NCBI GenBank assembly: GCA_963665275.2 | Contig: CAXXIN010000007.1 | Coordinates: 480,001 to 544,000 of the forward strand | Origin: Negativicutes bacterium | GTDB taxonomy: Bacteria > Bacillota > Negativicutes > UBA1444 | Reading direction: 5' to 3' | Length of the DNA stretch: 64,000 bases | Shown here: in pieces, positions 1 through 64,000 of the stretch | Layout: each line of letters opens with the position of its first letter | Position numbering within the stretch: the stretch's first letter is position 1 | Made by a program: the position numbers and the translations under genes | Notes under the pieces: generated by a model | What the model was told of the DNA's origin: nothing | The model's input: only the letters and a program-made list of their open reading frames with translations | The model's database searches: none

Positions 1-795
1 TATGGCAAAGTGCTGGACAAGGCGATGTCTTCGCGTTGGATCGACATCTACGAGAATCAGGGGAAACAGAGCGGCGCTTACTCCTGGGGAGTCTACGGCA
101 CACACCCCTTCATCCTGTTGAATTTCAGCAACCGCCTGGAAGATGCCATGACCCTGGCGCACGAACTAGGACACTCCATGCACAGCTATTACACCAATTC
201 AACACAACCTTATGCCACTCACGACTACACCATTTTCTCCGCTGAAGTCGCCTCCACCACCAACGAAACCCTGTTGCTAGACCACCTGATGAAAACAACC
301 ACCGACCGCAGAAAGAAAATGTATCTGCTCAACGAATATCTCGAATCCGTTCGTACCACAGTGTTCCGGCAAGCCATGTTCTCTGAATTTGAAAGAGATC
401 TTTACGCCCATGCAGAAAGCGGCGAAGCCATTACCGCCGACACGCTGGATGCCATGTGGCACGACCTGAACATCAAGTACTACGGACCTCAGATCATTGT
501 CGACAAGGAAATTGACGCCGAATGGTCCCGGATCCCCCACTTCTATTACAACTTCTATGTCTATCAGTACGTCACCGGCTTCTCGGCAGCCAATGCGCTT
601 GCTTCCCAGATTCTCACCGACGGTGACCCCGCCCGCGAACGTTACCTCAACTTCCTGAAGAGCGGCGGTTCGGACTACTCGATCGAATTACTCAAAAAAG
701 CCGGCGTGGACATGTCTTCGCCCGATCCGATCAAAATCACCATTCAGCGCTTTGAAAGCAGGTTGGATGAACTTGAGAAACTACTGCAGGAGTAG
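1..795 (+). CDS. pepF: Oligoendopeptidase F (peptidase M3B), C-terminal part; gene starts before the window
   Basis: HELGH zinc motif in TLAHELGHSMHS, GKQSGAYSWG, AEVASTTNE, WSRIPHFYYNFYVYQY; frame open to position 1. Confidence 0.93.
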   Translation, partial: YGKVLDKAMSSRWIDIYENQGKQSGAYSWGVYGTHPFILLNFSNRLEDAMTLAHELGHSMHSYYTNSTQPYATHDYTIFSAEVASTTNETLLLDHLMKTTTDRRKKMYLLNEYLESVRTTVFRQAMFSEFERDLYAHAESGEAITADTLDAMWHDLNIKYYGPQIIVDKEIDAEWSRIPHFYYNFYVYQYVTGFSAANALASQILTDGDPARERYLNFLKSGGSDYSIELLKKAGVDMSSPDPIKITIQRFESRLDELEKLLQE

Positions 796-852
796 TACCC
801 TTTACCCGCAGTTGCGAAGATTTACTGCGATGAATTAAATGCCACCCTACAT

Positions 853-908
853 GAAAATTCAAGGCCTTCGATGGAATCAAATCCGCCGAAGGCCTTGAAT
901 TTTTTTCA
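853..908. terminator. Bidirectional intrinsic terminator between convergent pepF and uxaC
   Basis: Inverted repeat aaaattcaaggccttcg / cgaaggccttgaatttt with A/T tails. Confidence 0.8.
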
Positions 909-917
909 AAACAAGTA

Positions 918-2165
918 TTATTTTCGTTCGAGGAAACGCCAGAAATTATTAGAGAACAAATCTGCGACATCCTTGCGAATTTCTTCTTCAGTGAACTCCC
1001 AGCCTGTATCCATCACGTCCAGGTATTTCTCCGCCAGAATTCCGCCAATCAGACGGCGCGAATGATCCCATTTATAGATCAACTGATCCAGAACCCGGGC
1101 GTCCGAGTGTTGCGGCACAAAACTAAGTCCCAGCAGCTCAAACCGCATCCGGGTCATCTTGTCGATGATGGACGGATTGTTGAGGAACCACCAGCAGCCG
1201 AACACCATCAGGTTGCGGAATTTGCGTGCGGCAACCGCCAGTTCATGCTGATTTTCCAAGGCCAGCATCGTAACCAAAAATTTATTGGCGGGATATTTTT
1301 GACAGAGATAGGTGACTGTGCCGATATCGGATTTTGCCACGGCGTCACCAGCATCACCCAGTCCCGGATTTACTCTCTTGGTAACCCCGATCATCATCGC
1401 GAAGGGTTTGTTAAGTTCACGGCATACCGGCAGCACACATTCTTCGACGACTCTCGACCGGAGAGACTCCTCCGGCACACGGAAGGTCGGGGGCAGCGAC
1501 GCGGCTACGTAAAGTGCATCCATCTTCAGCATCCATTCTTTCAGAAACCGTTTGATTTCGCTTACGCTCTCGCCGCTCAATTTTGCATCGACCGCATATC
1601 CCCATTCCCGCAGTCGGGCCATGGCCGACTCTTCAAGATTCAATAGGGGATCAATCCGGAGCGCAGCTTTGAAACGGGGATCAAGCTTCGGCCCGGCGCT
1701 CCAGACGTCAAATTCCTGTGGGTTGAACAGGTCGTTGGTCATCACCACTTCTTTGACACCGGCTTTTTCAAAGACGATATCGATGTATTCGTTGACGCTT
1801 TTGCCTTCGCAGTAGCGGCGGGTGCCGGCGAGGTCGCGGGAACGCACATCCTGTCCCAGCTTGGACATAACGGTCAGAACACCCCGTTGAGCTTCACTGA
1901 TCGGTGAGCGATCAAGGAACAGAGTTTTCCAGATCAGATCCGCCTGCTGGCGTTTGGGCATAGAAAAATATTCTTCGTAAGACCGGCCATCATAGCGGAA
2001 GGTCTCAGCTATCAGATAATGATATGTTACCAGTTCATCCACACCCCATAGCAACAGATCACCGAACGCCGGTGGATAGATATGGGTGTGCACGTCCGTA
2101 ATCGGCGTCTCCCGCAGAATTTTTCCTACAACCTGTGCCATTTCTTCCCGTTTGACTTGTTTCAT
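918..2165 (-). CDS. uxaC: Uronate (glucuronate) isomerase, Bacillus halodurans BH0493-type amidohydrolase family
   Basis: DVHTH metal motif, LLWGVDELVTYHYL, FGCWWFLNNP, QHSDARVLDQLIYKW. Confidence 0.85.
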   Translation of the reverse strand: MKQVKREEMAQVVGKILRETPITDVHTHIYPPAFGDLLLWGVDELVTYHYLIAETFRYDGRSYEEYFSMPKRQQADLIWKTLFLDRSPISEAQRGVLTVMSKLGQDVRSRDLAGTRRYCEGKSVNEYIDIVFEKAGVKEVVMTNDLFNPQEFDVWSAGPKLDPRFKAALRIDPLLNLEESAMARLREWGYAVDAKLSGESVSEIKRFLKEWMLKMDALYVAASLPPTFRVPEESLRSRVVEECVLPVCRELNKPFAMMIGVTKRVNPGLGDAGDAVAKSDIGTVTYLCQKYPANKFLVTMLALENQHELAVAARKFRNLMVFGCWWFLNNPSIIDKMTRMRFELLGLSFVPQHSDARVLDQLIYKWDHSRRLIGGILAEKYLDVMDTGWEFTEEEIRKDVADLFSNNFWRFLERK

Positions 2166-2295
2166 TCTATATGCCTCCCAACTTTAGCTGATATTTGGAA
2201 TTTTTAGAACCTTATTCCTTAGTATTATTTCGCCTCCAGGAACTTAATTCCTCCCCGAAATCGCAAGAAACCGAGTCACGAAAAAGCATTACCGT

Positions 2296-3189
2296 TCATT
2301 CCTGCCGCCTACTGAGCAGTGAGGAAGATCCCACTTCGTGTTGAATCAGATTGCGGGAGGCTGATTCCAAAGTCCCAGCATAACAGTAAGCACAGCCATG
2401 CAGGCAAGTGTCATAAACCCCGATGTCTTTGCTTTTTACGCAGCCGCACTGTTGACGCTGGGATTTGTCTTTTTCCCTTGACACGCGTATCCCGAATAAT
2501 TCAAAGATCAGATCATCATCGATGCATTTGCCTGGCACTATTCCAAAAGAGGACAAATCTATTATTTCAGCACAACTATTAATTTGGAGCTTCGCGGCGC
2601 GGACTTGTTGGCTCATGGCGGTACAGAGTTTTTTCAGTTGATCTGCGTCCGGGTCCTTTTGCACTTCAATCTTCTGGGCTAACAAACGGCGAAAATTGAT
2701 TGCAGCTTTGCGATAATCGTCCACGATACTGATTGTTATCCTGTGGGTAGCGCCCTTAAGCCGCTCCAAAATATAGGCAAATCGTTCCTGATGATATTGC
2801 ACATCCGTCAGGTTGCTGAAAATGACCGGATCGTAGCGCCAGATCACTTTTCCCGGTCCGATCCGCGCCGATAATTCCAGGAAGGTCTCGATGCATGCCT
2901 CCAGTTGCGGCACATGGGGCTCAAAAGATTTGCCGTATCCGTTGAGGGTATATTGAAAATAGTAGCGATGCCCCAGCGCGTCCAGTTCATCCAGGTGCGA
3001 CAGGAAAGGCCCGGCATTTTTGGTCCAGAACACCATTGCTTCCACATCATCAGGCAACAATGACACTCGCGACACTTGGTTGCGGTTAAAAGGGTTTGCC
3101 ACTGTGCAGTACTTCTCACGAATCCGCTGCATGAACCAGTCGGCGTAAAATGCCGGAATATCGGTACGGCGACTGACGCTGATTATCAC
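2296..3189 (-). CDS. DUF1848 family protein (radical-SAM-like, C-terminal CxxxCxxC)
   Basis: MIISVSRRTDIPAFY start, VFWTKN, WRYDP, DIGVYDTCLHGCAYCYA. Confidence 0.88.
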   Translation of the reverse strand: MIISVSRRTDIPAFYADWFMQRIREKYCTVANPFNRNQVSRVSLLPDDVEAMVFWTKNAGPFLSHLDELDALGHRYYFQYTLNGYGKSFEPHVPQLEACIETFLELSARIGPGKVIWRYDPVIFSNLTDVQYHQERFAYILERLKGATHRITISIVDDYRKAAINFRRLLAQKIEVQKDPDADQLKKLCTAMSQQVRAAKLQINSCAEIIDLSSFGIVPGKCIDDDLIFELFGIRVSREKDKSQRQQCGCVKSKDIGVYDTCLHGCAYCYAGTLESASRNLIQHEVGSSSLLSRRQE

Positions 3190-3322
3190 AGGCCTTTCCT
3201 CCGTTTACTAATAAATCATTCATTGCTATAAAGGTATTTTTCCCACTATAGAAAAAGATCCCGGCGATTACTCACCGGGGTTCACCGCAGCATTATCGCC
3301 TTGTCGCATTAAATGCGGGGTA

Positions 3323-4144
3323 TTACCCCTGAAATTGGTTGTTGGCCCACAGACCTCTTTTCACTGTGCCATCGATGGAAGTAAACGTACCAAAGCCTTC
3401 TAATTGGCCATCAACAAACCCGCCTACATATCGGCGGCCATCGGGCCAACGATATGTACCCCGGCCAGTCCGTTGGTTTTCTACGAAATCCCCGTCATAG
3501 CGTTCTCCGTTGGCCCAGATAAATGTTCCCCGGCCATGTTGCTTGTTGTCCACCCAATCGCCTTCGTATCGGTTGCCAACGGCCCAGATGTAAGCCCCCT
3601 TGCCGTTACGCTCATCATTGATGTAGGCGCCTTCATAACGGTCGCCGCCCGCCCAAGTATACACGCCTTTACCACTTTGTTTATCGTTGACATATTCGCC
3701 TTCATAGCGGTTGCCGTTGACCAGCGTCAATATTCCCCGGCCATTGCGCTTATCTCCAACATAAATCCCTTCAAAACGGTCCCCGTTGGACCAGGTGAAA
3801 ACGCCCTTTCCTTCCTTTACTCCGTCAACATAGCTGCCCTCATAGCGATTGCCGTTTCCCCAGATGTATTTTCCCCGGCCGGCAGCCAGGCCACCAACCA
3901 TATTTCCTTCATACCGGTCAACGACTTCCCCTTCACGAAACCACTGCAACGTACCCCGTCCCGCAGCATATCCGCCGGCATCTACACCGCCGGACCATGT
4001 GACTTTTTCGTACGATTGCGGATGATTGTTCCAGACTTTGCCGCCTTTGTCGGTAATGACCCAGTTTTCTCCAGCCGCTGCAATCCCGAGCAAAGCCAGA
4101 AAAATCACGATCGTGAGCAAGCTCAACCGCGTAAAGAATTTCAT
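3323..4144 (-). CDS. Secreted MORN-repeat protein
   Basis: N-terminal signal peptide followed by tandem 23-aa repeats of type YEGxxxxxxxxGxGxxxWxxGxR. Confidence 0.9.
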   Translation of the reverse strand: MKFFTRLSLLTIVIFLALLGIAAAGENWVITDKGGKVWNNHPQSYEKVTWSGGVDAGGYAAGRGTLQWFREGEVVDRYEGNMVGGLAAGRGKYIWGNGNRYEGSYVDGVKEGKGVFTWSNGDRFEGIYVGDKRNGRGILTLVNGNRYEGEYVNDKQSGKGVYTWAGGDRYEGAYINDERNGKGAYIWAVGNRYEGDWVDNKQHGRGTFIWANGERYDGDFVENQRTGRGTYRWPDGRRYVGGFVDGQLEGFGTFTSIDGTVKRGLWANNQFQG

Positions 4145-4471
4145 TTAGAGAAAATCCGCCCGGGGAGGTGTAAAGGCATCAATGATCACCGAATCGTCTT
4201 CTAACGCCACTACTCCATGAAGCACATTTTTTTTCGCGTAATAAGTATCGCCAACCAACGCTGTACGAACTTCTCCATCAATATTGATTTCGAAACTGCC
4301 TTTGGCTATGTAGCCGACCTGCTCGTGTTCAGCATGTCTATGCGGGGCTCCAACACCGCCTTTTTGGAACCGGAACTCTACAAGCATGAGGGCCGGTCCG
4401 TGAATCAGAACTCGTCGGGTTGATTTGTCGCTGGTCGGCATCACACTCGTGCTGGCATAATCTACAATCAC
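4145..4471 (-). CDS. Cupin domain protein (KdgF-like)
   Basis: PHRHAEHEQVGY...LHGVVALEDDSVIIDAFTPPRADF; start moved to the GTG at 4471 after RBS aaggag. Confidence 0.8.
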   Translation of the reverse strand: MIVDYASTSVMPTSDKSTRRVLIHGPALMLVEFRFQKGGVGAPHRHAEHEQVGYIAKGSFEINIDGEVRTALVGDTYYAKKNVLHGVVALEDDSVIIDAFTPPRADFL

Positions 4472-4494
4472 GAGAATCACTCCTTGAAAAAAAT

Positions 4495-5981
4495 TTACGT
4501 ATCCACAAACTCCATGACAGCGGCAGGCATCGATCCAATCTGGCATATTCCCTGATGTCGTGGTATTTTCTCCGCCAATCCCGCCAGTCCTGCCGGAACC
4601 CTCCAGCCAGTCCGCTTTGCCAAACGTTGTAACAATTCCAACGGTTCCTTGACCTCAGACGCTTCCGCATCACCTAAAGCCTGCAATACGCTGTCGGCAA
4701 ATTTGAAAGGACTCGCCGTACTCAAACCACTGTTGTAACGCTATCTTTTTGTAGGGCATCATAAGCCGCTGCCGCTTTCCAGGCCACAGCTGTATGCGGA
4801 TCCAGCAGATATTTTTCCTGTTCCCACACTTGGCGCACGATTTCGCGGGCTTCGGTCTCAGACGACCAGTCCGCCCAAAAAACTTTTTGAATCTCCACCA
4901 GAGTTGAAGCGTCAACTTCATACCGGCCTTTATGACTCAAATCCTCCATCCACCCTCTCACCCGCCCAGTGTCACCATCGGTCGCATGATACAGCAGACG
5001 TTCCAGATTGCTCGAAATGAGAATATCCATCGACGGAGAAATCGTCTGATGGAAAGGACGGTTACGGTCGTAAATACCGGTGCGCAAGAATTCCGTCAAG
5101 ACATTATTGTCGTTGGACGCACAAATCAGGCGATCAATCGGCAACCCCATTTTTTTCGCGTAATATCCCGCCAAAATGTTACCAAAATTCCCAGTCGGTA
5201 CGCAGAAATTAACGAGTTCGCCCTCAGCAATCTTCCCCTTGACGCACAAGGATTCATAAGCGCTGAAATAGTAAGCGATCTGAGGGGCCAAACGCCCCCA
5301 GTTGATTGAATTGGCCGAAGACAGTTTCAGGTGTTTTTGTGCGAGCAGTTCACGGGTGGCACTGTCAGCAAATATTCTTTTGACGCCAGTCTGAGCATCA
5401 TCAAAATTACCTTCAACGGCCATCACGCCGACATTATTCCCCTCTTGAGTAACCATTTGCCGGCGCTGCACCTCGCTTACACCCTCAGAAGGGTAAAAGA
5501 CCAATATGCTGGTTCCGGGAACATCCCGAAACCCCTCGAGCGCCGCTTTGCCAGTATCACCGGAAGTGGCGACCAGGATCAACATATCATTCGTTTCACC
5601 CGTTTTGCTCATCGCCAGGGTCAACAACCTTGGCATGATTTGCAAGGCCATATCCTTGAAAGCACTAGTCGGTCCATGCCAAAGTTCAAGTATAAATCGG
5701 TTCCCAACCGACACAAGAGGAGCAATCTCCGGAGCGTCAAAATTATCCGCGTACGCGGCAGAGGCGCATTGCAACAGTTCCTGCGCAGTATAGTCAGGCA
5801 AGAGGCAACCCAGCACTTCAGCCGCCAGAGTCACATAATCGGTCTGCCTTTCACTCATCCATCCGACCATGCTTGGCAGCTCCATCGGCACAAACAATCC
5901 CCCATCGCCGGCAATCCCGCTGCGGATAGCTTCAGCACCGGAACAGGTCTGCCCATTTCCGCGCGTACTTGTATATTTCAC
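4495..5981 (-). CDS. thrC: Threonine synthase; single frameshift near 4725 (likely assembly error)
   Basis: MKYTSTRG, ELWHGPTSAFKDMAL (PLP Lys), ATSGDTG, SANSINWGRL, VPTGNFGN, DPHTAVA; C-terminus STASPFKF continues in ORF 4495..4725 after a missing T in gtggtttgagt. Confidence 0.92.
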
Positions 5982-5997
5982 AGACTCACTTCTCCCT

Positions 5998-6672
5998 TCA
6001 GGTTCCCACCACTTCGAGTTCCTGTATTTCGCCCTTATTATAATGCGTCAGAATTTCGCCTGCAAACTGAAGAATCCGGCTCAGTTCTTCGGAGCTGGCG
6101 CCACTACCGGCAAACACCACCGATAGCAAATTACGGGTTGAAAGGGACACTGCCGTACGCTGAGAATCGGACGTGGGATTGCCAAATACGCCGAGATTAT
6201 CGGCAAGAAAAGGTTTCCCCTCAGTTGAAATCTGATGCCCGCCAATATTGGTGTAAGAGCCTTCATGGGCCCGCCGGTACACAATATCGCCTTCAATCTT
6301 ATCCAAATCATACAGACCAAAGGGCATCAGATACTTCAATGAACAATAGTTGCTGGCATCGACCGCGCTATTAACATAATAGACGCCTTTCTTCTGCAGC
6401 ACTCGCCTAACCAGTGCCTCTGACGCCGGACGGTATCGGCTCGGATCAAAGTCCAACTTTTTGTACATGGAACGCACTGCCATGATTGGAGGCAACTGCG
6501 TCAACCCTTCAATATTATATATTTTAGCCACTTCGTTTTGCAGCTTTAAAAATTCCAGACTCAAGGATGGCGAAGAACCGACGATACCGACATTGTTAAT
6601 TACGATAAAACCAATTCGGCAATCCGGATAACTCGCTAGTATTCCTTCATCGATGCTCAAGTTTAAAGCCAT
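5998..6672 (-). CDS. Stand-alone B3/B4 (PheRS-beta editing-like) domain protein
   Basis: DPSRYRPASEALVRRV, VNSAVDASNYCSL, PFGLYDLDKIEG, FGNPTSDS. Confidence 0.88.
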   Translation of the reverse strand: MALNLSIDEGILASYPDCRIGFIVINNVGIVGSSPSLSLEFLKLQNEVAKIYNIEGLTQLPPIMAVRSMYKKLDFDPSRYRPASEALVRRVLQKKGVYYVNSAVDASNYCSLKYLMPFGLYDLDKIEGDIVYRRAHEGSYTNIGGHQISTEGKPFLADNLGVFGNPTSDSQRTAVSLSTRNLLSVVFAGSGASSEELSRILQFAGEILTHYNKGEIQELEVVGT

Positions 6673-6720
6673 CGGCGATTCACCACGATAAACTCACGTC
6701 TCCCTTATTTTCAAGGTGGA

Positions 6721-7791
6721 TCAAACCGTGATCAGTTCATAATCCAGCGATCCCATTCCGATTTTCGCAGCATGCCCGACCTGAATCATCGCATCATTTC
6801 TGGCATGCGCCATTTCAGCCAGGGTTTTCCCATGCCTCTCCGCCGTCAGGTCCAGTGTTGCCTTGTCAACTGCCACTGGATCAAAAGATGCCAAAATCCC
6901 GATGTCCGGAATGCATTTTTCCTGCTTCACGCTGAAGCAATCACAATCACTGGTCATATCCACCAGGACGTTAATGAACAGACTCTTGCCGGCCTTTCCT
7001 TTTAAAATCCCATAAGCATGCTCGGCCATACTTTTCTGAGTGAAACCAGATTCAGCATTCCAGTCGTATTTCACCGCATCAAAGCGACAAACCGCCAGGC
7101 ACTCGCCGCAACCAATACATTTTTCCGAAATAATGAACGCCTTGCCGTCTTTCTCAATAATTGCCTCCTGCGGGCACCACTGAATACATTTTTTACAGTA
7201 GCGGCATTTATCGTGGATCACTTCCGGCAGCATCGCCGAATGCTCCCGCATTTTCCCCATGCGACTGGCCAGCCCCATACCGATGTTCTTGATACATGCC
7301 CCCAGGCCCGCCACCACATGACCGGTCGCATGCGAAACCACGATCAATGCGTCGGCACCGGCAACTTCCCGGGCCACTTTCACACTTTTGTGAAGTTCAC
7401 CATCAATCTGGATCTCAAATTCCGCATTGCCTGTCAACCCATCGGCCATGATAAAAGGAGCGTCCATAGCTTCAATGCCGAAACCGTGCCGATGTGCATG
7501 CAATATATGTTTGACGGCATTCTCACGCTCTCCTTTATACAGGGTGGAGGTTTCCGTCAAAAAGGGCTGCCCGCCCGCTTCCCTGGAAAGATCAACAACC
7601 TTGCGGATCAACTCCGGTTTGACATGTGTTGTATTATTTTTTTCGCCGACATGAAATTTGATTGCTACGAAATCCCGCTTCGCGATCACCTGATTCAGTT
7701 CGCCGGCGGCATATAGTTTCTGCAAGGCTTCTACCTGTTCCGAAGCCGAGGCGCCATCTGAAACTTTTGCCAAAAACACTTTTGATTTCAT
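6721..7791 (-). CDS. DUF362 domain Fe-S protein with 2x[4Fe-4S] ferredoxin insert
   Basis: VAIKFHVGE, SHATGH, GACIKNIGMG, CRYCKKCIQWCP and CIGCGECLAVC, CDC, DPVAVDKA; ATG at 7791 after RBS ggagga. Confidence 0.88.
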   Translation of the reverse strand: MKSKVFLAKVSDGASASEQVEALQKLYAAGELNQVIAKRDFVAIKFHVGEKNNTTHVKPELIRKVVDLSREAGGQPFLTETSTLYKGERENAVKHILHAHRHGFGIEAMDAPFIMADGLTGNAEFEIQIDGELHKSVKVAREVAGADALIVVSHATGHVVAGLGACIKNIGMGLASRMGKMREHSAMLPEVIHDKCRYCKKCIQWCPQEAIIEKDGKAFIISEKCIGCGECLAVCRFDAVKYDWNAESGFTQKSMAEHAYGILKGKAGKSLFINVLVDMTSDCDCFSVKQEKCIPDIGILASFDPVAVDKATLDLTAERHGKTLAEMAHARNDAMIQVGHAAKIGMGSLDYELITV

Positions 7792-7822
7792 TTCGAGCAC
7801 TCCTCCATAATTCAATATTGCT

Positions 7823-7853
7823 AAAAAGCGGAGCGCGGAACTCCGCGCTCCTT
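7823..7853 (-). terminator. Intrinsic terminator-like hairpin after the TM1266-like gene
   Basis: ggagcgcgga/tccgcgctcc stem followed on the minus strand by a T run. Confidence 0.6.
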
Positions 7854-7882
7854 GATTATACATTAATGGGACAGCGTATTTC

Positions 7883-8146
7883 TCAAAACTCGAGGGACAT
7901 CATTTTGACTTTTACATAGGGAACACTCTGCAGCTCTGACTGAAGTTTTTCAACCTCTGCTTTGGCGCCGCAAACTTGCAGCAAAATCAGCCCGCTGGGT
8001 GAACAAGTCTCGACCCCTGCATCATGCAGCCCCAGCCGCAAACGAATACTACAGCCGTTACGGGTAAGGATCTCCTGCACCTTTGTTGCCGTTTCCACGC
8101 GATGTTCCTGTAAAACAGCCATGATATAACCACATTGCTCCGTCAT
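7883..8146 (-). CDS. Small ACT-fold protein related to TM1266 'iron-only hydrogenase system regulator'
   Basis: IMAVLQEHRVETATKVQEILTRNGCSIRLRLGLH...GLILLQV pattern; RBS ggaggagg before ATG 8146. Confidence 0.6.
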   Translation of the reverse strand: MTEQCGYIMAVLQEHRVETATKVQEILTRNGCSIRLRLGLHDAGVETCSPSGLILLQVCGAKAEVEKLQSELQSVPYVKVKMMSLEF

Positions 8147-8220
8147 ACCGATGCCTCCTCCCATTTATTTAAGTAATTCCCCTTGAAAAGTTCTCCATAA
8201 TCGGCGAAAACTCCTGCCTG

Positions 8221-9955
8221 TCAACCCAAGTTGACCCACCCTCTGTATACTAGTCCACGCATCACATCGATCGTGATCTGTTCATCTTCCAGGAGTAGTT
8301 CGGTCGCATCTGCCGCGCCCACGATGATCGGCTTACCGAGAGTCATGCAGGCGATCGCCGCATGCGAGGACAATCCGCCCTCTTCCACAATCAGGCCAGC
8401 CGCTTCTTCAATCAGTCCCAGATGTTCGTTATCCGTAGCAGCGATCGCGACAATTTTATTGTGCGCCCGCTTATTGATATCGAACAGGGATTTGACGATG
8501 GCAACGCGTCCGCTGACGATCCCGTTGCCGATTCCCTGCCCCTTTAGAATGATATCGCCCACGGTGATCAGCTTGACGGAGTTGTAAGCATTGGGGATAT
8601 CCATATTCCCCAACACGCCGACCACGGAATCGCCGTCTTTCAGGTGATTTCCCTTGAGCGTCGTATCAATGGCCAGCTGCATCATATCTTCCTGCCGCAG
8701 GGGTCCGCCGGCTGAGCAGCGGCTGAATTCCCCACGCCAGCCGAAGCTGCCGCACCAACGTGGGGATTGGGGGATACCGCCAAGTACCGGCAGGGCATCT
8801 GCCGGGTACTTCGCCAACATGCGGGGAGTGAATCCGGTTTCCGTCGGCACCACAAAGGCCATCGATTTCATTGCCTGAGAGGCGTGAACTGCGGTTGAGC
8901 AGAGAGCGTCCGCCACCGGGCTGGCCACCACATGGCCCACCCTTTTTTCGCCGCGGGGAACTCAGTACTTTTGTCTTCCTGTAAGCCGGGCCGCCGCTCT
9001 TCACCGAGGTCAATACGTCCAAGGGGGAATTTCAGCGCCGCGCCGGCAGTAGTCACCAGGATGCCGTCAAATCCCTTTTGAACAGCCTTCTGAACGAGAT
9101 CCTGTCCTTCCACCCCCGAAACGGCCATCGTTTCCTGCACTGACCCGGCAACAAACAGAAACTTGGCGGCCTGCGTCGCCTTTGCCACCAAAACCGGCAA
9201 TAATGCGATACGACTTTTCGCCATCCGCAAACAGACCGGCAGTCCACATACCAATCCGTCAGCAATCTGGAGAGCGTCTTCCAAATTGCCTGTAGCGGCT
9301 GGCTTCATGCGGGCCAGTACCATGATGTTGGCTTCCACAGTGTCCAAAGTGCGCCTGAACTTCGATCAGAGGCGGACATGCTCCGAATCCGTATCGACGA
9401 TCACGACACAGTCCATGCCAGCCTTGATTGCCATTTCCGCCGCCTGAATCCGTTTTTCCGTTGTCGTTTTCGTTATATCTCACTATCATTAAATTGGCAA
9501 CATGCCCGTATCATTGGCGGCTTGCCGAACCGCCCCGCACCTGTCCGCGACCATTGGGCGCCTTCATCGGCGCAAATTTGGCAGAGAGAACTGGCTCCGT
9601 CCAGTCCATCCATTTCGAACAAGCGCCTGCATGCGTGCGTATATTCCAATCCTCTTCCAGATACGAAGACGATCTTGGTTGCACAGTGTTCCGCCGCTTC
9701 GCCGGACGACAACGGAAGAGAACTGCCGGACACATAATACCCACTGCCGCCCCGAACTTCGATCAGACCGATATATTCAAGCGCGCTGAGCGCCTCACGC
9801 ACCGATGAGCGACTGGTACTGAAATGCTCGCACAATTCTTTTTCGCTTGGCAGTTTCTGGCCGCGGTGAAAGCGTCCGCCCTCTATTCCCTGCCGCAAAT
9901 AATCAATAATTAACCGATAGGTTTTGGCACTGCTCTTTTCGCCCGGTTCTTTCAA
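8221..9955 (-). CDS. GntR-HTH / degenerate pyruvate kinase (A and C domains) / PEP-utiliser phospho-His swivel fusion protein; broken by several indels
   Basis: GntR wHTH (GQKLPSEKELCEHFSTSRSSVREAL) reads in frame into PK-like TKIVFV; PK-like segments follow in ORFs 8868..9347 and 8221..8940 (PTETGFTPRMLAKY; GQGIG; EEGGLSSHAA); TTG start at 9955 after RBS aagggg. Confidence 0.75.
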
Positions 9956-10101
9956 TGAAGAGGCCCCCTTCCCGAATATCAGGTCCATTTCGATGTCTTA
10001 TTCGTAGTTTAATTCGTTATTCCAAAGGGCTTTTCCTGTTGCCTTATAAAATGCCCGGCCAAAAACTTTGCTGAATCCTTTTATATTCATTTCCACAGGT
10101 G

Positions 10102-10135
10102 TATAATAAAATAAAATTCACAGTAGTCTGACATA
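10102..10135 (+). promoter_or_regulatory. pckA promoter -10 box (TATAAT 10102-10107) and candidate GntR/FadR-type operator (core GTCTGAC 10126-10132)
   Basis: Perfect TATAAT; palindromic GTC-T-GAC core in AT-rich flanks just downstream; -35 weak. Confidence 0.5.
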
Positions 10136-10204
10136 TTGCATATTTTTATCTCTTTGTTTCGTCACTTGTCTTATTAGCATCGTCTTCGAAAGGGGAAATA
10201 AAAA

Positions 10205-11809
10205 ATGAAACCAGGACTTAATGAATTACTTCTTTCCAAGCATCAACAGCCAGTACATATCAACATGCCGATTCCCCGCCTGATTGAATCTTCCATCCTG
10301 AGGGGGGAAGGCGCCTTATCAGCCACAGGAGCACTGCGGGTTTCCACCGGAAAATATACGGGGCGCTCCCCGAATGATAAGTTCATCGTGGATACACCTG
10401 ACGTTCATAAGGACATCTGGTGGGACAACAATCTCAAAATTTCCGAAACAGCTTTTGATCGTCTGCTGGGAAAAACATTGAATTATCTCGAAGATAAAGA
10501 GCTGTTTGTATTCGAAGGATTTGCCGGCGCAGATCAGGGGCATGCCCTGCCGGTCCGGATCATTAACGAATACGCTTGGCATAATGTTTTTGTCCAGCAG
10601 TTGTTTTTGCGAATCTCCAATGACCACCGGTTGGTCTTTTCCGGCAGAACCCGGATTCACCGTCCTGTGCCGCGCCGGGAGTTAATGCCGTGAACCGGAG
10701 GCAGGACGGCACCAACTCCGAAGCGTTCATTCTCGTCAACTTCTGCGCGCCGGATCGTCCTGATCGGCGGAACACAATACGCCGGCGAAATGAAAAAATC
10801 CATTTTCTCTGTTTTGAATTACTTACTTCCCAAACAAGGGATCTTATCCATGCACTGCTCGGCGAATCAGGGCTCGAAAAAAGATGTATCCCTTTTCTTT
10901 GGTCTTTCCGGCACGGGAAAACCTCTCTGTCCGCAGATCCTGATCGCTTTCTCATCGGAGACGATGAACACGGTTGGCCGAGCACGGAGTTTTCAACTTT
11001 GAAGGCGGTTGTTATGCGAAATGCATCAACCTGAGCCGCGAAAACGAGCCGCAAATTTGGGATGCCATACGATTCGGCGCAGTCCTGGAAAATACCGTTA
11101 TGAATGCCGAAACCCGGACAATCGACTATAGCAGTGAAGCAATCACGGAAAACACACGAGTGGCTTATCCGGTCCATTTTATACCGAACAGCATCTATCC
11201 CGGAACAGGAGCTCATCCCAGCACCATTATCTTCCTGACTGCCGATGCCTTTGGCGTGTTGCCGCCGGTCGCGAAACTTTCTCCAGAACAAGCCATGTAT
11301 TATTTTCTCTCAGGTTACACCTCGAAGCTGGCTGGTACCGAGCGGGGCATCACCGAGCCGCAGGCCACTTTCTCCGCCTGCTTCGGCTCGCCGTTTCTCC
11401 CCTTACACCCCATGACCTATGCCAATCTCTTGAAAGAAAAAATTGCCCGCCACCAAACCCGGGTATTTCTGATCAACACTGGCTGGCAAGGTGGCGCCTA
11501 TGGCGTCGGCAAACGAATCAGCATCCAGCATACCCGGCGCATGGTTGCCGCGGCGATGGACGGCTATCTGGATTATGTCGACTACGAAACCCATCCGATA
11601 TTCAATCTCAGCATCCCGGTCTGCTGTCCCGGCATACCGGATGGTGTCCTCAATCCCCAGACATCCTGGTCAGATCCTGTAGCCTACAAAAAATCCGCGG
11701 TCATCTCGCCGGAATGTTTGACAAAAATTTCCGCAAATTTACAGGAGTGCCCAAAGAAGTTACGGACTCCGGTCCTTTTTCACATCAGGAAACCGAGAAC
11801 GCAGTTTGA
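10205..11809 (+). CDS. pckA: Phosphoenolpyruvate carboxykinase (ATP); several frameshifts (likely assembly errors)
   Basis: [87 protein letters not shown] spread over ORFs 10205, 10690, 10790 and 10974; reconstructed end ...[14 protein letters not shown]-stop at 11809. Confidence 0.93.
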
Positions 11810-11830
11810 TCCCCCTTCTGATCCCCCTAT

Positions 11831-11879
11831 AGTTTGATAGAAGCCGGTGGCCTTGACGGCCACCGGCTTCTATCAAACT
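11831..11879. terminator. Bidirectional terminator between convergent pckA and the dehydratase
   Basis: Perfect inverted repeat agtttgatagaagccggtggcc-ttgac-ggccaccggcttctatcaaact. Confidence 0.85.
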
Positions 11880-11890
11880 TATAAACTCGG

Positions 11891-12864
11891 TCACAAATCC
11901 TTGATGCCTGAGAACAGCTCACTGGCCAGCCTCACATCGACATTGCCGCCGCTGAGCACCACACCGATTCTTTTTCCCCGAACCGGCAGTTTCCCCTTGA
12001 ACAGGGGGGCCAGCGCCACAGCGCCGGAAGGTTCGACAACGATCTTCATCCGAGTCCAAAGATAGTACATCGTATCCAAGATATCAGCTTCAGAAACCGT
12101 GACCATCTCATCGACATACTTCTGTATCGTGGGAAATGTAATGGTTCCAGCGACTCGGTGCGAAGTCCGTCAGCGACGGTTTGTGGATTATGAATCGTTT
12201 GAAGCCTGCCTGTCCGGAATGACCGGGTCGCATCATCAGCCAGCTCCGGTTCCACGCCGATAATCCGGCAATGCGGCGCCGCATGGCGCGTATATACCGC
12301 ACACCCGCTGAGCAGGCCGCCTCCTCCGCAAGGAACCAGCAGCATATCGAGACTATAGACTTCATCGATCAATTCCTTCGCCGCTGTTCCCTGCCCGGCT
12401 ATGACATCCGGATGATCAAAGGGCGGGATCAACGTATATCCGTGTTCAGCAACCAATTGGGTTGTCATAGCTTCGCGGTTCATCGTCCCCCGATCATAGG
12501 TCACGACTTCTGCGCCATAATTGCGGGTTGCCGCCAGCTTAACCGCCGGGGCATCCATCGGCATCACAACGGTTGCTTGGACCCCGAGCAGACGTCCCGC
12601 CAGAGCCACTGCCTGAGCATGATTTCCCGAAGAAAAAGTTATCACCCCGCGCGCTGCCTGCTCCGGCGTCAGTCGACTGATCGCATTATACGCACCTCTG
12701 AACTTGAACGCACCCATCCGTTGGAAATTTTCGCACTTTAAAAAAACATTATTCCCCGTAACCTCATCCAATGACCGTGAAGTTAACACCGGCGTGCGGT
12801 GCGCCACTCCAGCCAGGCGGTCTACCGCCTCCAATACGCCTTGATACAAAGGGTCCATCTTCAT
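11891..12864 (-). CDS. PLP-dependent Ser/Thr dehydratase family enzyme (threo-3-hydroxyaspartate ammonia-lyase-like); frameshift near 12150
   Basis: LKCENFQRMGAFKFRGA, SSGNHAQ, GQGT, PCGGGGLLSG; C-terminus VVEPSGA...VVLSGGNVD in ORF 11891..12106. Confidence 0.88.
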
Positions 12865-13020
12865 TCCTCCTCGAATTGTTCGTCTGAGTGCTGCTCTGAA
12901 AAGGACATCAGCGAACGTGCGGCGAATATTTATTTTCTAACGTCCAACATTTTGTCTCATTATTAGTTCCACTTTCTCGCAGCGAATCCCTGTTGGGTAA
13001 AAAATTCCGAGGTGAGTTTA

Positions 13021-14918
13021 TTGTTGAAAATTGCCTTGGCGCAAATTGAAGTTGTGCCAGGAAAACCAGACTTAAACGCTAAAAAAATTCTGCAGTTTAT
13101 TGAAACGGCCAAACAAGCCTCTGCCGATTTGATTCTATTCCCCGAGATGTCCATCCCCGGTTATCTACTCGGAGATGCCTGGGAGCAGCCTACCTTCTTG
13201 CGGGACTGCGAAGCCTGGGGCAGAGAAATTGCCCGGGCGGCGGATTCGATCTGCGTACTGTTCGGCAACATTGCCGTGGATTGGCAAAAAACTGGCGACG
13301 ACGGGCGGGTGCGAAAGTACAATGCCTTTTTCGCAGCCCAAAATGGTGCGTTTCTGGGTGGGGACAACTTCCCTTATCCCTTCCGAATCAAAACTTTGCA
13401 GCCCAATTATCGTGAATTTGACGACGACCGTCATTTTTATAGTTTACGAAAACTGGCGCAGGAAATGGCAGTTCCTGTCGATGATTTGCTGCAACCGCTG
13501 ACTATCCAGTTCGGTGACTGCACATTGAAACTTGGCGCGCTACTCTGTGAAGACGGCTGGAGCGACGACTACAGCATCAAACCGGCTACTATAATGAGCC
13601 GCCATAGCGATGTCGATCTCTTTGTCAACTTATCCAGTTCCCCGTTTACTTTAGGCAAAAACGACAAGCGGCATCGGGTGTTTTCCCGCCAGGTACAGGA
13701 AACCGGGGTCCCTTATTGTATGTGAACAACGTCGGTATACAAAACAACGGCAAGACCGTCTACACTTTTGATGGCTGCAGTACCGCCTATGGCATTCAGG
13801 GAGAGACTTTGCTGCACTGCCCGCCGTTTGAAGAACAAATCGCTTATATTTCATTAGACGAACTTCAAAACGTCGCCGCCGGGTCACGCATATCCATCCC
13901 GAACGACCGTGGCATGGACAGCATCTTTGCCTGTTTGCAGTATGGCGTTCAGCATTTTTTGACCCAGACCGGATTAACAAAAATTGTGATCGGAGTTTCC
14001 GGCGGAATTGATTCTGCCGTTGCCGCCGCCCTTTACGCTCATATTCTGACACCGCAAAACGTATTGCTCGTTAATATGCCCAGTCAGTACAATTCCCCCA
14101 CCACCATCAGTCTTGCCCGCCGCCTGGCTGAAAACCTCGGTTGTCGCTATATTGACATCCCGATCAATGAATCGGTGGAACTGACGATTCGGCAGATGGA
14201 AAGCTCCGGTTTGCAGCTTTCGCCATTCATGCGCGAAAACGTGCAGGCACGCGATCGCTCTTCCCGTATTCTCGCAGCGGCCGCAGCAGCTTTTGGCGGC
14301 GCCTTTACCTGCAATGCCAACAAGAGCGAACTGACAGTCGGATACTGTACCCTTTATGGAGATGAAGCAGGGTTTCTCGCTGCGTTGGCTGATCTATGGA
14401 AACATCAGGTGTATGAGCTGGGTCACTGGCTCAATGATCATGCATATGGAGCGCCGGTGATTCCTTCGGAAGTATTCTCGATCGTCCCTAGCGCCGAACT
14501 CTCGCATGATCAGGATGTCGACGCAGGGAAAGGCGATCCCTTGATTTATCCCTATCACGATTTCCTATTTCGAGCCTTTGTCGAGCGTTGGCAACGTGCC
14601 ACGCCGGAAGACTTGCTCACATGGTATGAGGCGGGAACCGTGGAACAAAACATCGGCTGCGAGCCCAATCTAGTCACGAGGATTTTCCCGACCACCGCTG
14701 ATTTTATTGCAGATCTGGAACGCTGGTGGCGGCTATATTCAGGTATGGGAGTCGCCAAAAGGATTCAGGCGCCGCCTGTGTTGGCAGTCAGCCGAAGGGC
14801 CTTCGGATTCGATCATCGGGAAGCACAGAATCCGGTGCATTTCACTCTGCATTACCACCAACTGAGGGCCCAGCTTTTAGCCCCCACCAATTGCAAGGGA
14901 GGAACGGATCATGTTTGA
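13021..14918 (+). CDS. nadE: Glutamine-dependent NAD+ synthetase; frameshift near 13712
   Basis: Nitrilase domain (FPEM, KTLQPNYREFDD, LCEDGW) plus synthetase domain (GVSGGIDS, ENVQARDR, NKSELTVGYCTLYGD, PSAEL); a C is missing in ggggtcccttattg. Confidence 0.92.
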
Positions 14919-15798
14919 CAACGCGGAAGGAATGGTTTTCCGCCCACCTAGTGAGGCCAACAGTTTTATTCTGCGGGTGACGATCGGCTGTGCCCACAAT
15001 AAATGCACTTTTTGTTCCATGTATCGTGACGTCCATTTCCGTGCCCGCCCCATATCGGAAATTGAACCGATTATTCGCAATACAGCCCGCCGTTATCCGG
15101 ACTTGCGTCGGGTTTTTCTCGCCGATGGAGACGCCTTGGTCCTCTCCACCAATAAACTACTGGAAATCATTGCTCTGTTGAAAGCGCACTTTCCCAAACT
15201 TTCCCGCATCAGTTGTTACGGCGGGCCGCTCGACATCCTGCGAAAATCACCGGAAGATCTGTTGCTTCTAAAGCAGTCAGGCTTGCAGATGGTGTATCTC
15301 GGCATCGAAAGCGGCGATGACGAAGTCCTGGCTCTGGTACAAAAGGGAGTTACCGGCGATGAAATGATCGCCGCCGGCCAAAAAATCCTCGCTGCCGGAA
15401 TGAAATTGTCAGCCATGCTTGTGCTCGGCCTTGGCGGGCGGGAGCTGTCGCTGCAGCATGCCCGAAATAGCGGGCGGGTTGCAAGCGCCATCAACCCAAC
15501 AATGCTGAGCGCCCTGACGCTCATGCTGCATCGGGGCACGCCGCTGCGAGCTGATGCGGAGCAGGGGCAGTTCCACCCCCTGTCCCCTTACGATTTCGTC
15601 CAGGAACTGAAAGAGCTGGTTGTTCATCTTGATATGAAAACACCCTGTATTTTTCGCAGCAACCATGTATCGAACATGCTGCCGCTGGCTGGAACGCTGC
15701 CTGGAGATAAAAACAGCCTGCTGGAGCAGGCGGAAGATGCATTGCAATTGCTGAAGAACCAGACCCGTCCAACCTTTAACGACGACGGGCCCTTCTGA
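14911..15798 (+). CDS. Radical SAM protein of unknown function, overlapping the nadE stop
   Basis: FRPPSEA, CAHNKCTFC (CxxxCxxC), FLADGDAL, YLGIESG, FRSNHVSN. Confidence 0.88.
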   Translation: MFDNAEGMVFRPPSEANSFILRVTIGCAHNKCTFCSMYRDVHFRARPISEIEPIIRNTARRYPDLRRVFLADGDALVLSTNKLLEIIALLKAHFPKLSRISCYGGPLDILRKSPEDLLLLKQSGLQMVYLGIESGDDEVLALVQKGVTGDEMIAAGQKILAAGMKLSAMLVLGLGGRELSLQHARNSGRVASAINPTMLSALTLMLHRGTPLRADAEQGQFHPLSPYDFVQELKELVVHLDMKTPCIFRSNHVSNMLPLAGTLPGDKNSLLEQAEDALQLLKNQTRPTFNDDGPF

Positions 15799-15814
15799 TC
15801 GTTTTATCCATCGC

Positions 15815-15919
15815 ACAGCCTGTAAGACCCCGCCCTCTTAGTCGGGGATAAACAGGCTGTAGCTTGAAGTAAATTCGACTAAGATTCAGGTGGCGTTAAA
15901 ACACCATCCGAATCAAGTC
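15815..15919. repeat. Two-hairpin REP/MITE-like element in the convergent intergenic gap
   Basis: Hairpin 1 acagcctgt..ccccg..cgggga..acaggctgt; hairpin 2 gact-aagattcaggtgg..ccatccgaatc-aagtc. Confidence 0.45.
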
Positions 15920-15924
15920 TACAT

Positions 15925-16302
15925 TTATCGCCGGACCAACCACCACACTATACTAAAGACCGCCATCAACACCAACGCCACCGGCAGAGCCACAAAGATA
16001 AAAAACAGGACCAGCGCTGCTATAACCAATTTTGTCAGAAAGCCGAACGGTTTCGAGCCGAAAGAAACCTGACGCACGTAAACGCGGTGCCCCGGGCCTT
16101 CACTGCGGTATTCATAGTTCCCTGAGTCGCCTGAATGAGATTCAGATTCGGCAGACGGCTCAACGCCCTGCTGAATTGTCAGGCCCTTGAAGTCGTCGCG
16201 TTCATCCGGGCGCAATACTTTCACATCGACGTTATCCTCTGCGCAGCTGCGACAGATTGAAGTCGCCTCGCCCATCTCTTCATTGCATTTTGGACATCGC
16301 AT
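15925..16302 (-). CDS. Hypothetical protein with N-terminal zinc ribbon and C-terminal membrane hairpin
   Basis: CPKC...CRSC, hydrophobic C-terminus, RBS aaggagg. Confidence 0.75.
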   Translation of the reverse strand: MRCPKCNEEMGEATSICRSCAEDNVDVKVLRPDERDDFKGLTIQQGVEPSAESESHSGDSGNYEYRSEGPGHRVYVRQVSFGSKPFGFLTKLVIAALVLFFIFVALPVALVLMAVFSIVWWLVRR

Positions 16303-16371
16303 CCCGTTGATCGTCCTCCTTTATTTCACACTTTCATGATTCGCCAAAACTTCCCGTGTTCCTGCTTCGAC

Positions 16372-16402
16372 GAAGAAGCCCCGGCATTGCCGGGGCTTCT
16401 TC
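16372..16402. terminator. Intrinsic terminator after the CoA-transferase
   Basis: gaagaagccccggca-t-tgccggggcttcttc perfect stem. Confidence 0.75.
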
Positions 16403-16433
16403 TCATTCATCGATTGTGCCTTTTTTTGCTTGT

Positions 16434-17612
16434 TTATTTATCTTTGAAGAATTCGGCCGTTTTGGCTTCATCCCAGCCGAGGATTTCTTTCAAGAGTTCG
16501 GCGGTATGTTGTCCCAGAAGCGGCGCCGGCCGGTCGACAGTGCCGGGAGTCGCTGACATTTTGACAGGCAACCCGGCCATTTTCAGGTGCCCGGCAACCG
16601 GATGTTCAACTTCCACAATCATATTACGAGCCTTGATCTGCGGATCGTTGACAATCTTGTCCACCGTGTTGATCGGTGCACAGGGAAGTTCGGCTGCTTC
16701 CAGTACTTCCAGCCATTCATTGATGGTTTTGTGCGAGAAGACTTCATTCAAAATCACGGTCAATTCCTTGACATGCGCGGTTCGTTTGCTGTTGTCGTCG
16801 AAGCGCGCATCGGTGAGCAGTTCCGGTTTGCCCAGGATATTGCATAGTTTTACCCACAGGCGGTCGTTGCCGGCGCCAACGATGATATGTCCGTCTTTGG
16901 CGGTAAAGGAGGCAAACGGCGTAATGGAAGGATGACGATTTCCCAGCGGCGTAGGCACACTACCGGAAGTCACATAGCGGGCGATGGCATTTTCCAAAAC
17001 CGCCACCTGGCAATCCAGCATGCCGACATCGACTTTCTGGCCTTCACCAGTTTTCTCCCTGTGGTAAATAGCCATCATGACTCCATAGGCCGTGAACATG
17101 CCGGCGATAATATCACCGACAGAAGCGCCGACACGGGTTGGTTCGCCGCCTTCCGGCCCGGTGATGCTCATGATCCCGCCCATAGCCTGAACGATGATGT
17201 CATAGGCCGGTTTATATTGATAAGGTCCGCTGTGGCCGAATCCAGAGCAAGCCGCATAAATAATCTTCGGGTTAATGGCCTTTAGTTCATCATAGCCCAA
17301 TCCGAATTTTTCCATCGTCCCCGGACGATAATTTTCTACCACCACGTCTGCATGTTTGACCATTTCTCGGAAAACATCGACCTCGTCCTGATTCTTGAAA
17401 TTGAGGGTCATGGAGCGTTTGTTCCTGTTCAGACTCATGAAATAGGCGCTTTCCTTGCCAACGAACGGTCCGAATGCCCGTGAATCATCGCCGACTTTCG
17501 GTGGCTCAATCTTAACAATGTCAGCACCATAGTCGGCCAGCATCATCGTGCAATACGGCCCTGCCAGTACCCGGCTCAAATCCAGTACTCTCAATCCTTC
17601 TAATGGTTTCAT
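16434..17612 (-). CDS. CoA-transferase family III (CaiB/BaiF)
   Basis: LDLSRVLAGPYC, GDDSR, NRNKRS, VENYRPG, SGFGHSGP, SVGDIIAG (catalytic Asp), APLLGQHT. Confidence 0.93.
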   Translation of the reverse strand: MKPLEGLRVLDLSRVLAGPYCTMMLADYGADIVKIEPPKVGDDSRAFGPFVGKESAYFMSLNRNKRSMTLNFKNQDEVDVFREMVKHADVVVENYRPGTMEKFGLGYDELKAINPKIIYAACSGFGHSGPYQYKPAYDIIVQAMGGIMSITGPEGGEPTRVGASVGDIIAGMFTAYGVMMAIYHREKTGEGQKVDVGMLDCQVAVLENAIARYVTSGSVPTPLGNRHPSITPFASFTAKDGHIIVGAGNDRLWVKLCNILGKPELLTDARFDDNSKRTAHVKELTVILNEVFSHKTINEWLEVLEAAELPCAPINTVDKIVNDPQIKARNMIVEVEHPVAGHLKMAGLPVKMSATPGTVDRPAPLLGQHTAELLKEILGWDEAKTAEFFKDK

Positions 17613-17739
17613 TACAATCTCTCCTTTATTTACAATAACAATATGGAATCAGTTCAGTTTAGACATATTTCACCACTATTCCAAATTCAATATTCTTATG
17701 CAAAATCCCCCTTTTCATGATTGATTATGGAAAATATTT

Positions 17740-17796
17740 AAAAAACAAAGAGACAGTAATGGAAATATTTTCCCCTCTGTCTCTCTATCACTCATA
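17740..17796 (-). terminator. Leader terminator with overlapping NAG triplets between the hutP-like gene and the CoA-transferase (candidate HutP antitermination site)
   Basis: Minus strand: tgagtgatagagagacag-aggggaaaatatttccatta-ctgtctct-ttgtttttt. Confidence 0.65.
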
Positions 17797-17919
17797 TTTT
17801 CTTTTGATTTGAAATATATAGATCCAATCCTTGGTGTTATTGCAGCCCGCAAACTCTCACACTGATAACTCTCTCACTCAATACGGGCTCTATATAAAAC
17901 CTATAAATTGTCTTGTTGC

Positions 17920-18357
17920 TCACCCAGCGTCCGATCCCATGTGCATGATACCGAGCCCTGCGCGGTCATGGTTGGTCAGAGGATGCAAGGCCGATTCTCC
18001 GAACAAGGCGACTGCCACCCAATTGGAGTCACGAACCACGGCGATCTTCACCGCAACACTAGCGCTACTCGCCATGTTGACCATGATGCCACGTTTTGCC
18101 TCATCCGTCGCATGCAGCAATGCGTGATAATTAGTCGGTGTTTTCGCAACCAGACCGGTATTCATACAGGCGCCAATCACGGCTTTTGTTGTCTTTATCT
18201 GGAATTCAGACAAAGCCGAGTTTCCGCCCACTTCAGTAACGACGAAACGGAACCCCTGATCAGCCAACAATTTCTTAACCGCTTCTTCATCCTGCATAGT
18301 ACGGGTCAATGCCAGCAGCATGGCTGCTGTCCCTACACTGCGAATATTGTCAAACAT
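17920..18357 (-). CDS. hutP: HutP-family RNA-binding antiterminator
   Basis: VTEVGG, HALLHATDEAKRG (HxxxH), KIAVVR..WVAVALFG, HDRAGLGIMHM C-terminus. Confidence 0.8.
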   Translation of the reverse strand: MFDNIRSVGTAAMLLALTRTMQDEEAVKKLLADQGFRFVVTEVGGNSALSEFQIKTTKAVIGACMNTGLVAKTPTNYHALLHATDEAKRGIMVNMASSASVAVKIAVVRDSNWVAVALFGESALHPLTNHDRAGLGIMHMGSDAG

Positions 18358-18450
18358 GTTGCTCCAGCTTGCTGATTATTTGGTTAACTACCTGCATTAC
18401 TTTATCACTTATTGCCTCGTTGCGCAAGAATATCGCCCTGAAGTTTCGCT

Positions 18451-19017
18451 TTAAACTTCAAGGTGAAATCTTTCCAGAGCCTGATACACAATTCTGCCTT
18501 GCACCATGCGACTCTCAATTAATGAAAATTGTCCAACCAACATAGCCGGAAAAGATTCAACAGGGACATCGATCCGTCCATTTTTCACGAAAACTCGGCT
18601 GCTTTTGAACTTTACATCGCGGGCAAGCGTAATGTGGGGAGAGTAGCCGCGGTCTTCTTTCGCAAATCCTAAATCACACATCGCTTGGGCAATGTTTTTT
18701 TGCAGTTCCAACAGGACTGAAAAATCATCTTTCATTCCCAGCCAGACAACCCGCACCTGATCTGCAGGTCCAAAATACCCCAATTCAGCACCAAACGAAA
18801 GCGTAAAAGGCTGACTGCCCTGTGCTACCTTTTTCAGCGAGTTCTTGATAGCTTCGACTGCTTCCTCCGGTGTTTCGCCTAGAAACTGCAAGGTCAGATG
18901 AAGGTTTTCCCGAGTGGGAAACCTAGCTGTTCGCTCCTTCTCTCGAAGTATATTCTGCAGCGAATATAACTTGTCCAGAATATCCGGTTGAAGTTCTATC
19001 CCTATGAATAACTTCAT
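18451..19017 (-). CDS. thpR: RNA 2',3'-cyclic phosphodiesterase (2H phosphoesterase, LigT family)
   Basis: MKLFIGI, ENLHLTLQFLG, PHITLAR (two HxT motifs). Confidence 0.9.
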   Translation of the reverse strand: MKLFIGIELQPDILDKLYSLQNILREKERTARFPTRENLHLTLQFLGETPEEAVEAIKNSLKKVAQGSQPFTLSFGAELGYFGPADQVRVVWLGMKDDFSVLLELQKNIAQAMCDLGFAKEDRGYSPHITLARDVKFKSSRVFVKNGRIDVPVESFPAMLVGQFSLIESRMVQGRIVYQALERFHLEV

Positions 19018-19070
19018 AGACGCTCCCTGAAAATTACGTTTCATCGCAAGGTTGCTTCATTCCTACAACC

Positions 19071-19352
19071 TTATCTGATTTCTCGCTCAATATTCACAAT
19101 TTCAGCCTCGCTACTGCCCTCAATGAAGTTAATCACATGATCAAGAATGCTGTCTGATTGGCTTATAGTCCCTGCCACACAGGCAATGCCCAGAATAATC
19201 GTTTGGTGCGTGTCTTGTTCATCCACCTCGGCAATCGAAACATTAAACTTGTTTTTCGTCTTTGCTACGATGCTTTTTACTACCATGCGTTTTTCCTTTA
19301 AAGAAGAAACCCACGGCGCATAGAGTTTGAGCTCGAGAGTCCCTACAATCAT
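19071..19352 (-). CDS. ylxP: DUF503 (YlxP-like) protein
   Basis: SSLKEKRMVVKS..KNKFNVSIAEVDEQD. Confidence 0.85.
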   Translation of the reverse strand: MIVGTLELKLYAPWVSSLKEKRMVVKSIVAKTKNKFNVSIAEVDEQDTHQTIILGIACVAGTISQSDSILDHVINFIEGSSEAEIVNIEREIR

Positions 19353-19394
19353 GATATTAACTCCTAAAAACTTCGTTAATTCACAGTCGCCCTT

Positions 19395-20270
19395 CTATAC
19401 ATTACCGACATGGATATGCTTCAAACCTTCATTTTTTCCGATTGCCTGGGCGATTTCCAGAATTTCCAATGAAGTTATCGGCGTGTCCATCATTTTCCAC
19501 GCCGGGAAAAAGCGGCTTATGTGCCATGGAACGTCTTTACTGAGATCTCGGGCTATAAAGCGTGCAATTTTTTCCAGTTGCCCGGGCTTGTCATTTATTC
19601 CCGGCACAATCAGTGTTGTGATTTCCAGGTGTACCCCTGCTTCGTAAAGGTATTTTAAGTTATCCATGACCGGTTCAGCCGTGCCGCCGCAATATTTTTC
19701 GTATACACCGTCATTGGGACCTTTGTAGTCAACATTTGTTGCGTCTAAAAAAGGAATTACCATATCGAGCGTTTCGCGAGACATATATCCGTTCGTCACC
19801 CATACATTTTTCAATCCTTCCTCTCGGGCCAACTTCATTGTATCCAGCGCATACTCAACAAAAATTGTCGGCTCTGAATAGGTATAGGCAATAGAGGGGC
19901 ATTCGTATTTAATCGCCCGTTGCACATGTTCTTTTGGCGAAACATCACTGCCTTCGATAGGGTTGCTTGGCTTGGGGCTTTGTGAGATTTCCCAGTTCTG
20001 ACACCAGGAACAACGGAAATTGCAGCCGACCGCAGCAAAGGAATAGATCATTGTTCCGGGCAAAAAGTGATAAAGCGGTTTCTTTTCGATAGGATCGATA
20101 TGTGCCGCTACCGTTTTTCCATAGTTCAGTGTGTACAAAGTCCCCTGACTATTCTCCCGCACGCCGCAGATTCCTCTCTTGCCTTCGGCAATACTGCATC
20201 TGTGATTGCAGACAACGCATTTCACCTTATTTTCCTCGGCCTTTTCGTATAAAATTGCTTCCTTCACCAT
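19395..20270 (-). CDS. amrS: AmmeMemoRadiSam system radical SAM enzyme
   Basis: CVVCNHRC, GICGVREN, DPIEKKPLYHFLPG, GCNFRCSWCQNWEIS, AYTYSEP, PWHISRFFP. Confidence 0.9.
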   Translation of the reverse strand: MVKEAILYEKAEENKVKCVVCNHRCSIAEGKRGICGVRENSQGTLYTLNYGKTVAAHIDPIEKKPLYHFLPGTMIYSFAAVGCNFRCSWCQNWEISQSPKPSNPIEGSDVSPKEHVQRAIKYECPSIAYTYSEPTIFVEYALDTMKLAREEGLKNVWVTNGYMSRETLDMVIPFLDATNVDYKGPNDGVYEKYCGGTAEPVMDNLKYLYEAGVHLEITTLIVPGINDKPGQLEKIARFIARDLSKDVPWHISRFFPAWKMMDTPITSLEILEIAQAIGKNEGLKHIHVGNV

Positions 20271-20486
20271 TCTCCCCCCTCGCTCTTTATTGCTGAGTGA
20301 GACTAGTATCCATCGACAGATTCTGAAGTGAAAAACCGTTTTTTCATAGCGCTATCCCACTCCTGTACTATGAAAATCAGTCCACAATTCAAATTAATTT
20401 TTCTGCACAACCCGATTAAAAACCTGCTAATCGTTAAATATATTATTGAATTTTCCGACTATTAATTTCAAGTTCCCTTTCCACCG

Positions 20487-20536
20487 AAAAAGGCGCCGTT
20501 CAAAATAGCTCTCACCCCATTTTGAACAGCGCCTTT
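20487..20536. terminator. Intrinsic terminator-like hairpin
   Basis: aaaggcgccgttcaaaat ... attttgaacagcgccttt. Confidence 0.6.
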
Positions 20537-20575
20537 ATAGATTTTCCATCGATGAACCGCTAAAACAGATCTGTT

Positions 20576-20885
20576 TTAGGCAAAAAACCTCATTACAATC
20601 ATCGCAATACACGCATTCATTATACTTGCCAGCATCAATAACGGTCAGTATTTCTTCGGACAGCCGCGCCGAGCAAACGGCCCATATATTGCAGCTGAGC
20701 GCCCATCAGAAACAGTGCGGGAATCAAGATAGTTGCGTGAGTGCCGTTCAAAACACCTTTGGCGACTAAACTGACGGCAACACCGGTTCCTGCCGAGGAG
20801 GAGAGCCAAGTTGTCAGCAATACCGTAACCGCCTCTCCCGGCAAAGCAAAGATTCCCATCAACGAAGCAAATATCCGGCCGATAA
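20576..20885 (-). pseudogene. C-terminal fragment of a YjiG/nucleoside-recognition (gate) membrane protein
   Basis: LMGIFALPGEAVTVLL...LMGAQLQYMGRLLG, then a frameshift to LMLASIMNACIAMIVMRFFA-stop; N-terminal half absent. Confidence 0.65.
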
Positions 20886-20975
20886 AAAGTATCTGAAATG
20901 GGCTTTCGAGTGTTTTTTTACGTGATGCAACACGTCAAGCACCAACAACTCAAGCTCCCCTCTTTCTGTAATCAG

Positions 20976-21842
20976 TCATTTCATCTTTGGATCATCACCT
21001 GATGATTCGCGGATCCATTGAATCGCGATTTTTCGCGCCGCCTCATGCTGGGACCCCAGTTCAATATCCTGCCATTTATAAACTTCAGCAAAATACAGAC
21101 GCTGATTGTTTTCGTCATAATCACTGATGGACAGAATCATCATCTTGTTTTGTGATACCTGGAAACGGTAATTGACTTTGGTAACCTTGATGTGCTGGTA
21201 TCCTGCGCCGGCGCGGGGAGGCAGCGACCTGAGATATGCCTGACGGGCCACGAGACCTTTCTCATTCCAAATCCATTTCACTGTGATCTCCACCGTGTCC
21301 GGTTTGTTTCGAGGATAGGCGCTGATGGAACGGATGTCCCAATGCAAGTCAAATTCATCGAATGCTCGCGATCCGAACCATCTCGGGCCGGAGGCGCTGA
21401 GATCCGTCGGTTTCACCGAAACCAGTTCCCCTTGCCCCCTCACATATTGTAAGGCCCGCTGCACCTCAAATTCGCCGGAGGATCCGGACGCTTCCTTGGA
21501 AAAAGAGTCAGAAGTGTTAAAATAGCGAAAAATCTCTTTGTCATCGATGTCATATTGATAGTATTCCAAAAATCGGGTCTGAATGGAATCGCCGAGAACC
21601 CCCTCGCTCTTGCGAAGCATTTTCCGGATATTGTGACTGGCCTGCTTGTCATCCAACACCCATAAAGTCCAGTAGTGAACACGGTCCTGCTTTTGCACCA
21701 CCGATTCCGTATCGAGGTACTCAGTGCAGGCTCCATACCGGGTGCCTTCGAGCCGTTGCAGATAGATCCAGTTCGCCGCGCCTACGCTGCTGGATAACAG
21801 GAACAAGCTTACCAACAATATTCCGAAGACCCGACTTTTCAT
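20976..21842 (-). CDS. Secreted protein with two tandem surface-adhesin-E-like domains
   Basis: Signal peptide, then ANW..YLDTESV..YWT and RWF..WDIRSI..VKW halves. Confidence 0.55.
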   Translation of the reverse strand: MKSRVFGILLVSLFLLSSSVGAANWIYLQRLEGTRYGACTEYLDTESVVQKQDRVHYWTLWVLDDKQASHNIRKMLRKSEGVLGDSIQTRFLEYYQYDIDDKEIFRYFNTSDSFSKEASGSSGEFEVQRALQYVRGQGELVSVKPTDLSASGPRWFGSRAFDEFDLHWDIRSISAYPRNKPDTVEITVKWIWNEKGLVARQAYLRSLPPRAGAGYQHIKVTKVNYRFQVSQNKMMILSISDYDENNQRLYFAEVYKWQDIELGSQHEAARKIAIQWIRESSGDDPKMK

Positions 21843-21881
21843 AGTCTTTTCCCTCCCAGATTGTTCCTGAAGAGTTCACGA

Positions 21882-23357
21882 TCAAGTACCGCAAAAAGTT
21901 CTGTAAGGGCGAATTGATAACTCAGGCAACGTAGTGTACTCCGCTTGATCGGACGAGTGTGCGTACGGGTGTGCAAGCACATCAAGAAGCCTGCTCATCA
22001 CACTGTAATCTCCGAGTCTCACTGCGGCGTCTATTGCTGCTTCTACCCGATGGTTGCGAGGGATGAGTTCAGGATTACAGCTCTTCATTAACTGCTGCGA
22101 AATGGCTTTCGACTCCCGCTGCCTGCCAAGTCTTGCCTGCCAAAGCTCATGCCACTGAGTATATTCTGTGCTCGCAAACAGGGCCGTATCCTCAGTCATA
22201 TCCAAAGTTAGTGCGCGGAAAGTATTGGTATAGTCAGCGCAATATTTCTGCATTATGCCGAGGAGACCCTCAATGAGAGCATCATCTTGCTTCTCTTCAT
22301 TAAACAATCCCAATTTAGCTCGCATTCCTGCGGACCAATGATATTGATACTGCGCAGCAAAATCCGAAACCGCAGCCTGAGCCATATCAACGGCTTGCGA
22401 CTGATCTATATGCAGCAAAGGCAATAGGGTTTCTGCAAATCTCGCCAGATTCCACCCGGCAATAGCTGGCTGATTGGCAAAAGCATAACGTCCTTGAGCA
22501 TCAATCGAACTGAATACTGTTGACGGATCATAGGTATCCATGAAGGCGCACGGGCCATAATCAATTGTTTCTCCACTGATAGCCATGTTGTCGGTATTCA
22601 TCACCCCATGAATAAAACCCGCAAGTTGCCATTTGGCAATCAGCAAGGCCTGACGCTTGATCACTTCTTGCAGCAGCGACAGATATCGCTTCTCATTTGC
22701 TTCCACGTTTAGGAAATGGCGTTTTAAAGTATAATCAGCCAAAATCCGAAGATCATCAATAGTTCCCCATTTTGAAACGTATTGAAAAGTGCCGACGCGA
22801 AGATGGCTGGCAGCCACTCGAGTCAGAATCGCTCCCGGCAGTTCTGTTTCGCGAATCACCGGCTCACCGGTTGTCACCACAGCTAAACTGCGGGTCGTTG
22901 CAATACCCAGCGAATGCATTGCTTCGCTGATGATGTATTCGCGCAGCATCGGCCCCAATGCCGCTCTACCATCCCCACTGCGGGAATATGGCGTTTCACC
23001 GGATCCCTTGAGTTGAATATCAAACCGTTCATTCTGGGGAGTGATCTGCTCGCCAAGCAATAGAGTCCGACCATCACCCAACATTGTAAAATGGCCAAAT
23101 TGATGTCCTGCATAAGCTTGCGCAAGTGGAAAAGCACCTGGAGGAACCTGGTTACCTGCCAGCACTTCCATCCCATCTTTGCCTTGTAGCGCCTGAACAT
23201 TCAGCCCTAATGACATGGCTAGGGGTTCATTAAGAATAATCAACTTCGGTAAGCTGACAGGGGTAGGAATTAAGCTGCTAAAAAACAATTTCGGCAGACG
23301 AGCATAACTGTTGTCGAAATTCCACCCCATGTCTATGCTTGCTTCACGTTTTGTCAT
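21882..23357 (-). CDS. selO: Protein adenylyltransferase SelO (YdiU)
   Basis: [50 protein letters not shown]-terminal TFCGT. Confidence 0.95.
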
Positions 23358-23432
23358 AGCGTCTCCCTGTCTTCATTTCTTTGCATTTTGCAAAGGAAAA
23401 CCCTGTGCAAAAAGGAATACTTCTAGAAAGAG

Positions 23433-23978
23433 GTGATGGTTGTGTCGATTAGCGATATCTTGCCTGATGTATTAGCCCCAAATCTTAAGCTTGTAATTTG
23501 CGGATCAGCTGTTGGTGCGCAATCAGCCCGTGCCGGTTCTTACTACGCAGGGCAAAACAATATGTTTTGGCAGATACTCCACGAAACGGGTCTTATAGAT
23601 CGTCTTCTACACACTTCCGAATACCGCAGGCTGCTTCATTATGGAATTGGATTGACTGACGCCGCCAAAAAAGCCGCCGGAGTCGATGCCGACATCAAAA
23701 AACACGATTATGACGCAGCCACTCTTGTTCATAAAATGACTGTCTACCGCCCAAAAATCATCTGCTTCAACGGGAAAAAATCGGCCGCTGCCTTATGTTC
23801 TTGGCAACAGGCGCGACATTGCCAAACAGCTGAAATCGACTATGGGATATACCCGAACTCAATCATGCAAAATGGACCCATCCTATTCGTCGCCCCTTCA
23901 ACTTCTGCGGCTGCCAAACGATATTGGCAACCTATGTATTGGCATACCCTTGCCGCCTTGGTCAAACAACTGTCTTGA
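23433..23978 (+). CDS. mug: Mismatch-specific uracil/thymine DNA glycosylase (UDG family 2)
   Basis: LPDVLAPNL, YYAGQNNMFW, GIGLTD, FNGKK, PSTS. Confidence 0.85.
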   Translation: MMVVSISDILPDVLAPNLKLVICGSAVGAQSARAGSYYAGQNNMFWQILHETGLIDRLLHTSEYRRLLHYGIGLTDAAKKAAGVDADIKKHDYDAATLVHKMTVYRPKIICFNGKKSAAALCSWQQARHCQTAEIDYGIYPNSIMQNGPILFVAPSTSAAAKRYWQPMYWHTLAALVKQLS

Positions 23979-23983
23979 CAGCC

Positions 23984-25054
23984 CTATTCTTCACCGGCAT
24001 ACCAGAAGTGACGCGAAAAACGCAGACAACAGGCCTCACCCAGGTTGGGGCCCGGGTCGCGGCGTCCCTTCTGAACGCGCATCTCCTGGGCCCCGACTTT
24101 CACCTGATAGTCAATGATTTCGCCCAGAAACGCTTTGCGGCTGACGACGCCGCGCAGTCCGCCCGCCTCGCCATCACTGACAAAGTTTATCTCGGATGGG
24201 CGACTCGCCAGGGAAAGTGAGCTTTGGCCGCGCATGGCTTCAGGCGGGAGCAAGCTCTCCGGCAGCGCAGCCTTCTCGCCGCGTACAAACGCATTTCCAC
24301 CTTCCCAGACAATATCCAGAAAATTGGAGAGGCCGATAAAACTGAAGACGAACTTATTGGCCGGTTTGTTGTAGACATTAAAAGGCGTATCGATTTGCTG
24401 CACAACCCCCAGTTTCATCACCAGGATTCGGTCCGATAGGGCCATAGCTTCGGCCTGGTCGTGCGTCACATAGATAATGGAAAATCCATACTTTCTCTGT
24501 AAGTCCTTAATCTCAAAGCGCATCTCCTCGCGCAGATGAGGATCCAAGCTTGAGAGCGGTTCATCCAGGAGCATGACATCGGGATTGATGGCCAATGCCC
24601 GTGCCAGCGCCACCCGCTGCTTGCCGCCTCCCGAGAGATCTGCCGGACTGTCGTCGGCGACTGAAAGCAGGTTGGTGGAACGCAGGGCATCTTTTGTGCG
24701 CTTGTCAATTTCTGAGGCCGAAAATTTGCGGATCTGCAGAGGGAAAGCGACATTATCATACACCGACAGATGCGGCCAGACCGCAAAAGCTTGGAATACC
24801 ATGCCGAAATTACGTTTTTCCGGCGGCAGATAATAATTACGCTGGGGAGAAGAAATCAGACGATCCCCTACGTAAACCTCTCCTTCACTCAAGTCTTCAA
24901 AACCCGCCACCATCCGCAGCGTCGTCGTCTTGCCGCAACCGGACGGCCCCAACATAGAGAAGCACTCACCCTTGCCAATTTCCAGGTTCAAAGAATTGAC
25001 GGCGGTAACATCGCCGAATTTTTTCGTAACATTCACCAATCGTACATGAGACAT
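23984..25054 (-). CDS. ABC transporter ATP-binding protein (FbpC/PotA-like, TOBE)
   Basis: GPSGCGKT, LSGGGKQ signature variant, LLDEP, VTHDQ. Confidence 0.93.
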   Translation of the reverse strand: MSHVRLVNVTKKFGDVTAVNSLNLEIGKGECFSMLGPSGCGKTTTLRMVAGFEDLSEGEVYVGDRLISSPQRNYYLPPEKRNFGMVFQAFAVWPHLSVYDNVAFPLQIRKFSASEIDKRTKDALRSTNLLSVADDSPADLSGGGKQRVALARALAINPDVMLLDEPLSSLDPHLREEMRFEIKDLQRKYGFSIIYVTHDQAEAMALSDRILVMKLGVVQQIDTPFNVYNKPANKFVFSFIGLSNFLDIVWEGGNAFVRGEKAALPESLLPPEAMRGQSSLSLASRPSEINFVSDGEAGGLRGVVSRKAFLGEIIDYQVKVGAQEMRVQKGRRDPGPNLGEACCLRFSRHFWYAGEE

Positions 25055-25061
25055 AATCGGT

Positions 25062-26753
25062 CTACACACCTGCCTTTCTTGTGAAACGGTTGATCAGCGT
25101 CTGACCGACAATGATCAGAATCAGCGCGATGCCTGCCAGCGCCGCCGAAATTACCGTTTCCCCATCTTCGTTCAGGGTGTATATTGCCACCCCGATGGTA
25201 CGGGTGGTTGGCGAGTAAAGCATGATGGAAACAGTCAACTCCCGGAGTGAGGGAAGAAAGATCAGAAAGAAAGCCGCCAACATACCGGGGCGCACCAGCG
25301 GCAACACGATATACTTGAGCGACTGCCACATGGTAGCGCCGCAAGATCGGGCTGCCTCCACCAGGGAGTCGTGTACCTGTTCCAGAGCCGCTGAGTTTGC
25401 TTTGAGGGAAAAGGCCATATAGCGGGCAATGTAGGCGACCAAGATGATCCATACCGTGTTGTAGAGATTAATGCCGAACTGGCCGCTCCAGGCGAGGATC
25501 ACCCCAAGGGCGATGACCGAGCCGGGAACCGAGAAGGGCAGCATCCCCAAAAACTCCAGAACGCCTTTACCCCGCACCTTCATCTTCACAATGACATAAG
25601 AAATCATCACGCCGGCGAACATGGTAATGACTGCCGCGCCCAGGCCCAGCGTAACGCTGTTCCAGATCGCGTCCTTGGTCAGCTTGTAGTCAAAGAGGAT
25701 GAATTTATAGTTATCGAGCGAGAGGTTATCCCAGGTGAAGGCCAAGCCGTAAGTCTTCAGTCCCCCAACAAGGAAGATGACCGCCGTCGGCAGAACAATG
25801 GTAAAAGCAATATACGCCAGACAGAAGATCAGCAGCGGTATGCGCAGGGCGCGCAGTTTCAGTTCCATCGGACGGAAGCTTTTCCCGCCGATAATCTGAT
25901 AATGTCCTTTGGTCAGGATCTTCCCCTGCAGCCAAATGATCAAGGCTGCAGTTATCACCAGCACAGTGGCCAGCACTGTCCCTGTCCGTATCGAGGCAAA
26001 ACTACCGGCGCTCTGGTGTATGCGTTGATAGATGAGTGTCGGGATATTGAAGATCCCGTTCTCTATTCCCAACACAGCTACGGTGCCGAAATGCGCCATG
26101 GAATAAAGCATAATCAGCAGCGCGCCGGAAAGAATACTTGGCATCACTAAGGGAATGGTAATTTTCCTGGTGATGGTGAAAAGCCCCGCTCCCGATATGC
26201 GGGCGGACTCCTCAAGAGTCGGGTCCATGCGTTCCAGTGCGCCGCACACTTGAATAAAGACAAAGGGAAATAGATACATTACCTCTACAAGAACAATGCC
26301 TAAATAACTGTAGATATTAAAGATAGGTTCCTCAAAACCCATATTATTCATAAAGAATTTGTTGATGAACCCGGCATTCGGGGACAGCAGCATCTTCCAT
26401 GCAAGAGCGCCGATAAACGACGGAAGCATGAACGGTACCAAAAACATACTCTTCATGAAACTCTTATAGGGAAGGTCGGTACGCGTGACCAGCCATGCAA
26501 AAAAAGTACCGACGATCGTACTGCCGATCGTGGTGCCGCTGGCGATAACCAGCGAGTTTATCAGGGCCTGATACGTCTCCGGTTCTAAAATGATCTTGGC
26601 GACATCACGAATATTGAACTCGCCGTTCACCCAGAATGCGTTGAAAAAAATCAACAGAACCGGAAAAGCTACCAAAATGACCAAGATGGCGATCGAGAAA
26701 AAGAGGATGATCTGCGCCACACCAAAACTGCTTTTTTGCGTTACTCCATTCAT
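25062..26753 (-). CDS. ABC transporter fused double permease (FbpB/AfuB-like)
   Basis: Two EAA loops (LEESARISGA, LVEAARSCGA), about 12 TM segments; ATG overlaps the upstream TGA. Confidence 0.92.
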   Translation of the reverse strand: MNGVTQKSSFGVAQIILFFSIAILVILVAFPVLLIFFNAFWVNGEFNIRDVAKIILEPETYQALINSLVIASGTTIGSTIVGTFFAWLVTRTDLPYKSFMKSMFLVPFMLPSFIGALAWKMLLSPNAGFINKFFMNNMGFEEPIFNIYSYLGIVLVEVMYLFPFVFIQVCGALERMDPTLEESARISGAGLFTITRKITIPLVMPSILSGALLIMLYSMAHFGTVAVLGIENGIFNIPTLIYQRIHQSAGSFASIRTGTVLATVLVITAALIIWLQGKILTKGHYQIIGGKSFRPMELKLRALRIPLLIFCLAYIAFTIVLPTAVIFLVGGLKTYGLAFTWDNLSLDNYKFILFDYKLTKDAIWNSVTLGLGAAVITMFAGVMISYVIVKMKVRGKGVLEFLGMLPFSVPGSVIALGVILAWSGQFGINLYNTVWIILVAYIARYMAFSLKANSAALEQVHDSLVEAARSCGATMWQSLKYIVLPLVRPGMLAAFFLIFLPSLRELTVSIMLYSPTTRTIGVAIYTLNEDGETVISAALAGIALILIIVGQTLINRFTRKAGV

Positions 26754-27841
26754 GGTTTCACCACCTCCGCCAGGCTTTGGGCGTTGAACCACAACAGGTC
26801 ACGGAAACTGATCACGCAAGTCTCGCCCTCTTTGAACATAAGCCCTTTGGATACGGCCTCGTGTGTCTCGATGCTGGTGCGCAGATGCGCCCCATCCACC
26901 TCAATAAGATAATCGATCATGGCGCCAAGGAAACTGGCGCGTTTTACCTTGCCGCGAAGCCCAGGGCCCTGTGGGGCAATCTGAACGTCGGAAGGTCGAA
27001 AACCCGCAGCCCAAGATGGTGCATCGCCCTGGGGCGGCGCCCACGGAATGGGCTGATCACCATTTCCCACCAGATAGGCGTCACCGGCACGCCGCACCGG
27101 AACGAAATTCGCTATGCCCATGAAATTGAAAACAAAAGGATCCGCCGGACGCTCAAAAATCTCCCAAGGGTTGCCTGTCTGACGTATCCGGCCAGATTCG
27201 TCCATGATAACCAGTCGGTCGGAGATCGCCAATGCAATCTCCTGATCATGCGTTACATAGAGGACGGTTATATTCAGTTTGCGCTGCAATTCTTTGATCT
27301 CAAAGCGCATTTCCTCACGCAGATTGGCGTCAAGATTGGTCAGGGGCTCATCCAGAAGCATCAGCGACGAATTGGCGACCAACGCTCGAGCCAACGCCAC
27401 GCGTTGTTGTTGACCGCCGGAAAGTTCGGACGGCAGACGATTCTCCAGCCCTTTCATCCCAACCATCTCTATCATTTCCATGACACGGTCCCGCAGCTCA
27501 TTTTTCGGCCGTTTGGCGATTTTCAGCGGAAAACCGACATTGTCAAAAACTGAAAGGTGCGGCCAAACCGCGTAATCCTGAAAGACTACGCCGAGTCCCC
27601 GGTTTTCGGGAGAAAGAAATATGCCCGCCGCCGGGTCCGCAACGACCTGGTTATCAATGAATATTCTCCCTGCATCGGGAGTCTCAAACCCAGCGATAAG
27701 TCTGAGCAGTACAGTTTTGCCACAACCTGACGGCCCCAACAATGTAAAACACTCGCCCTTTTCAATAGATAGCGTGAGATCTTTGTGCACCTGATGTTTG
27801 CCATAACTCTTCGATATACCTTCAACCCGGATTATTTCCAT
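26750..27841 (-). CDS. ABC transporter ATP-binding protein (FbpC-like, TOBE)
   Basis: GPSGCGKT, LSGGQQQ, LLDEP, VTHDQ. Confidence 0.93.
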   Translation of the reverse strand: MEIIRVEGISKSYGKHQVHKDLTLSIEKGECFTLLGPSGCGKTVLLRLIAGFETPDAGRIFIDNQVVADPAAGIFLSPENRGLGVVFQDYAVWPHLSVFDNVGFPLKIAKRPKNELRDRVMEMIEMVGMKGLENRLPSELSGGQQQRVALARALVANSSLMLLDEPLTNLDANLREEMRFEIKELQRKLNITVLYVTHDQEIALAISDRLVIMDESGRIRQTGNPWEIFERPADPFVFNFMGIANFVPVRRAGDAYLVGNGDQPIPWAPPQGDAPSWAAGFRPSDVQIAPQGPGLRGKVKRASFLGAMIDYLIEVDGAHLRTSIETHEAVSKGLMFKEGETCVISFRDLLWFNAQSLAEVVKP

Positions 27842-27876
27842 ACTCGACCCTCACTTACTCATCATACTGATCAACT

Positions 27877-27909
27877 AAAAACGGCGGAACGGAATGATCC
27901 GTCCCGCCG
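27877..27909 (-). terminator. Intra-operon hairpin after the substrate-binding gene
   Basis: cggcgg(a)acgga..tccgtcccgccg with T tail on the minus strand. Confidence 0.55.
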
Positions 27910-27934
27910 AATCAAGCAGACTGGCCGCTTGAAA

Positions 27935-28969
27935 TTACTTCTTTCCCTGCAGCGTATCAGTAAACTTTTTGATCGTCGTTTCTTTGGAAGCCATCATTTT
28001 GATATAGTCAATCTTGATGGAGCGCTTCAACGCTTCAGCAGCATCGGGAAGTTTCAATTTCTCCGGCGACTTCACCTCAGGCCGCACCGAAAGCGTACCC
28101 TCGTTTGCAATGAGGGTCTGCGCCTCTTTGCCTAGAAGATAGTCGACGAATTTCTTGGCTGCATCCAGGTTCGCGCTACCTTTCATAATCGCTACCGGGC
28201 TAGGTGCGACCAAGAGTTCCGGCGGGTAGTAAAGAGCAATGTGCGCGCCCTTCTTAATCTTGTCATAGGTTATGTAATCAACGGCAAGGCTGGCGGCAAG
28301 TTCGCCTGAGGCGGTGTCGTCAACGACCTGGCCGGATCCCTTGCCGATTCTGGCCTGATTGTCGTGCAGCTTATCAAAGAACTCCCACCCGAATTGCTTT
28401 TCAAGTAACGCAACGCTCATGTAGGCCGTTCCGGAAAGAGCGGGGTCGGCTATACCGAAAGCCTTTTTGTATTCCGGTTTGAACAGATCTGCCCACTGCG
28501 CGGGAGGAGTCTTGATTTTATCTGTATTAATGGCAATACCGAGGGTTCCGAGACGGGCTGCGGTAAAATACCCGTCATAGTCTTCAAACGGATTCAAGAC
28601 CTCTTTAATGACAGGTGTCTTGTATTGTTCCAAAAGTCCCTCTTTCTTCATACTGTAGAAATCGGGAACTTCGCTTGTCCAGATAATATCAGCCAAGATT
28701 TTGCCGCTCTGCCGTTCTGCGGCAATCTTAGCCATTAGCTTGCCGGCGCCGGCAGACTGATAATCGACTTCGATGCCAGGGTTCTGCTTTTTAAAACCTT
28801 CCACGATTCCGCCGATGAGCGATTCCTTCATGGATGTGTAGATGATGAGTTTCTTGCCGCCGGCAGCCGGTGCACCGGGCGCTGCCGCTTTCTTATCGCC
28901 GCCGCAACCTGCGAGCAGGAGACTGCACAACATGACGATGGCTAACAAAAGAATACTTTTTTTACTCAT
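27935..28969 (-). CDS. ABC transporter substrate-binding lipoprotein (AfuA/FbpA/thiamine-like family)
   Basis: Lipobox LLAGC, IYTS, ADPALSGTAY, AAKKFVDYLL. Confidence 0.9.
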   Translation of the reverse strand: MSKKSILLLAIVMLCSLLLAGCGGDKKAAAPGAPAAGGKKLIIYTSMKESLIGGIVEGFKKQNPGIEVDYQSAGAGKLMAKIAAERQSGKILADIIWTSEVPDFYSMKKEGLLEQYKTPVIKEVLNPFEDYDGYFTAARLGTLGIAINTDKIKTPPAQWADLFKPEYKKAFGIADPALSGTAYMSVALLEKQFGWEFFDKLHDNQARIGKGSGQVVDDTASGELAASLAVDYITYDKIKKGAHIALYYPPELLVAPSPVAIMKGSANLDAAKKFVDYLLGKEAQTLIANEGTLSVRPEVKSPEKLKLPDAAEALKRSIKIDYIKMMASKETTIKKFTDTLQGKK

Positions 28970-28998
28970 TCCCCAAAAACCTCCCTGTATTTGAACTA

Positions 28999-29052
28999 TT
29001 ATGGTTTTTGTATAAGCCGTTCTCCTTCAGGTCTTATCATAAAGGCACTCAT
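28999..29052 (-). CDS. Possible 17-aa leader peptide MSAFMIRPEGERLIQKP
   Basis: Strong RBS aagggagg upstream of the ATG; lies in the operon leader. Confidence 0.3.
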   Translation of the reverse strand: MSAFMIRPEGERLIQKP

Positions 29053-29248
29053 AACGAAAAAACCTCCCTTCTGGATTTTCTGAAGAACAACGGCAATCAT
29101 TTTTTGCGGTGCCGGAAAACGCCGGTTTGATGCATATAGCGTGTCACTCATAATATTATACACGAATATTGCGAATTTTCGCCAATATAATGTCAATAAA
29201 CAAGAGAATGAGCGAGGATTCTATAAAGTCAAATGTTTGTAGCGCAAT

Positions 29249-30508
29249 TTATTTGAAAACTGTCAGATCGCTCTGGTTAATCAGTTTGCCAATCGCTTTT
29301 TTCGCTTTGGCATCCAGATGCAACCCATCAGTGCCCCAGTACGGAGGAAGCATGCCGCGACTGTCGACAAACAGGGGAGCTACGTCCAGATGTGGCAAAT
29401 TTTCCAGAATATAGCGATTCACTTTTTGCATTTCCGTTTGCCATCCAGGATCGGAGTTTTCTCTAAATACCTGCTTAATCCTGTCGGGATTGATTGGCGG
29501 CAACGTCAGGAAAACAGGCGTAATTTTGTTCCGGCGGCATTTCCCGGCGAGCTGCGCCAGCTCGCTTACCACCTCGTCAGCCTTGGTCCCGCCGCGCAAA
29601 CTATTCGTCCCTGTCAGGATGATCAACATCCGGGGCGCGAACGGTATGACATCCCTCTCGAACCGCTCCAGGCTGGCGGCAGACGTGTCACCGCTTCGCG
29701 CGAGATTGAGCGCCGGAGTCTTCAGATAAGCATGCAGGCTGTAAGTGAAATCGGACGGAGCATTGGAAATCGCTCCACCGCCGTGCATGATGCTGTCACC
29801 ATATATGCCCAGGGCAAACTGTCGCGACACCGAGCGGAGGGTAAATTCCTCCCGGTCGGAAAACTGCCCGATCGGCTGACCATTTTGTGCTATCGCCTGT
29901 ACCCGCCAAGAAAATTTGCCAATTCGCGGCGTCTCATCATAAACGTCGGCAGTCAGGCTCCCTTTGACTTCCCACGTCTGTACCAGTTTGCTTTTCCGCT
30001 CCGAAGATGACCCCGTTCCCGTTTCCTGATACAGTTCCACTTTGTAATGGTCGGCGCCGTGCACCGGAATCCAGGCATAGACAGGATAGAGTATCGGAGT
30101 AACTTTTGACCATTGCGTAGTAGTCACAGGGCGAAAGGTTTGAAAACTGTGCGGGGTTTTGACGGCAATCGCCACCGGCGCTGTCCATTCGTTCAGCGCT
30201 TTCTTGTCATAATCAAGCGACCTCACCCGATAGAAAAGAGTCTCCCCTATCCACGAACTCAAATCTGGCTGGAATCCAGCCGAATATACCTTCGTTGAAT
30301 GAAAAACAATTTGCTTGGCTGCAAAATCAGCAGTTTTGGCAATATCCAGTTCATACATCACAGCGTCAGGAAATCCCGCCCACTGCAACACCGGTTGGCT
30401 GCTGACCACCTTCGCCGCAGAAGGGATGGCCGCAGCTGGCGCAGCCAGCGCTTCCCCCTGCAACAAGATCAAACTGGTTAACACCCATAGAACAAACAGC
30501 TTTCTCAC
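29249..30508 (-). CDS. Secreted SGNH/GDSL hydrolase with N-terminal FN3-like beta domains
   Basis: Signal peptide; GDSIMHG, NLARSGD, GTNS, DGLH. Confidence 0.85.
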   Translation of the reverse strand: MRKLFVLWVLTSLILLQGEALAAPAAAIPSAAKVVSSQPVLQWAGFPDAVMYELDIAKTADFAAKQIVFHSTKVYSAGFQPDLSSWIGETLFYRVRSLDYDKKALNEWTAPVAIAVKTPHSFQTFRPVTTTQWSKVTPILYPVYAWIPVHGADHYKVELYQETGTGSSSERKSKLVQTWEVKGSLTADVYDETPRIGKFSWRVQAIAQNGQPIGQFSDREEFTLRSVSRQFALGIYGDSIMHGGGAISNAPSDFTYSLHAYLKTPALNLARSGDTSAASLERFERDVIPFAPRMLIILTGTNSLRGGTKADEVVSELAQLAGKCRRNKITPVFLTLPPINPDRIKQVFRENSDPGWQTEMQKVNRYILENLPHLDVAPLFVDSRGMLPPYWGTDGLHLDAKAKKAIGKLINQSDLTVFK

Positions 30509-30541
30509 AAACGTCGCCTACTTTTCCATTAAGAATATTCC

Positions 30542-31543
30542 TTATCGCAAGATGTCATGATTGATTTTGGTATAGAACTTCCTTTTTATTTCGTCAATGT
30601 CGCGAGTTTCAGCTGTGATCCACATCAACTTGGTTATGGCAGCTTCTACCGTCATATCAAAAGCCTGAAGGACATACGCATGATTGATTGCGCGAAATCC
30701 TACCTCATAGACCTCAGCATCGCTGCCCTCCAACATGACTTGCGATGCGATCACGACGACCTTGCCTTTTTGATCCATCATGGCAAGTTTGTCCAAAAAA
30801 TTACGTTTCTTATTAAAGGGAATACCCCCAACTCCGTAACTCTCAATAACCACTCCGTCATAATGCTCTCCAATATAGTCGAGAATGTCGGGTTCCATTC
30901 CCGGAACTAATTTGAGCAAAAATATTTTTGGATTCAACTTGTTCCAGAAGCTCGGCGTCTCATCAGCGGATTTCTCCTCAAAATAATGGGTGATCTTGCT
31001 ATCATCGATAAAAGCAGCGACAGGGTAGTTAATACTTTCAAAAGCCTGGAAACTCTTTGATCTGACTTTTCTGGCTCTCGTGCCAACTATCGCCTTCCCG
31101 TCGAACACAATATATATCCCTTTTACATGTGGATCGGCAGCAAAACGAATACTATCCAACAGATTTTTTTTGGCATCAGTTATCGCCGCATTAATAGGCT
31201 TCTGCGATCCGGTAAGAACAATCGGCTTTTGGGGCTGCTGAATCAGGTACGACAAAGCAGCCGCCGTATAGGCCATCGTATCTGTGCCGTGGGCAATCAC
31301 AAATCCATCATAATTTTCATACTCCGACTGGATTGCCGCAGCGATGCCGATCCAGTCTTCCGGCTGAATATTAGTGCTATCGATATTCAGAATTTGTCGG
31401 GTATCGATGCTACAATACTTTTCATACTCCGGCACGAACGCCAAAAGATCTTCTGGAATACTTTGAGGGGCAAGCCCGTCTACGGTCTTCTTGGATGCGA
31501 TCGTCCCGCCCGTCGCCAGTAATAGAATTTTTTTCATCTTCAT
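30542..31543 (-). CDS. ansA: L-asparaginase type I
   Basis: ATGGTIAS, HGTDTMAYT, LTGSQKP, DMTVEAAITKL. Confidence 0.93.
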   Translation of the reverse strand: MKMKKILLLATGGTIASKKTVDGLAPQSIPEDLLAFVPEYEKYCSIDTRQILNIDSTNIQPEDWIGIAAAIQSEYENYDGFVIAHGTDTMAYTAAALSYLIQQPQKPIVLTGSQKPINAAITDAKKNLLDSIRFAADPHVKGIYIVFDGKAIVGTRARKVRSKSFQAFESINYPVAAFIDDSKITHYFEEKSADETPSFWNKLNPKIFLLKLVPGMEPDILDYIGEHYDGVVIESYGVGGIPFNKKRNFLDKLAMMDQKGKVVVIASQVMLEGSDAEVYEVGFRAINHAYVLQAFDMTVEAAITKLMWITAETRDIDEIKRKFYTKINHDILR

Positions 31544-31554
31544 ATCCTTGCAAG

Positions 31555-32679
31555 TTATTGTTTCTTTTTAGCCACATACATCAGTTTATCAATGTACTGG
31601 AAAAATTCATCTGCCGTCATTTTCCCCTTCGGTTCATGAACAGCATAGCCCATAGCCAAGTCAATCAAGTAAGGTTTGGTATTTTCCTTGTTAAACCGTT
31701 CAACGTTATCCTTGATTCGTTGTACTGTTTGTTCAAGCGTTTCGCGGTTATCAATATCCATGATTACCATAAACTCATCACCACCATATCTTGCAACAAA
31801 GTCATCCTGCCGTAAACTGCCAGAGATGATCTGCACAGCGTCCTTAAGAGCTTCGTCGCCTATATCGTGGCCAAAGCGGTCGTTAATTTTTTTAAAATCG
31901 TTCAAGTCAATCAAAATAGCTGAGAACGCAGCACCATTAATACTGTTTTTGATTTTTGCTGTGATATAGCCGTCTAGCTGACGGCGATTACAAATACCCG
32001 TAAGATAATCAGTATTAAGACCACGATTCTGGATATTAAAATATACGATTAAAAGAGACAGCATCAGCCCTGACCAGTTATAGGAAACTCCATAATGGGT
32101 CATCTGTAGGGTTGTGCCGATGGACATCGGTACAAAAAACAAGAGTAATGAAAAAAAGTAGCGTTTTTCTAATAATTCTCGGTTACAGAGTACAAAAACA
32201 AAAGCGTATATAACAAGCAAATAGCAAAAAGCCACATGAACAAGGAAATAAGGCCCACGGTGATAGATATTTAGACTATCGACTGAAAAAAACCAACCCG
32301 TTTGCAGGCTGACAATCGAAAAAACCGCATTTATTAAACACAAAACAAGCAAACTGTATGCTAACGACTTCACCTTAGCCGGATCCTTATATACCTGATA
32401 ATTGGTATATAGTATCCAAAACGCAGGAGCAAGTGGCTCAAAGATATACAGCGCCAAGTTGGAATATTGATTGAGTATAAGGTTGTGTTGCCCAGGCAGT
32501 CCGTTGAATACCCACCCTAGGGTATCAATGCCAATCATCACCATGTTGGTCAATAACAGCGCCATAAACAATCGGTAGTGCAAAAACACCTTTTCCGAAC
32601 GGTTGTAAGCATTGACACAGACAAAAAACAAAACCAGGAATGATAGTATGCTGGAATCAAGTGTTTCTAATCGCGGCAT
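31555..32679 (-). CDS. Membrane-bound diguanylate cyclase
   Basis: About 7 TM N-terminus; DYLTG, FKKINDRFGH, RQDD I-site, GGDEF. Confidence 0.92.
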   Translation of the reverse strand: MPRLETLDSSILSFLVLFFVCVNAYNRSEKVFLHYRLFMALLLTNMVMIGIDTLGWVFNGLPGQHNLILNQYSNLALYIFEPLAPAFWILYTNYQVYKDPAKVKSLAYSLLVLCLINAVFSIVSLQTGWFFSVDSLNIYHRGPYFLVHVAFCYLLVIYAFVFVLCNRELLEKRYFFSLLLFFVPMSIGTTLQMTHYGVSYNWSGLMLSLLIVYFNIQNRGLNTDYLTGICNRRQLDGYITAKIKNSINGAAFSAILIDLNDFKKINDRFGHDIGDEALKDAVQIISGSLRQDDFVARYGGDEFMVIMDIDNRETLEQTVQRIKDNVERFNKENTKPYLIDLAMGYAVHEPKGKMTADEFFQYIDKLMYVAKKKQ

Positions 32680-32796
32680 AGACTACCTCAAAAATAAATA
32701 GTTCACTAAACCCTATACCTTGTTATATTACATCATCAACTGCGATTTTCCTTCGAACCTTTATTGTAAATCTCAACCCCAACAGGTTCAGGGTCT

Positions 32797-33915
32797 TTAC
32801 TTCAACCCGTCCGCAAGCCTGTCGACGAACTCCTGCCATGGGAATTGCGCGCCGGGGCAATCAGTGTCAACATTCACCGCCCGATGTGGCCGCACTCGTT
32901 CCAGTGGAACCCGGTATTTTTTCATGAGCTCCAGAGTCAATCGCGCCGCAGCCTCCAGTTGGATCGGATCTGGCCGAACTTTGCCAAAATCCCCCACCAA
33001 TACGATGCCAAGGCTACGTTGGTTGGTCCCGAACGCGTGAGCGCCAACCATCTCTTCAGGCCGTCCATTCTCTATCAGGCCGTTGGCAAAGACCAATTTT
33101 TGATAGCCAACCCCTGCCCATCCGTTGTTTAAGTGCAATTCATGAATGTCAGCCAGCGAGGTATCGGTCGGCATGGCTGCATGGTGAATAACGATAAGAT
33201 CTGTTTTCTTCCGTGGAGTTAGTCGCTCGGAAAAATACAGTTGAGGCAAAAAATAATTGTCCACTCTTTGCCACGTTCCGTCTGCCGGATACTTCCCAAT
33301 TTCTCCGTTGAATTGGCACCCTATAGCCCTTCCACGCTTCATCAGTTCCTTGATTGCCCCCGGAGAAATCTCGGCAATTTCGAACCCTTTGATTTTCGAA
33401 TGCATGTTGACACAGGTCTTGTCATCATCTGCAAGAACGAAGCGGATCCATCGTTCAGACTGCGCATTTTTGCTGATCCTGACAGCTAGCTGGTCCCGCG
33501 GATAGCTCCTGATGATTGCTGTCGTACTGTCCTTTGCCGTAATTGCCGTATACACTTCAGGGAAATATTGTCCAAAATTCCTGATTTTCAAATTACCATC
33601 TACTAGAAGAGTCGCTCTCGTTACTCGGTCCTTTTTGTCGTATTCGATCCATATCGTAGCATTCATGCCTTGAATTGGAAACGGATACCCATAAGCTTTC
33701 GCCATCACCTGTGCCTTGTTTTGCTCTGTCCATTGCCTGTCCGTCCAGAAGCGAGCGTCATCTCCCTGCACTGCGTATGCTGGACCATATCGCAACTCAA
33801 CTTCGCCTTTGGCATCACCGATAGCAGGCAACGGTGATGCGGAAATCGTTTGAATTGATCCCACAGCAAACATACAGGCCACTCCCAGCAAAGCGATTAG
33901 TTTTCTGAAACACAT
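32797..33915 (-). CDS. Secreted protein with C-terminal N-acetylmuramoyl-L-alanine amidase (Amidase_2/PGRP-like); start uncertain
   Basis: IVIHH, GWAGVGY, GRP...GAHA.G.N..SLGI...GDF, PHR...TDCPG. Confidence 0.85.
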   Translation of the reverse strand: MCFRKLIALLGVACMFAVGSIQTISASPLPAIGDAKGEVELRYGPAYAVQGDDARFWTDRQWTEQNKAQVMAKAYGYPFPIQGMNATIWIEYDKKDRVTRATLLVDGNLKIRNFGQYFPEVYTAITAKDSTTAIIRSYPRDQLAVRISKNAQSERWIRFVLADDDKTCVNMHSKIKGFEIAEISPGAIKELMKRGRAIGCQFNGEIGKYPADGTWQRVDNYFLPQLYFSERLTPRKKTDLIVIHHAAMPTDTSLADIHELHLNNGWAGVGYQKLVFANGLIENGRPEEMVGAHAFGTNQRSLGIVLVGDFGKVRPDPIQLEAAARLTLELMKKYRVPLERVRPHRAVNVDTDCPGAQFPWQEFVDRLADGLK

Positions 33916-34143
33916 TGATTTTCCACACAGCCTTTCCAAATAGTGCATACTTGATTTTCCCATGTTGTTTTGCATGTGCGAACGCCATATCGGCCTTATG
34001 TTCGCAAGCAGTTTCGATAGAATCACGAAGAATCAAAAATCGCCCGAACCACAGTCCAGGCGAACTTGACTTACTAATTCGTGGTATAGCTAAGGTACTT
34101 GGCAACGCCCAGTCAACTTCCCTGAGGATCGACTTCAAGTTTT

Positions 34144-35955
34144 CTATTCGTCCTGTGAGAAAACCACTACCGTGTATGGGCCGATACCGATTGCGCCGGA
34201 GCAGGGCAGCCCATCGAATTCTTCCGGGTGAGCTTCCACGTCAGGAGTAGGATGATTGGCAAAAGCGGGGTCGTAGTTGTAGGAGTCGCTGTTAAACCGG
34301 GTTTTCCACCATCCGGATCGGGGAAAGCCTATGGTATAACCATCGCAGTAATGATTCGTCATATTCACTACCACAACGACACTGTCGGCAGGCCCGCCTT
34401 TGTCCCAGCGATGGAAAGCGAGGACCTTATCCTTTTCATCAAAATGAAAGATATGAATATTCTGGCCGCACAATCCCCGAGTCATACCCGGCAGATTTCG
34501 CCGCAAGGCGATCAGATCTCGATACATTCCAAGGATACCATGTTCGTCCTGGACCCGGGACCAGTCGATGGGTTCTTTATCCTGGAACCAGCGATCTTCC
34601 AACAGCTCCTGCCCTTCGAATATCATCGGGATGCCGGGCGAAGTAAGAACCAAGGCTCCCCCAAGAGTAGAACGTTTCTTGGAAAACCAGCTATCCACTT
34701 TGCCTGGCCAAATCTCTTCAGGCACGCGGGACCGTCCATTGGCGACTTCGTCGTGCGACTCGGTAAAGATGACGCGCCGAAACGCGTCCAAATCGTAGCG
34801 ATATTCGATCGCCCTGCTGACTGCCGTCAAGTCGCGGGCAGCATCCTTCGGGGTGATTATCGCCTTGCGAACGGGGTTAACAAATTCGCTGTCCCATTGC
34901 GCATTGAAACCTGCGCCGCCTGCCGCTACATCTTTAACAACCAGCGCGATATTGTGCATCCCTTCGGCGATGCTGATTTTACCGGGAAAACGTTTTTGGA
35001 TTTCAGAATTTATCCACTGCATCAGGTTCCAGCCTTCGGGAATATCCTCATTAGGATCTTCACTGCCCTCGATATTCCGGATAAAGGGGATGGCATCCCA
35101 GCGCAAGCCGTCGGCATGGTACTCCTCAAACCACATTATTGCATTATCGCATATGTACTGGCGCACTTCGTTCCGACCATAATCGGGCCGAGTGTCGCCC
35201 CAAGGCGTATGAGAGCGGCGATCATTATAAAAGTAAATCCCACCCTTCTCATTTTCGCTCCAACCGTCAAACTGCCACAAATCAAGATCAGAGGGACCAA
35301 AGTGATTATAAACCACATCCACGATGACCGCGATTCCATGCTCGTGGGCCTCTTTAACAAATTGCTTGAAGGCGTCCGGCCCTCCGTAAATGCTCTCAAC
35401 GGCAAAGGGATGGACCGGATTGTAGCCCCATGAAAAGTCGCCTGGAAACTCTGCAATTGGCAACACTTCTACAGCATTGATCCCCAGTTTTTGAAGATAG
35501 AGCAATTTTTCCCTGGCACTGTCGAACGTTCCCGGGCGGCCCTTTTCTTTGACGTTAAAGGTGCCGACATGCATCTCGTAAATGACAAGTTCATTTCCAG
35601 TGGCCATCTGAAAATTATTGTCCCCCCAGTCGAAGGCTTGGGAGTCATAGATCACTCCATTGCCGATTGAACTGGTGACTTTTCTGGCATAAGGGTCAAT
35701 GCGGGAAATGGGGCCTTGGAGGCCACTAATCATGTACCGATATTCGTCTCCGACTTTTGCCTCTGGTATATCAGATGACCAATACCCGTTCTCCTCTCGA
35801 TTCAAAACTGTTGATGTTTTGTTCCAGTCATTGAAGGTTCCTATCACATAAATTTCTTTTGCATGAGGCGCCCATACGCGAAACGTTATCCCTTTTGCAC
35901 CGGGGACGGCGCCCATACCCAGCTGTTTTATCTCGGCATTTGTTTTTTTCGGCAT
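34144..35955 (-). CDS. GH13 alpha-amylase-family enzyme with CBM48 (branching enzyme/TreZ-like)
   Basis: FRVWAPHA, DPYAR, IYEMHVGTF, SWGYNP, DVVYNH, DGLRWDA, IAE, ESHDE. Confidence 0.9.
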   Translation of the reverse strand: MPKKTNAEIKQLGMGAVPGAKGITFRVWAPHAKEIYVIGTFNDWNKTSTVLNREENGYWSSDIPEAKVGDEYRYMISGLQGPISRIDPYARKVTSSIGNGVIYDSQAFDWGDNNFQMATGNELVIYEMHVGTFNVKEKGRPGTFDSAREKLLYLQKLGINAVEVLPIAEFPGDFSWGYNPVHPFAVESIYGGPDAFKQFVKEAHEHGIAVIVDVVYNHFGPSDLDLWQFDGWSENEKGGIYFYNDRRSHTPWGDTRPDYGRNEVRQYICDNAIMWFEEYHADGLRWDAIPFIRNIEGSEDPNEDIPEGWNLMQWINSEIQKRFPGKISIAEGMHNIALVVKDVAAGGAGFNAQWDSEFVNPVRKAIITPKDAARDLTAVSRAIEYRYDLDAFRRVIFTESHDEVANGRSRVPEEIWPGKVDSWFSKKRSTLGGALVLTSPGIPMIFEGQELLEDRWFQDKEPIDWSRVQDEHGILGMYRDLIALRRNLPGMTRGLCGQNIHIFHFDEKDKVLAFHRWDKGGPADSVVVVVNMTNHYCDGYTIGFPRSGWWKTRFNSDSYNYDPAFANHPTPDVEAHPEEFDGLPCSGAIGIGPYTVVVFSQDE

Positions 35956-36149
35956 TCATTTCTCCCCCTTTTTGTTTACGGAACTCCGGATTATTTGGGG
36001 GCTAGTGAGCTATTACAGATACTTAATATTTCCTTACCGTTTTGTAAACTCCTTCATATTTTCGCGTATTCACATATTTTCGAGCCGCCGCATGCCCCTG
36101 TCAACGGCAATGATAAAATGCAAAATTAGACTGGCGTTGACACAAAATT

Positions 36150-38606
36150 TCAGTTGTCCCCAAATGCCTGTTTTAATTTAAGGGCCATTCCCAATGAAAG
36201 TTTTGTTTCAAAATCTTCTAGTGATACGTTCAATACTTCTTCAATTCGCCTTTTCCGATATAGAACAGTTTGTCTATGAACGTACAATTGCTTCGCAACT
36301 TCTGATAGGTTATCAGTTTGCAATATTTTTATTAACGTGTCCATCAGTACTGTTCCAAAGGTTTGATCATATTTTTCTAGTTTACCTAGCGTCCGTTTCA
36401 TAAAATCGTTTACATATTCATCATCATTCATGTCAGGGAAAAACTGGAACACCCCAATATCCAAATAGTGATGAACTATTCGGCCTGGATTGATTTTTCC
36501 TCCCAAGGCAACTGCAGTGCAAGCTTGTTTATATAGCTTAGCTAAGAACCAAAAAGTATTGGCATGATATTCAGCGATCCCCATTCTATATTTAAGTAAT
36601 GGAGCATATTTGCGCATAATTTTTTGCCATTGTTCTGCCTGTTGCAACTCTTCCGCCTGATTCTGATGTGTAGAAGGGTCAATTGGAGATAGCAGAGCAA
36701 TGCCTTCCGCACATTCCCAGGCAATGACCCCCTTGTAGTCAGTAAATGCGCATAGAACGCCATCAACTATTTTCTGGAGATTTCTTTGTATCTTCTTGTC
36801 TAAGGCAGTTTCATCCTTTTTAGGTGCTATCAATCCAATTAAATAGAAAGAAAAATCCGGTGATAAATCTATGTTAACGTGCCTAGCTTGGTCTAAAACT
36901 TCTTGCGAAGGCGTAAGTTTTTCAAGCAATAAGTCATTTAACAAATCGCGCTGACATCGCTTTTCATAGATCAATTCCAACATCTTTTTCGTGCGGCTTT
37001 GATCTGTTACATCGGTCCAAAAACATGCTACGGTTGTTCGGTTTTCCCTGTAATAACTTAACGGTGCAATGCGAACTTCAAACTGTCTCATGCTTTCCGT
37101 TAAATTGAGTATACATTCATGAAATTGCAGCATTTTTTTATTCAGTGCCTGATTAATATTTTCGATAAGCCGCTGCGACTCAACTGCCGGTAATACGCAA
37201 GAAAGGCTTTGACCGGGCCAAGTGGTTTCGGATGTCTCCCCCAACAATTGATTATCGTCAAATACGTCGATAATAATTCCGGTTTCATCGACTATCATCC
37301 CGGCGCCTGGGATTGTGCGTGAAAATTCCCGCAATCGGAGAATAGCATCCCTATCTGCTTTCTCCAAGACCCTTTGTTGTGTAATATCATCCACTCTACC
37401 TACAATTTCACGAAGGTCCCCATCGGCATTTTTAAGTAAAGAGGCGGTTATCCGCATTAATCGTTTGGGTTTATTTGGAATATTTACCACTATTTCTTCG
37501 CTAACACACTGGTCACTAATTTGATCAATAAGCAAAAACGCATAGAATTTTTTCTTAATTCTTTTAACCTCTTCTGGATCGGAATGTGAAAACAACGCAT
37601 TATAAGAGTGTTCTTCTATGTTTTGGGGACTAAGATTGAATAACGTTAGAACCCCTTCTGAACAAGTAAACTTTTTTGTTAACAAGTTCATTTTCCAACT
37701 TCCTGTTTGGCCGAGTTTTTCTGCTTCCATGAGTTGACGCTTTACTTCATGCTGCTCGGAAATATCCATAATGACTACGATGATTTTTTCGATTTGTCCA
37801 TTGTCAAAAAATATTGGCTTATATATGCCGTAAGCCCAATAATCTTTTCCTGAACCTCCCACTTTGCAATAGTCCAAAAAATCTACATTCTCACCCTGAA
37901 GGCATTCGGCAAAGATCTGTTCGTGCTTGGCATAGATTTCGAGTGGCAGAGCTTCGCTGAAATGGTGTCCACGGATTTTTTTTTGATCAAGGTTTAGCTC
38001 ATTTGCATAGCGTTGATTGACGTAGAGAAAGTTTCCATATGTATCCAAACAACTTAGACAACAGGGCGCTGAATCCAAAACAGATTGTAAGAATCGTTCC
38101 CTTTCGTCAATTTGATTGTACATGCTCAGTAATTCTTTTTCGTGTTTTAGCGCTTGACTGATGCCAATTGCCTCGACTTTGCCATCAGCCCGGTAAAAAA
38201 GGCAACCGGCTATTTTTGTCCTTATAGGTATTCCTTTGCGTTGCAGTTGTTCAACGATTTTGACAAAGCGAAGTTCTTTATTGGGAGAACTGGCTAGGGT
38301 TTTTAGCCATGTTGGGATACTATCCCTGAGTTTGTCATAAGATGACGGGGTTAGGACATCGCATATAGGCCGACCTATAATGTCATTTGTCATATAGCCG
38401 CTTACGGATTCAATTGATGAACTAACTTCGAGCACTGTCATTGTTTCTATATCACAGCGCCAAGTTACATGGTGAAGCAAGTCGGTCATCATGATGTTGT
38501 AGATTTGCTGATGCTTCCTTTCATCTGATAGAATAGCGCTATTTAAAGCACCTGGATTATGCGATCTAGCAGCCATTACACAAATCACCATACTCTCCCA
38601 TATCAA
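36150..38606 (-). CDS. Multi-PAS PucR/CdaR-family transcriptional regulator
   Basis: Several PAS-like segments (YVNQRYA, GSWKMN, FEVRIAP) and C-terminal LMDTL...AKQLYVHRQTVLYRKRRIEE HTH. Confidence 0.85.
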   Translation of the reverse strand: MIWESMVICVMAARSHNPGALNSAILSDERKHQQIYNIMMTDLLHHVTWRCDIETMTVLEVSSSIESVSGYMTNDIIGRPICDVLTPSSYDKLRDSIPTWLKTLASSPNKELRFVKIVEQLQRKGIPIRTKIAGCLFYRADGKVEAIGISQALKHEKELLSMYNQIDERERFLQSVLDSAPCCLSCLDTYGNFLYVNQRYANELNLDQKKIRGHHFSEALPLEIYAKHEQIFAECLQGENVDFLDYCKVGGSGKDYWAYGIYKPIFFDNGQIEKIIVVIMDISEQHEVKRQLMEAEKLGQTGSWKMNLLTKKFTCSEGVLTLFNLSPQNIEEHSYNALFSHSDPEEVKRIKKKFYAFLLIDQISDQCVSEEIVVNIPNKPKRLMRITASLLKNADGDLREIVGRVDDITQQRVLEKADRDAILRLREFSRTIPGAGMIVDETGIIIDVFDDNQLLGETSETTWPGQSLSCVLPAVESQRLIENINQALNKKMLQFHECILNLTESMRQFEVRIAPLSYYRENRTTVACFWTDVTDQSRTKKMLELIYEKRCQRDLLNDLLLEKLTPSQEVLDQARHVNIDLSPDFSFYLIGLIAPKKDETALDKKIQRNLQKIVDGVLCAFTDYKGVIAWECAEGIALLSPIDPSTHQNQAEELQQAEQWQKIMRKYAPLLKYRMGIAEYHANTFWFLAKLYKQACTAVALGGKINPGRIVHHYLDIGVFQFFPDMNDDEYVNDFMKRTLGKLEKYDQTFGTVLMDTLIKILQTDNLSEVAKQLYVHRQTVLYRKRRIEEVLNVSLEDFETKLSLGMALKLKQAFGDN

Positions 38607-38706
38607 CGAACCAACATTACGGTTTCTTCTTTATACAATTCGCGCTTCAGAGGCATTTGTCCTTTTCTGCCTGCTTGACTTTTCACAGCAGGTCTATTTT
38701 ACACAA

Positions 38707-41184
38707 TTATACGAACTTAACAGCCACTACCCCAGCTAATATTTTATCTAACAATACCAGCGCATCTTCAAAATTGTAATGATCGATATGTTTTGTCAGC
38801 AGCTCCAATTCCGTGGTCGTAGCGTTCAATAAATTGTGTAGGCGAATCTCTTCGAACACAGAGACTGCTTCCGTTTCATAATGAAGCAGATGTTCCCGCA
38901 AGCGCAGAATGATCCCTTCCATCGCCACGTGCTCCGGGGAAAGATGCGTCGCACCCGTGATAACATCGGATGAGCCTTGTATATAGGCGTCAATTGCCGC
39001 GACAGCAGCATAAAGATTGTTGGAAACATCTTCGTATCCAGTGGCTATATCTTCGGGAATACCGGCGTGCAAGCTCATTTCCATAGCCGCCGCCGCTGCT
39101 TGCAAACGGACGGCGCCCACGGTGCCGGCAACCCCTTTTATATCATGAACGATTAGTTTGACCTGTTCGATATTATTATCCTTGAGCGCTTGACTCAGAT
39201 TTTCTAGAACTGCCCCGCTATTATGAAAAAATTTCTTCAATAATCGAATATGGAATCGATGGTTTCCTTCCAGTCGATTCAATGTTTGTGCAATATCTAT
39301 GATGGGAAGCTCCGTAGCCTCACTACTTTCTTCCACTTCTCGTTCTCCTGAAGATTCCAAAGGAACGCTTTCCGGGCAAAGCCATTTCGACAATGTGGTC
39401 GCCAAATTCTCCGGACTAATCGGCTTCTTGATAAAATCATTCATTCCGGCAGCAATTACTTGTTCCCGGTCGCTGAAGCTGACACTGGCAGTCAGTGCGA
39501 TCACCGGTAAATTTTGCCAGCAAGGCTTTTTCCGCAAAGCTTTCGTCGCTTGGTAACCATCCATTACCGGCATGTGAACGTCCATCAGCACGGCATCAAA
39601 ATCACCGCGCTCCAATTCCTTCAAAGCAACCTTTCCGTTCACTGCTTTCGTCACGGTAACGCCCAACCCGGTAAGCAATTCTCCCGCCACATCCAAATTA
39701 ATTTCATTATCGTCCACCACTAGGATGTTGCACCCCTGCAAATTGCTCTTTTGGCGCAGGACAGATAGTTCAGGCAATGCTTCACTGCCTAACGAGACAG
39801 GATCACCGCCGACACCAAACTGTGCTGTAAAGGAAAATATGCTGCCCTTCCCGGGAAAGCTCTTGACACCAATATCTCCGCCCATGAGGTCAACCAGTCG
39901 CTTGGAAATGGCCAGACCAAGACCGGTGCCGCCGAATCGGCGGCTAATGGATGAGTCTATCTGTGAAAAAGCTTGAAACAATTTTGCCTGCTCCTGCTCG
40001 CTTAAACCAATTCCGGAGTCCTGAACGGAAAAACGCAGGGTGATTTGCTCCTGCCTATCAGTTATCTTGACCACCCGTATGGAAATCCGTCCTGATTCTG
40101 TAAATTTCACGGCGTTACTTAAGAGATTGGTTAGAACCTGATTAAGCCGCAAAGGGTCACCGATGACCACTTCAGGGATGTCCTCCTCTTTTTCCAGTAA
40201 TAAATCCAACCCTTTTTCCGCAGCTTTTTCTCCCACCATCGCCGTGGCCCGATCGAGTACTTCTGCCAAGCGGAATGAGACTTGTTCCAATTCGATTTTC
40301 CCCGCTTCAATTTTAGAAATATCAAGAAGATCATTAATAATACTCAATAGTATTTGACCGGACATTTGTACCTTGTGCAGATAGTTCCGCTGCTTGGTCG
40401 AAAGTGGCGTCTGTTGAATCAGATAAGTCATCCCCAATATCGCGTTCATCGGCGTTCGTATCTCATGACTGATATTCGCCAAAAAGCTACTTTTGACTTG
40501 ATTGGCTTCCTCTGCCTCCACCTTGAGGCGGCCCAAATTTTCATTGAGCTTGAGGACATCTTCGTTGGTCGCGGCCAGTTCCTCGTTCATTGCGGTCAGA
40601 TGATGATTGGCGGCAGACAGTTCCCTAGTCCGGCTTGCGACTTTACCTTCCAGTTCATCATTTTTTTCTTCCAACTTTTTCTTCGCCAGCCCAATCTCAC
40701 CAAAAAGCCGGGACAAGCGCGAAAAAAAGTTCATGGTCATCCGCACCTGCTCCTCAGTAAAGATAGGCACTCTTGCCAAGGCATCCAAATATGCGGTTTT
40801 ATCAAAGCCAAATTCTTCGGCTTGTCGGATGAAATACTCCCGATCCGGTTGCGCAAAGAAAAACTGGCCGGTAAAAAAATTGGCGACGTGTTTCCCGCCG
40901 ATCAATATCGGCACGGCAGCGTCAGTTAGACCGTTTTTACAAACATAAACATTGACTTTTTCGCCTTCTCGCAACTGATTCGAGAGTATCGTGTCGCTTT
41001 CCTTGCAACGAAGAGCTGTTACGGAATGCACTCGGTGAAATTGGGTGCAGATGTCCTGCCAACCGGTAGCGATCAGAATATTTCCCGATAAATCAAGTAT
41101 GGCCATTACCGCTCCCGTGTTTGCATGGTAACTATCGCACAGTTTTTGCAGTTCAGCAATATCCACCAATTCGGCAAAAGCCAC
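38707..41184 (-). CDS. Cytoplasmic hybrid histidine kinase: PocR sensor-HisKA-HATPase-REC-Hpt
   Basis: PocR (GWQDICTQFHR, CKNGLTDAAVP), SHEIRTPMN, NLLSNAVKF, DSGIG, GGTGLGL, LMDVHMP, VHDIKGVAG. Confidence 0.92.
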   Translation of the reverse strand: MAFAELVDIAELQKLCDSYHANTGAVMAILDLSGNILIATGWQDICTQFHRVHSVTALRCKESDTILSNQLREGEKVNVYVCKNGLTDAAVPILIGGKHVANFFTGQFFFAQPDREYFIRQAEEFGFDKTAYLDALARVPIFTEEQVRMTMNFFSRLSRLFGEIGLAKKKLEEKNDELEGKVASRTRELSAANHHLTAMNEELAATNEDVLKLNENLGRLKVEAEEANQVKSSFLANISHEIRTPMNAILGMTYLIQQTPLSTKQRNYLHKVQMSGQILLSIINDLLDISKIEAGKIELEQVSFRLAEVLDRATAMVGEKAAEKGLDLLLEKEEDIPEVVIGDPLRLNQVLTNLLSNAVKFTESGRISIRVVKITDRQEQITLRFSVQDSGIGLSEQEQAKLFQAFSQIDSSISRRFGGTGLGLAISKRLVDLMGGDIGVKSFPGKGSIFSFTAQFGVGGDPVSLGSEALPELSVLRQKSNLQGCNILVVDDNEINLDVAGELLTGLGVTVTKAVNGKVALKELERGDFDAVLMDVHMPVMDGYQATKALRKKPCWQNLPVIALTASVSFSDREQVIAAGMNDFIKKPISPENLATTLSKWLCPESVPLESSGEREVEESSEATELPIIDIAQTLNRLEGNHRFHIRLLKKFFHNSGAVLENLSQALKDNNIEQVKLIVHDIKGVAGTVGAVRLQAAAAAMEMSLHAGIPEDIATGYEDVSNNLYAAVAAIDAYIQGSSDVITGATHLSPEHVAMEGIILRLREHLLHYETEAVSVFEEIRLHNLLNATTTELELLTKHIDHYNFEDALVLLDKILAGVVAVKFV

Positions 41185-41290
41185 CCATCACGCCCCCCTT
41201 ATCCTTTATTGCCCGACTGGGAGTTGTACTCGCTGATTCACCGTTAACCCACAGTCTCTAATGCATATCGCACATGGTTAATTTGGTTGA

Positions 41291-42331
41291 TTAATCCGAA
41301 TAAGCCCGATTGATTTGCAGGAGCTCCGGCAGACAGGTTAGGAATGCATCGACCAAAACCGGATCAAAATGTCTCCCGCCCATTGTTTTGATTTCAGCAA
41401 CTGCATCATCCACAGTCCAAGCCTGTTTGTAAGGACGTTCATGAATCAGCGCGTCAAACACATCGGCGATGGCGACGATACGTCCAACGACAGGAATATT
41501 CGCACTGTTCAGACCATCTGGGTATCCGGTTCCATCCCAACGTTCGTGATGGGTGAGAGCTACCTGGCGGGCCATCTTTAATAACGCCGCAGGATGCTCA
41601 CCGATGATCTTCGCGCCAATCGTCGGGTGTTGCTTCATCATTGCCCATTCATCGACATCAAGCTTACCGGGTTTTAGCAAGACGCAGTCAGGAATGCCAA
41701 TCTTGCCAACATCATGCATTGGCGCCGCCAGCAGTAACAGGTCCGCTTGTTCATCTCCCAAGCCAGCAGTAACGGCCAGCAGTTGCGAATACTGACCTAT
41801 CCGGTGAATGTGGTTGCCAGTATCTTCATCGCGGTATTCCGCCGCCACTCCCAGTCGGTGAATGATCTGGGTGCGGTTCTCCTCAATTTCCGCCGTACGC
41901 TGCTTAACTAATTTTTCCAGTTCCCGGTTTTGATCATAGAGACTAAGATGGTTCTTGATCCGCGCTTTAACGATGGAAGAACGAATCGGCTTGCTGATAA
42001 AATCCACCGCTCCCAAGTCAAGCCCATGAGTTTCGTCTTCCATCTCACCCATGGCCGTTACAAAAATCACGGGGATTTTTTGTGTGAGAGCGTTATTTTT
42101 CAGTTGTGCACAAACCTGGTATCCATCCATTTCCGGCATCATAATATCAAGCAGGATCATGTCCGGAGGTTCCGTCGACGAAGCAATCTTCAGCGCCAGT
42201 CTCCCATTCGTCGCCGCTTTCACCAGGTAAAACGGCCGTAGGATTTCCGCCAGCACACTGATATTGCTTGGGTTATCGTCCACAATCAGAATCGTCGCCT
42301 TGTCGCGGTTAAACTCATTTCGGTTTTCCAT
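41291..42331 (-). CDS. REC + HD-GYP response regulator (RpfG-like c-di-GMP phosphodiesterase)
   Basis: LLDIMMP; HDVGK, HHERWDGTGYP, ADVFDAL, RPYK. Confidence 0.93.
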   Translation of the reverse strand: MENRNEFNRDKATILIVDDNPSNISVLAEILRPFYLVKAATNGRLALKIASSTEPPDMILLDIMMPEMDGYQVCAQLKNNALTQKIPVIFVTAMGEMEDETHGLDLGAVDFISKPIRSSIVKARIKNHLSLYDQNRELEKLVKQRTAEIEENRTQIIHRLGVAAEYRDEDTGNHIHRIGQYSQLLAVTAGLGDEQADLLLLAAPMHDVGKIGIPDCVLLKPGKLDVDEWAMMKQHPTIGAKIIGEHPAALLKMARQVALTHHERWDGTGYPDGLNSANIPVVGRIVAIADVFDALIHERPYKQAWTVDDAVAEIKTMGGRHFDPVLVDAFLTCLPELLQINRAYSD

Positions 42332-42653
42332 TCTCTTGACCTCCCGCTAATATTTCTCCCACTGGCAGCGAGATTCTTCACCAGAATAGCTCGATCAGAA
42401 ATTATCAGAAAAGCGAGATTCTTATTTGTATATTATTCCATCAGATAGAACACTATTTTCTCCATTCTCCTCATAATTATTATTTTCCGGATTGAGCCAT
42501 ACTTCGCCTAGCAACGTCCAGTTCCGAATGTCCCTTGACCACCTTGAAGGATTCCTGAGCTTAGTTCTTCGTATACTCAAACTCTTTGGAAAAATACCTG
42601 ATCCTGATGTCGAAACGTTTGTTTAATATGGGAGAAAAAATGCAGGATACTAG

Positions 42654-43540
42654 GGAGCCGCTGAACAATTGCTGATATTTGCCTCGCGTTCCCAATAATT
42701 CATCTTTTTTGTGAAGTTTTATAAGTTTCGTGCCCACATTTCCTGTTTCGTCCACCCTGCGACCCCAGTTGGGGCTTTGGGGGCAAACTAACCCCTTGCT
42801 GTTCTCAAATCGGCGCTGGCATTACTTTTTTCTCATCACCAACAGGTTGGACGAGGCAAACAACGTGTATAACCGTGATTCATTCTTCGCCAATCCCCTG
42901 TAACGCACTTTGCCGTATCCAAAAACATTCTTGATGGTTTGAAACGGGTGCTCCACGATGGCGCGAACTGAGGCTTTGGCATATTCCTCCGTCCACAGCA
43001 GTTCTTTCTCCAGTCCTTCGGCCATTTTCTTGAAGATCCCGCGCCGCTTGGCTACCAGCCAATGGATGTCTCGGTTCAGTTCTCGTCGATCCCGATATAC
43101 CCTGCGTCCGCCAAGACGAGGTCTTCCTTGCCGTGTAATAACTCGGCGGTTTTGGCAATATCGGCCACATGAGCCGGTGCCGTCACCAGGGTATGGACCA
43201 AACCGCTCGCCGCATCGACGTCGATATGCGCTTTCATGCCGAAGTGCCTATTCGTTGCCTTTCTTCGTCTGGTGCATTTGTGGATCTCGCTCATGGCGCT
43301 CATTCTTTGTTGATCACGATGCTTCAATGGATGGTGTCATCGGGCACAGATTCGTGAGACAAGTCTATCCGACTGAATTTTCGCAGGGACTGGGAGTCAT
43401 AGACTGCGTCTTCCATGCCTTCATCAGACAGGTTGTACCACGCTTGCAGCAAATACAGTCGTAACATCTTTTCACAGCCGATCGGCGGGCGACCACGTTC
43501 TCCTTTGGGATAGATGTTTTTAGATTAAATCAGTGTTTCC
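42654..43540 (-). mobile_element. Degenerate IS5-family element with broken transposase; imperfect end repeats, CTAG on both sides
   Basis: FGMKAHIDVDAASGLVH, LADAGY, VRAIVEHPF..KVRYRGLAKN; ends ggagccgctga / tcagtgtttcc flanked by ctag (42650-53, 43541-44). Confidence 0.85.
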
Positions 43541-43668
43541 CTAGGCAGAAAATCGAGGCTTGGGGGTTAGAGTATAATGATTGGCGACCGTACAGCTCTT
43601 TAGGCAACCAAACACCCAGTAGTTTCAGTGCCAAAGTCATGTCCGAGGCAATGTTAGAAAACGGTTTT

Positions 43669-45933
43669 CTAACATTTTTCCGGCCCAGTTTTAGGGGAAC
43701 ACTCATTCAGGTTTTTCAATCCTAAAAACAGCTCCACAAGATGAGGGTCAAACTGAGTCCCGGCGCCGCGACGCAATTCGGCGAAAACCGAAGTAATATC
43801 CATGGCCTTACGGTACGGGTGATCGCTGGTCATGTCGTCGAAAGCATCGACAATGACTAGCATCCGGCAGGATAGGGGAATATCTTCACCGGCAAGGCCG
43901 AGTGGATAGCCGTTGCCGTCCCACCATTCATGGTGCCTCATGATCAAATCAGCGATCGGCAACAAATCTGGGGCAGACCTGGCTATGCGATAACCTATTT
44001 CACAATGTTGGCGCATTACACGGCACTCATCTTCAGTAAGATTTTCATGCTTAAACAGAATATTATCTGGTATCCCCACTTTGCCAATGTCATGAAACCT
44101 TGCTAGCAGACGATATTCTGCTCTATTGTGTGTCGGCAACTCCATTGCGGAGGCCAGTGCCTCCATCAGTGATTGCAATCTGGTGCAGTGACCTTCGGTA
44201 AAATTGTCCCTGGCATCCAAAGCCTTCATCATCGTTTGCACAATAGCGCTGCGAGCACTCTTACGCTGGTGAAGCTTTTCCCGATACATGTTATTGTCTG
44301 CTTCTTCATACAAGGCGTTTATATCTACGGGAATATCTTTGTTCACCGCATAGCCCATAGAAAGGCTGATAGGGACAATGGGGTTATTAAGATTGTATAT
44401 GTCGACATTTTTTTGAATTTTCTGGTACTCATGTTCAAAAAATTCAAGTGAAATATTCTTTATCAACACAGCAAACTCGTCCCCACCAATACGCGCAACA
44501 ACATCGTTTTCCCGGAAAGAACTTTTGAGAATAGTAGCTACTGCCTGAATAACGACATCTCCCGTATTGTGACCTAAAGAATCGTTGATAATTTTCAGTC
44601 CATCGACATCGCAAATCATTAGACCGGCTGACCCTTTACGCATACTGGCGACCTGTTTCATGGATTCCTCGAAAAAAGCCCGGTTATACAGTCCTGTCAA
44701 TGCGTCATGCATACTGAGCTGGATGAGCTGGCTTTGCGTATGCTGCAACTCCTGTAAAGTTGTCTGCAATTCATCATTTCTTTCGAGACCTTTCTTTTCC
44801 AGTTCTTTCTGAACAAGAATGTCCTTGCGAGCGTCAATAAAACTATTAAACAGCGCCCCGAGTTGTCCAATCTCGTCCTTGCTCCGTATCTCCAGCTTCT
44901 TCTCGTCGCAAATTACGCCGTGTTGCATCGCGGCAAAAGTATCGGAAATTTGTTTGATCGGATAGACTATTCTGTTATAAACAAAGACGGCAAATGCTCC
45001 GGCAATGATCAGGCAAAAGACCAACCAAACAATCAAGGCCATCATCACATAACTGATTTTCTGATAAATCACCCGCAGCGGCGTTAAGTTGGCAATAGTC
45101 CAGCCAGTGTCAGGCAATTTTTCATAGTTGACTGAATGCTCTTCCTCATTTATGGTCTGGATAAAGTTTCCCTGCTGTTCGGTAATACTATCGGAAAACC
45201 TGGTTGATATCCGTTTTCCGATATATGCGCTATCAGGATGATAAATAATATTGTTGTTCTGATCAACGATAAGATAGTATCCAGACTCCCGCAAGTTTTT
45301 AAAATAAACGCCCAAGTCGTAAAGATCATAACTGACGATCATAACCCATCGAGTCCTAGCGGACCCATCCTGTTCACCTGGATAAAGACATTTCACCGCA
45401 TTTATCACGTATTGATGTTTGGAATTAAGGTTAATATTTCTTTCAACGCCACTCCAGTAAACATCGGACATAGAGCGGGACGCTGCTCTGAGTTTTTCAT
45501 TGAGCGCTATATTGATTTTACTGGCGTCGAGGGTTTCTCCCACGTGATAATGTATATTATCATTGGAGATTATGTCGATCGACACCAGACCGATCAGGTT
45601 GATATAACCGCTGAGAATATATCCGATCTTGGCCTGAGTGACTAGCCTGTTATATGTTGAATCAGCGCTCTTTTCATGAAACAGGGCATCCTTGATGTCT
45701 TCATTTCCCGACAAACTGGCAATAAGATTGTCTACATCCCCCATCGTATGTTGGAGAAACAATCGTTTTTCCCGGACAATATCAGCATGATAAGTATCGG
45801 CATCACCCCTTAGCACGTGATATTCCATGGTCACGAAAAAAATGCCAAAGGACAACAACGGAACCATCCCGATAATCAGCGCATACAGGAGAAATTTGCC
45901 TGTTATTCCGTGGGCCAAATACCTACGCAACAT
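43669..45933 (-). CDS. Membrane dCache-HAMP-GGDEF-HD-GYP hybrid c-di-GMP enzyme
   Basis: Two TMs, DEIGQL HAMP, DALTG..RIGGDEF, HDIGK, HHEWWDGNGYP. Confidence 0.9.
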   Translation of the reverse strand: MLRRYLAHGITGKFLLYALIIGMVPLLSFGIFFVTMEYHVLRGDADTYHADIVREKRLFLQHTMGDVDNLIASLSGNEDIKDALFHEKSADSTYNRLVTQAKIGYILSGYINLIGLVSIDIISNDNIHYHVGETLDASKINIALNEKLRAASRSMSDVYWSGVERNINLNSKHQYVINAVKCLYPGEQDGSARTRWVMIVSYDLYDLGVYFKNLRESGYYLIVDQNNNIIYHPDSAYIGKRISTRFSDSITEQQGNFIQTINEEEHSVNYEKLPDTGWTIANLTPLRVIYQKISYVMMALIVWLVFCLIIAGAFAVFVYNRIVYPIKQISDTFAAMQHGVICDEKKLEIRSKDEIGQLGALFNSFIDARKDILVQKELEKKGLERNDELQTTLQELQHTQSQLIQLSMHDALTGLYNRAFFEESMKQVASMRKGSAGLMICDVDGLKIINDSLGHNTGDVVIQAVATILKSSFRENDVVARIGGDEFAVLIKNISLEFFEHEYQKIQKNVDIYNLNNPIVPISLSMGYAVNKDIPVDINALYEEADNNMYREKLHQRKSARSAIVQTMMKALDARDNFTEGHCTRLQSLMEALASAMELPTHNRAEYRLLARFHDIGKVGIPDNILFKHENLTEDECRVMRQHCEIGYRIARSAPDLLPIADLIMRHHEWWDGNGYPLGLAGEDIPLSCRMLVIVDAFDDMTSDHPYRKAMDITSVFAELRRGAGTQFDPHLVELFLGLKNLNECSPKTGPEKC

Positions 45934-45956
45934 AGTTCATCTCTCCTCGTCCGGCA

Positions 45957-46937
45957 TTAAATATCCTTTTTTGTCACCACTTTTACCGGAATATAGGTTT
46001 CCGCATCGACTTTGCCCCCATTTATTAGTTTCACGGCATATTGTACCCCGGTATATCCTTGTAAATCCGCCCGCTGGTCCACAGTGGCAGCTATCGTTCC
46101 TTCCTCAATGGCTGTCCTAACCTCGGCAAGATTGTCGAATCCAGCGACCAGAACATTGTGCCGGCTACTATCTTTTAAATATTGCACCAGCCCCAACGCC
46201 ATCATGTCATTGGCGCAAAATACAACCTTAATGTCCGGATGCTTTTTAAACATGATGGAAGCCACAGTATAGGCTTCGTCAATTTTCCAGTTGGCCGATC
46301 CGCTGTCCACCAACGTGATATTGGGATTTTCGGCAAATGCCTTAACCGCACCTCGCCTGCGTTGCTCGGCATTATCCGCCGCCCTGATGCCTTCGATAAT
46401 GGCCGCTTGTTCAGGCGTTGTTATCATATTGGCAATGTATTTCGCCGACAAGTAGGATCCTTCATCATTATGAACACTGATAAAGGGAACACCTTTCAAT
46501 CCCCGCTTTTTGCAAAGCTCAGGGTCGAGTCGATTGTCAATGTTCACGATGACAATATTTGCATCCTGTGCCTTTTTCAGCACATCCACCAGCTCAGTGG
46601 AACTGCCGGGAGCAATAACGATAGCACTCACCTTCATATTGATGAGCCCTTTAACAATTTCAATCTGCTGCTCGATAGAAGTTTCCTTGGCCCCGGTCTT
46701 GACAATAAGGTCAATGCCCAGCTCTTTCTCGGCTTTACGGGCGCCTTTCTCCATCTCGATAAAAAAAGGATTGGTTAACGTCTTCATGACCAGGGCAATT
46801 TTGGGTTTCTGCGATTGTCCGGTGGGCTGTTGGTCAACGGCAACACCTTTCTGGGTAAGATCATCCGTAGTCTTGATGCCACCGCAGCCTAATAAAAACA
46901 GGCTGATTAAAAAAATCATACTTACTAATTTCTTCAT
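45957..46937 (-). CDS. Sugar-binding lipoprotein (RbsB/periplasmic binding protein type 1) with no adjacent permease
   Basis: Lipobox LLGC, KTLTNPFF, ANW, CANDMMALG, AGFD, ATVDQ. Confidence 0.9.
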   Translation of the reverse strand: MKKLVSMIFLISLFLLGCGGIKTTDDLTQKGVAVDQQPTGQSQKPKIALVMKTLTNPFFIEMEKGARKAEKELGIDLIVKTGAKETSIEQQIEIVKGLINMKVSAIVIAPGSSTELVDVLKKAQDANIVIVNIDNRLDPELCKKRGLKGVPFISVHNDEGSYLSAKYIANMITTPEQAAIIEGIRAADNAEQRRRGAVKAFAENPNITLVDSGSANWKIDEAYTVASIMFKKHPDIKVVFCANDMMALGLVQYLKDSSRHNVLVAGFDNLAEVRTAIEEGTIAATVDQRADLQGYTGVQYAVKLINGGKVDAETYIPVKVVTKKDI

Positions 46938-47054
46938 GTCCCCATCTCTCCTCAACAATAAAATTATGCCTCAGTGACCGTTGTTTAATCCCCTGTGCTG
47001 TGCACCTGCTTTGCAATAAACCGAATTTTCCGAACCACAAAGAGGACCTTAGCC

Positions 47055-47500
47055 CTAGGGAAAGACCGGGAAGGCTTGGATGAATCACCCACCTTCGTTC
47101 AGTGAACTGGAATACAACGGAAAGAAACGTCAGACGCGCCGGGATCAGTTTTTGAACCAATGGAGCAGCAGGTTCCTTGGAAAGAATGGCTCGCTTTGAT
47201 CGAACCAACCTATCCTAAAGCTGAACGAGGCCGTCCTCCCATCGGCTGTGATAAAATGCTGCGTCTGTACCTGCTTCAAGCTTGGTACAATTTATCGGAT
47301 GAGGGCATGGAAGATGCCATCTATGACTCTTAGACCCTGTGCAAGTTCAGTCAGATCGACCTGACGTGCGAATCCGTACCGGATGACACCATCCATTGAA
47401 GCATCGTGATCAACAAAGAATGAGCGCCATGAGCGAGATCCACAAATGCACCAGAGCAAGAAAGGCAACGAATGTCATTTTGGCATGAAAGCGCATACAT
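47055..47500 (+). mobile_element. Second degenerate IS5-family fragment (transposase N-terminal part)
   Basis: SFSELEY..KKRQTRRDQFL, PW..WLALIEP.YPKAERGRPP, MLRLYLLQAWYNLSDEGMED, FGMKAH; stops and frameshifts. Confidence 0.85.
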
Positions 47501-47611
47501 TATCTCTTGCAAGTGTTAGTTATCTAAGCCCGCGCGTCTATTTCGGGACTGCGAAAGTTGAGTTATTAAAAAACCTCACCCTGTGGAGGGCGAGGGATGA
47601 TTCTGATTGCT

Positions 47612-49585
47612 TTACACTCTGAACTTGGCAACTGCGGTCTGCAACTCCTGTGCCAGCGTCGCCAGGGCCCGACTGGAAGTCGCGATCTCTTCTATCGACG
47701 CCAATTGTTCTTCCGTCGCCGCCGATACGCTCTGCGATTCCCCTGCTGATTTCTTACTTAAGCCGTCGATCTTATGTACCGACTCCACAATCTTCTCGCT
47801 GCCGGTCGCCATCTCGTGGATCGCCTCCGTAATCTGTTTCACCTGTTCGGAAACCTCCGTCACCAGATCGGCAATCTCACGGAAAGAAGCACCGGCGGCA
47901 TTGACAACGTCAGCGCCGATCTTCACTTCCCGTGTCCCTTGGTTCATCGCGTCAACCGCTTTCCCCGTGTCTACTTGGATCTCACCGATCAAGGAGGCAA
48001 TTTTCTTCGCCGCTTCTTCGGATTGTTCGGCAAGCTTCCTTACTTCTTCGGCCACTACGGCGAAGCCGCGCCCTTGTTCTCCCGCCCGCGCCGCTTCGAT
48101 CGCCGCATTCAGCGCCAGGAGATTCGTCTGGCCGGCAATCCCGGAAATGGTGTCAACAATCTGGCCGATTTCTTTCGACCGCTCGCCCAGTTTTGTCACC
48201 ACTGTCGCCGAAGTATTGACGGTTTCTTCAATCTGACTCATCTGAACAACCGCTTTGTCTACCGCTGCGCCGCCTTTTACGGCTTTGTCCGCCGCCGCTT
48301 CCGTCTGGCTGGCAACCGAGGATGCGTTGGCGGCAATCTGCTCAATCCCCGCCGACATTTCGGTGACAACTGCGGACGCGTCGTCAGCCGCAGTCATTTG
48401 TTCAGCCGCACCGCTGGCTACTTCCTGAATCGAGATTGCCACTTGGTTCGTCGCCTGCGACGACTGATCGGCACTCGCCGTAAGTTCTTCGGAAGAAGCC
48501 GCCAAGTGTTCGGCGTTGGCACTGATCTGATTAATCAAGGAACGTACATTCTGCGTCATTTGCTCAAAACTCTTGGCCAACCGACCTATTTCGTCGTTTG
48601 ACTTGATTTCCAGGCTTGTCAAAGAAAGATCTCCGTCGGCAATTTTATTCGCCGCCAGTTCTAGGGTTTGAATCGGCTTGGCAATACCCTTGGCAAACAG
48701 TGCAATAATGATTGCGGCAACTAGTAATACGACAACAATTGTGACCAGGGAAATCCATTTTAGCGCAGAGATGCTTTCCGTTATTTCTTCCGTGGGAACA
48801 TTGATCCCCAAAAACCATTTCATGCCAGGAACTGGTGCATAGGCCACTAATTTCTCCACATTTTCGAATGAATAAGAAGAAACACCTTTATCCCCTTTGA
48901 TGATTTGTGCATTCACTGCCCGCAGCACTTCCGGCAATTTGGTATCCTTCACCGCATTGACTTTCATCATAATGTCTTTATTGGGGTGGATGATGGATAA
49001 ACCATCTGCCTGAAGAACATATGCATAACCGGTTTTTCCCGCTTTGATTGCTAAAATCTTTTCGGCCAGTTTGTCCATGTTAACAGTGGCAAAAAGCACC
49101 CCAGTTACACGATTATTTTCTTTAACCGGTGCAGCGACTACCACAACTATTTTCCCAGTAGCACGAGAAGTCACCGGATCAGAAACTACCATTTCACCTT
49201 TCAATGCCTGTTGGATGTAGGCACGGTCTTTAAGACTACCGGTTATTCCGGCATCGTCAATAAATGTACCGTCAGGAAAGGCATAACCATAGGTTTCATA
49301 TCGTCCATGTTCCCGCTTCAGATAAGCTAAGAAAGGCACAATTTCTTCGGTTTTGATGCCGCGTAATGTCGGCGAAATCGCGATCCCCGCGATTTCCAGT
49401 TTGGAAGCTTGTATCCACTCACCAATTCCTACAGTAGAATCAGCCACCATGTTGTTCACATTCTGCATGATTTCTTCAGACACGATGACCCGCGCCTTCC
49501 AGTAATTGAGCCCCCCCAAGATTCCCATGGCCACTACAAAAATCAACAGGATAACCACCGTGAGCTTTGTTTGGATGCTTTTCAA
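47612..49585 (-). CDS. Methyl-accepting chemotaxis protein with dCache and HAMP
   Basis: Two TMs, [38 protein letters not shown]; TTG start at 49585 after RBS aggggg. Confidence 0.95.
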
Positions 49586-49790
49586 TATAACGCCCCCTAT
49601 TTTTTCCCTTAGACGGACTTGCGGATTTTTACCCGTATTTCCCTGATAAGGTTTGCCCATTGATCACGATTCATTCGTTGGCTTTATCTGCTTTTCTTGC
49701 AATTCTTCCTGGCGTTAAATGGATCAACAGGGAGGCTATCTCCCTTGTTTTTAGTTCGGTTATATTTGATGCACGCCAACCCGGAAGAGC

Positions 49791-52700
49791 TCATGCAGGA
49801 TTAAACCGTTTTGATTGCTCCATCGCGATAAACTTGCCTACCAGTTTGGGATCGAACTGAATGCCTGCATTTCTACGCAACTCATCAATAGCAGCCTCCT
49901 CACTCATTGCCTTTCGATACGGTCGATCGTTTGTCATAGCGTCATAAGCATCAATAATAGCCAAAATCCTGCACTCGATCGGAATATCCTCGCCTTTGAG
50001 TCCCACGGGATATCCCTGGCCATTCCACCATTCATGATGTTTTAATATCCAATCAGCTATAGGGGAAAGCTCCGAAGAAGCATGGGCAATGCGATACCCA
50101 ATTTCAACATGCCGTTGCATTTCCTTCTTTTCCACTGCAGTCAACTGATCTGGTTTTAAGAGAATGTTATCCGGAATGCCTACCTTACCAATATCGTGAA
50201 ACTGCGCCAATAAGCGGATATCAGCGATTCTCTTTTCCGCCAGTCCATGCTTCCTCGACAGCTTTATTGCTAAACCTTGCAGCCTATCAGCGTGCCCCTC
50301 GGTATTAAAATCCCGTACTTCCAGAAGTTTCATCGCTGTTTGCACCATATCGCTACGTACACTTTGCTTATGATGCATTTTTTCCCTATACATAGAGTCA
50401 TCAGCCTCTTTGAACAACGCTTCTGCCGAAACCAGGCGTAAACCGCTTACCGTATACCCCAAGGAAATACTGAGATCCACTCCGTTTGTTCCCCGATTGT
50501 GCTCGGAGATTTTCTCCCGAATTCTCTCACAAACCGATTCTACAAAATGCTCGTCGGCTTGCAGAAGAATAATAGCAAATTCATCTCCACCTATCCGGGC
50601 AACCACATCCTCTTCACGTACAGTGTGTTGAAGAATCTCGGCGGCTATCTTCAGTAATCGATCCCCTGCCGCATGTCCCAGAGTATCATTGAACAACTTC
50701 ATGCCATTTATATCACAGATAATCAACCCTATGGGATAATTTCTTTCAGCCCCGGTACGGGTTAGCTTTTCTTCAAAATAGCTTCGGTTATAGCATCCGG
50801 TAAGAGCATCATAACTGGCAACGTATTTAAGTTTTTCTTCCGCTTTCTTGCGCTCACTGATATCGCGTGTAATAAACAAGATGCTCTCTTTTCCATTTGC
50901 TTTGATACTCCGCGCCGAAATCAAACTATAGAGTATATCGCCATCTTTTCTCCGGATTTTTATTTCCAAATTGAAAATCTCGCCGTGACGTTTCACTTCC
51001 TTTATCATATGTTCCCAGTCTCGAGGATCGATCCATAGGCAAAGTGCTAATGACGATTCTTCGATCACTTCTGCTTTGGAATAGCCACTCATTTGGCTAA
51101 ACCCTTCGTTCACCTCAATATACGTGCCATCGTATCGTACAAGAGCGATTCCGTCTGGGCAGATCTGAAAAATTTCGGAAAATTTTTCTTCCGAACTTCG
51201 CAGGTCTTCTTCAATTTGTTTGCGCTCCTGTATCTCTGTTTTATAGTCAGCAACCAGTTGAGCATTACTCAAGGCAAGAGAGACCAAATCGGCAAACCGC
51301 TGGAGTAAATATATTTCGCGATCATCGAGAGTTCGTTCCAAATCGGAAAAAGCCATACTGAATGCGCCCATCATTCTCTCACCATTCTTTAATGGAACGG
51401 AAGCAACATAGTGTATTTCGTCAAAAGCATGATTAGAGAGACGGTGTTCCCATACACAATAATTGTCTACTGCAACAAATTCACCACTTTCATAGGTCTT
51501 GCCAATAATACCTTCCGTGATTTTTCCTTCCATTTCAATTTGAGCAAAGATTCCCGTACCAACTTTCCAGCCATATGTCTTATCTTGTTCGTCGAATAGC
51601 ACTATGCAACCGCTTGAGGCACCAAAAAGCGCTGCTGTGTCATACACAATTTTCTTCAACACCTCATCCGATTCAATGCTATTCATCAACCCCAGAGCCG
51701 TTTCATGCAATAATGTCAATATCACATTCTGGCGATAAATTTGTTCTTCGCGAACTATCAATTCATCTACTTGCTGCCGCAATTCTTCTTCTGAAGCGGC
51801 AAGTTCCTCATGAATCGCCAAAAGCTCTTTGTGTAACCGTCGGTATTTTTCCTCACTTGCACGAAGTCCGATTTCTCTGGTCATCACCTCCGCTACCATG
51901 TTGTTAAAGGCGCCCGCAAGTTGGCCAATTTCATCTTGCGTCGTTATTTCCAGTTTTATTGGTATATCCCCGGCCGCCACGCGGACGGTTGCCGCCGCTA
52001 TTTCTTCAATCGGCTTGACAAGTAACCCTGCAACAACAAAACCTAGCACCATTGCAAGAACAACGGCGAAAATCGTCATAAGCATACTGATGTTTCTTAC
52101 GCTGATCGCTTCAGCCAATGCTTCGGAAAGTGGCTGCTGTGCCACAACTCCCCAACCAGTAAGAGGTATGTAACTGTATCCAGCTAGTTTTTTCTGGCCA
52201 TTAAATTCATATTCCACGCAGCCAGTTTGCTTACTGAGGGCGGCTTTTACCGGGGTCAGAGAAGAAATATCACGATTGCTCCCAACGAGCTCACGGTTTG
52301 GATGAATGAGAACATTTCCGTTCTTATTGACGACATATGCATAGCCGCTACTGCCAATATTAGTTTGTTCAATAAAATCAATAAAATTCTGCAAGTCGAT
52401 GCCGATGATAAGTACGCTGTGAAGTGTCTGGTCATCATTTTTAATCGGCTCCGCAATCATGATGGCCAACTTTCCGGTAGTTTTGGATACGAGTGCGTCT
52501 GAATAAGCAGTTTCACCTGTTCTTCGCACTGTCTGGAAATATTCCCGGTCACTGTAGTTTCCCTCGCCTATCTTCCCATCAGAGCGCACCAGCAACTTGC
52601 CGTTGACATCCACCACAATAGCCATTAATAAATCAGAGTGGTTGGCGGTCAGTTCTTTAAGAGCCTCCACCTGCCTGGAAAAGTCCATGGATTTAACATC

Positions 52701-52961
52701 TGAATTCGCAGCGGCGATTTTCAGCATTCTTGTCTTTTCCACAAGCAATTGATTGAGATTACCGGAAATATCTGTTGCTAGTATGCTATTCCTCTCATAA
52801 GCAGATTTTTCCATTGACTGCTCCGTTATATGCAAGGTCACAGCAGTCATGACGAGCATGGGGATTATTGCCAGTGTGACAAAAGCAATGCTCATTTTTT
52901 TTCGCAGAGTTAGCTTTGCTCTCAGCGTGCCCAGCAACTTCCCAAAACCTTTTCTTGCCAT
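49791..52961 (-). CDS. dCache-HAMP-GAF-PAS-GGDEF-HD-GYP hybrid c-di-GMP enzyme
   Basis: YSDREYF dCache, DEIGQL, GAF (SVPLK...LLQRFA), PAS (EVNEGF..SGYS, RDISERK), RIGGDEF, HDIGK, HHEWWNGQGYP. Confidence 0.92.
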   Translation of the reverse strand: MARKGFGKLLGTLRAKLTLRKKMSIAFVTLAIIPMLVMTAVTLHITEQSMEKSAYERNSILATDISGNLNQLLVEKTRMLKIAAANSDVKSMDFSRQVEALKELTANHSDLLMAIVVDVNGKLLVRSDGKIGEGNYSDREYFQTVRRTGETAYSDALVSKTTGKLAIMIAEPIKNDDQTLHSVLIIGIDLQNFIDFIEQTNIGSSGYAYVVNKNGNVLIHPNRELVGSNRDISSLTPVKAALSKQTGCVEYEFNGQKKLAGYSYIPLTGWGVVAQQPLSEALAEAISVRNISMLMTIFAVVLAMVLGFVVAGLLVKPIEEIAAATVRVAAGDIPIKLEITTQDEIGQLAGAFNNMVAEVMTREIGLRASEEKYRRLHKELLAIHEELAASEEELRQQVDELIVREEQIYRQNVILTLLHETALGLMNSIESDEVLKKIVYDTAALFGASSGCIVLFDEQDKTYGWKVGTGIFAQIEMEGKITEGIIGKTYESGEFVAVDNYCVWEHRLSNHAFDEIHYVASVPLKNGERMMGAFSMAFSDLERTLDDREIYLLQRFADLVSLALSNAQLVADYKTEIQERKQIEEDLRSSEEKFSEIFQICPDGIALVRYDGTYIEVNEGFSQMSGYSKAEVIEESSLALCLWIDPRDWEHMIKEVKRHGEIFNLEIKIRRKDGDILYSLISARSIKANGKESILFITRDISERKKAEEKLKYVASYDALTGCYNRSYFEEKLTRTGAERNYPIGLIICDINGMKLFNDTLGHAAGDRLLKIAAEILQHTVREEDVVARIGGDEFAIILLQADEHFVESVCERIREKISEHNRGTNGVDLSISLGYTVSGLRLVSAEALFKEADDSMYREKMHHKQSVRSDMVQTAMKLLEVRDFNTEGHADRLQGLAIKLSRKHGLAEKRIADIRLLAQFHDIGKVGIPDNILLKPDQLTAVEKKEMQRHVEIGYRIAHASSELSPIADWILKHHEWWNGQGYPVGLKGEDIPIECRILAIIDAYDAMTNDRPYRKAMSEEAAIDELRRNAGIQFDPKLVGKFIAMEQSKRFNPA

Positions 52962-53047
52962 CGACTAACTCCCTCATTTTCGCTTACGTTCCCCTATCAT
53001 TAGGCAGGGAGCAGATACAAGAGCAATTCTCAACCTATTGGCGAAAC

Positions 53048-54766
53048 CTATTTCGGAAGAACAGTCATAGAACTGGAACATTTATTCACAAAAATGGGGA
53101 AAAAATCAAAATCCCCTTGTATGATATGTCCAATAATCACATCCTGAATTAAGTATTTTGCGATATTTATCGGCTCTTCTTCCCCTGAAAGAAATGCATC
53201 AAACAGTTTTAATGTCTTGCAAACCAGATCCTGATGAATTTTCTTGTGCTCAGCATATTTGGTATATTCAAATTCCTCTAGAGAGCTTTCCTCACGTTTG
53301 AAGTGCTCAACAACTTCTTCGGTTAACGCTGAAAACAAACTGACAATAATTTTTTGGTTATTATCTATTAAACAGTTATAAATGATTTCGTTAGACATAT
53401 CTATTAACTTATGATGATCCGAATCTATCTGTGGATGTCCACATCGAAAGAAAGGCCCCCACTCAATCGTCATTGTGAGTCCCTTTATAATCTGCAACTC
53501 TTCATTACTGACAACTCTATTTCTGCCTGTCAATTTTGCCAGATATAAGGAATTGTCTAATCGCTTTAAAGCGCTCTTTTCATCATCGTTCATTTGCCAT
53601 TGAGTTATTCCAAAACTTGCAGTTACACTTCTTGTATCCTTGAAATTATGTTGCTCTATAAGCATTCTCATTTTTTCTGCGATCAGAACGGCTTTTTCCG
53701 CGTCGGTGTTACCCAATAAAACAATAAATTCTTCTCCGCCCCATCGGCATAGAACATCAGTTATTCTTATGCTGTTGTCTATTATATGAGCAATTTCCTT
53801 AAGGACATAGTCTCCCTGCAAATGCCCATACTCATCATTAATGTTTTTAAAATGGTCAATATCAAACAAAATAAGTGAAAACGGCTCCGCGGTTCTACAA
53901 GTCTCAGCTATCTTTTTCTTAAAGGCATCAACAAAACAGGTTCGATTATAAATCCCTGTCAAACTATCCTTTGTTGCTAACTCAAAAAGTTTTTCATTTT
54001 GTCTTGCAACATTACGGTTCAAGTTATGATGGTTAAGACAAAAAACAATTTTGGACATAAACAATCTGTGATTCAATGGCTTTAGCAAATAATCATCTGC
54101 GCCGCAACGCAGACAATGAGGAATTATTTCCCCATTATCGTAAGCCGTAATCAGGATGATTATGGCGTCATCATTTGTTTCCCGAATATGGATAATCAAA
54201 TCCTCGCCATTATGATTTGGCATAACCAAATCAGTTAAATACAAATCATAATTCTTATTACACTTTAAAAATTCAGACGCATCCTGATAATAATCTGCAT
54301 TTTTTATATCATTAATTAAAAAAAAGCTCTTAATGATCTCCAGAGAAAACCGGCTGTCATCCAGCACAGCAATCTTCGCGTTTTTTAAGAATTCGGCATT
54401 TTCTTTTTCTCTGTTTATCGTCTGCAAATACATTTCAAATCGTTGATCATTAAACGCACTCTTATTTAAATAGGCCATAATGCCCAACTTAAAACATCTT
54501 TTCTTCGTCTCAAAGTCTTGTTCTGATGTAATAACAATGATAGAAGGATGTATATAACCATTAGAAGCCATCTGTTTTATCAAATGGTCACTAAATTCTT
54601 GATAAATTTGATGATCAGTAATTAACAAATAATATTCATTTTCTTTAAAAGCTTCACGGATTTGCTCATACGAATCTACACATTGATAGGAAAAACCATT
54701 CTGCCTGACAATGTCTTCGATTAACTTGGAAAAATTTTCATCTTTCTCAAGGTGTAAGACCCGCAT
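53048..54766 (-). CDS. REC-REC-GGEEF diguanylate cyclase with C-terminal hemerythrin domain
   Basis: LITD and LTDLVMP receivers, RWGGEEF, hemerythrin ligands DSDH / HFKREE / HKKIH / HIIQGD. Confidence 0.9.
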   Translation of the reverse strand: MRVLHLEKDENFSKLIEDIVRQNGFSYQCVDSYEQIREAFKENEYYLLITDHQIYQEFSDHLIKQMASNGYIHPSIIVITSEQDFETKKRCFKLGIMAYLNKSAFNDQRFEMYLQTINREKENAEFLKNAKIAVLDDSRFSLEIIKSFFLINDIKNADYYQDASEFLKCNKNYDLYLTDLVMPNHNGEDLIIHIRETNDDAIIILITAYDNGEIIPHCLRCGADDYLLKPLNHRLFMSKIVFCLNHHNLNRNVARQNEKLFELATKDSLTGIYNRTCFVDAFKKKIAETCRTAEPFSLILFDIDHFKNINDEYGHLQGDYVLKEIAHIIDNSIRITDVLCRWGGEEFIVLLGNTDAEKAVLIAEKMRMLIEQHNFKDTRSVTASFGITQWQMNDDEKSALKRLDNSLYLAKLTGRNRVVSNEELQIIKGLTMTIEWGPFFRCGHPQIDSDHHKLIDMSNEIIYNCLIDNNQKIIVSLFSALTEEVVEHFKREESSLEEFEYTKYAEHKKIHQDLVCKTLKLFDAFLSGEEEPINIAKYLIQDVIIGHIIQGDFDFFPIFVNKCSSSMTVLPK

Positions 54767-55023
54767 CTCGGCACCCCCTATAATCTTAACTATTTACAGA
54801 AGGCTTATGGAAACACTGATTTTATCGACGCCAATTAGATGTAAACAAATTCTTATTATATTAATTTCGCGATTAATTTAAAGTTCCTATCGACAATCAG
54901 TATAAAAATATGCCCATCCTTTTATATTGGTTGCCACATGTAAGAACCGCTAATTTTTGTTACCATACCCATAAATCTTCCAATAGTCACCTGATTAATT
55001 ATCAGTCAAGATTAAACTCACCG

Positions 55024-55066
55024 TAAAAAAAAGGACCTCCTGTCGTAGGATAACTATGACAGGAGT
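55024..55066 (-). terminator. Intrinsic terminator
   Basis: ctcctgtcatag..ctacgacaggag plus T8 on the minus strand. Confidence 0.6.
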
Positions 55067-55135
55067 GGATAATATTTTCACAAGAGATTCGAAAGATATC
55101 GTCGTTAGAAACGAACAACTGCGCGTCCATTGGTT

Positions 55136-55185
55136 AAAATAAGACAAAGCCCGCTCTAAAAAGCGAGCGGGCTTTGTCTTATTTT
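55136..55185. terminator. Strong hairpin after the antitoxin gene
   Basis: Perfect 21-bp stem aaaataagacaaagcccgctc / gagcgggctttgtcttatttt. Confidence 0.75.
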
Positions 55186-55219
55186 CGCGCTGACTTAAAA
55201 GCTAGTTCAATAATTTTTC

Positions 55220-55489
55220 TCAACGAAACGAAATATGCACTTCCTTGCCCAAGCCAGCTGCTACCCTTTTGAGGAACTTCAAGCTAGGGTTATAATTTCC
55301 TGATTCCAGACGACTAAGGTGAGATTGATTAATTCCAGTTCGGCGTGAAAGCTCCTGCTGGGAAAGTTGAAGTTCTTCACGAGTGTCGATCATCGCCCGA
55401 ATGATCTCATATTCTGGCTCAAGCTCCTCATACGCATCGCGAAATTCAGGGTCGTCCAGTTTTTGTTTTTTATACTCTTGAAAATTCAT
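55220..55489 (-). CDS. XRE-HTH antitoxin (HigA-like)
   Basis: DPEFRDAYEELEPEY, LSQQELSRRTGINQSHLSRLESG.YNPSL..LKRVA. Confidence 0.88.
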   Translation of the reverse strand: MNFQEYKKQKLDDPEFRDAYEELEPEYEIIRAMIDTREELQLSQQELSRRTGINQSHLSRLESGNYNPSLKFLKRVAAGLGKEVHISFR

Positions 55490-55706
55490 TTTGACGACCT
55501 TCTTTCGTAGTCAGATTTATAACGAAGAGCTTTTTCTAATTTTTCTTGAGGTGTTTGGAATAGGGTTTTCGTAACCGATACCCACATTCCGCCAGAATAT
55601 CAAGAGATCGGACGGCTTTGGCCTGCAAGTCGTGAGGCAAGTTGTCAATAAACTCGGTAACCGGTCATTTTCCCGATAGGGCCGTATAAAAAAGGAGATT
55701 GAACAT
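55486..55706 (-). pseudogene. Inactivated RelE/HigB (Gp49-like) toxin
   Basis: MFNLLFYTALSGK-stop-PVTEFIDNL...LRKPYSK, then directly TPQEKLEKALRYKSDY; RBS gggagg; TGA overlaps the antitoxin ATG. Confidence 0.75.
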
Positions 55707-55730
55707 TTTTGCCTCCCTCACAAATTTATT

Positions 55731-55750
55731 TTATGTCATATATGAAATAA
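55731..55750. promoter_or_regulatory. Near-perfect palindrome upstream of the TA locus (candidate antitoxin operator)
   Basis: ttatgtcatatatgaaataa. Confidence 0.55.
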
Positions 55751-55752
55751 TA

Positions 55753-55990
55753 TTAAGTCAGAAGAAACTCCTCATACCCTGGTATTCCTCCAACATCCTC
55801 AGGCGGACAAGCGCCTTCTCCTGCCAAAATTATCGGATTAGCCCAATATGATAATCCTCGTCTATTTTATCAAGCGTTATCGTGTGCTCCCAATCATCGC
55901 CGAAGTCATAAACATACTGAATCGTTTTGTACTCCTCAAGATATCGATCTATTTTAACGGTCTGTGGCTGCCTTATCGCCGTTTCCAGAG
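55753..55990 (-). pseudogene. Fragment of a pRiA4b ORF-3 / IS1096 passenger TnpR family gene
   Basis: YVYDFGDDWEHTI and, after a frameshift, GEGACPPEDVGGIPGYEEFL. Confidence 0.75.
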
Positions 55991-56143
55991 CTCTAGCAAT
56001 AATCTCAAGCGGATCGTTTCGCTTTGGTGAGCGTTATCTCCTTATATTTCTCTTGATAAAACATAAACTCCGCATTCCCACGCTTGAAATGCCAATCGCC
56101 CGAACCGAAGTCCAGGCGAACACAATGCTTCATGGGAAGTTAA

Positions 56144-57160
56144 TTATCCACGCACCATATCCTTTGTGATTTCACTCAGGCTAAAGGCGCCACACATAGC
56201 CATCGTGTCCTGCAATTCTCCAGCCAATTTTTCAATATAAATCTTCACGCCTTCCTTTTCACCGCCATAAACGGCTGTAACAAACGGACGACAGATGATA
56301 ACCCCGTCGGCGCCAAGTGCCAGCGCCTTGAAAATATCTGTACCAGAACGGATCCCGCCATCAACGAGGATCTTCATCTCGCTGCCGACAGCCTCCACAA
56401 TTTCTGGCAGAACTTCGGCAGTTGACGGACACTGATCCAGCACCCGTCCTCCATGATTAGAAACAACAATGGCCCTTGCCCCAGCTTCTTTGGCCTTCAG
56501 TGCGCCCTTGACGCTCATAATGCCTTTTACAATAAACGGAACACCGACAATTTCAGAAATTCGCCGAAGCTCTTCGACTGATTTTCCACCGGCCGGAGGT
56601 GTCATGTTTTTTAGGAAAGGCAATCCAGCTGCATCGATGTCCATGGCAACAGCAAAAGCACCTGATTTATGCACTAGCTCCATTTTTTCTTTGATCGTAT
56701 CGATATTCCACGGTTTAACAGTAGGGACGCCGCACCCATTTGCTTTGGCGATTGCCGCTGTCGCGCCCTCCATGACTTGCGGATTCGCGCCGTCGCCAGT
56801 AAAAGCAGCGATCCCATTTTCCATGCAAGCCGACACAAGAATATCATTATAGGACATATCGCTATATTTATCACTGTAATGCATGCTGACCGCGCCAACC
56901 GGTCCTGCGAAGAACGGAAATTTGAAAGTCTGGCCAAATAACTCCAAAGTCGTATCTACTGGTCGGCTCGCACAGAGGGTATCCATATTGACACGGATCT
57001 CCTGCCATTTCTGATAGTTGCGAATGGCCGTATCTCCGACCCCCTTGGCTCCTGGGCCAGGAATAGAATTTTTACACACAACCCCATTACACACATTGCA
57101 CGCCTTGCAGTAACTACCGATACAGGTACGCGCATTTTCCAGTACTTCCTTATAATTCAT
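56144..57160 (-). CDS. FMN-dependent alpha-hydroxy-acid oxidoreductase with N-terminal Cys cluster
   Basis: CKACNVCNGVVC, IVKGI, VSNHGGRVLD, DGGIRSGTDIFKALALGA. Confidence 0.9.
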   Translation of the reverse strand: MNYKEVLENARTCIGSYCKACNVCNGVVCKNSIPGPGAKGVGDTAIRNYQKWQEIRVNMDTLCASRPVDTTLELFGQTFKFPFFAGPVGAVSMHYSDKYSDMSYNDILVSACMENGIAAFTGDGANPQVMEGATAAIAKANGCGVPTVKPWNIDTIKEKMELVHKSGAFAVAMDIDAAGLPFLKNMTPPAGGKSVEELRRISEIVGVPFIVKGIMSVKGALKAKEAGARAIVVSNHGGRVLDQCPSTAEVLPEIVEAVGSEMKILVDGGIRSGTDIFKALALGADGVIICRPFVTAVYGGEKEGVKIYIEKLAGELQDTMAMCGAFSLSEITKDMVRG

Positions 57161-57211
57161 CCTATTTTCTCCTTCTTTCCTCATCCATTTATCATTTTCA
57201 TGATTAGAATT

Positions 57212-58123
57212 TCAAATCGTTGGGGCTTCGGCCTTGAGAAAGGTTTCAATATTTTTCAGCACTTTTTCGCTCAGTCTGTCAAACGCCTGCCGAGTAAGCC
57301 CGGAAGACACGTTCATGCAGTTCACGTGGGGGTTCCCAAGCAACTTGCCTGTATCATCGCCGAGCGCGGCGGCAGTGTCACAGAAAAATTCGTTATCCCC
57401 ATGTTCAAGCCATTTGGTAAGAGCGGAAACATCGTGCGACGGACCGATCGAAGTATTGAACATTATTTTATGATTTCCAAGCCAACCGAATTGTTCATCC
57501 TGGAACAAGATGACGTTTTTGTTTAGGCAGGTACAGACGACATCCACATTATTTAGCAGTTCTTTCAACGGCAGGTATTTGATGTTTTTTGCTTCTTGTT
57601 CCGGCTTGCGAGTCCGGCTGAAATAATACAAATCGGCTTCAAGGGCCTGAAGGCCGGCTGCAATCAACTGCCCTGAGGTACCGAGACCGACTATGCCGAC
57701 TTTCAAATCGACAAGCTCCACCGGCAGCTCCTGCCACTGTTTATCACCGAAACCGTGAAGATAGCGAATCAGTTCACTCGTAATATATTCGACAACTCCC
57801 TGATCTCCGTAGTCACGGATACCAGATACCTTGATATTTCTGGCTCGCGCTGTGCGAATGTCTACGTTGGCGCTTTCTTCAGAATACAGACTGCAGCACA
57901 TGCCGATGTAGCGTATGCCGTGGCAAGCCTCAAGCACGTTCTGTTCAATACGGCTTGTGAAACTAAGCAACACGGCGTCCGCATCACCGATCCGGCGAAT
58001 TATTTCCGCATCATCTTTCGGAACATCTTCAAACAGGACGACTTTTTTTGCATAATCATGGAGTTTCTGCCGCGCTGATGGAATCAGCCTGACCGGTTCT
58101 ATGGCAACCAGCTTTTCAAACAT
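57212..58123 (-). CDS. D-2-hydroxyacid-dehydrogenase-fold NAD(P)-binding protein with non-canonical active site
   Basis: GIVGLGTSG Rossmann motif, YFSRTRK, DADAVL, YLPLKELL..VD. Confidence 0.75.
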   Translation of the reverse strand: MFEKLVAIEPVRLIPSARQKLHDYAKKVVLFEDVPKDDAEIIRRIGDADAVLLSFTSRIEQNVLEACHGIRYIGMCCSLYSEESANVDIRTARARNIKVSGIRDYGDQGVVEYITSELIRYLHGFGDKQWQELPVELVDLKVGIVGLGTSGQLIAAGLQALEADLYYFSRTRKPEQEAKNIKYLPLKELLNNVDVVCTCLNKNVILFQDEQFGWLGNHKIMFNTSIGPSHDVSALTKWLEHGDNEFFCDTAAALGDDTGKLLGNPHVNCMNVSSGLTRQAFDRLSEKVLKNIETFLKAEAPTI

Positions 58124-58156
58124 TTCGCGAGCCCTCTTTTCAAGTATATTTTACAA

Positions 58157-58426
58157 TCACTTTTTACCCTTATTACCAATCTTACTGCCATTAAATAAAA
58201 ACCGTATAATGGTCAGCGCTTCAGAAGGTTTCATGTTGTCTTCATAGCCTAACTCTTTAAACTCTGCCCAAATACTCTCTTGAATTTCTTGCGAAAGCAC
58301 GGTCAGACTCCGAAGTTCAGGAATCACAGCGTTGATTTCACCGTTATCCATCAATGCAATAATGCCACGGCCTTTTCCAACGCCAATAAGCATCAGAAAT
58401 ATAGCTACCTTTTTTACTGGCAACAA
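58157..58426 (-). CDS. Small protein resembling the FliG N-terminal domain
   Basis: RBS ggaggt; KKVAIFLMLIG...MDNGEI...LSQEIQESIWAEF pattern. Confidence 0.45.
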   Translation of the reverse strand: MLPVKKVAIFLMLIGVGKGRGIIALMDNGEINAVIPELRSLTVLSQEIQESIWAEFKELGYEDNMKPSEALTIIRFLFNGSKIGNKGKK

Positions 58427-58660
58427 TACAAACTACCTCCAGATGCTTTTCACCTACATTGTGTTTTCCCCAACTTGCTTTGGTGAAGATCGTTTGCTCC
58501 ACTTCTATTATTATACTTTTGCGGCGTTCTTCCTGCCACCGTGCCGATTCTAACAATCCGTTTTGTTTTTTAAAAAATGAAAAGGTGAAAACTCTGTGAT
58601 GGAAGAATACTACTCGTTGAGGCGAAGAAGCGGAATGCAGTTTGGAAAGGAGCACTAATA

Positions 58661-59437
58661 ATGGAAATATTGCGATCAAAAAAAGGCTTTCTTTGTGATA
58701 TGGATGGTGTAATTTATACAGGCAACAACCTGCTTCCCGGCGTCAAAGAATTCGTTGAATGGTTATATCGTGAAAATAAAGAGTTTTTATTTTTGACCAA
58801 TAGCAGTGGCAAAACACCTAGAGAGTTGCAGCAAAAATTGGAACGCATGGGACTAAAGGTAGATGAAAGCCATTTTTACACGAGCGCCTTGGCAACAGCC
58901 AAGTTCTTGAGCCACCAAAGCCCGGGTTGCAGCGCTTACGTAATCGGAGAACCTGGACTCTTTAACGCTCTGCACGATGCCAACATTACTTTCAATGACG
59001 TTGACCCTGACTACGTGATCATTGGAGAAACCATGAATTACAACTATAACCTCATCGTCAAAGCCATGAATCATGTTCTAAACGGGGCCAAACTTATCGG
59101 CACAAATACGGATCTTACAGGACCATCAGAAAACGGCATCTTGCCGGCTTGTCGTGCTCTCGTCGCGCCCATTGAGATTACAACAGGCAAAAATGCATAC
59201 TACATAGGCAAGCCTAATCCGCTGATGATGCGCACCGGCTTGCAAATATTGGGTATCCATTCTGGCGAAACTGCAATGATTGGTGACCGCATGGATACAG
59301 ATATTATCGCTGGCATTGAAAGTGGTCTTGATCCTATTTTAGTTCTCTCTGGCGTCACAAGCATCAACGAAATAACGAACTATCCCTTCCGCCCCAGACT
59401 AGTTCTTGAAGGGGTCGGGGAGATTCCGCCAACTTAA
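58661..59437 (+). CDS. nagD: HAD-IIA phosphatase (NagD-like)
   Basis: DMDGVIY, LTNSS, TNTD, IGKP, IGDRMDTDI, VLSGV. Confidence 0.88.
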   Translation: MEILRSKKGFLCDMDGVIYTGNNLLPGVKEFVEWLYRENKEFLFLTNSSGKTPRELQQKLERMGLKVDESHFYTSALATAKFLSHQSPGCSAYVIGEPGLFNALHDANITFNDVDPDYVIIGETMNYNYNLIVKAMNHVLNGAKLIGTNTDLTGPSENGILPACRALVAPIEITTGKNAYYIGKPNPLMMRTGLQILGIHSGETAMIGDRMDTDIIAGIESGLDPILVLSGVTSINEITNYPFRPRLVLEGVGEIPPT

Positions 59438-59541
59438 TCCGCTGATCGGTTAATCATTCTAAGCTTATCACGCCTGTCCGACCTCCCAATCGGAGGTCAT
59501 TATTTTATCATTGCCCAGCTCTCTTTGTTGCGATGCGAATA

Positions 59542-60099
59542 TCAAACACCTGGCGGCACTTTATCTTCCATTAGGCTGCGAAGATTTATAATGTTCCCGT
59601 CGACAACAAAGGTTCCATCCCCGTTCGCATGGAATGTCCGCCGTTCTTTTCGTTTCTGATCGATCCAAGCGCGAACTCCATCCAATACGAAAATACCATA
59701 GGGTTCCAGATAGTCAGTTACGCGACACTCCACGCATGCAAGGCACTCAGCAATCAGCGGAGCTTTAACTTCCGCCGCTGCTAATGCCGTCAGATTAAAC
59801 TTTTGAAATTTGTCCGTTTCTGCGCCGGAGCAATCGCCGATGCCGACTACTGTTTCTGCAAGATCAATCGTCGGAATTGCAAGCACGCATTCCTTGGTAT
59901 CTCTTAGCGCCTGGAAGGAATAATTCCACGGACCGGTTGTCAGCGCAATCCTCGGAGTAAAATCCAGTACCATGTGCCAGGAAATAGTCATGATATTATT
60001 GCGTCCTTTGTTGTTGGTAACGACCAAAATAACCGGCCCCGGCTCAATCAGCATAAACGCCTTGGCAATTGGCAACTTCTTCATCGGCATATCATTCAC
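59542..60099 (-). CDS. Flavin reductase-like FMN-binding protein
   Basis: EPGPVILV, NIMTISW, IGDCSG..DKF, APLIAEC. Confidence 0.85.
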   Translation of the reverse strand: MNDMPMKKLPIAKAFMLIEPGPVILVVTNNKGRNNIMTISWHMVLDFTPRIALTTGPWNYSFQALRDTKECVLAIPTIDLAETVVGIGDCSGAETDKFQKFNLTALAAAEVKAPLIAECLACVECRVTDYLEPYGIFVLDGVRAWIDQKRKERRTFHANGDGTFVVDGNIINLRSLMEDKVPPGV

Positions 60100-60200
60100 C
60101 GCCTTCCTTTTCCTTTAATTTAATAACAAAACTCCCCTTGAGCTAGTCCTGAATATTTCAGGTTTCTATCCCCGGGGAGTATGGGCTGCACTTTATGTTA

Positions 60201-61622
60201 TTACTGCCAATTCAGATAAGTGGCGATCACCAAGAATATCCAACCGGCAATCATCCCTTTAATAACTACCGGAAGAATAAACTGAACCCACTTGTCGAAG
60301 GGAACTCTGGCTAAGGCCAGCATCGCCAGCAACCCTCCCGCTGTGGGAATGATCATGTTGAGAAAACAGTCACCCATTTGAAAGGCCTGAACTGCAATTT
60401 GGCGATTCACACCAATCAGATCACTAAGGGGAATCATGATCGGCATCGTTGCCATCGCTTGTCCGCTCCCTGAGGGGACAAAAAAGTTGATGACTCCCTG
60501 CACCAAGGACATCGCTACCGCTGATAGGGCCGGCGGTAAATTCACCAGCGGCGCCGCCAGGGAATTGATAATGGTATCACCGATTTTGCCTTGATCCAAA
60601 AGAACGCTAATGGACCTGGCAAAGCCGACAATTACCGCGCCGCCGGCAATATCAGAAGCTCCTTGCATAAAGGTATCAGCAATTTTGTCGGCACTAAACC
60701 GCGCCACCAACCCAAACAGCAAGCCGTACACCACAAACAGCGCCGAAAGCTCGGTCAAATACCAATTATATTTGAGCACACCGTAGACAATGACCATAAC
60801 AAAGGAAACGAAAAGCGCCAGAACGACTTTTCCCCGTCCATCAAGATTATATTCATTGATTTTTCCCTTATCAATGGACAATCCTTCTGTTGAAATCCCT
60901 TTTACCAAACTTAGTTCAGGATTCTTTTCGATTTTCTTCATATACAGCCAAATTTGGTGAATTAATATCAAAGTACATACAATCCCGAATAACACCCTCG
61001 GACCCATGCCGGAAAAGATCGGCAATTCAGCGATAGAATGAGCCACGCCGACTGTATAGGGATTGATCGGCGAGGTGCCGAACCCGATGGAAACCCCACC
61101 GATGACAATGGCAGCTCCAACCATCAGATCGTAACCCATCCCAATCGCTACCATGATGCCCAACGGCACAAAAGCGATCACATTTTCAAAACCAACCACT
61201 GCACCAAAGAGCGCGAAAATAAATGTTAACACAACTAACATCCATTGCTTGGATTGTTTCGTTACACCGACTTTGCGAATAGTAATGCCAATTGCATTTT
61301 CAACAGCTTTAGTGCGTTCCAAAATCTTGAACATACCGCCTGCCAATAGCACAATCACCATGATTGGGGCAGCGGCAATCATGCCGGTCGGAATGGCTTT
61401 GAATAGATCCCATACCCCAACGGTCATTTTGGGTGTTTTGGCTAAAAAGGCAAAACTACCGGCAACGACGACATTGCGCCCGTTCACTACCGCTCTTTGA
61501 AACGAACCGGACGGAATCACATATGTTAACAAACTGACGATACAAAGAATTAAAAACAAAATGACAAAGGCGCCCGGTATTTTTTTATACCATTTCGGTT
61601 GACTCTCTTCTTGATTCATCAT
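60201..61622 (-). CDS. YfcC family (DcuC-like/basic amino acid) transporter
   Basis: LTYVIPSG, SPINPYTVGVAHSIAELP.FSG, FFVPSGSGQA..TMPI, FQMGD. Confidence 0.9.
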   Translation of the reverse strand: MMNQEESQPKWYKKIPGAFVILFLILCIVSLLTYVIPSGSFQRAVVNGRNVVVAGSFAFLAKTPKMTVGVWDLFKAIPTGMIAAAPIMVIVLLAGGMFKILERTKAVENAIGITIRKVGVTKQSKQWMLVVLTFIFALFGAVVGFENVIAFVPLGIMVAIGMGYDLMVGAAIVIGGVSIGFGTSPINPYTVGVAHSIAELPIFSGMGPRVLFGIVCTLILIHQIWLYMKKIEKNPELSLVKGISTEGLSIDKGKINEYNLDGRGKVVLALFVSFVMVIVYGVLKYNWYLTELSALFVVYGLLFGLVARFSADKIADTFMQGASDIAGGAVIVGFARSISVLLDQGKIGDTIINSLAAPLVNLPPALSAVAMSLVQGVINFFVPSGSGQAMATMPIMIPLSDLIGVNRQIAVQAFQMGDCFLNMIIPTAGGLLAMLALARVPFDKWVQFILPVVIKGMIAGWIFLVIATYLNWQ

Positions 61623-61829
61623 TCATCCCCCTATTTCCCCTTATTACATTTTCGAAGCCCCTTACGGCATCTTCAATGATGGTCTTTCTTCCTTATCGGC
61701 CAAGAATTCTCCCAGTATCTGCGTCAACATATAGCACCTGCTGGGCCTGTCAATCTCTCCCATGTTCCATCTCCCTTCTGTCTCATCGCTATGGACTACA
61801 ACCGGTGTTCAACTCCTTGCAGCTCAGAA

Positions 61830-62150
61830 CGGCGACAACCGTCGCCGAAACGAAATCCGGGAGCAGCTTGAAGGTTCGCACCGCTTCGGTTAGCTCCACC
61901 ACTTCGGAATGACATTATTGGCCTGACCGCCGTGGATGCTGCCAAAAAAAAATACACATGGCGCAAGCGAGCGGATCGACGCGACGGCTCACGATCGTTT
62001 GCAAGCCTTGGATAATCGCGGCAGCCGCAATGATTGGGCCATGAGTTTTGTGAGGAGTTGACCCCTGTCCGCCTTTGCCTGTAATGGTGATTGCGATATT
62101 GATACTGTTTGCCATCAACGGCCCATCCATAAGACCGACCTGACCTGCAG
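61830..62150 (-). pseudogene. M20 amidohydrolase internal fragment
   Basis: GPLMA..ITITGKGGQGSTPH...LQTIVSRRVDP, NVIP, VRTF; frameshifted and truncated. Confidence 0.7.
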
Positions 62151-62159
62151 GCAAATTGG

Positions 62160-62270
62160 GCGTATTATGATTTTCTTGCGGTACTCTTCCGTGTTTTCCA
62201 AATCAATTTCAGCAAAGAGCAGTTGTTCCTGATCATCAGTCAGGCTGGCAATACTTCCATCAGGAATAAA
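62160..62270 (-). pseudogene. C-terminal fragment of a carbon-nitrogen hydrolase
   Basis: PDGSIA...EQLLFAEIDL...EYR motif only. Confidence 0.45.
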
Positions 62271-62640
62271 AAATAGAAATTTACACCCATAATAGTATTC
62301 CGCAGCTCTCATTCGCGAAAAAAACCGATAATATATCTTGCACTTAAGCAAACTATATTAAAATTCACCAACGTTAAGAAGAATCCCTTTAATTTTCAAA
62401 TTGAATGACCGGTTTTAAAACATCCACCGTTGGCAAGTGTTCTTCTGTCACAGAGCCACGCCAATGTGATTTAAACCATTCTTAAACATTGATCTCTTCT
62501 CTCTCGGCAACAAGTATGCCTGAACTGATGTCCTCAATCATTCTGGAAATAGCAAAGTAGAAAATACCGTTCGGGTATACTTCGTCCCCATCCTGAACTG
62601 GCAACGGAATAATTTTTTATTCAGTTTGATTCGCCTGTTC

Positions 62641-62793
62641 TCACTCATCTTCAATTAACCTTGCAACGTCCTTGCCGCACTTCTTGCATTTTCCCTTGAG
62701 TGCGACGCCCAATTTGTCATTATGCATGGAAAACTCAACAATCGTCGTTTCGCCGCAAGCAGAGCAAAAAACATCCATACATTCAAAAGGCAT
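62641..62793 (-). pseudogene. Probably truncated small zinc-ribbon protein
   Basis: VFCSACGETTIV...LKGKCKKCGKDVARLIED (two CxxC). Confidence 0.45.
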
Positions 62794-62966
62794 TGATAAT
62801 TACCACTAAAACTAACAGCCTCAGTCCGACGAAAGCTCGAACCAAGGCTGCTTAAAATTGTCACGGATGCCTTCAAGCGCTACGCACGCCAAAATCAGCA
62901 AGACATCCCTCTTTTTTCGAAGTTTGCCAAACTTTTTCGAGTTGAGAAGAAATTACGTGCTTATTC

Positions 62967-63112
62967 AAACTGGACTGAGTTGGCAACGTTCTTCCGCTAC
63001 TCGGCCGAAATTCGAAAAATTATTCATACAACCAATATCATTGAAAGCTATAACCGGCAGCTGAGAAAAGTGACCAAGCCCAAGAGCGTATTCCCGACGG
63101 ATGATGCCCTGT
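62967..63112 (+). mobile_element. IS256-family transposase fragment
   Basis: NWTELATFFRY...IRKIIHTTNIIESYNRQLRKVTK.KSVFP.DDAL. Confidence 0.85.
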
Positions 63113-63114
63113 TC

Positions 63115-63312
63115 CCTGTTGTCCCTTTCGGGAGGTCAATGTCGATGCGGCAGCATTCACTTTATGTTACAACCCGCCAAATTGTCTTGCTTGAAATCAA
63201 GCAACAACGCCTCAGAGCGCAGATTACGCCGTACTCTGGTTGCTGACTACGGGACTGGCCCTTCCTTTGTCCCGACAGGACTTTCACCTGCAAGCATCCA
63301 AAATCTTAGCTA
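63115..63312 (-). mobile_element. Probable 5' (domain I) fragment of a group II intron, no RT ORF
   Basis: Minus strand agctaag..gatgcttgcaggtgaaagtcctgtc..cccgtagtcag..gtaacataaagtgaat..cccgaaaggga resembles bacterial group II intron 5' ends as recalled; not verified by a covariance model. Confidence 0.5.
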
Positions 63313-63344
63313 ATTATAACAAAATTCATTCAACTTTAATGAAA

Positions 63345-63390
63345 CAAAAAAACGGTCAAGGTGAATACCAGTCACCCCAACCGTTTTTTC
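63345..63390 (-). terminator. Intrinsic terminator after the fic gene
   Basis: aaaaaacggt..ggtga..tcacc..accgtttttt. Confidence 0.65.
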
Positions 63391-63421
63391 GTCTCTATTC
63401 CATTGCGTTTTGATGCTCTTA

Positions 63422-64000
63422 TCAATCCCTGTTGAATATATCAGTATAGGCCTTGTAAACAAATACTTTTTTCCGTTTGCGATTGTCCAGATTGCTTAAA
63501 ATCCCTTCCTCGCAAAGCCGTTCGAGCAAACGACCACTTGTGGCCGGACTGATGTCCAGTTTCGCGATCGCTTCTTCAATACTGACGGTCGGTTTATCAA
63601 ACAAGCCCTCGTATATCAGCATTGCATTTTCACTGGTTCTGCCCAGTGCATTGATCTTGCGCAAATCATTTTCGCGTAACCCTGTGATATCCCGCGCTAT
63701 TTCCACGGCCTCTTTTGCCGTTTCAATCACACCGGTTAAAAAGAACTTGATCCAGGTCTCATAGTCCCCTTTGATATGGATGTTTGAAAGGCAATCGTAA
63801 TAGGCCTGTTGGTTGCGTTTAATAAACTTGGAAATATACAGTGTAGGTTTGTGCAAAATATGATTTGCAGCCAGATAAAAAGCAATCAGCAACCTTCCGA
63901 TTCTGCCGTTACCGTCTAAAAACGGATGGATCATCTCAAATTGACTATGAATCAGCGCTGCTTTAACCAAGGGTGACATGCGGTCATTTTCATGCATAAA
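63422..64000 (-). CDS. Fic family protein with C-terminal HTH; 5' part outside the window
   Basis: Canonical HPFLDGNGRIGR Fic motif. Confidence 0.92.
   Translation of the reverse strand, partial: FMHENDRMSPLVKAALIHSQFEMIHPFLDGNGRIGRLLIAFYLAANHILHKPTLYISKFIKRNQQAYYDCLSNIHIKGDYETWIKFFLTGVIETAKEAVEIARDITGLRENDLRKINALGRTSENAMLIYEGLFDKPTVSIEEAIAKLDISPATSGRLLERLCEEGILSNLDNRKRKKVFVYKAYTDIFNRD

Follow-up and report, generated by a model that had tools for sequence, protein, structure and literature searches.

A GntR-family protein with a degenerate pyruvate kinase body, encoded divergently from pckA in Negativicutes, as a candidate pckA regulator

In a 64,000-nt stretch of a Negativicutes genome (hereafter the window) we found a minus-strand gene that joins a GntR winged helix-turn-helix (wHTH) to a body resembling the pyruvate kinases (PK) of Bacillota, next to a divergent gene for ATP-dependent PEP carboxykinase, pckA. 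The features of the locus are the following:

8221 to 9955, minus strand: regulator gene in its 562-aa form (TTG start at 9955, stop codon at 8221-8223)
8254 to 8460, minus strand: PEP-utiliser mobile domain, PEPut or ECTD (PF00391, E 4.9e-17)
8362 to 8370, minus strand: Ser-Ser-His motif (GGLSSHAA), equivalent of the TSH phospho-site motif in PEPut domains; His codon CAT at 8362-8364
8572 to 8910, minus strand: PK C (alpha/beta, allosteric) domain (PF02887, E 1.7e-8 in the window piece)
8701 to 9661, no strand assigned: stretch with all 19 frameshifts, probable assembly indels (frameshift-aware alignment)
8821 to 8847, minus strand: loop PTETGFTPR, which the alignment places opposite the loop T-E-S-G-Y-T-A-R of canonical PKs
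8950 to 9688 (approximate), minus strand: degenerate PK A-domain (beta/alpha) barrel, with neither B (lid) domain nor catalytic motifs (alignment to 2E28 and five canonical PKs)
9731 to 9919, minus strand: GntR winged helix-turn-helix (PF00392, E 6e-19, 67.9 bits against a cut-off of 27, residues 24-86)
10080 to 10107, plus strand: promoter-like site of pckA (TTTATA, 16 nt, TATAAT, with TG before the latter; 10 of 12 matches)
10125 to 10133, no strand assigned: candidate operator AGTCTGACA, 17 nt past the -10 element; in the family the consensus is TGTCWGACA, a palindrome of the GT-N-AC type
10166 to 10174, no strand assigned: weaker second box TTGTCTTAT, lying some 40 nt past the first one and ahead of the ribosome-binding site of pckA
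10205 to 11837, plus strand: pckA, the divergent neighbour and presumed target (PF01293 on both pieces; 6 frameshifts)

The initial annotation had delimited the gene at 8221-9955, which coincides with the 562-aa form; its TTG is preceded by a GGAAGGGGG-like ribosome-binding site, as read from the sequence. An alternative upstream ATG at 9988 would give a 573-aa form, as in the intact homologue P0001, whose numbering we use for residues (P368, H527 and so on). The peptides that the annotation had stitched together were all located in three minus-strand frames. An open reading frame at 9473-9988 (171 aa) carries the GntR domain and runs without a stop into HCATKIVFV, just as had been described, and one at 8221-8940 carries the expected PK C domain and Bacillota-type PEP-utiliser tail; the middle frame, 8868-9347, has no Pfam match of its own and aligns to the barrel of intact homologues. 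Rebuilding the gene by frameshift-aware alignment to P0001 showed that the frame is far more damaged than a gene in three pieces would imply, with 19 frame changes. The read-through as a single frame is nevertheless identical to P0001 at 504 of 573 aligned positions (88%), with no in-frame stop in its 573 codons, and neither a stop nor a separate start lies between the HTH and the PK part, in the window and in the orthologues alike.

The 19 frameshifts are most likely assembly indels and not biology. True pseudogenisation of both the regulator and pckA in this genome, through many small indels, would account for the local excess of damage (19 indels in the regulator and 6 in pckA, whereas the neighbouring genes, over about 12 kb, have about 3 internal ones) and for the open frames kept in all 17 other genomes with a match. 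It could also draw on our read check, which covered 4 of 24 runs (X20, X21, X22 and X24) and returned short pieces only, none spanning the gene: three of the runs, with about 70% of the sampled words, cover the stretch almost nowhere. Neutral decay with 19 indels should, however, bring many substitutions and stops, and the stop-free read-through at 88% identity has an overall dN/dS of 0.04-0.07 against four orthologues, its barrel not exceeding 0.12, at dS values close to saturation. Moreover, an independent 151-base contig (X21, depth 2, one other differing letter) covers two of the frameshift sites, at 8999 and 9024, and lacks the extra base at both. Unrelated genes are frame-broken too, including the canonical pyk on another contig, and about half of the indels fall at short G or C runs, although their placement by alignment is approximate. 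From the 20 contigs of this assembly, compared with hundreds in those of relatives, we infer a long-read, indel-prone assembly, and we consider real decay of the two genes improbable. Frameshift load was taken from per-gene frameshift-aware alignments; ORF coverage (0.89 of the genome in stop-to-stop ORFs of at least 150 aa on any strand) was uninformative, as the gaps are filled by spurious ORFs on the opposite strand.

The domain combination that had been proposed, PF00392, PF00224, PF02887 and PF00391, was recovered for three of its members in the window pieces, while the PK barrel, PF00224, appeared only marginally and in homologues (24.2 and 31.1 bits against a cut-off of 30 in two of five, and no match at E <= 0.01 in the other three). 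All five intact homologues examined by Pfam combine GntR (66-73 bits, cut-off 27), PK_C (81.5-85.7 bits, cut-off 28) and PEP-utilizers, the last scoring 58-67 bits over the window piece and homologues (cut-off 23.1). Intact homologues with this architecture do exist, since the 65 longer database matches, all of them, share GntR, PK_C and PEP-utilizers, with the PK barrel also listed in 30; their source names point to Lucifera butyrica and Anaerosporomusa subterranea as cultured carriers. Effector domains of described GntR subfamilies are FCD, UTRA, aminotransferase-like and YtrA-type, and none of these gave a Pfam match at E <= 0.01 in the five homologues.

The regulator belongs to a small and uncharacterised family. 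Its intact orthologues, of about 562 aa, form 65 protein clusters, and it was present in 18 of the 301 sampled genomes of the class Negativicutes; in the 17 genomes other than ours every frame is open, 15 of them near full length and 2 ended by contig edges. A search among representative proteins for a GntR domain with the barrel returned mostly ordinary GntR proteins, matched over the wHTH only. One candidate member, P0098, was rejected as a tandem GntR/FCD protein.

The fold of a pyruvate kinase is recognisable in the body of the protein. Residues 158-559 match chain positions 171-584 of the Geobacillus stearothermophilus enzyme 2E28 (E 4e-47), and an AF2 model (pLDDT 83.2, pTM 0.78), in which the barrel has an alternating strand-helix pattern, finds as its top folds by Foldseek 2E28 (E 5e-35, TM 0.63) and 3T05, both PEPut-carrying PKs. 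The B (lid) domain is absent: the alignment skips from about residue 93 of 2E28 to 171 with few query residues between, and a true counterpart to the B-domain columns of five canonical PKs is absent from the alignment of the regulator family. KIEN, MVARGDLG, TQML and SGET are catalytic or metal-binding motifs of pyruvate kinase. When 53 family members were compared with the five canonical PKs, the KIEN, MVARGDLG, TATQML and SGETA motifs were all replaced, with less than 50% consensus at these positions and a 4-5 residue deletion at that of MVARGDLG. This comparison used the region from the GMDF motif onwards, as MAFFT had wrongly placed the GntR part against the N-terminus and B domain of the PKs. 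The N-terminal barrel strands were judged from a weak HMMER stretch (4 bits) against 2E28, which suggests that the N-terminal PEP- and K+-binding residues may be lost as well. NCBIfam PK models missed the family by a wide margin (best NF004978, 188-212 bits against a cut-off of 462; TIGR01064, 76-87 bits in homologues against 306), and identity to the canonical PKs of related genomes is 23-32%.

Since the lid is gone and the catalytic motifs are replaced, the PK part is, as judged from its sequence, a catalytically dead pyruvate kinase and no enzyme, and not the active PK that would have refuted the initial annotation. An active pyruvate kinase with a mere N-terminal DNA-binding domain would fit the database names, which call members pyruvate kinase, and the single homologue of five whose barrel passes the Pfam cut-off (31.1 against 30 bits). 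Against it stand the missing B domain, the four replaced and variable motifs, the scores far under the NCBIfam cut-offs and the presence elsewhere in the genome of a separate canonical long PK, the pyk that it had been proposed to look for, on another contig and itself frame-broken, together with a second PK-like gene. A chimeric assembly is hard to maintain too, as 65 protein clusters share the fusion and 17 other genomes, spread over 7 genera, encode it in a single open frame; we regard both explanations as very improbable.

Conservation is distributed unevenly along the protein. Mean top-residue frequency is 0.83 in the wHTH, where 25 of 70 columns are invariant across the family, 0.57 in the barrel, 0.77 in PK_C and 0.84 in PEPut, which together with the wHTH is the most conserved domain, retaining 65-69% identity in members whose barrel identity is only 26-34%. 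Residues S525, S526 and H527 are invariant among 53 sequences, at the position where canonical PKs have TSH. In the PTETGFTPR loop P368, G372 and R376 are invariant and E370, T374 and P375 nearly so; this TE(T/S)GxT loop is the putative effector phosphate-binding loop. The variable barrel is nonetheless under purifying selection, with a dN/dS of 0.06-0.07 compared with 0.00-0.04 in the other domains (four orthologue pairs, overall dS < 1.6), and is probably kept as a scaffold. The earlier idea of an enzyme repurposed as an effector domain, by a logic like that of MocR, gains from this dead PK body maintained by selection.

Structure prediction also supported self-association, with a score of 0.54 against 0.00 for the best control. 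The runs had 100% contact agreement and a partner pLDDT of at least 74, over an interface formed by residues 344-360 and 453-460; among benchmark proteins, 20 of the 30 whose solved structures are pairs reached the mark used, compared with 1 of the 23 whose structures are single chains. PK tetramers are known to associate through the interface predicted for this dimer, and the pass may therefore reflect memory of solved structures. In a C-C dimer alone the wHTH domains would be widely separated, so that binding of a 9-bp palindrome would call for a tetramer or for flexible linkers.

The suggestion of a regulator at the PEP/pyruvate node gains support from the genomic neighbourhood. The gene lies divergently adjacent to pckA in all 14 relatives' loci with sufficient flank, down to 40% regulator identity. 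The pckA -10 element aligns in 10 of 10 intergenic regions compared, and in most loci a box is found 12-27 nt downstream of the conserved TATAAT. The first box of the window, AGTCTGACA, has one mismatch to the 9-mer TGTCWGACA, and the second corresponds to the aligned column block TGTC(T/A/C/G)G(A/T)T, defined in same-family loci only. Of the 15 regulator-pckA intergenic regions, 13 have the GTCWGAC core without a mismatch (shuffle probability 0.008-0.018 for each locus), these loci being related and not independent. Of the two exceptions, L034 has a one-mismatch form and L026 a different palindrome. L018 and L019 have the perfect core beside the ribosome-binding site of the regulator itself, with one mismatch in the box that follows the -10 element, and G032, the most divergent carrier (about 41% identity), has a different perfect palindrome at the same place. 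One-mismatch matches to TGTCTGACA in the window (11 against 10.3 expected) and exact TGTCWGACA sites across the genome (26) were not enriched, nor did the latter outline an obvious regulon. Since the box is too short for enrichment by count, its support comes from its position and its conservation across species. A search for inverted and direct repeats in the intergenic region of the window gave AT-rich pairs only, of unclear meaning.

Taken as a whole, we hypothesise that the gene encodes a regulator of pckA with a GntR wHTH and, as effector, a dead Bacillota-type pyruvate kinase, which would bind TGTCWGACA, repress pckA and be switched by metabolites or phosphorylation; we give this reading a probability of about 0.65. 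The protein would be a one-component transcription factor of the GntR superfamily whose effector part is a whole Bacillota-type PK minus catalysis: with no lid and no catalytic Lys, Glu, Asp and Thr motifs, the barrel would remain as scaffold, and the strongly conserved C domain and PEPut/ECTD tail would be the allosteric module of the parent enzyme. A dimer or higher oligomer, held by the PK-type C-C interface, would occupy the boxes between the pckA -10 element and the start codon. What the sequences themselves show is the architecture, the missing catalytic motifs, the pattern of conservation, the synteny and the conserved box. Binding of the box and repression of pckA are what we infer from this arrangement, repression being the most likely outcome for a box downstream of the -10 element; the candidate ligands below are likewise deduced. 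DNA binding could be switched through the C-domain effector pocket (candidates being AMP, ATP and ribose-5-phosphate), through the PEPut Ser-Ser-His, or through both. Sensing of PEP or pyruvate at the old active site, one of the inputs first considered, is unlikely because its residues are lost and variable, and the allosteric ligands of PK or phosphorylation of the PEPut tail would fit the conservation pattern better. In the pyruvate kinase of B. subtilis, the C domain and ECTD form the module that reads ATP, AMP and ribose-5-phosphate, the ECTD being needed for the response (PMC11834443).

The signal could instead arrive mainly through phosphorylation of the Ser-Ser-His motif and not through a small ligand, as a phospho-switch tied to the PEP/pyruvate ratio, with PPDK, PPS or Enzyme I (PEP-dependent), or a DUF299 kinase/phosphatase, as possible donors. 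The PEPut domain is the most conserved part of the sensor (0.84), with His527 and both Ser invariant, and the genome holds a DUF299 protein beside an 825-aa PEP-utilising enzyme as well as two more PEP-utilising enzymes. The Thr of T-S-H is the regulatory phospho-site in PPS and PPDK, but is Ser in the regulator family. The cis barrel is without PEP-binding residues, which makes autophosphorylation unlikely, and the C-domain loop is conserved as well, favouring a ligand. In B. subtilis PykA the TSH motif, or its phosphorylation state, modulates activity, but the passages of that report covered here do not demonstrate phosphotransfer to a PK-borne PEPut (PMC9009071). A mainly phosphorylation-driven input is a tentative proposal, to which we give perhaps one chance in a few.

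Somewhat less probable still is that the regulator activates pckA or controls only its own gene, or that the conserved box belongs to another regulator. The direction of pckA regulation is read from box position only, some GntR-family proteins activate, the perfect box at the regulator's own ribosome-binding site in L018 and L019 suggests autoregulation, and the box is not enriched elsewhere. On the other hand, in most loci the box sits 12-27 nt past the -10 element, between promoter and start codon, the classical position of a roadblock. GntR operators are typically GT-N-AC type palindromes, a form that the box shares, and the different perfect palindrome at the same place in G032 is what would be expected if operator and regulator co-vary. 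We therefore retain repression of pckA through this box as the preferred reading. A more speculative extension, which we consider doubtful, is that the family would represent a new class of one-component regulators, in which PEPut serves as phospho-receiver (on His, or on Ser via a PEP-dependent enzyme or DUF299) and the C-domain pocket takes AMP, ATP or ribose-5-phosphate. The expression of pckA would then be set by the PEP/pyruvate phosphorylation potential together with energy charge, possibly with promoter looping by a tetramer bound at both boxes.

In the literature searched we found no description of a GntR-PK fusion, in line with the earlier view of the regulator as undescribed, and no paper on the regulation of PEP carboxykinase in Negativicutes. 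Database entries name the members pyruvate kinase or pyruvate kinase alpha/beta domain-containing protein, a label that misleads metabolic reconstruction. If our reading holds, the protein would be a natural case of a pseudoenzyme turned into the sensor of a transcription factor at the PEP-pyruvate-oxaloacetate node, would give a handle on PEP carboxykinase control in Negativicutes, and could serve as a biosensor scaffold for PK effectors.

Among known systems, CcpN of Bacillus subtilis represses pckA and gapB according to the glycolytic or gluconeogenic state and adenine nucleotides. As generally described, it is built from an HTH and CBS domains, so that the likeness is one of function alone, pckA control in Bacillota, on an unrelated architecture. 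Regulators of the FadR and HutC type, such as PdhR, a pyruvate-sensing repressor, share the GntR wHTH (PdhR, NanR, PhnF and HutC models match at E 1e-10 to 1e-15, with the matches confined to the HTH), and here too a candidate GT-N-AC palindrome lies near the promoter of a neighbouring metabolic gene; those proteins have a small all-helical FCD or a UTRA domain, whereas the regulator has an enzyme-derived body of about 470 residues. The closest match in sequence and fold is the Bacillota-type PK with PEPut/ECTD (2E28, S. aureus 3T05, B. subtilis PykA). It has the same order of A, C and PEPut domains, the TE(S/T)GxT loop and the EEGGL(T/S)SHAA motif, and C-C type self-association is predicted for the regulator also. 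The regulator differs by the added N-terminal GntR wHTH, by the lack of the B domain and catalytic motifs, by Ser in place of the TSH Thr and by failing the NCBIfam PK cut-offs. GntR regulators are classed by effector domain, and MocR is the textbook enzyme-derived case. In MocR proteins such as GabR and PdxR a whole enzyme fold, reused for sensing and oligomerisation, is likewise joined to a GntR wHTH (PdxR and YczR models match that of the regulator at E 1e-9 to 1e-13), but there the fold is that of a fold-type I aminotransferase-like domain, in contrast to the TIM barrel, C domain and PEPut of PK found here, with no PLP cofactor logic. A second, unrelated enzyme-derived GntR sensor would thus add a subfamily, one in which a whole pyruvate kinase is retained for its allosteric module.

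The regulator is spread over three minus-strand frames, and its surroundings in the window hold the following features:

9473-9988, minus strand: ORF containing the GntR winged helix (PF00392)
8868-9347, minus strand: middle piece of the regulator
8221-8940, minus strand: ORF with the pyruvate kinase (PK) C domain, PK_C (PF02887), and the PEP-utiliser mobile domain (PF00391)
10080-10107: predicted pckA promoter, TTTATA-16-TATAAT (promoter scoring)
10205-11837, plus strand: pckA, ATP-dependent PEP carboxykinase, with frameshifts near 10625, 10668, 10744, 10922, 10978 and 11700
7883-8164, minus strand: 93-aa ORF just downstream of the regulator, CPF_0552 family (NF052672, 106 bits, cut-off 85)
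8224-8197: promoter-like TTGACA-16-GATTAT near the 93-aa ORF (promoter scoring)
6721-7863, minus strand: DUF362 protein with a 4Fe-4S dicluster insert
5998-6672, minus strand: B3/4-domain protein

The first ORF (171 aa; PF00392, E 6e-19) stays open from the GntR winged helix into the PK-like ...HCATKIVFV with no stop between, as the initial annotation had read it. The PK C domain and PEP-utiliser tail that it had described lie together on the 8221-8940 ORF, and all the peptides that it had stitched are present in the three frames, the middle piece having no match of its own in the Pfam domain search. The rebuilding that it had proposed, by frameshift-aware protein-to-DNA alignment, yielded one read-through without in-frame stops against P0001, the closest intact homologue (573 aa), with 504 identities over 573 positions (88%) and at the cost of 19 frame changes, all within 8701-9661. 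The proposed limits, 8221-9955, agree with a 562-aa form starting at TTG 9955, which has a purine-rich ribosome-binding site upstream. Within the genus, the DUF362 and B3/4-domain genes are syntenic with the regulator, and the 93-aa ORF, which weakly resembles the putative hydrogenase-system regulator TM1266, is kept at the same place.

The frameshifts in the regulator are better explained by assembly indels than by decay. The absence of stops is joined by ordinary divergence after read-through, with dN/dS against four orthologues of 0.04-0.07 over the whole protein and no higher than 0.12 in the barrel (dS near saturation), which favours assembly indels. Frame breaks in other genes favour them too: the adjacent pckA has six and, read through, shows 84% identity to a relative's protein and no in-frame stops, another three genes of the window are each broken once, and the canonical long-type, PEPut-tailed pyk, which was sought elsewhere in the source genome and found, is split over at least three frames at G000:C6:4600-6346 (L001, L003, L004). 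Since the source assembly has 20 contigs and those of relatives have hundreds, we infer that it is long-read. The sole independent sequence placeable on the gene, a 151-base contig from read run X21 (depth 2, one other letter), lacks a base at each of 8999 and 9024, corresponding to the single-base frameshifts that the alignment places at 8995 and 9026, both of the sites it covers, and the frame is open in all 17 other genomes carrying the gene. A true pseudogene with genuine frameshifts would fit the hotspot at 8701-11700, where 25 frameshifts fall in ~3 kb against about three internal ones (4727, 12150, 13714) in ~12 kb of neighbouring genes. The read check was thin, as three runs with ~70% of sampled words gave almost no sequence over the gene. 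Given the evidence for assembly indels, we consider decay improbable.

The regulator's body clearly descends from PK. Modelling P0001 with AlphaFold2 from 53 sequences gave a confident structure (pLDDT 83.2, pTM 0.78) made up of the winged helix, a barrel of strands and helices, one alpha/beta domain and a beta-rich PEPut-like tail; its closest folds are 2E28 (E 5e-35, TM 0.63) and 3T05, the two solved PKs with a PEPut tail, which are also the top sequence matches (E 4e-47 and 1e-40). The alignment to 2E28 jumps from the first barrel strands directly to residue 171, which leaves no B (lid) domain. In PK, KIEN supplies the catalytic Lys/Glu and MVARGDLG the Mg-binding Asp, while TQML carries a key Thr and SGETA a key Glu; compared with five canonical long PKs from related genomes, the family has all four motifs replaced, with less than 50% consensus even within the family and a 4-5 residue deletion in the MVARGDLG region. 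With NCBIfam PK models the scores are 188-212 bits, where 462 would be needed. Judged on these sequence features (missing lid, replaced motifs, scores far under cut-off), the body no longer qualifies as pyruvate kinase and is catalytically dead; an active enzyme is thus very improbable, in line with the repurposed enzyme first proposed. The source genome also carries a second PK-like gene (G000:C13, L002:1363-2898, minus strand; 511 aa) with a ~140-residue N-terminal extension, whose best NCBIfam model is NF011314 (539 bits, cut-off 642).

The degenerate barrel is not junk, because dN/dS among intact orthologues is 0.06-0.07 there (0.00-0.04 in the other domains). Mean top-residue frequency is highest in the PEPut tail (0.84) and winged helix (0.83), followed by the C domain (0.77) and the barrel (0.57), and in distant members the tail remains 65-69% identical while the barrel falls to 26-34%. 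The family keeps the C-domain loop as PTETGFTPR (canonically T-x-T-E-S-G-Y-T-A-R) and the PEPut motif as EEGGLSSHAA (canonically EEGGLTSHAA), with His527 and both Ser invariant.

Intact homologues, which the initial annotation had suggested seeking in Sporomusaceae, do exist. Searching longer proteins with the N-terminal piece matched 65 (541-622 aa, mostly 562) from Negativicutes, Sporomusaceae, Lucifera butyrica and Anaerosporomusa subterranea, all with GntR, PK_C and PEP-utilizers domains and 30 with the PK barrel also listed. Among whole genomes, the regulator occurs in 10 of 11 other species of the genus (8 complete, 2 cut at contig ends) and in a sister genus; G006, of the same genus, gave a canonical PK-level match and no regulator match. 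The family is narrow and patchy: in an even sample of the class, 18 of 301 genomes had a match (E <= 1e-70), as did 7 of 93 genera. A GntR + barrel query run exhaustively against 1.84 billion representatives gave 14,720 matches, of which three (P0049, P0063, P0069) are full-length and match beyond the winged helix, some are fragments and the remainder are ordinary GntR proteins.

pckA (PF01293) divergently adjoins the regulator in the window and in all 14 relatives' loci with enough flank (9 + 5; L024, which ends at the gene, was left out), although regulators at pckA-flanked loci share only 40-90% identity. Only two elements stand out from the otherwise freely diverging intergenic regions, the -10 element (TGTATAAT) and a TGTC(T/A)GACA box, which lies 12-27 nt downstream of it in most loci and has the GT-N-AC palindrome form typical of GntR operators. 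A perfect GTCWGAC core occurs in 13 of 15 regions, with a shuffle probability of 0.008-0.018 per locus, related loci not being independent. L034 has the box in one-mismatch form, and G032, the most divergent carrier, has a different perfect palindrome, CTAAAC-N5-GTTTAG, at that position. In two species (L018, L019) the copy downstream of the -10 element carries a single mismatch, and the perfect core lies beside the regulator's own ribosome-binding site, where a palindrome CCTGTCTGACAGG next to the translation start hints at autoregulation. Same-family loci have a second, weaker box ~40-60 nt downstream of the first, and three loci carry an extra TCTGATTAATCAGA palindrome between the -10 element and the GTCTGAC box (perfect in L022 and L023, imperfect in L025). 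Because box counts showed no enrichment in the window or genome-wide, we claim no regulon.

The regulator would bind the candidate box between the pckA -10 element and start codon and, from the position of the box, would block pckA transcription. Two-copy prediction of residues 1-460 supports self-association, with a score of 0.54 (best control 0.00; among 30 proteins solved as pairs 20 attain the mark, and among 23 solved as single chains just one does), 100% contact agreement between runs and partner pLDDT of at least 74. The predicted interface, helix 344-360 and strand 453-460, corresponds to the C-C interface of PK tetramers, and resemblance to solved structures may therefore account for the pass; a tetramer bridging both boxes is possible. 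The signal probably enters through the family-conserved parts. In B. subtilis PK, ATP inhibits and AMP and R5P activate only when the extra C-terminal domain (the PEPut tail) is present (PMC11834443), and the TSH motif modulates PK activity (PMC9009071). In the simplest model, the PK allosteric switch would be retained and a T/R-like transition relayed via the barrel to the winged helix. Phosphorylation at the PEPut Ser-Ser-His is a live alternative input, as the source genome encodes a DUF299 (PF03618) kinase/phosphatase ~1.7 kb from the gene of an 825-aa PEP-utilising enzyme (G000:C4:17186-17953 and C4:19672-19899), presumably PPDK or PPS and the protein that regulates it. Genes for other PEP-utilising enzymes lie at C12:11817 and C12:136760.

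We rate the regulator as belonging to a GntR subfamily that is uncharacterised and whose sensor derives from PK, because full-text literature searches found no paper on a GntR-PK fusion and no NCBIfam model reaches its cut-off for the family, in keeping with the candidate novelty first suggested. Databases already list the family, under enzyme names that mislead ('pyruvate kinase', 'pyruvate kinase alpha/beta domain-containing protein') and also as 'transcription regulator hth gntr'. By its winged helix it belongs to the GntR superfamily, while it lacks the defining features of pyruvate kinase in lid, catalytic motifs and curated scores. Domain searches of five intact homologues (E <= 0.01) found none of the described GntR effector domains (FCD, UTRA, aminotransferase) and a PK-derived body instead, and the analogy drawn with MocR-type regulators holds: the logic of an enzyme fold reused as a sensor is the same, and the enzyme is different.
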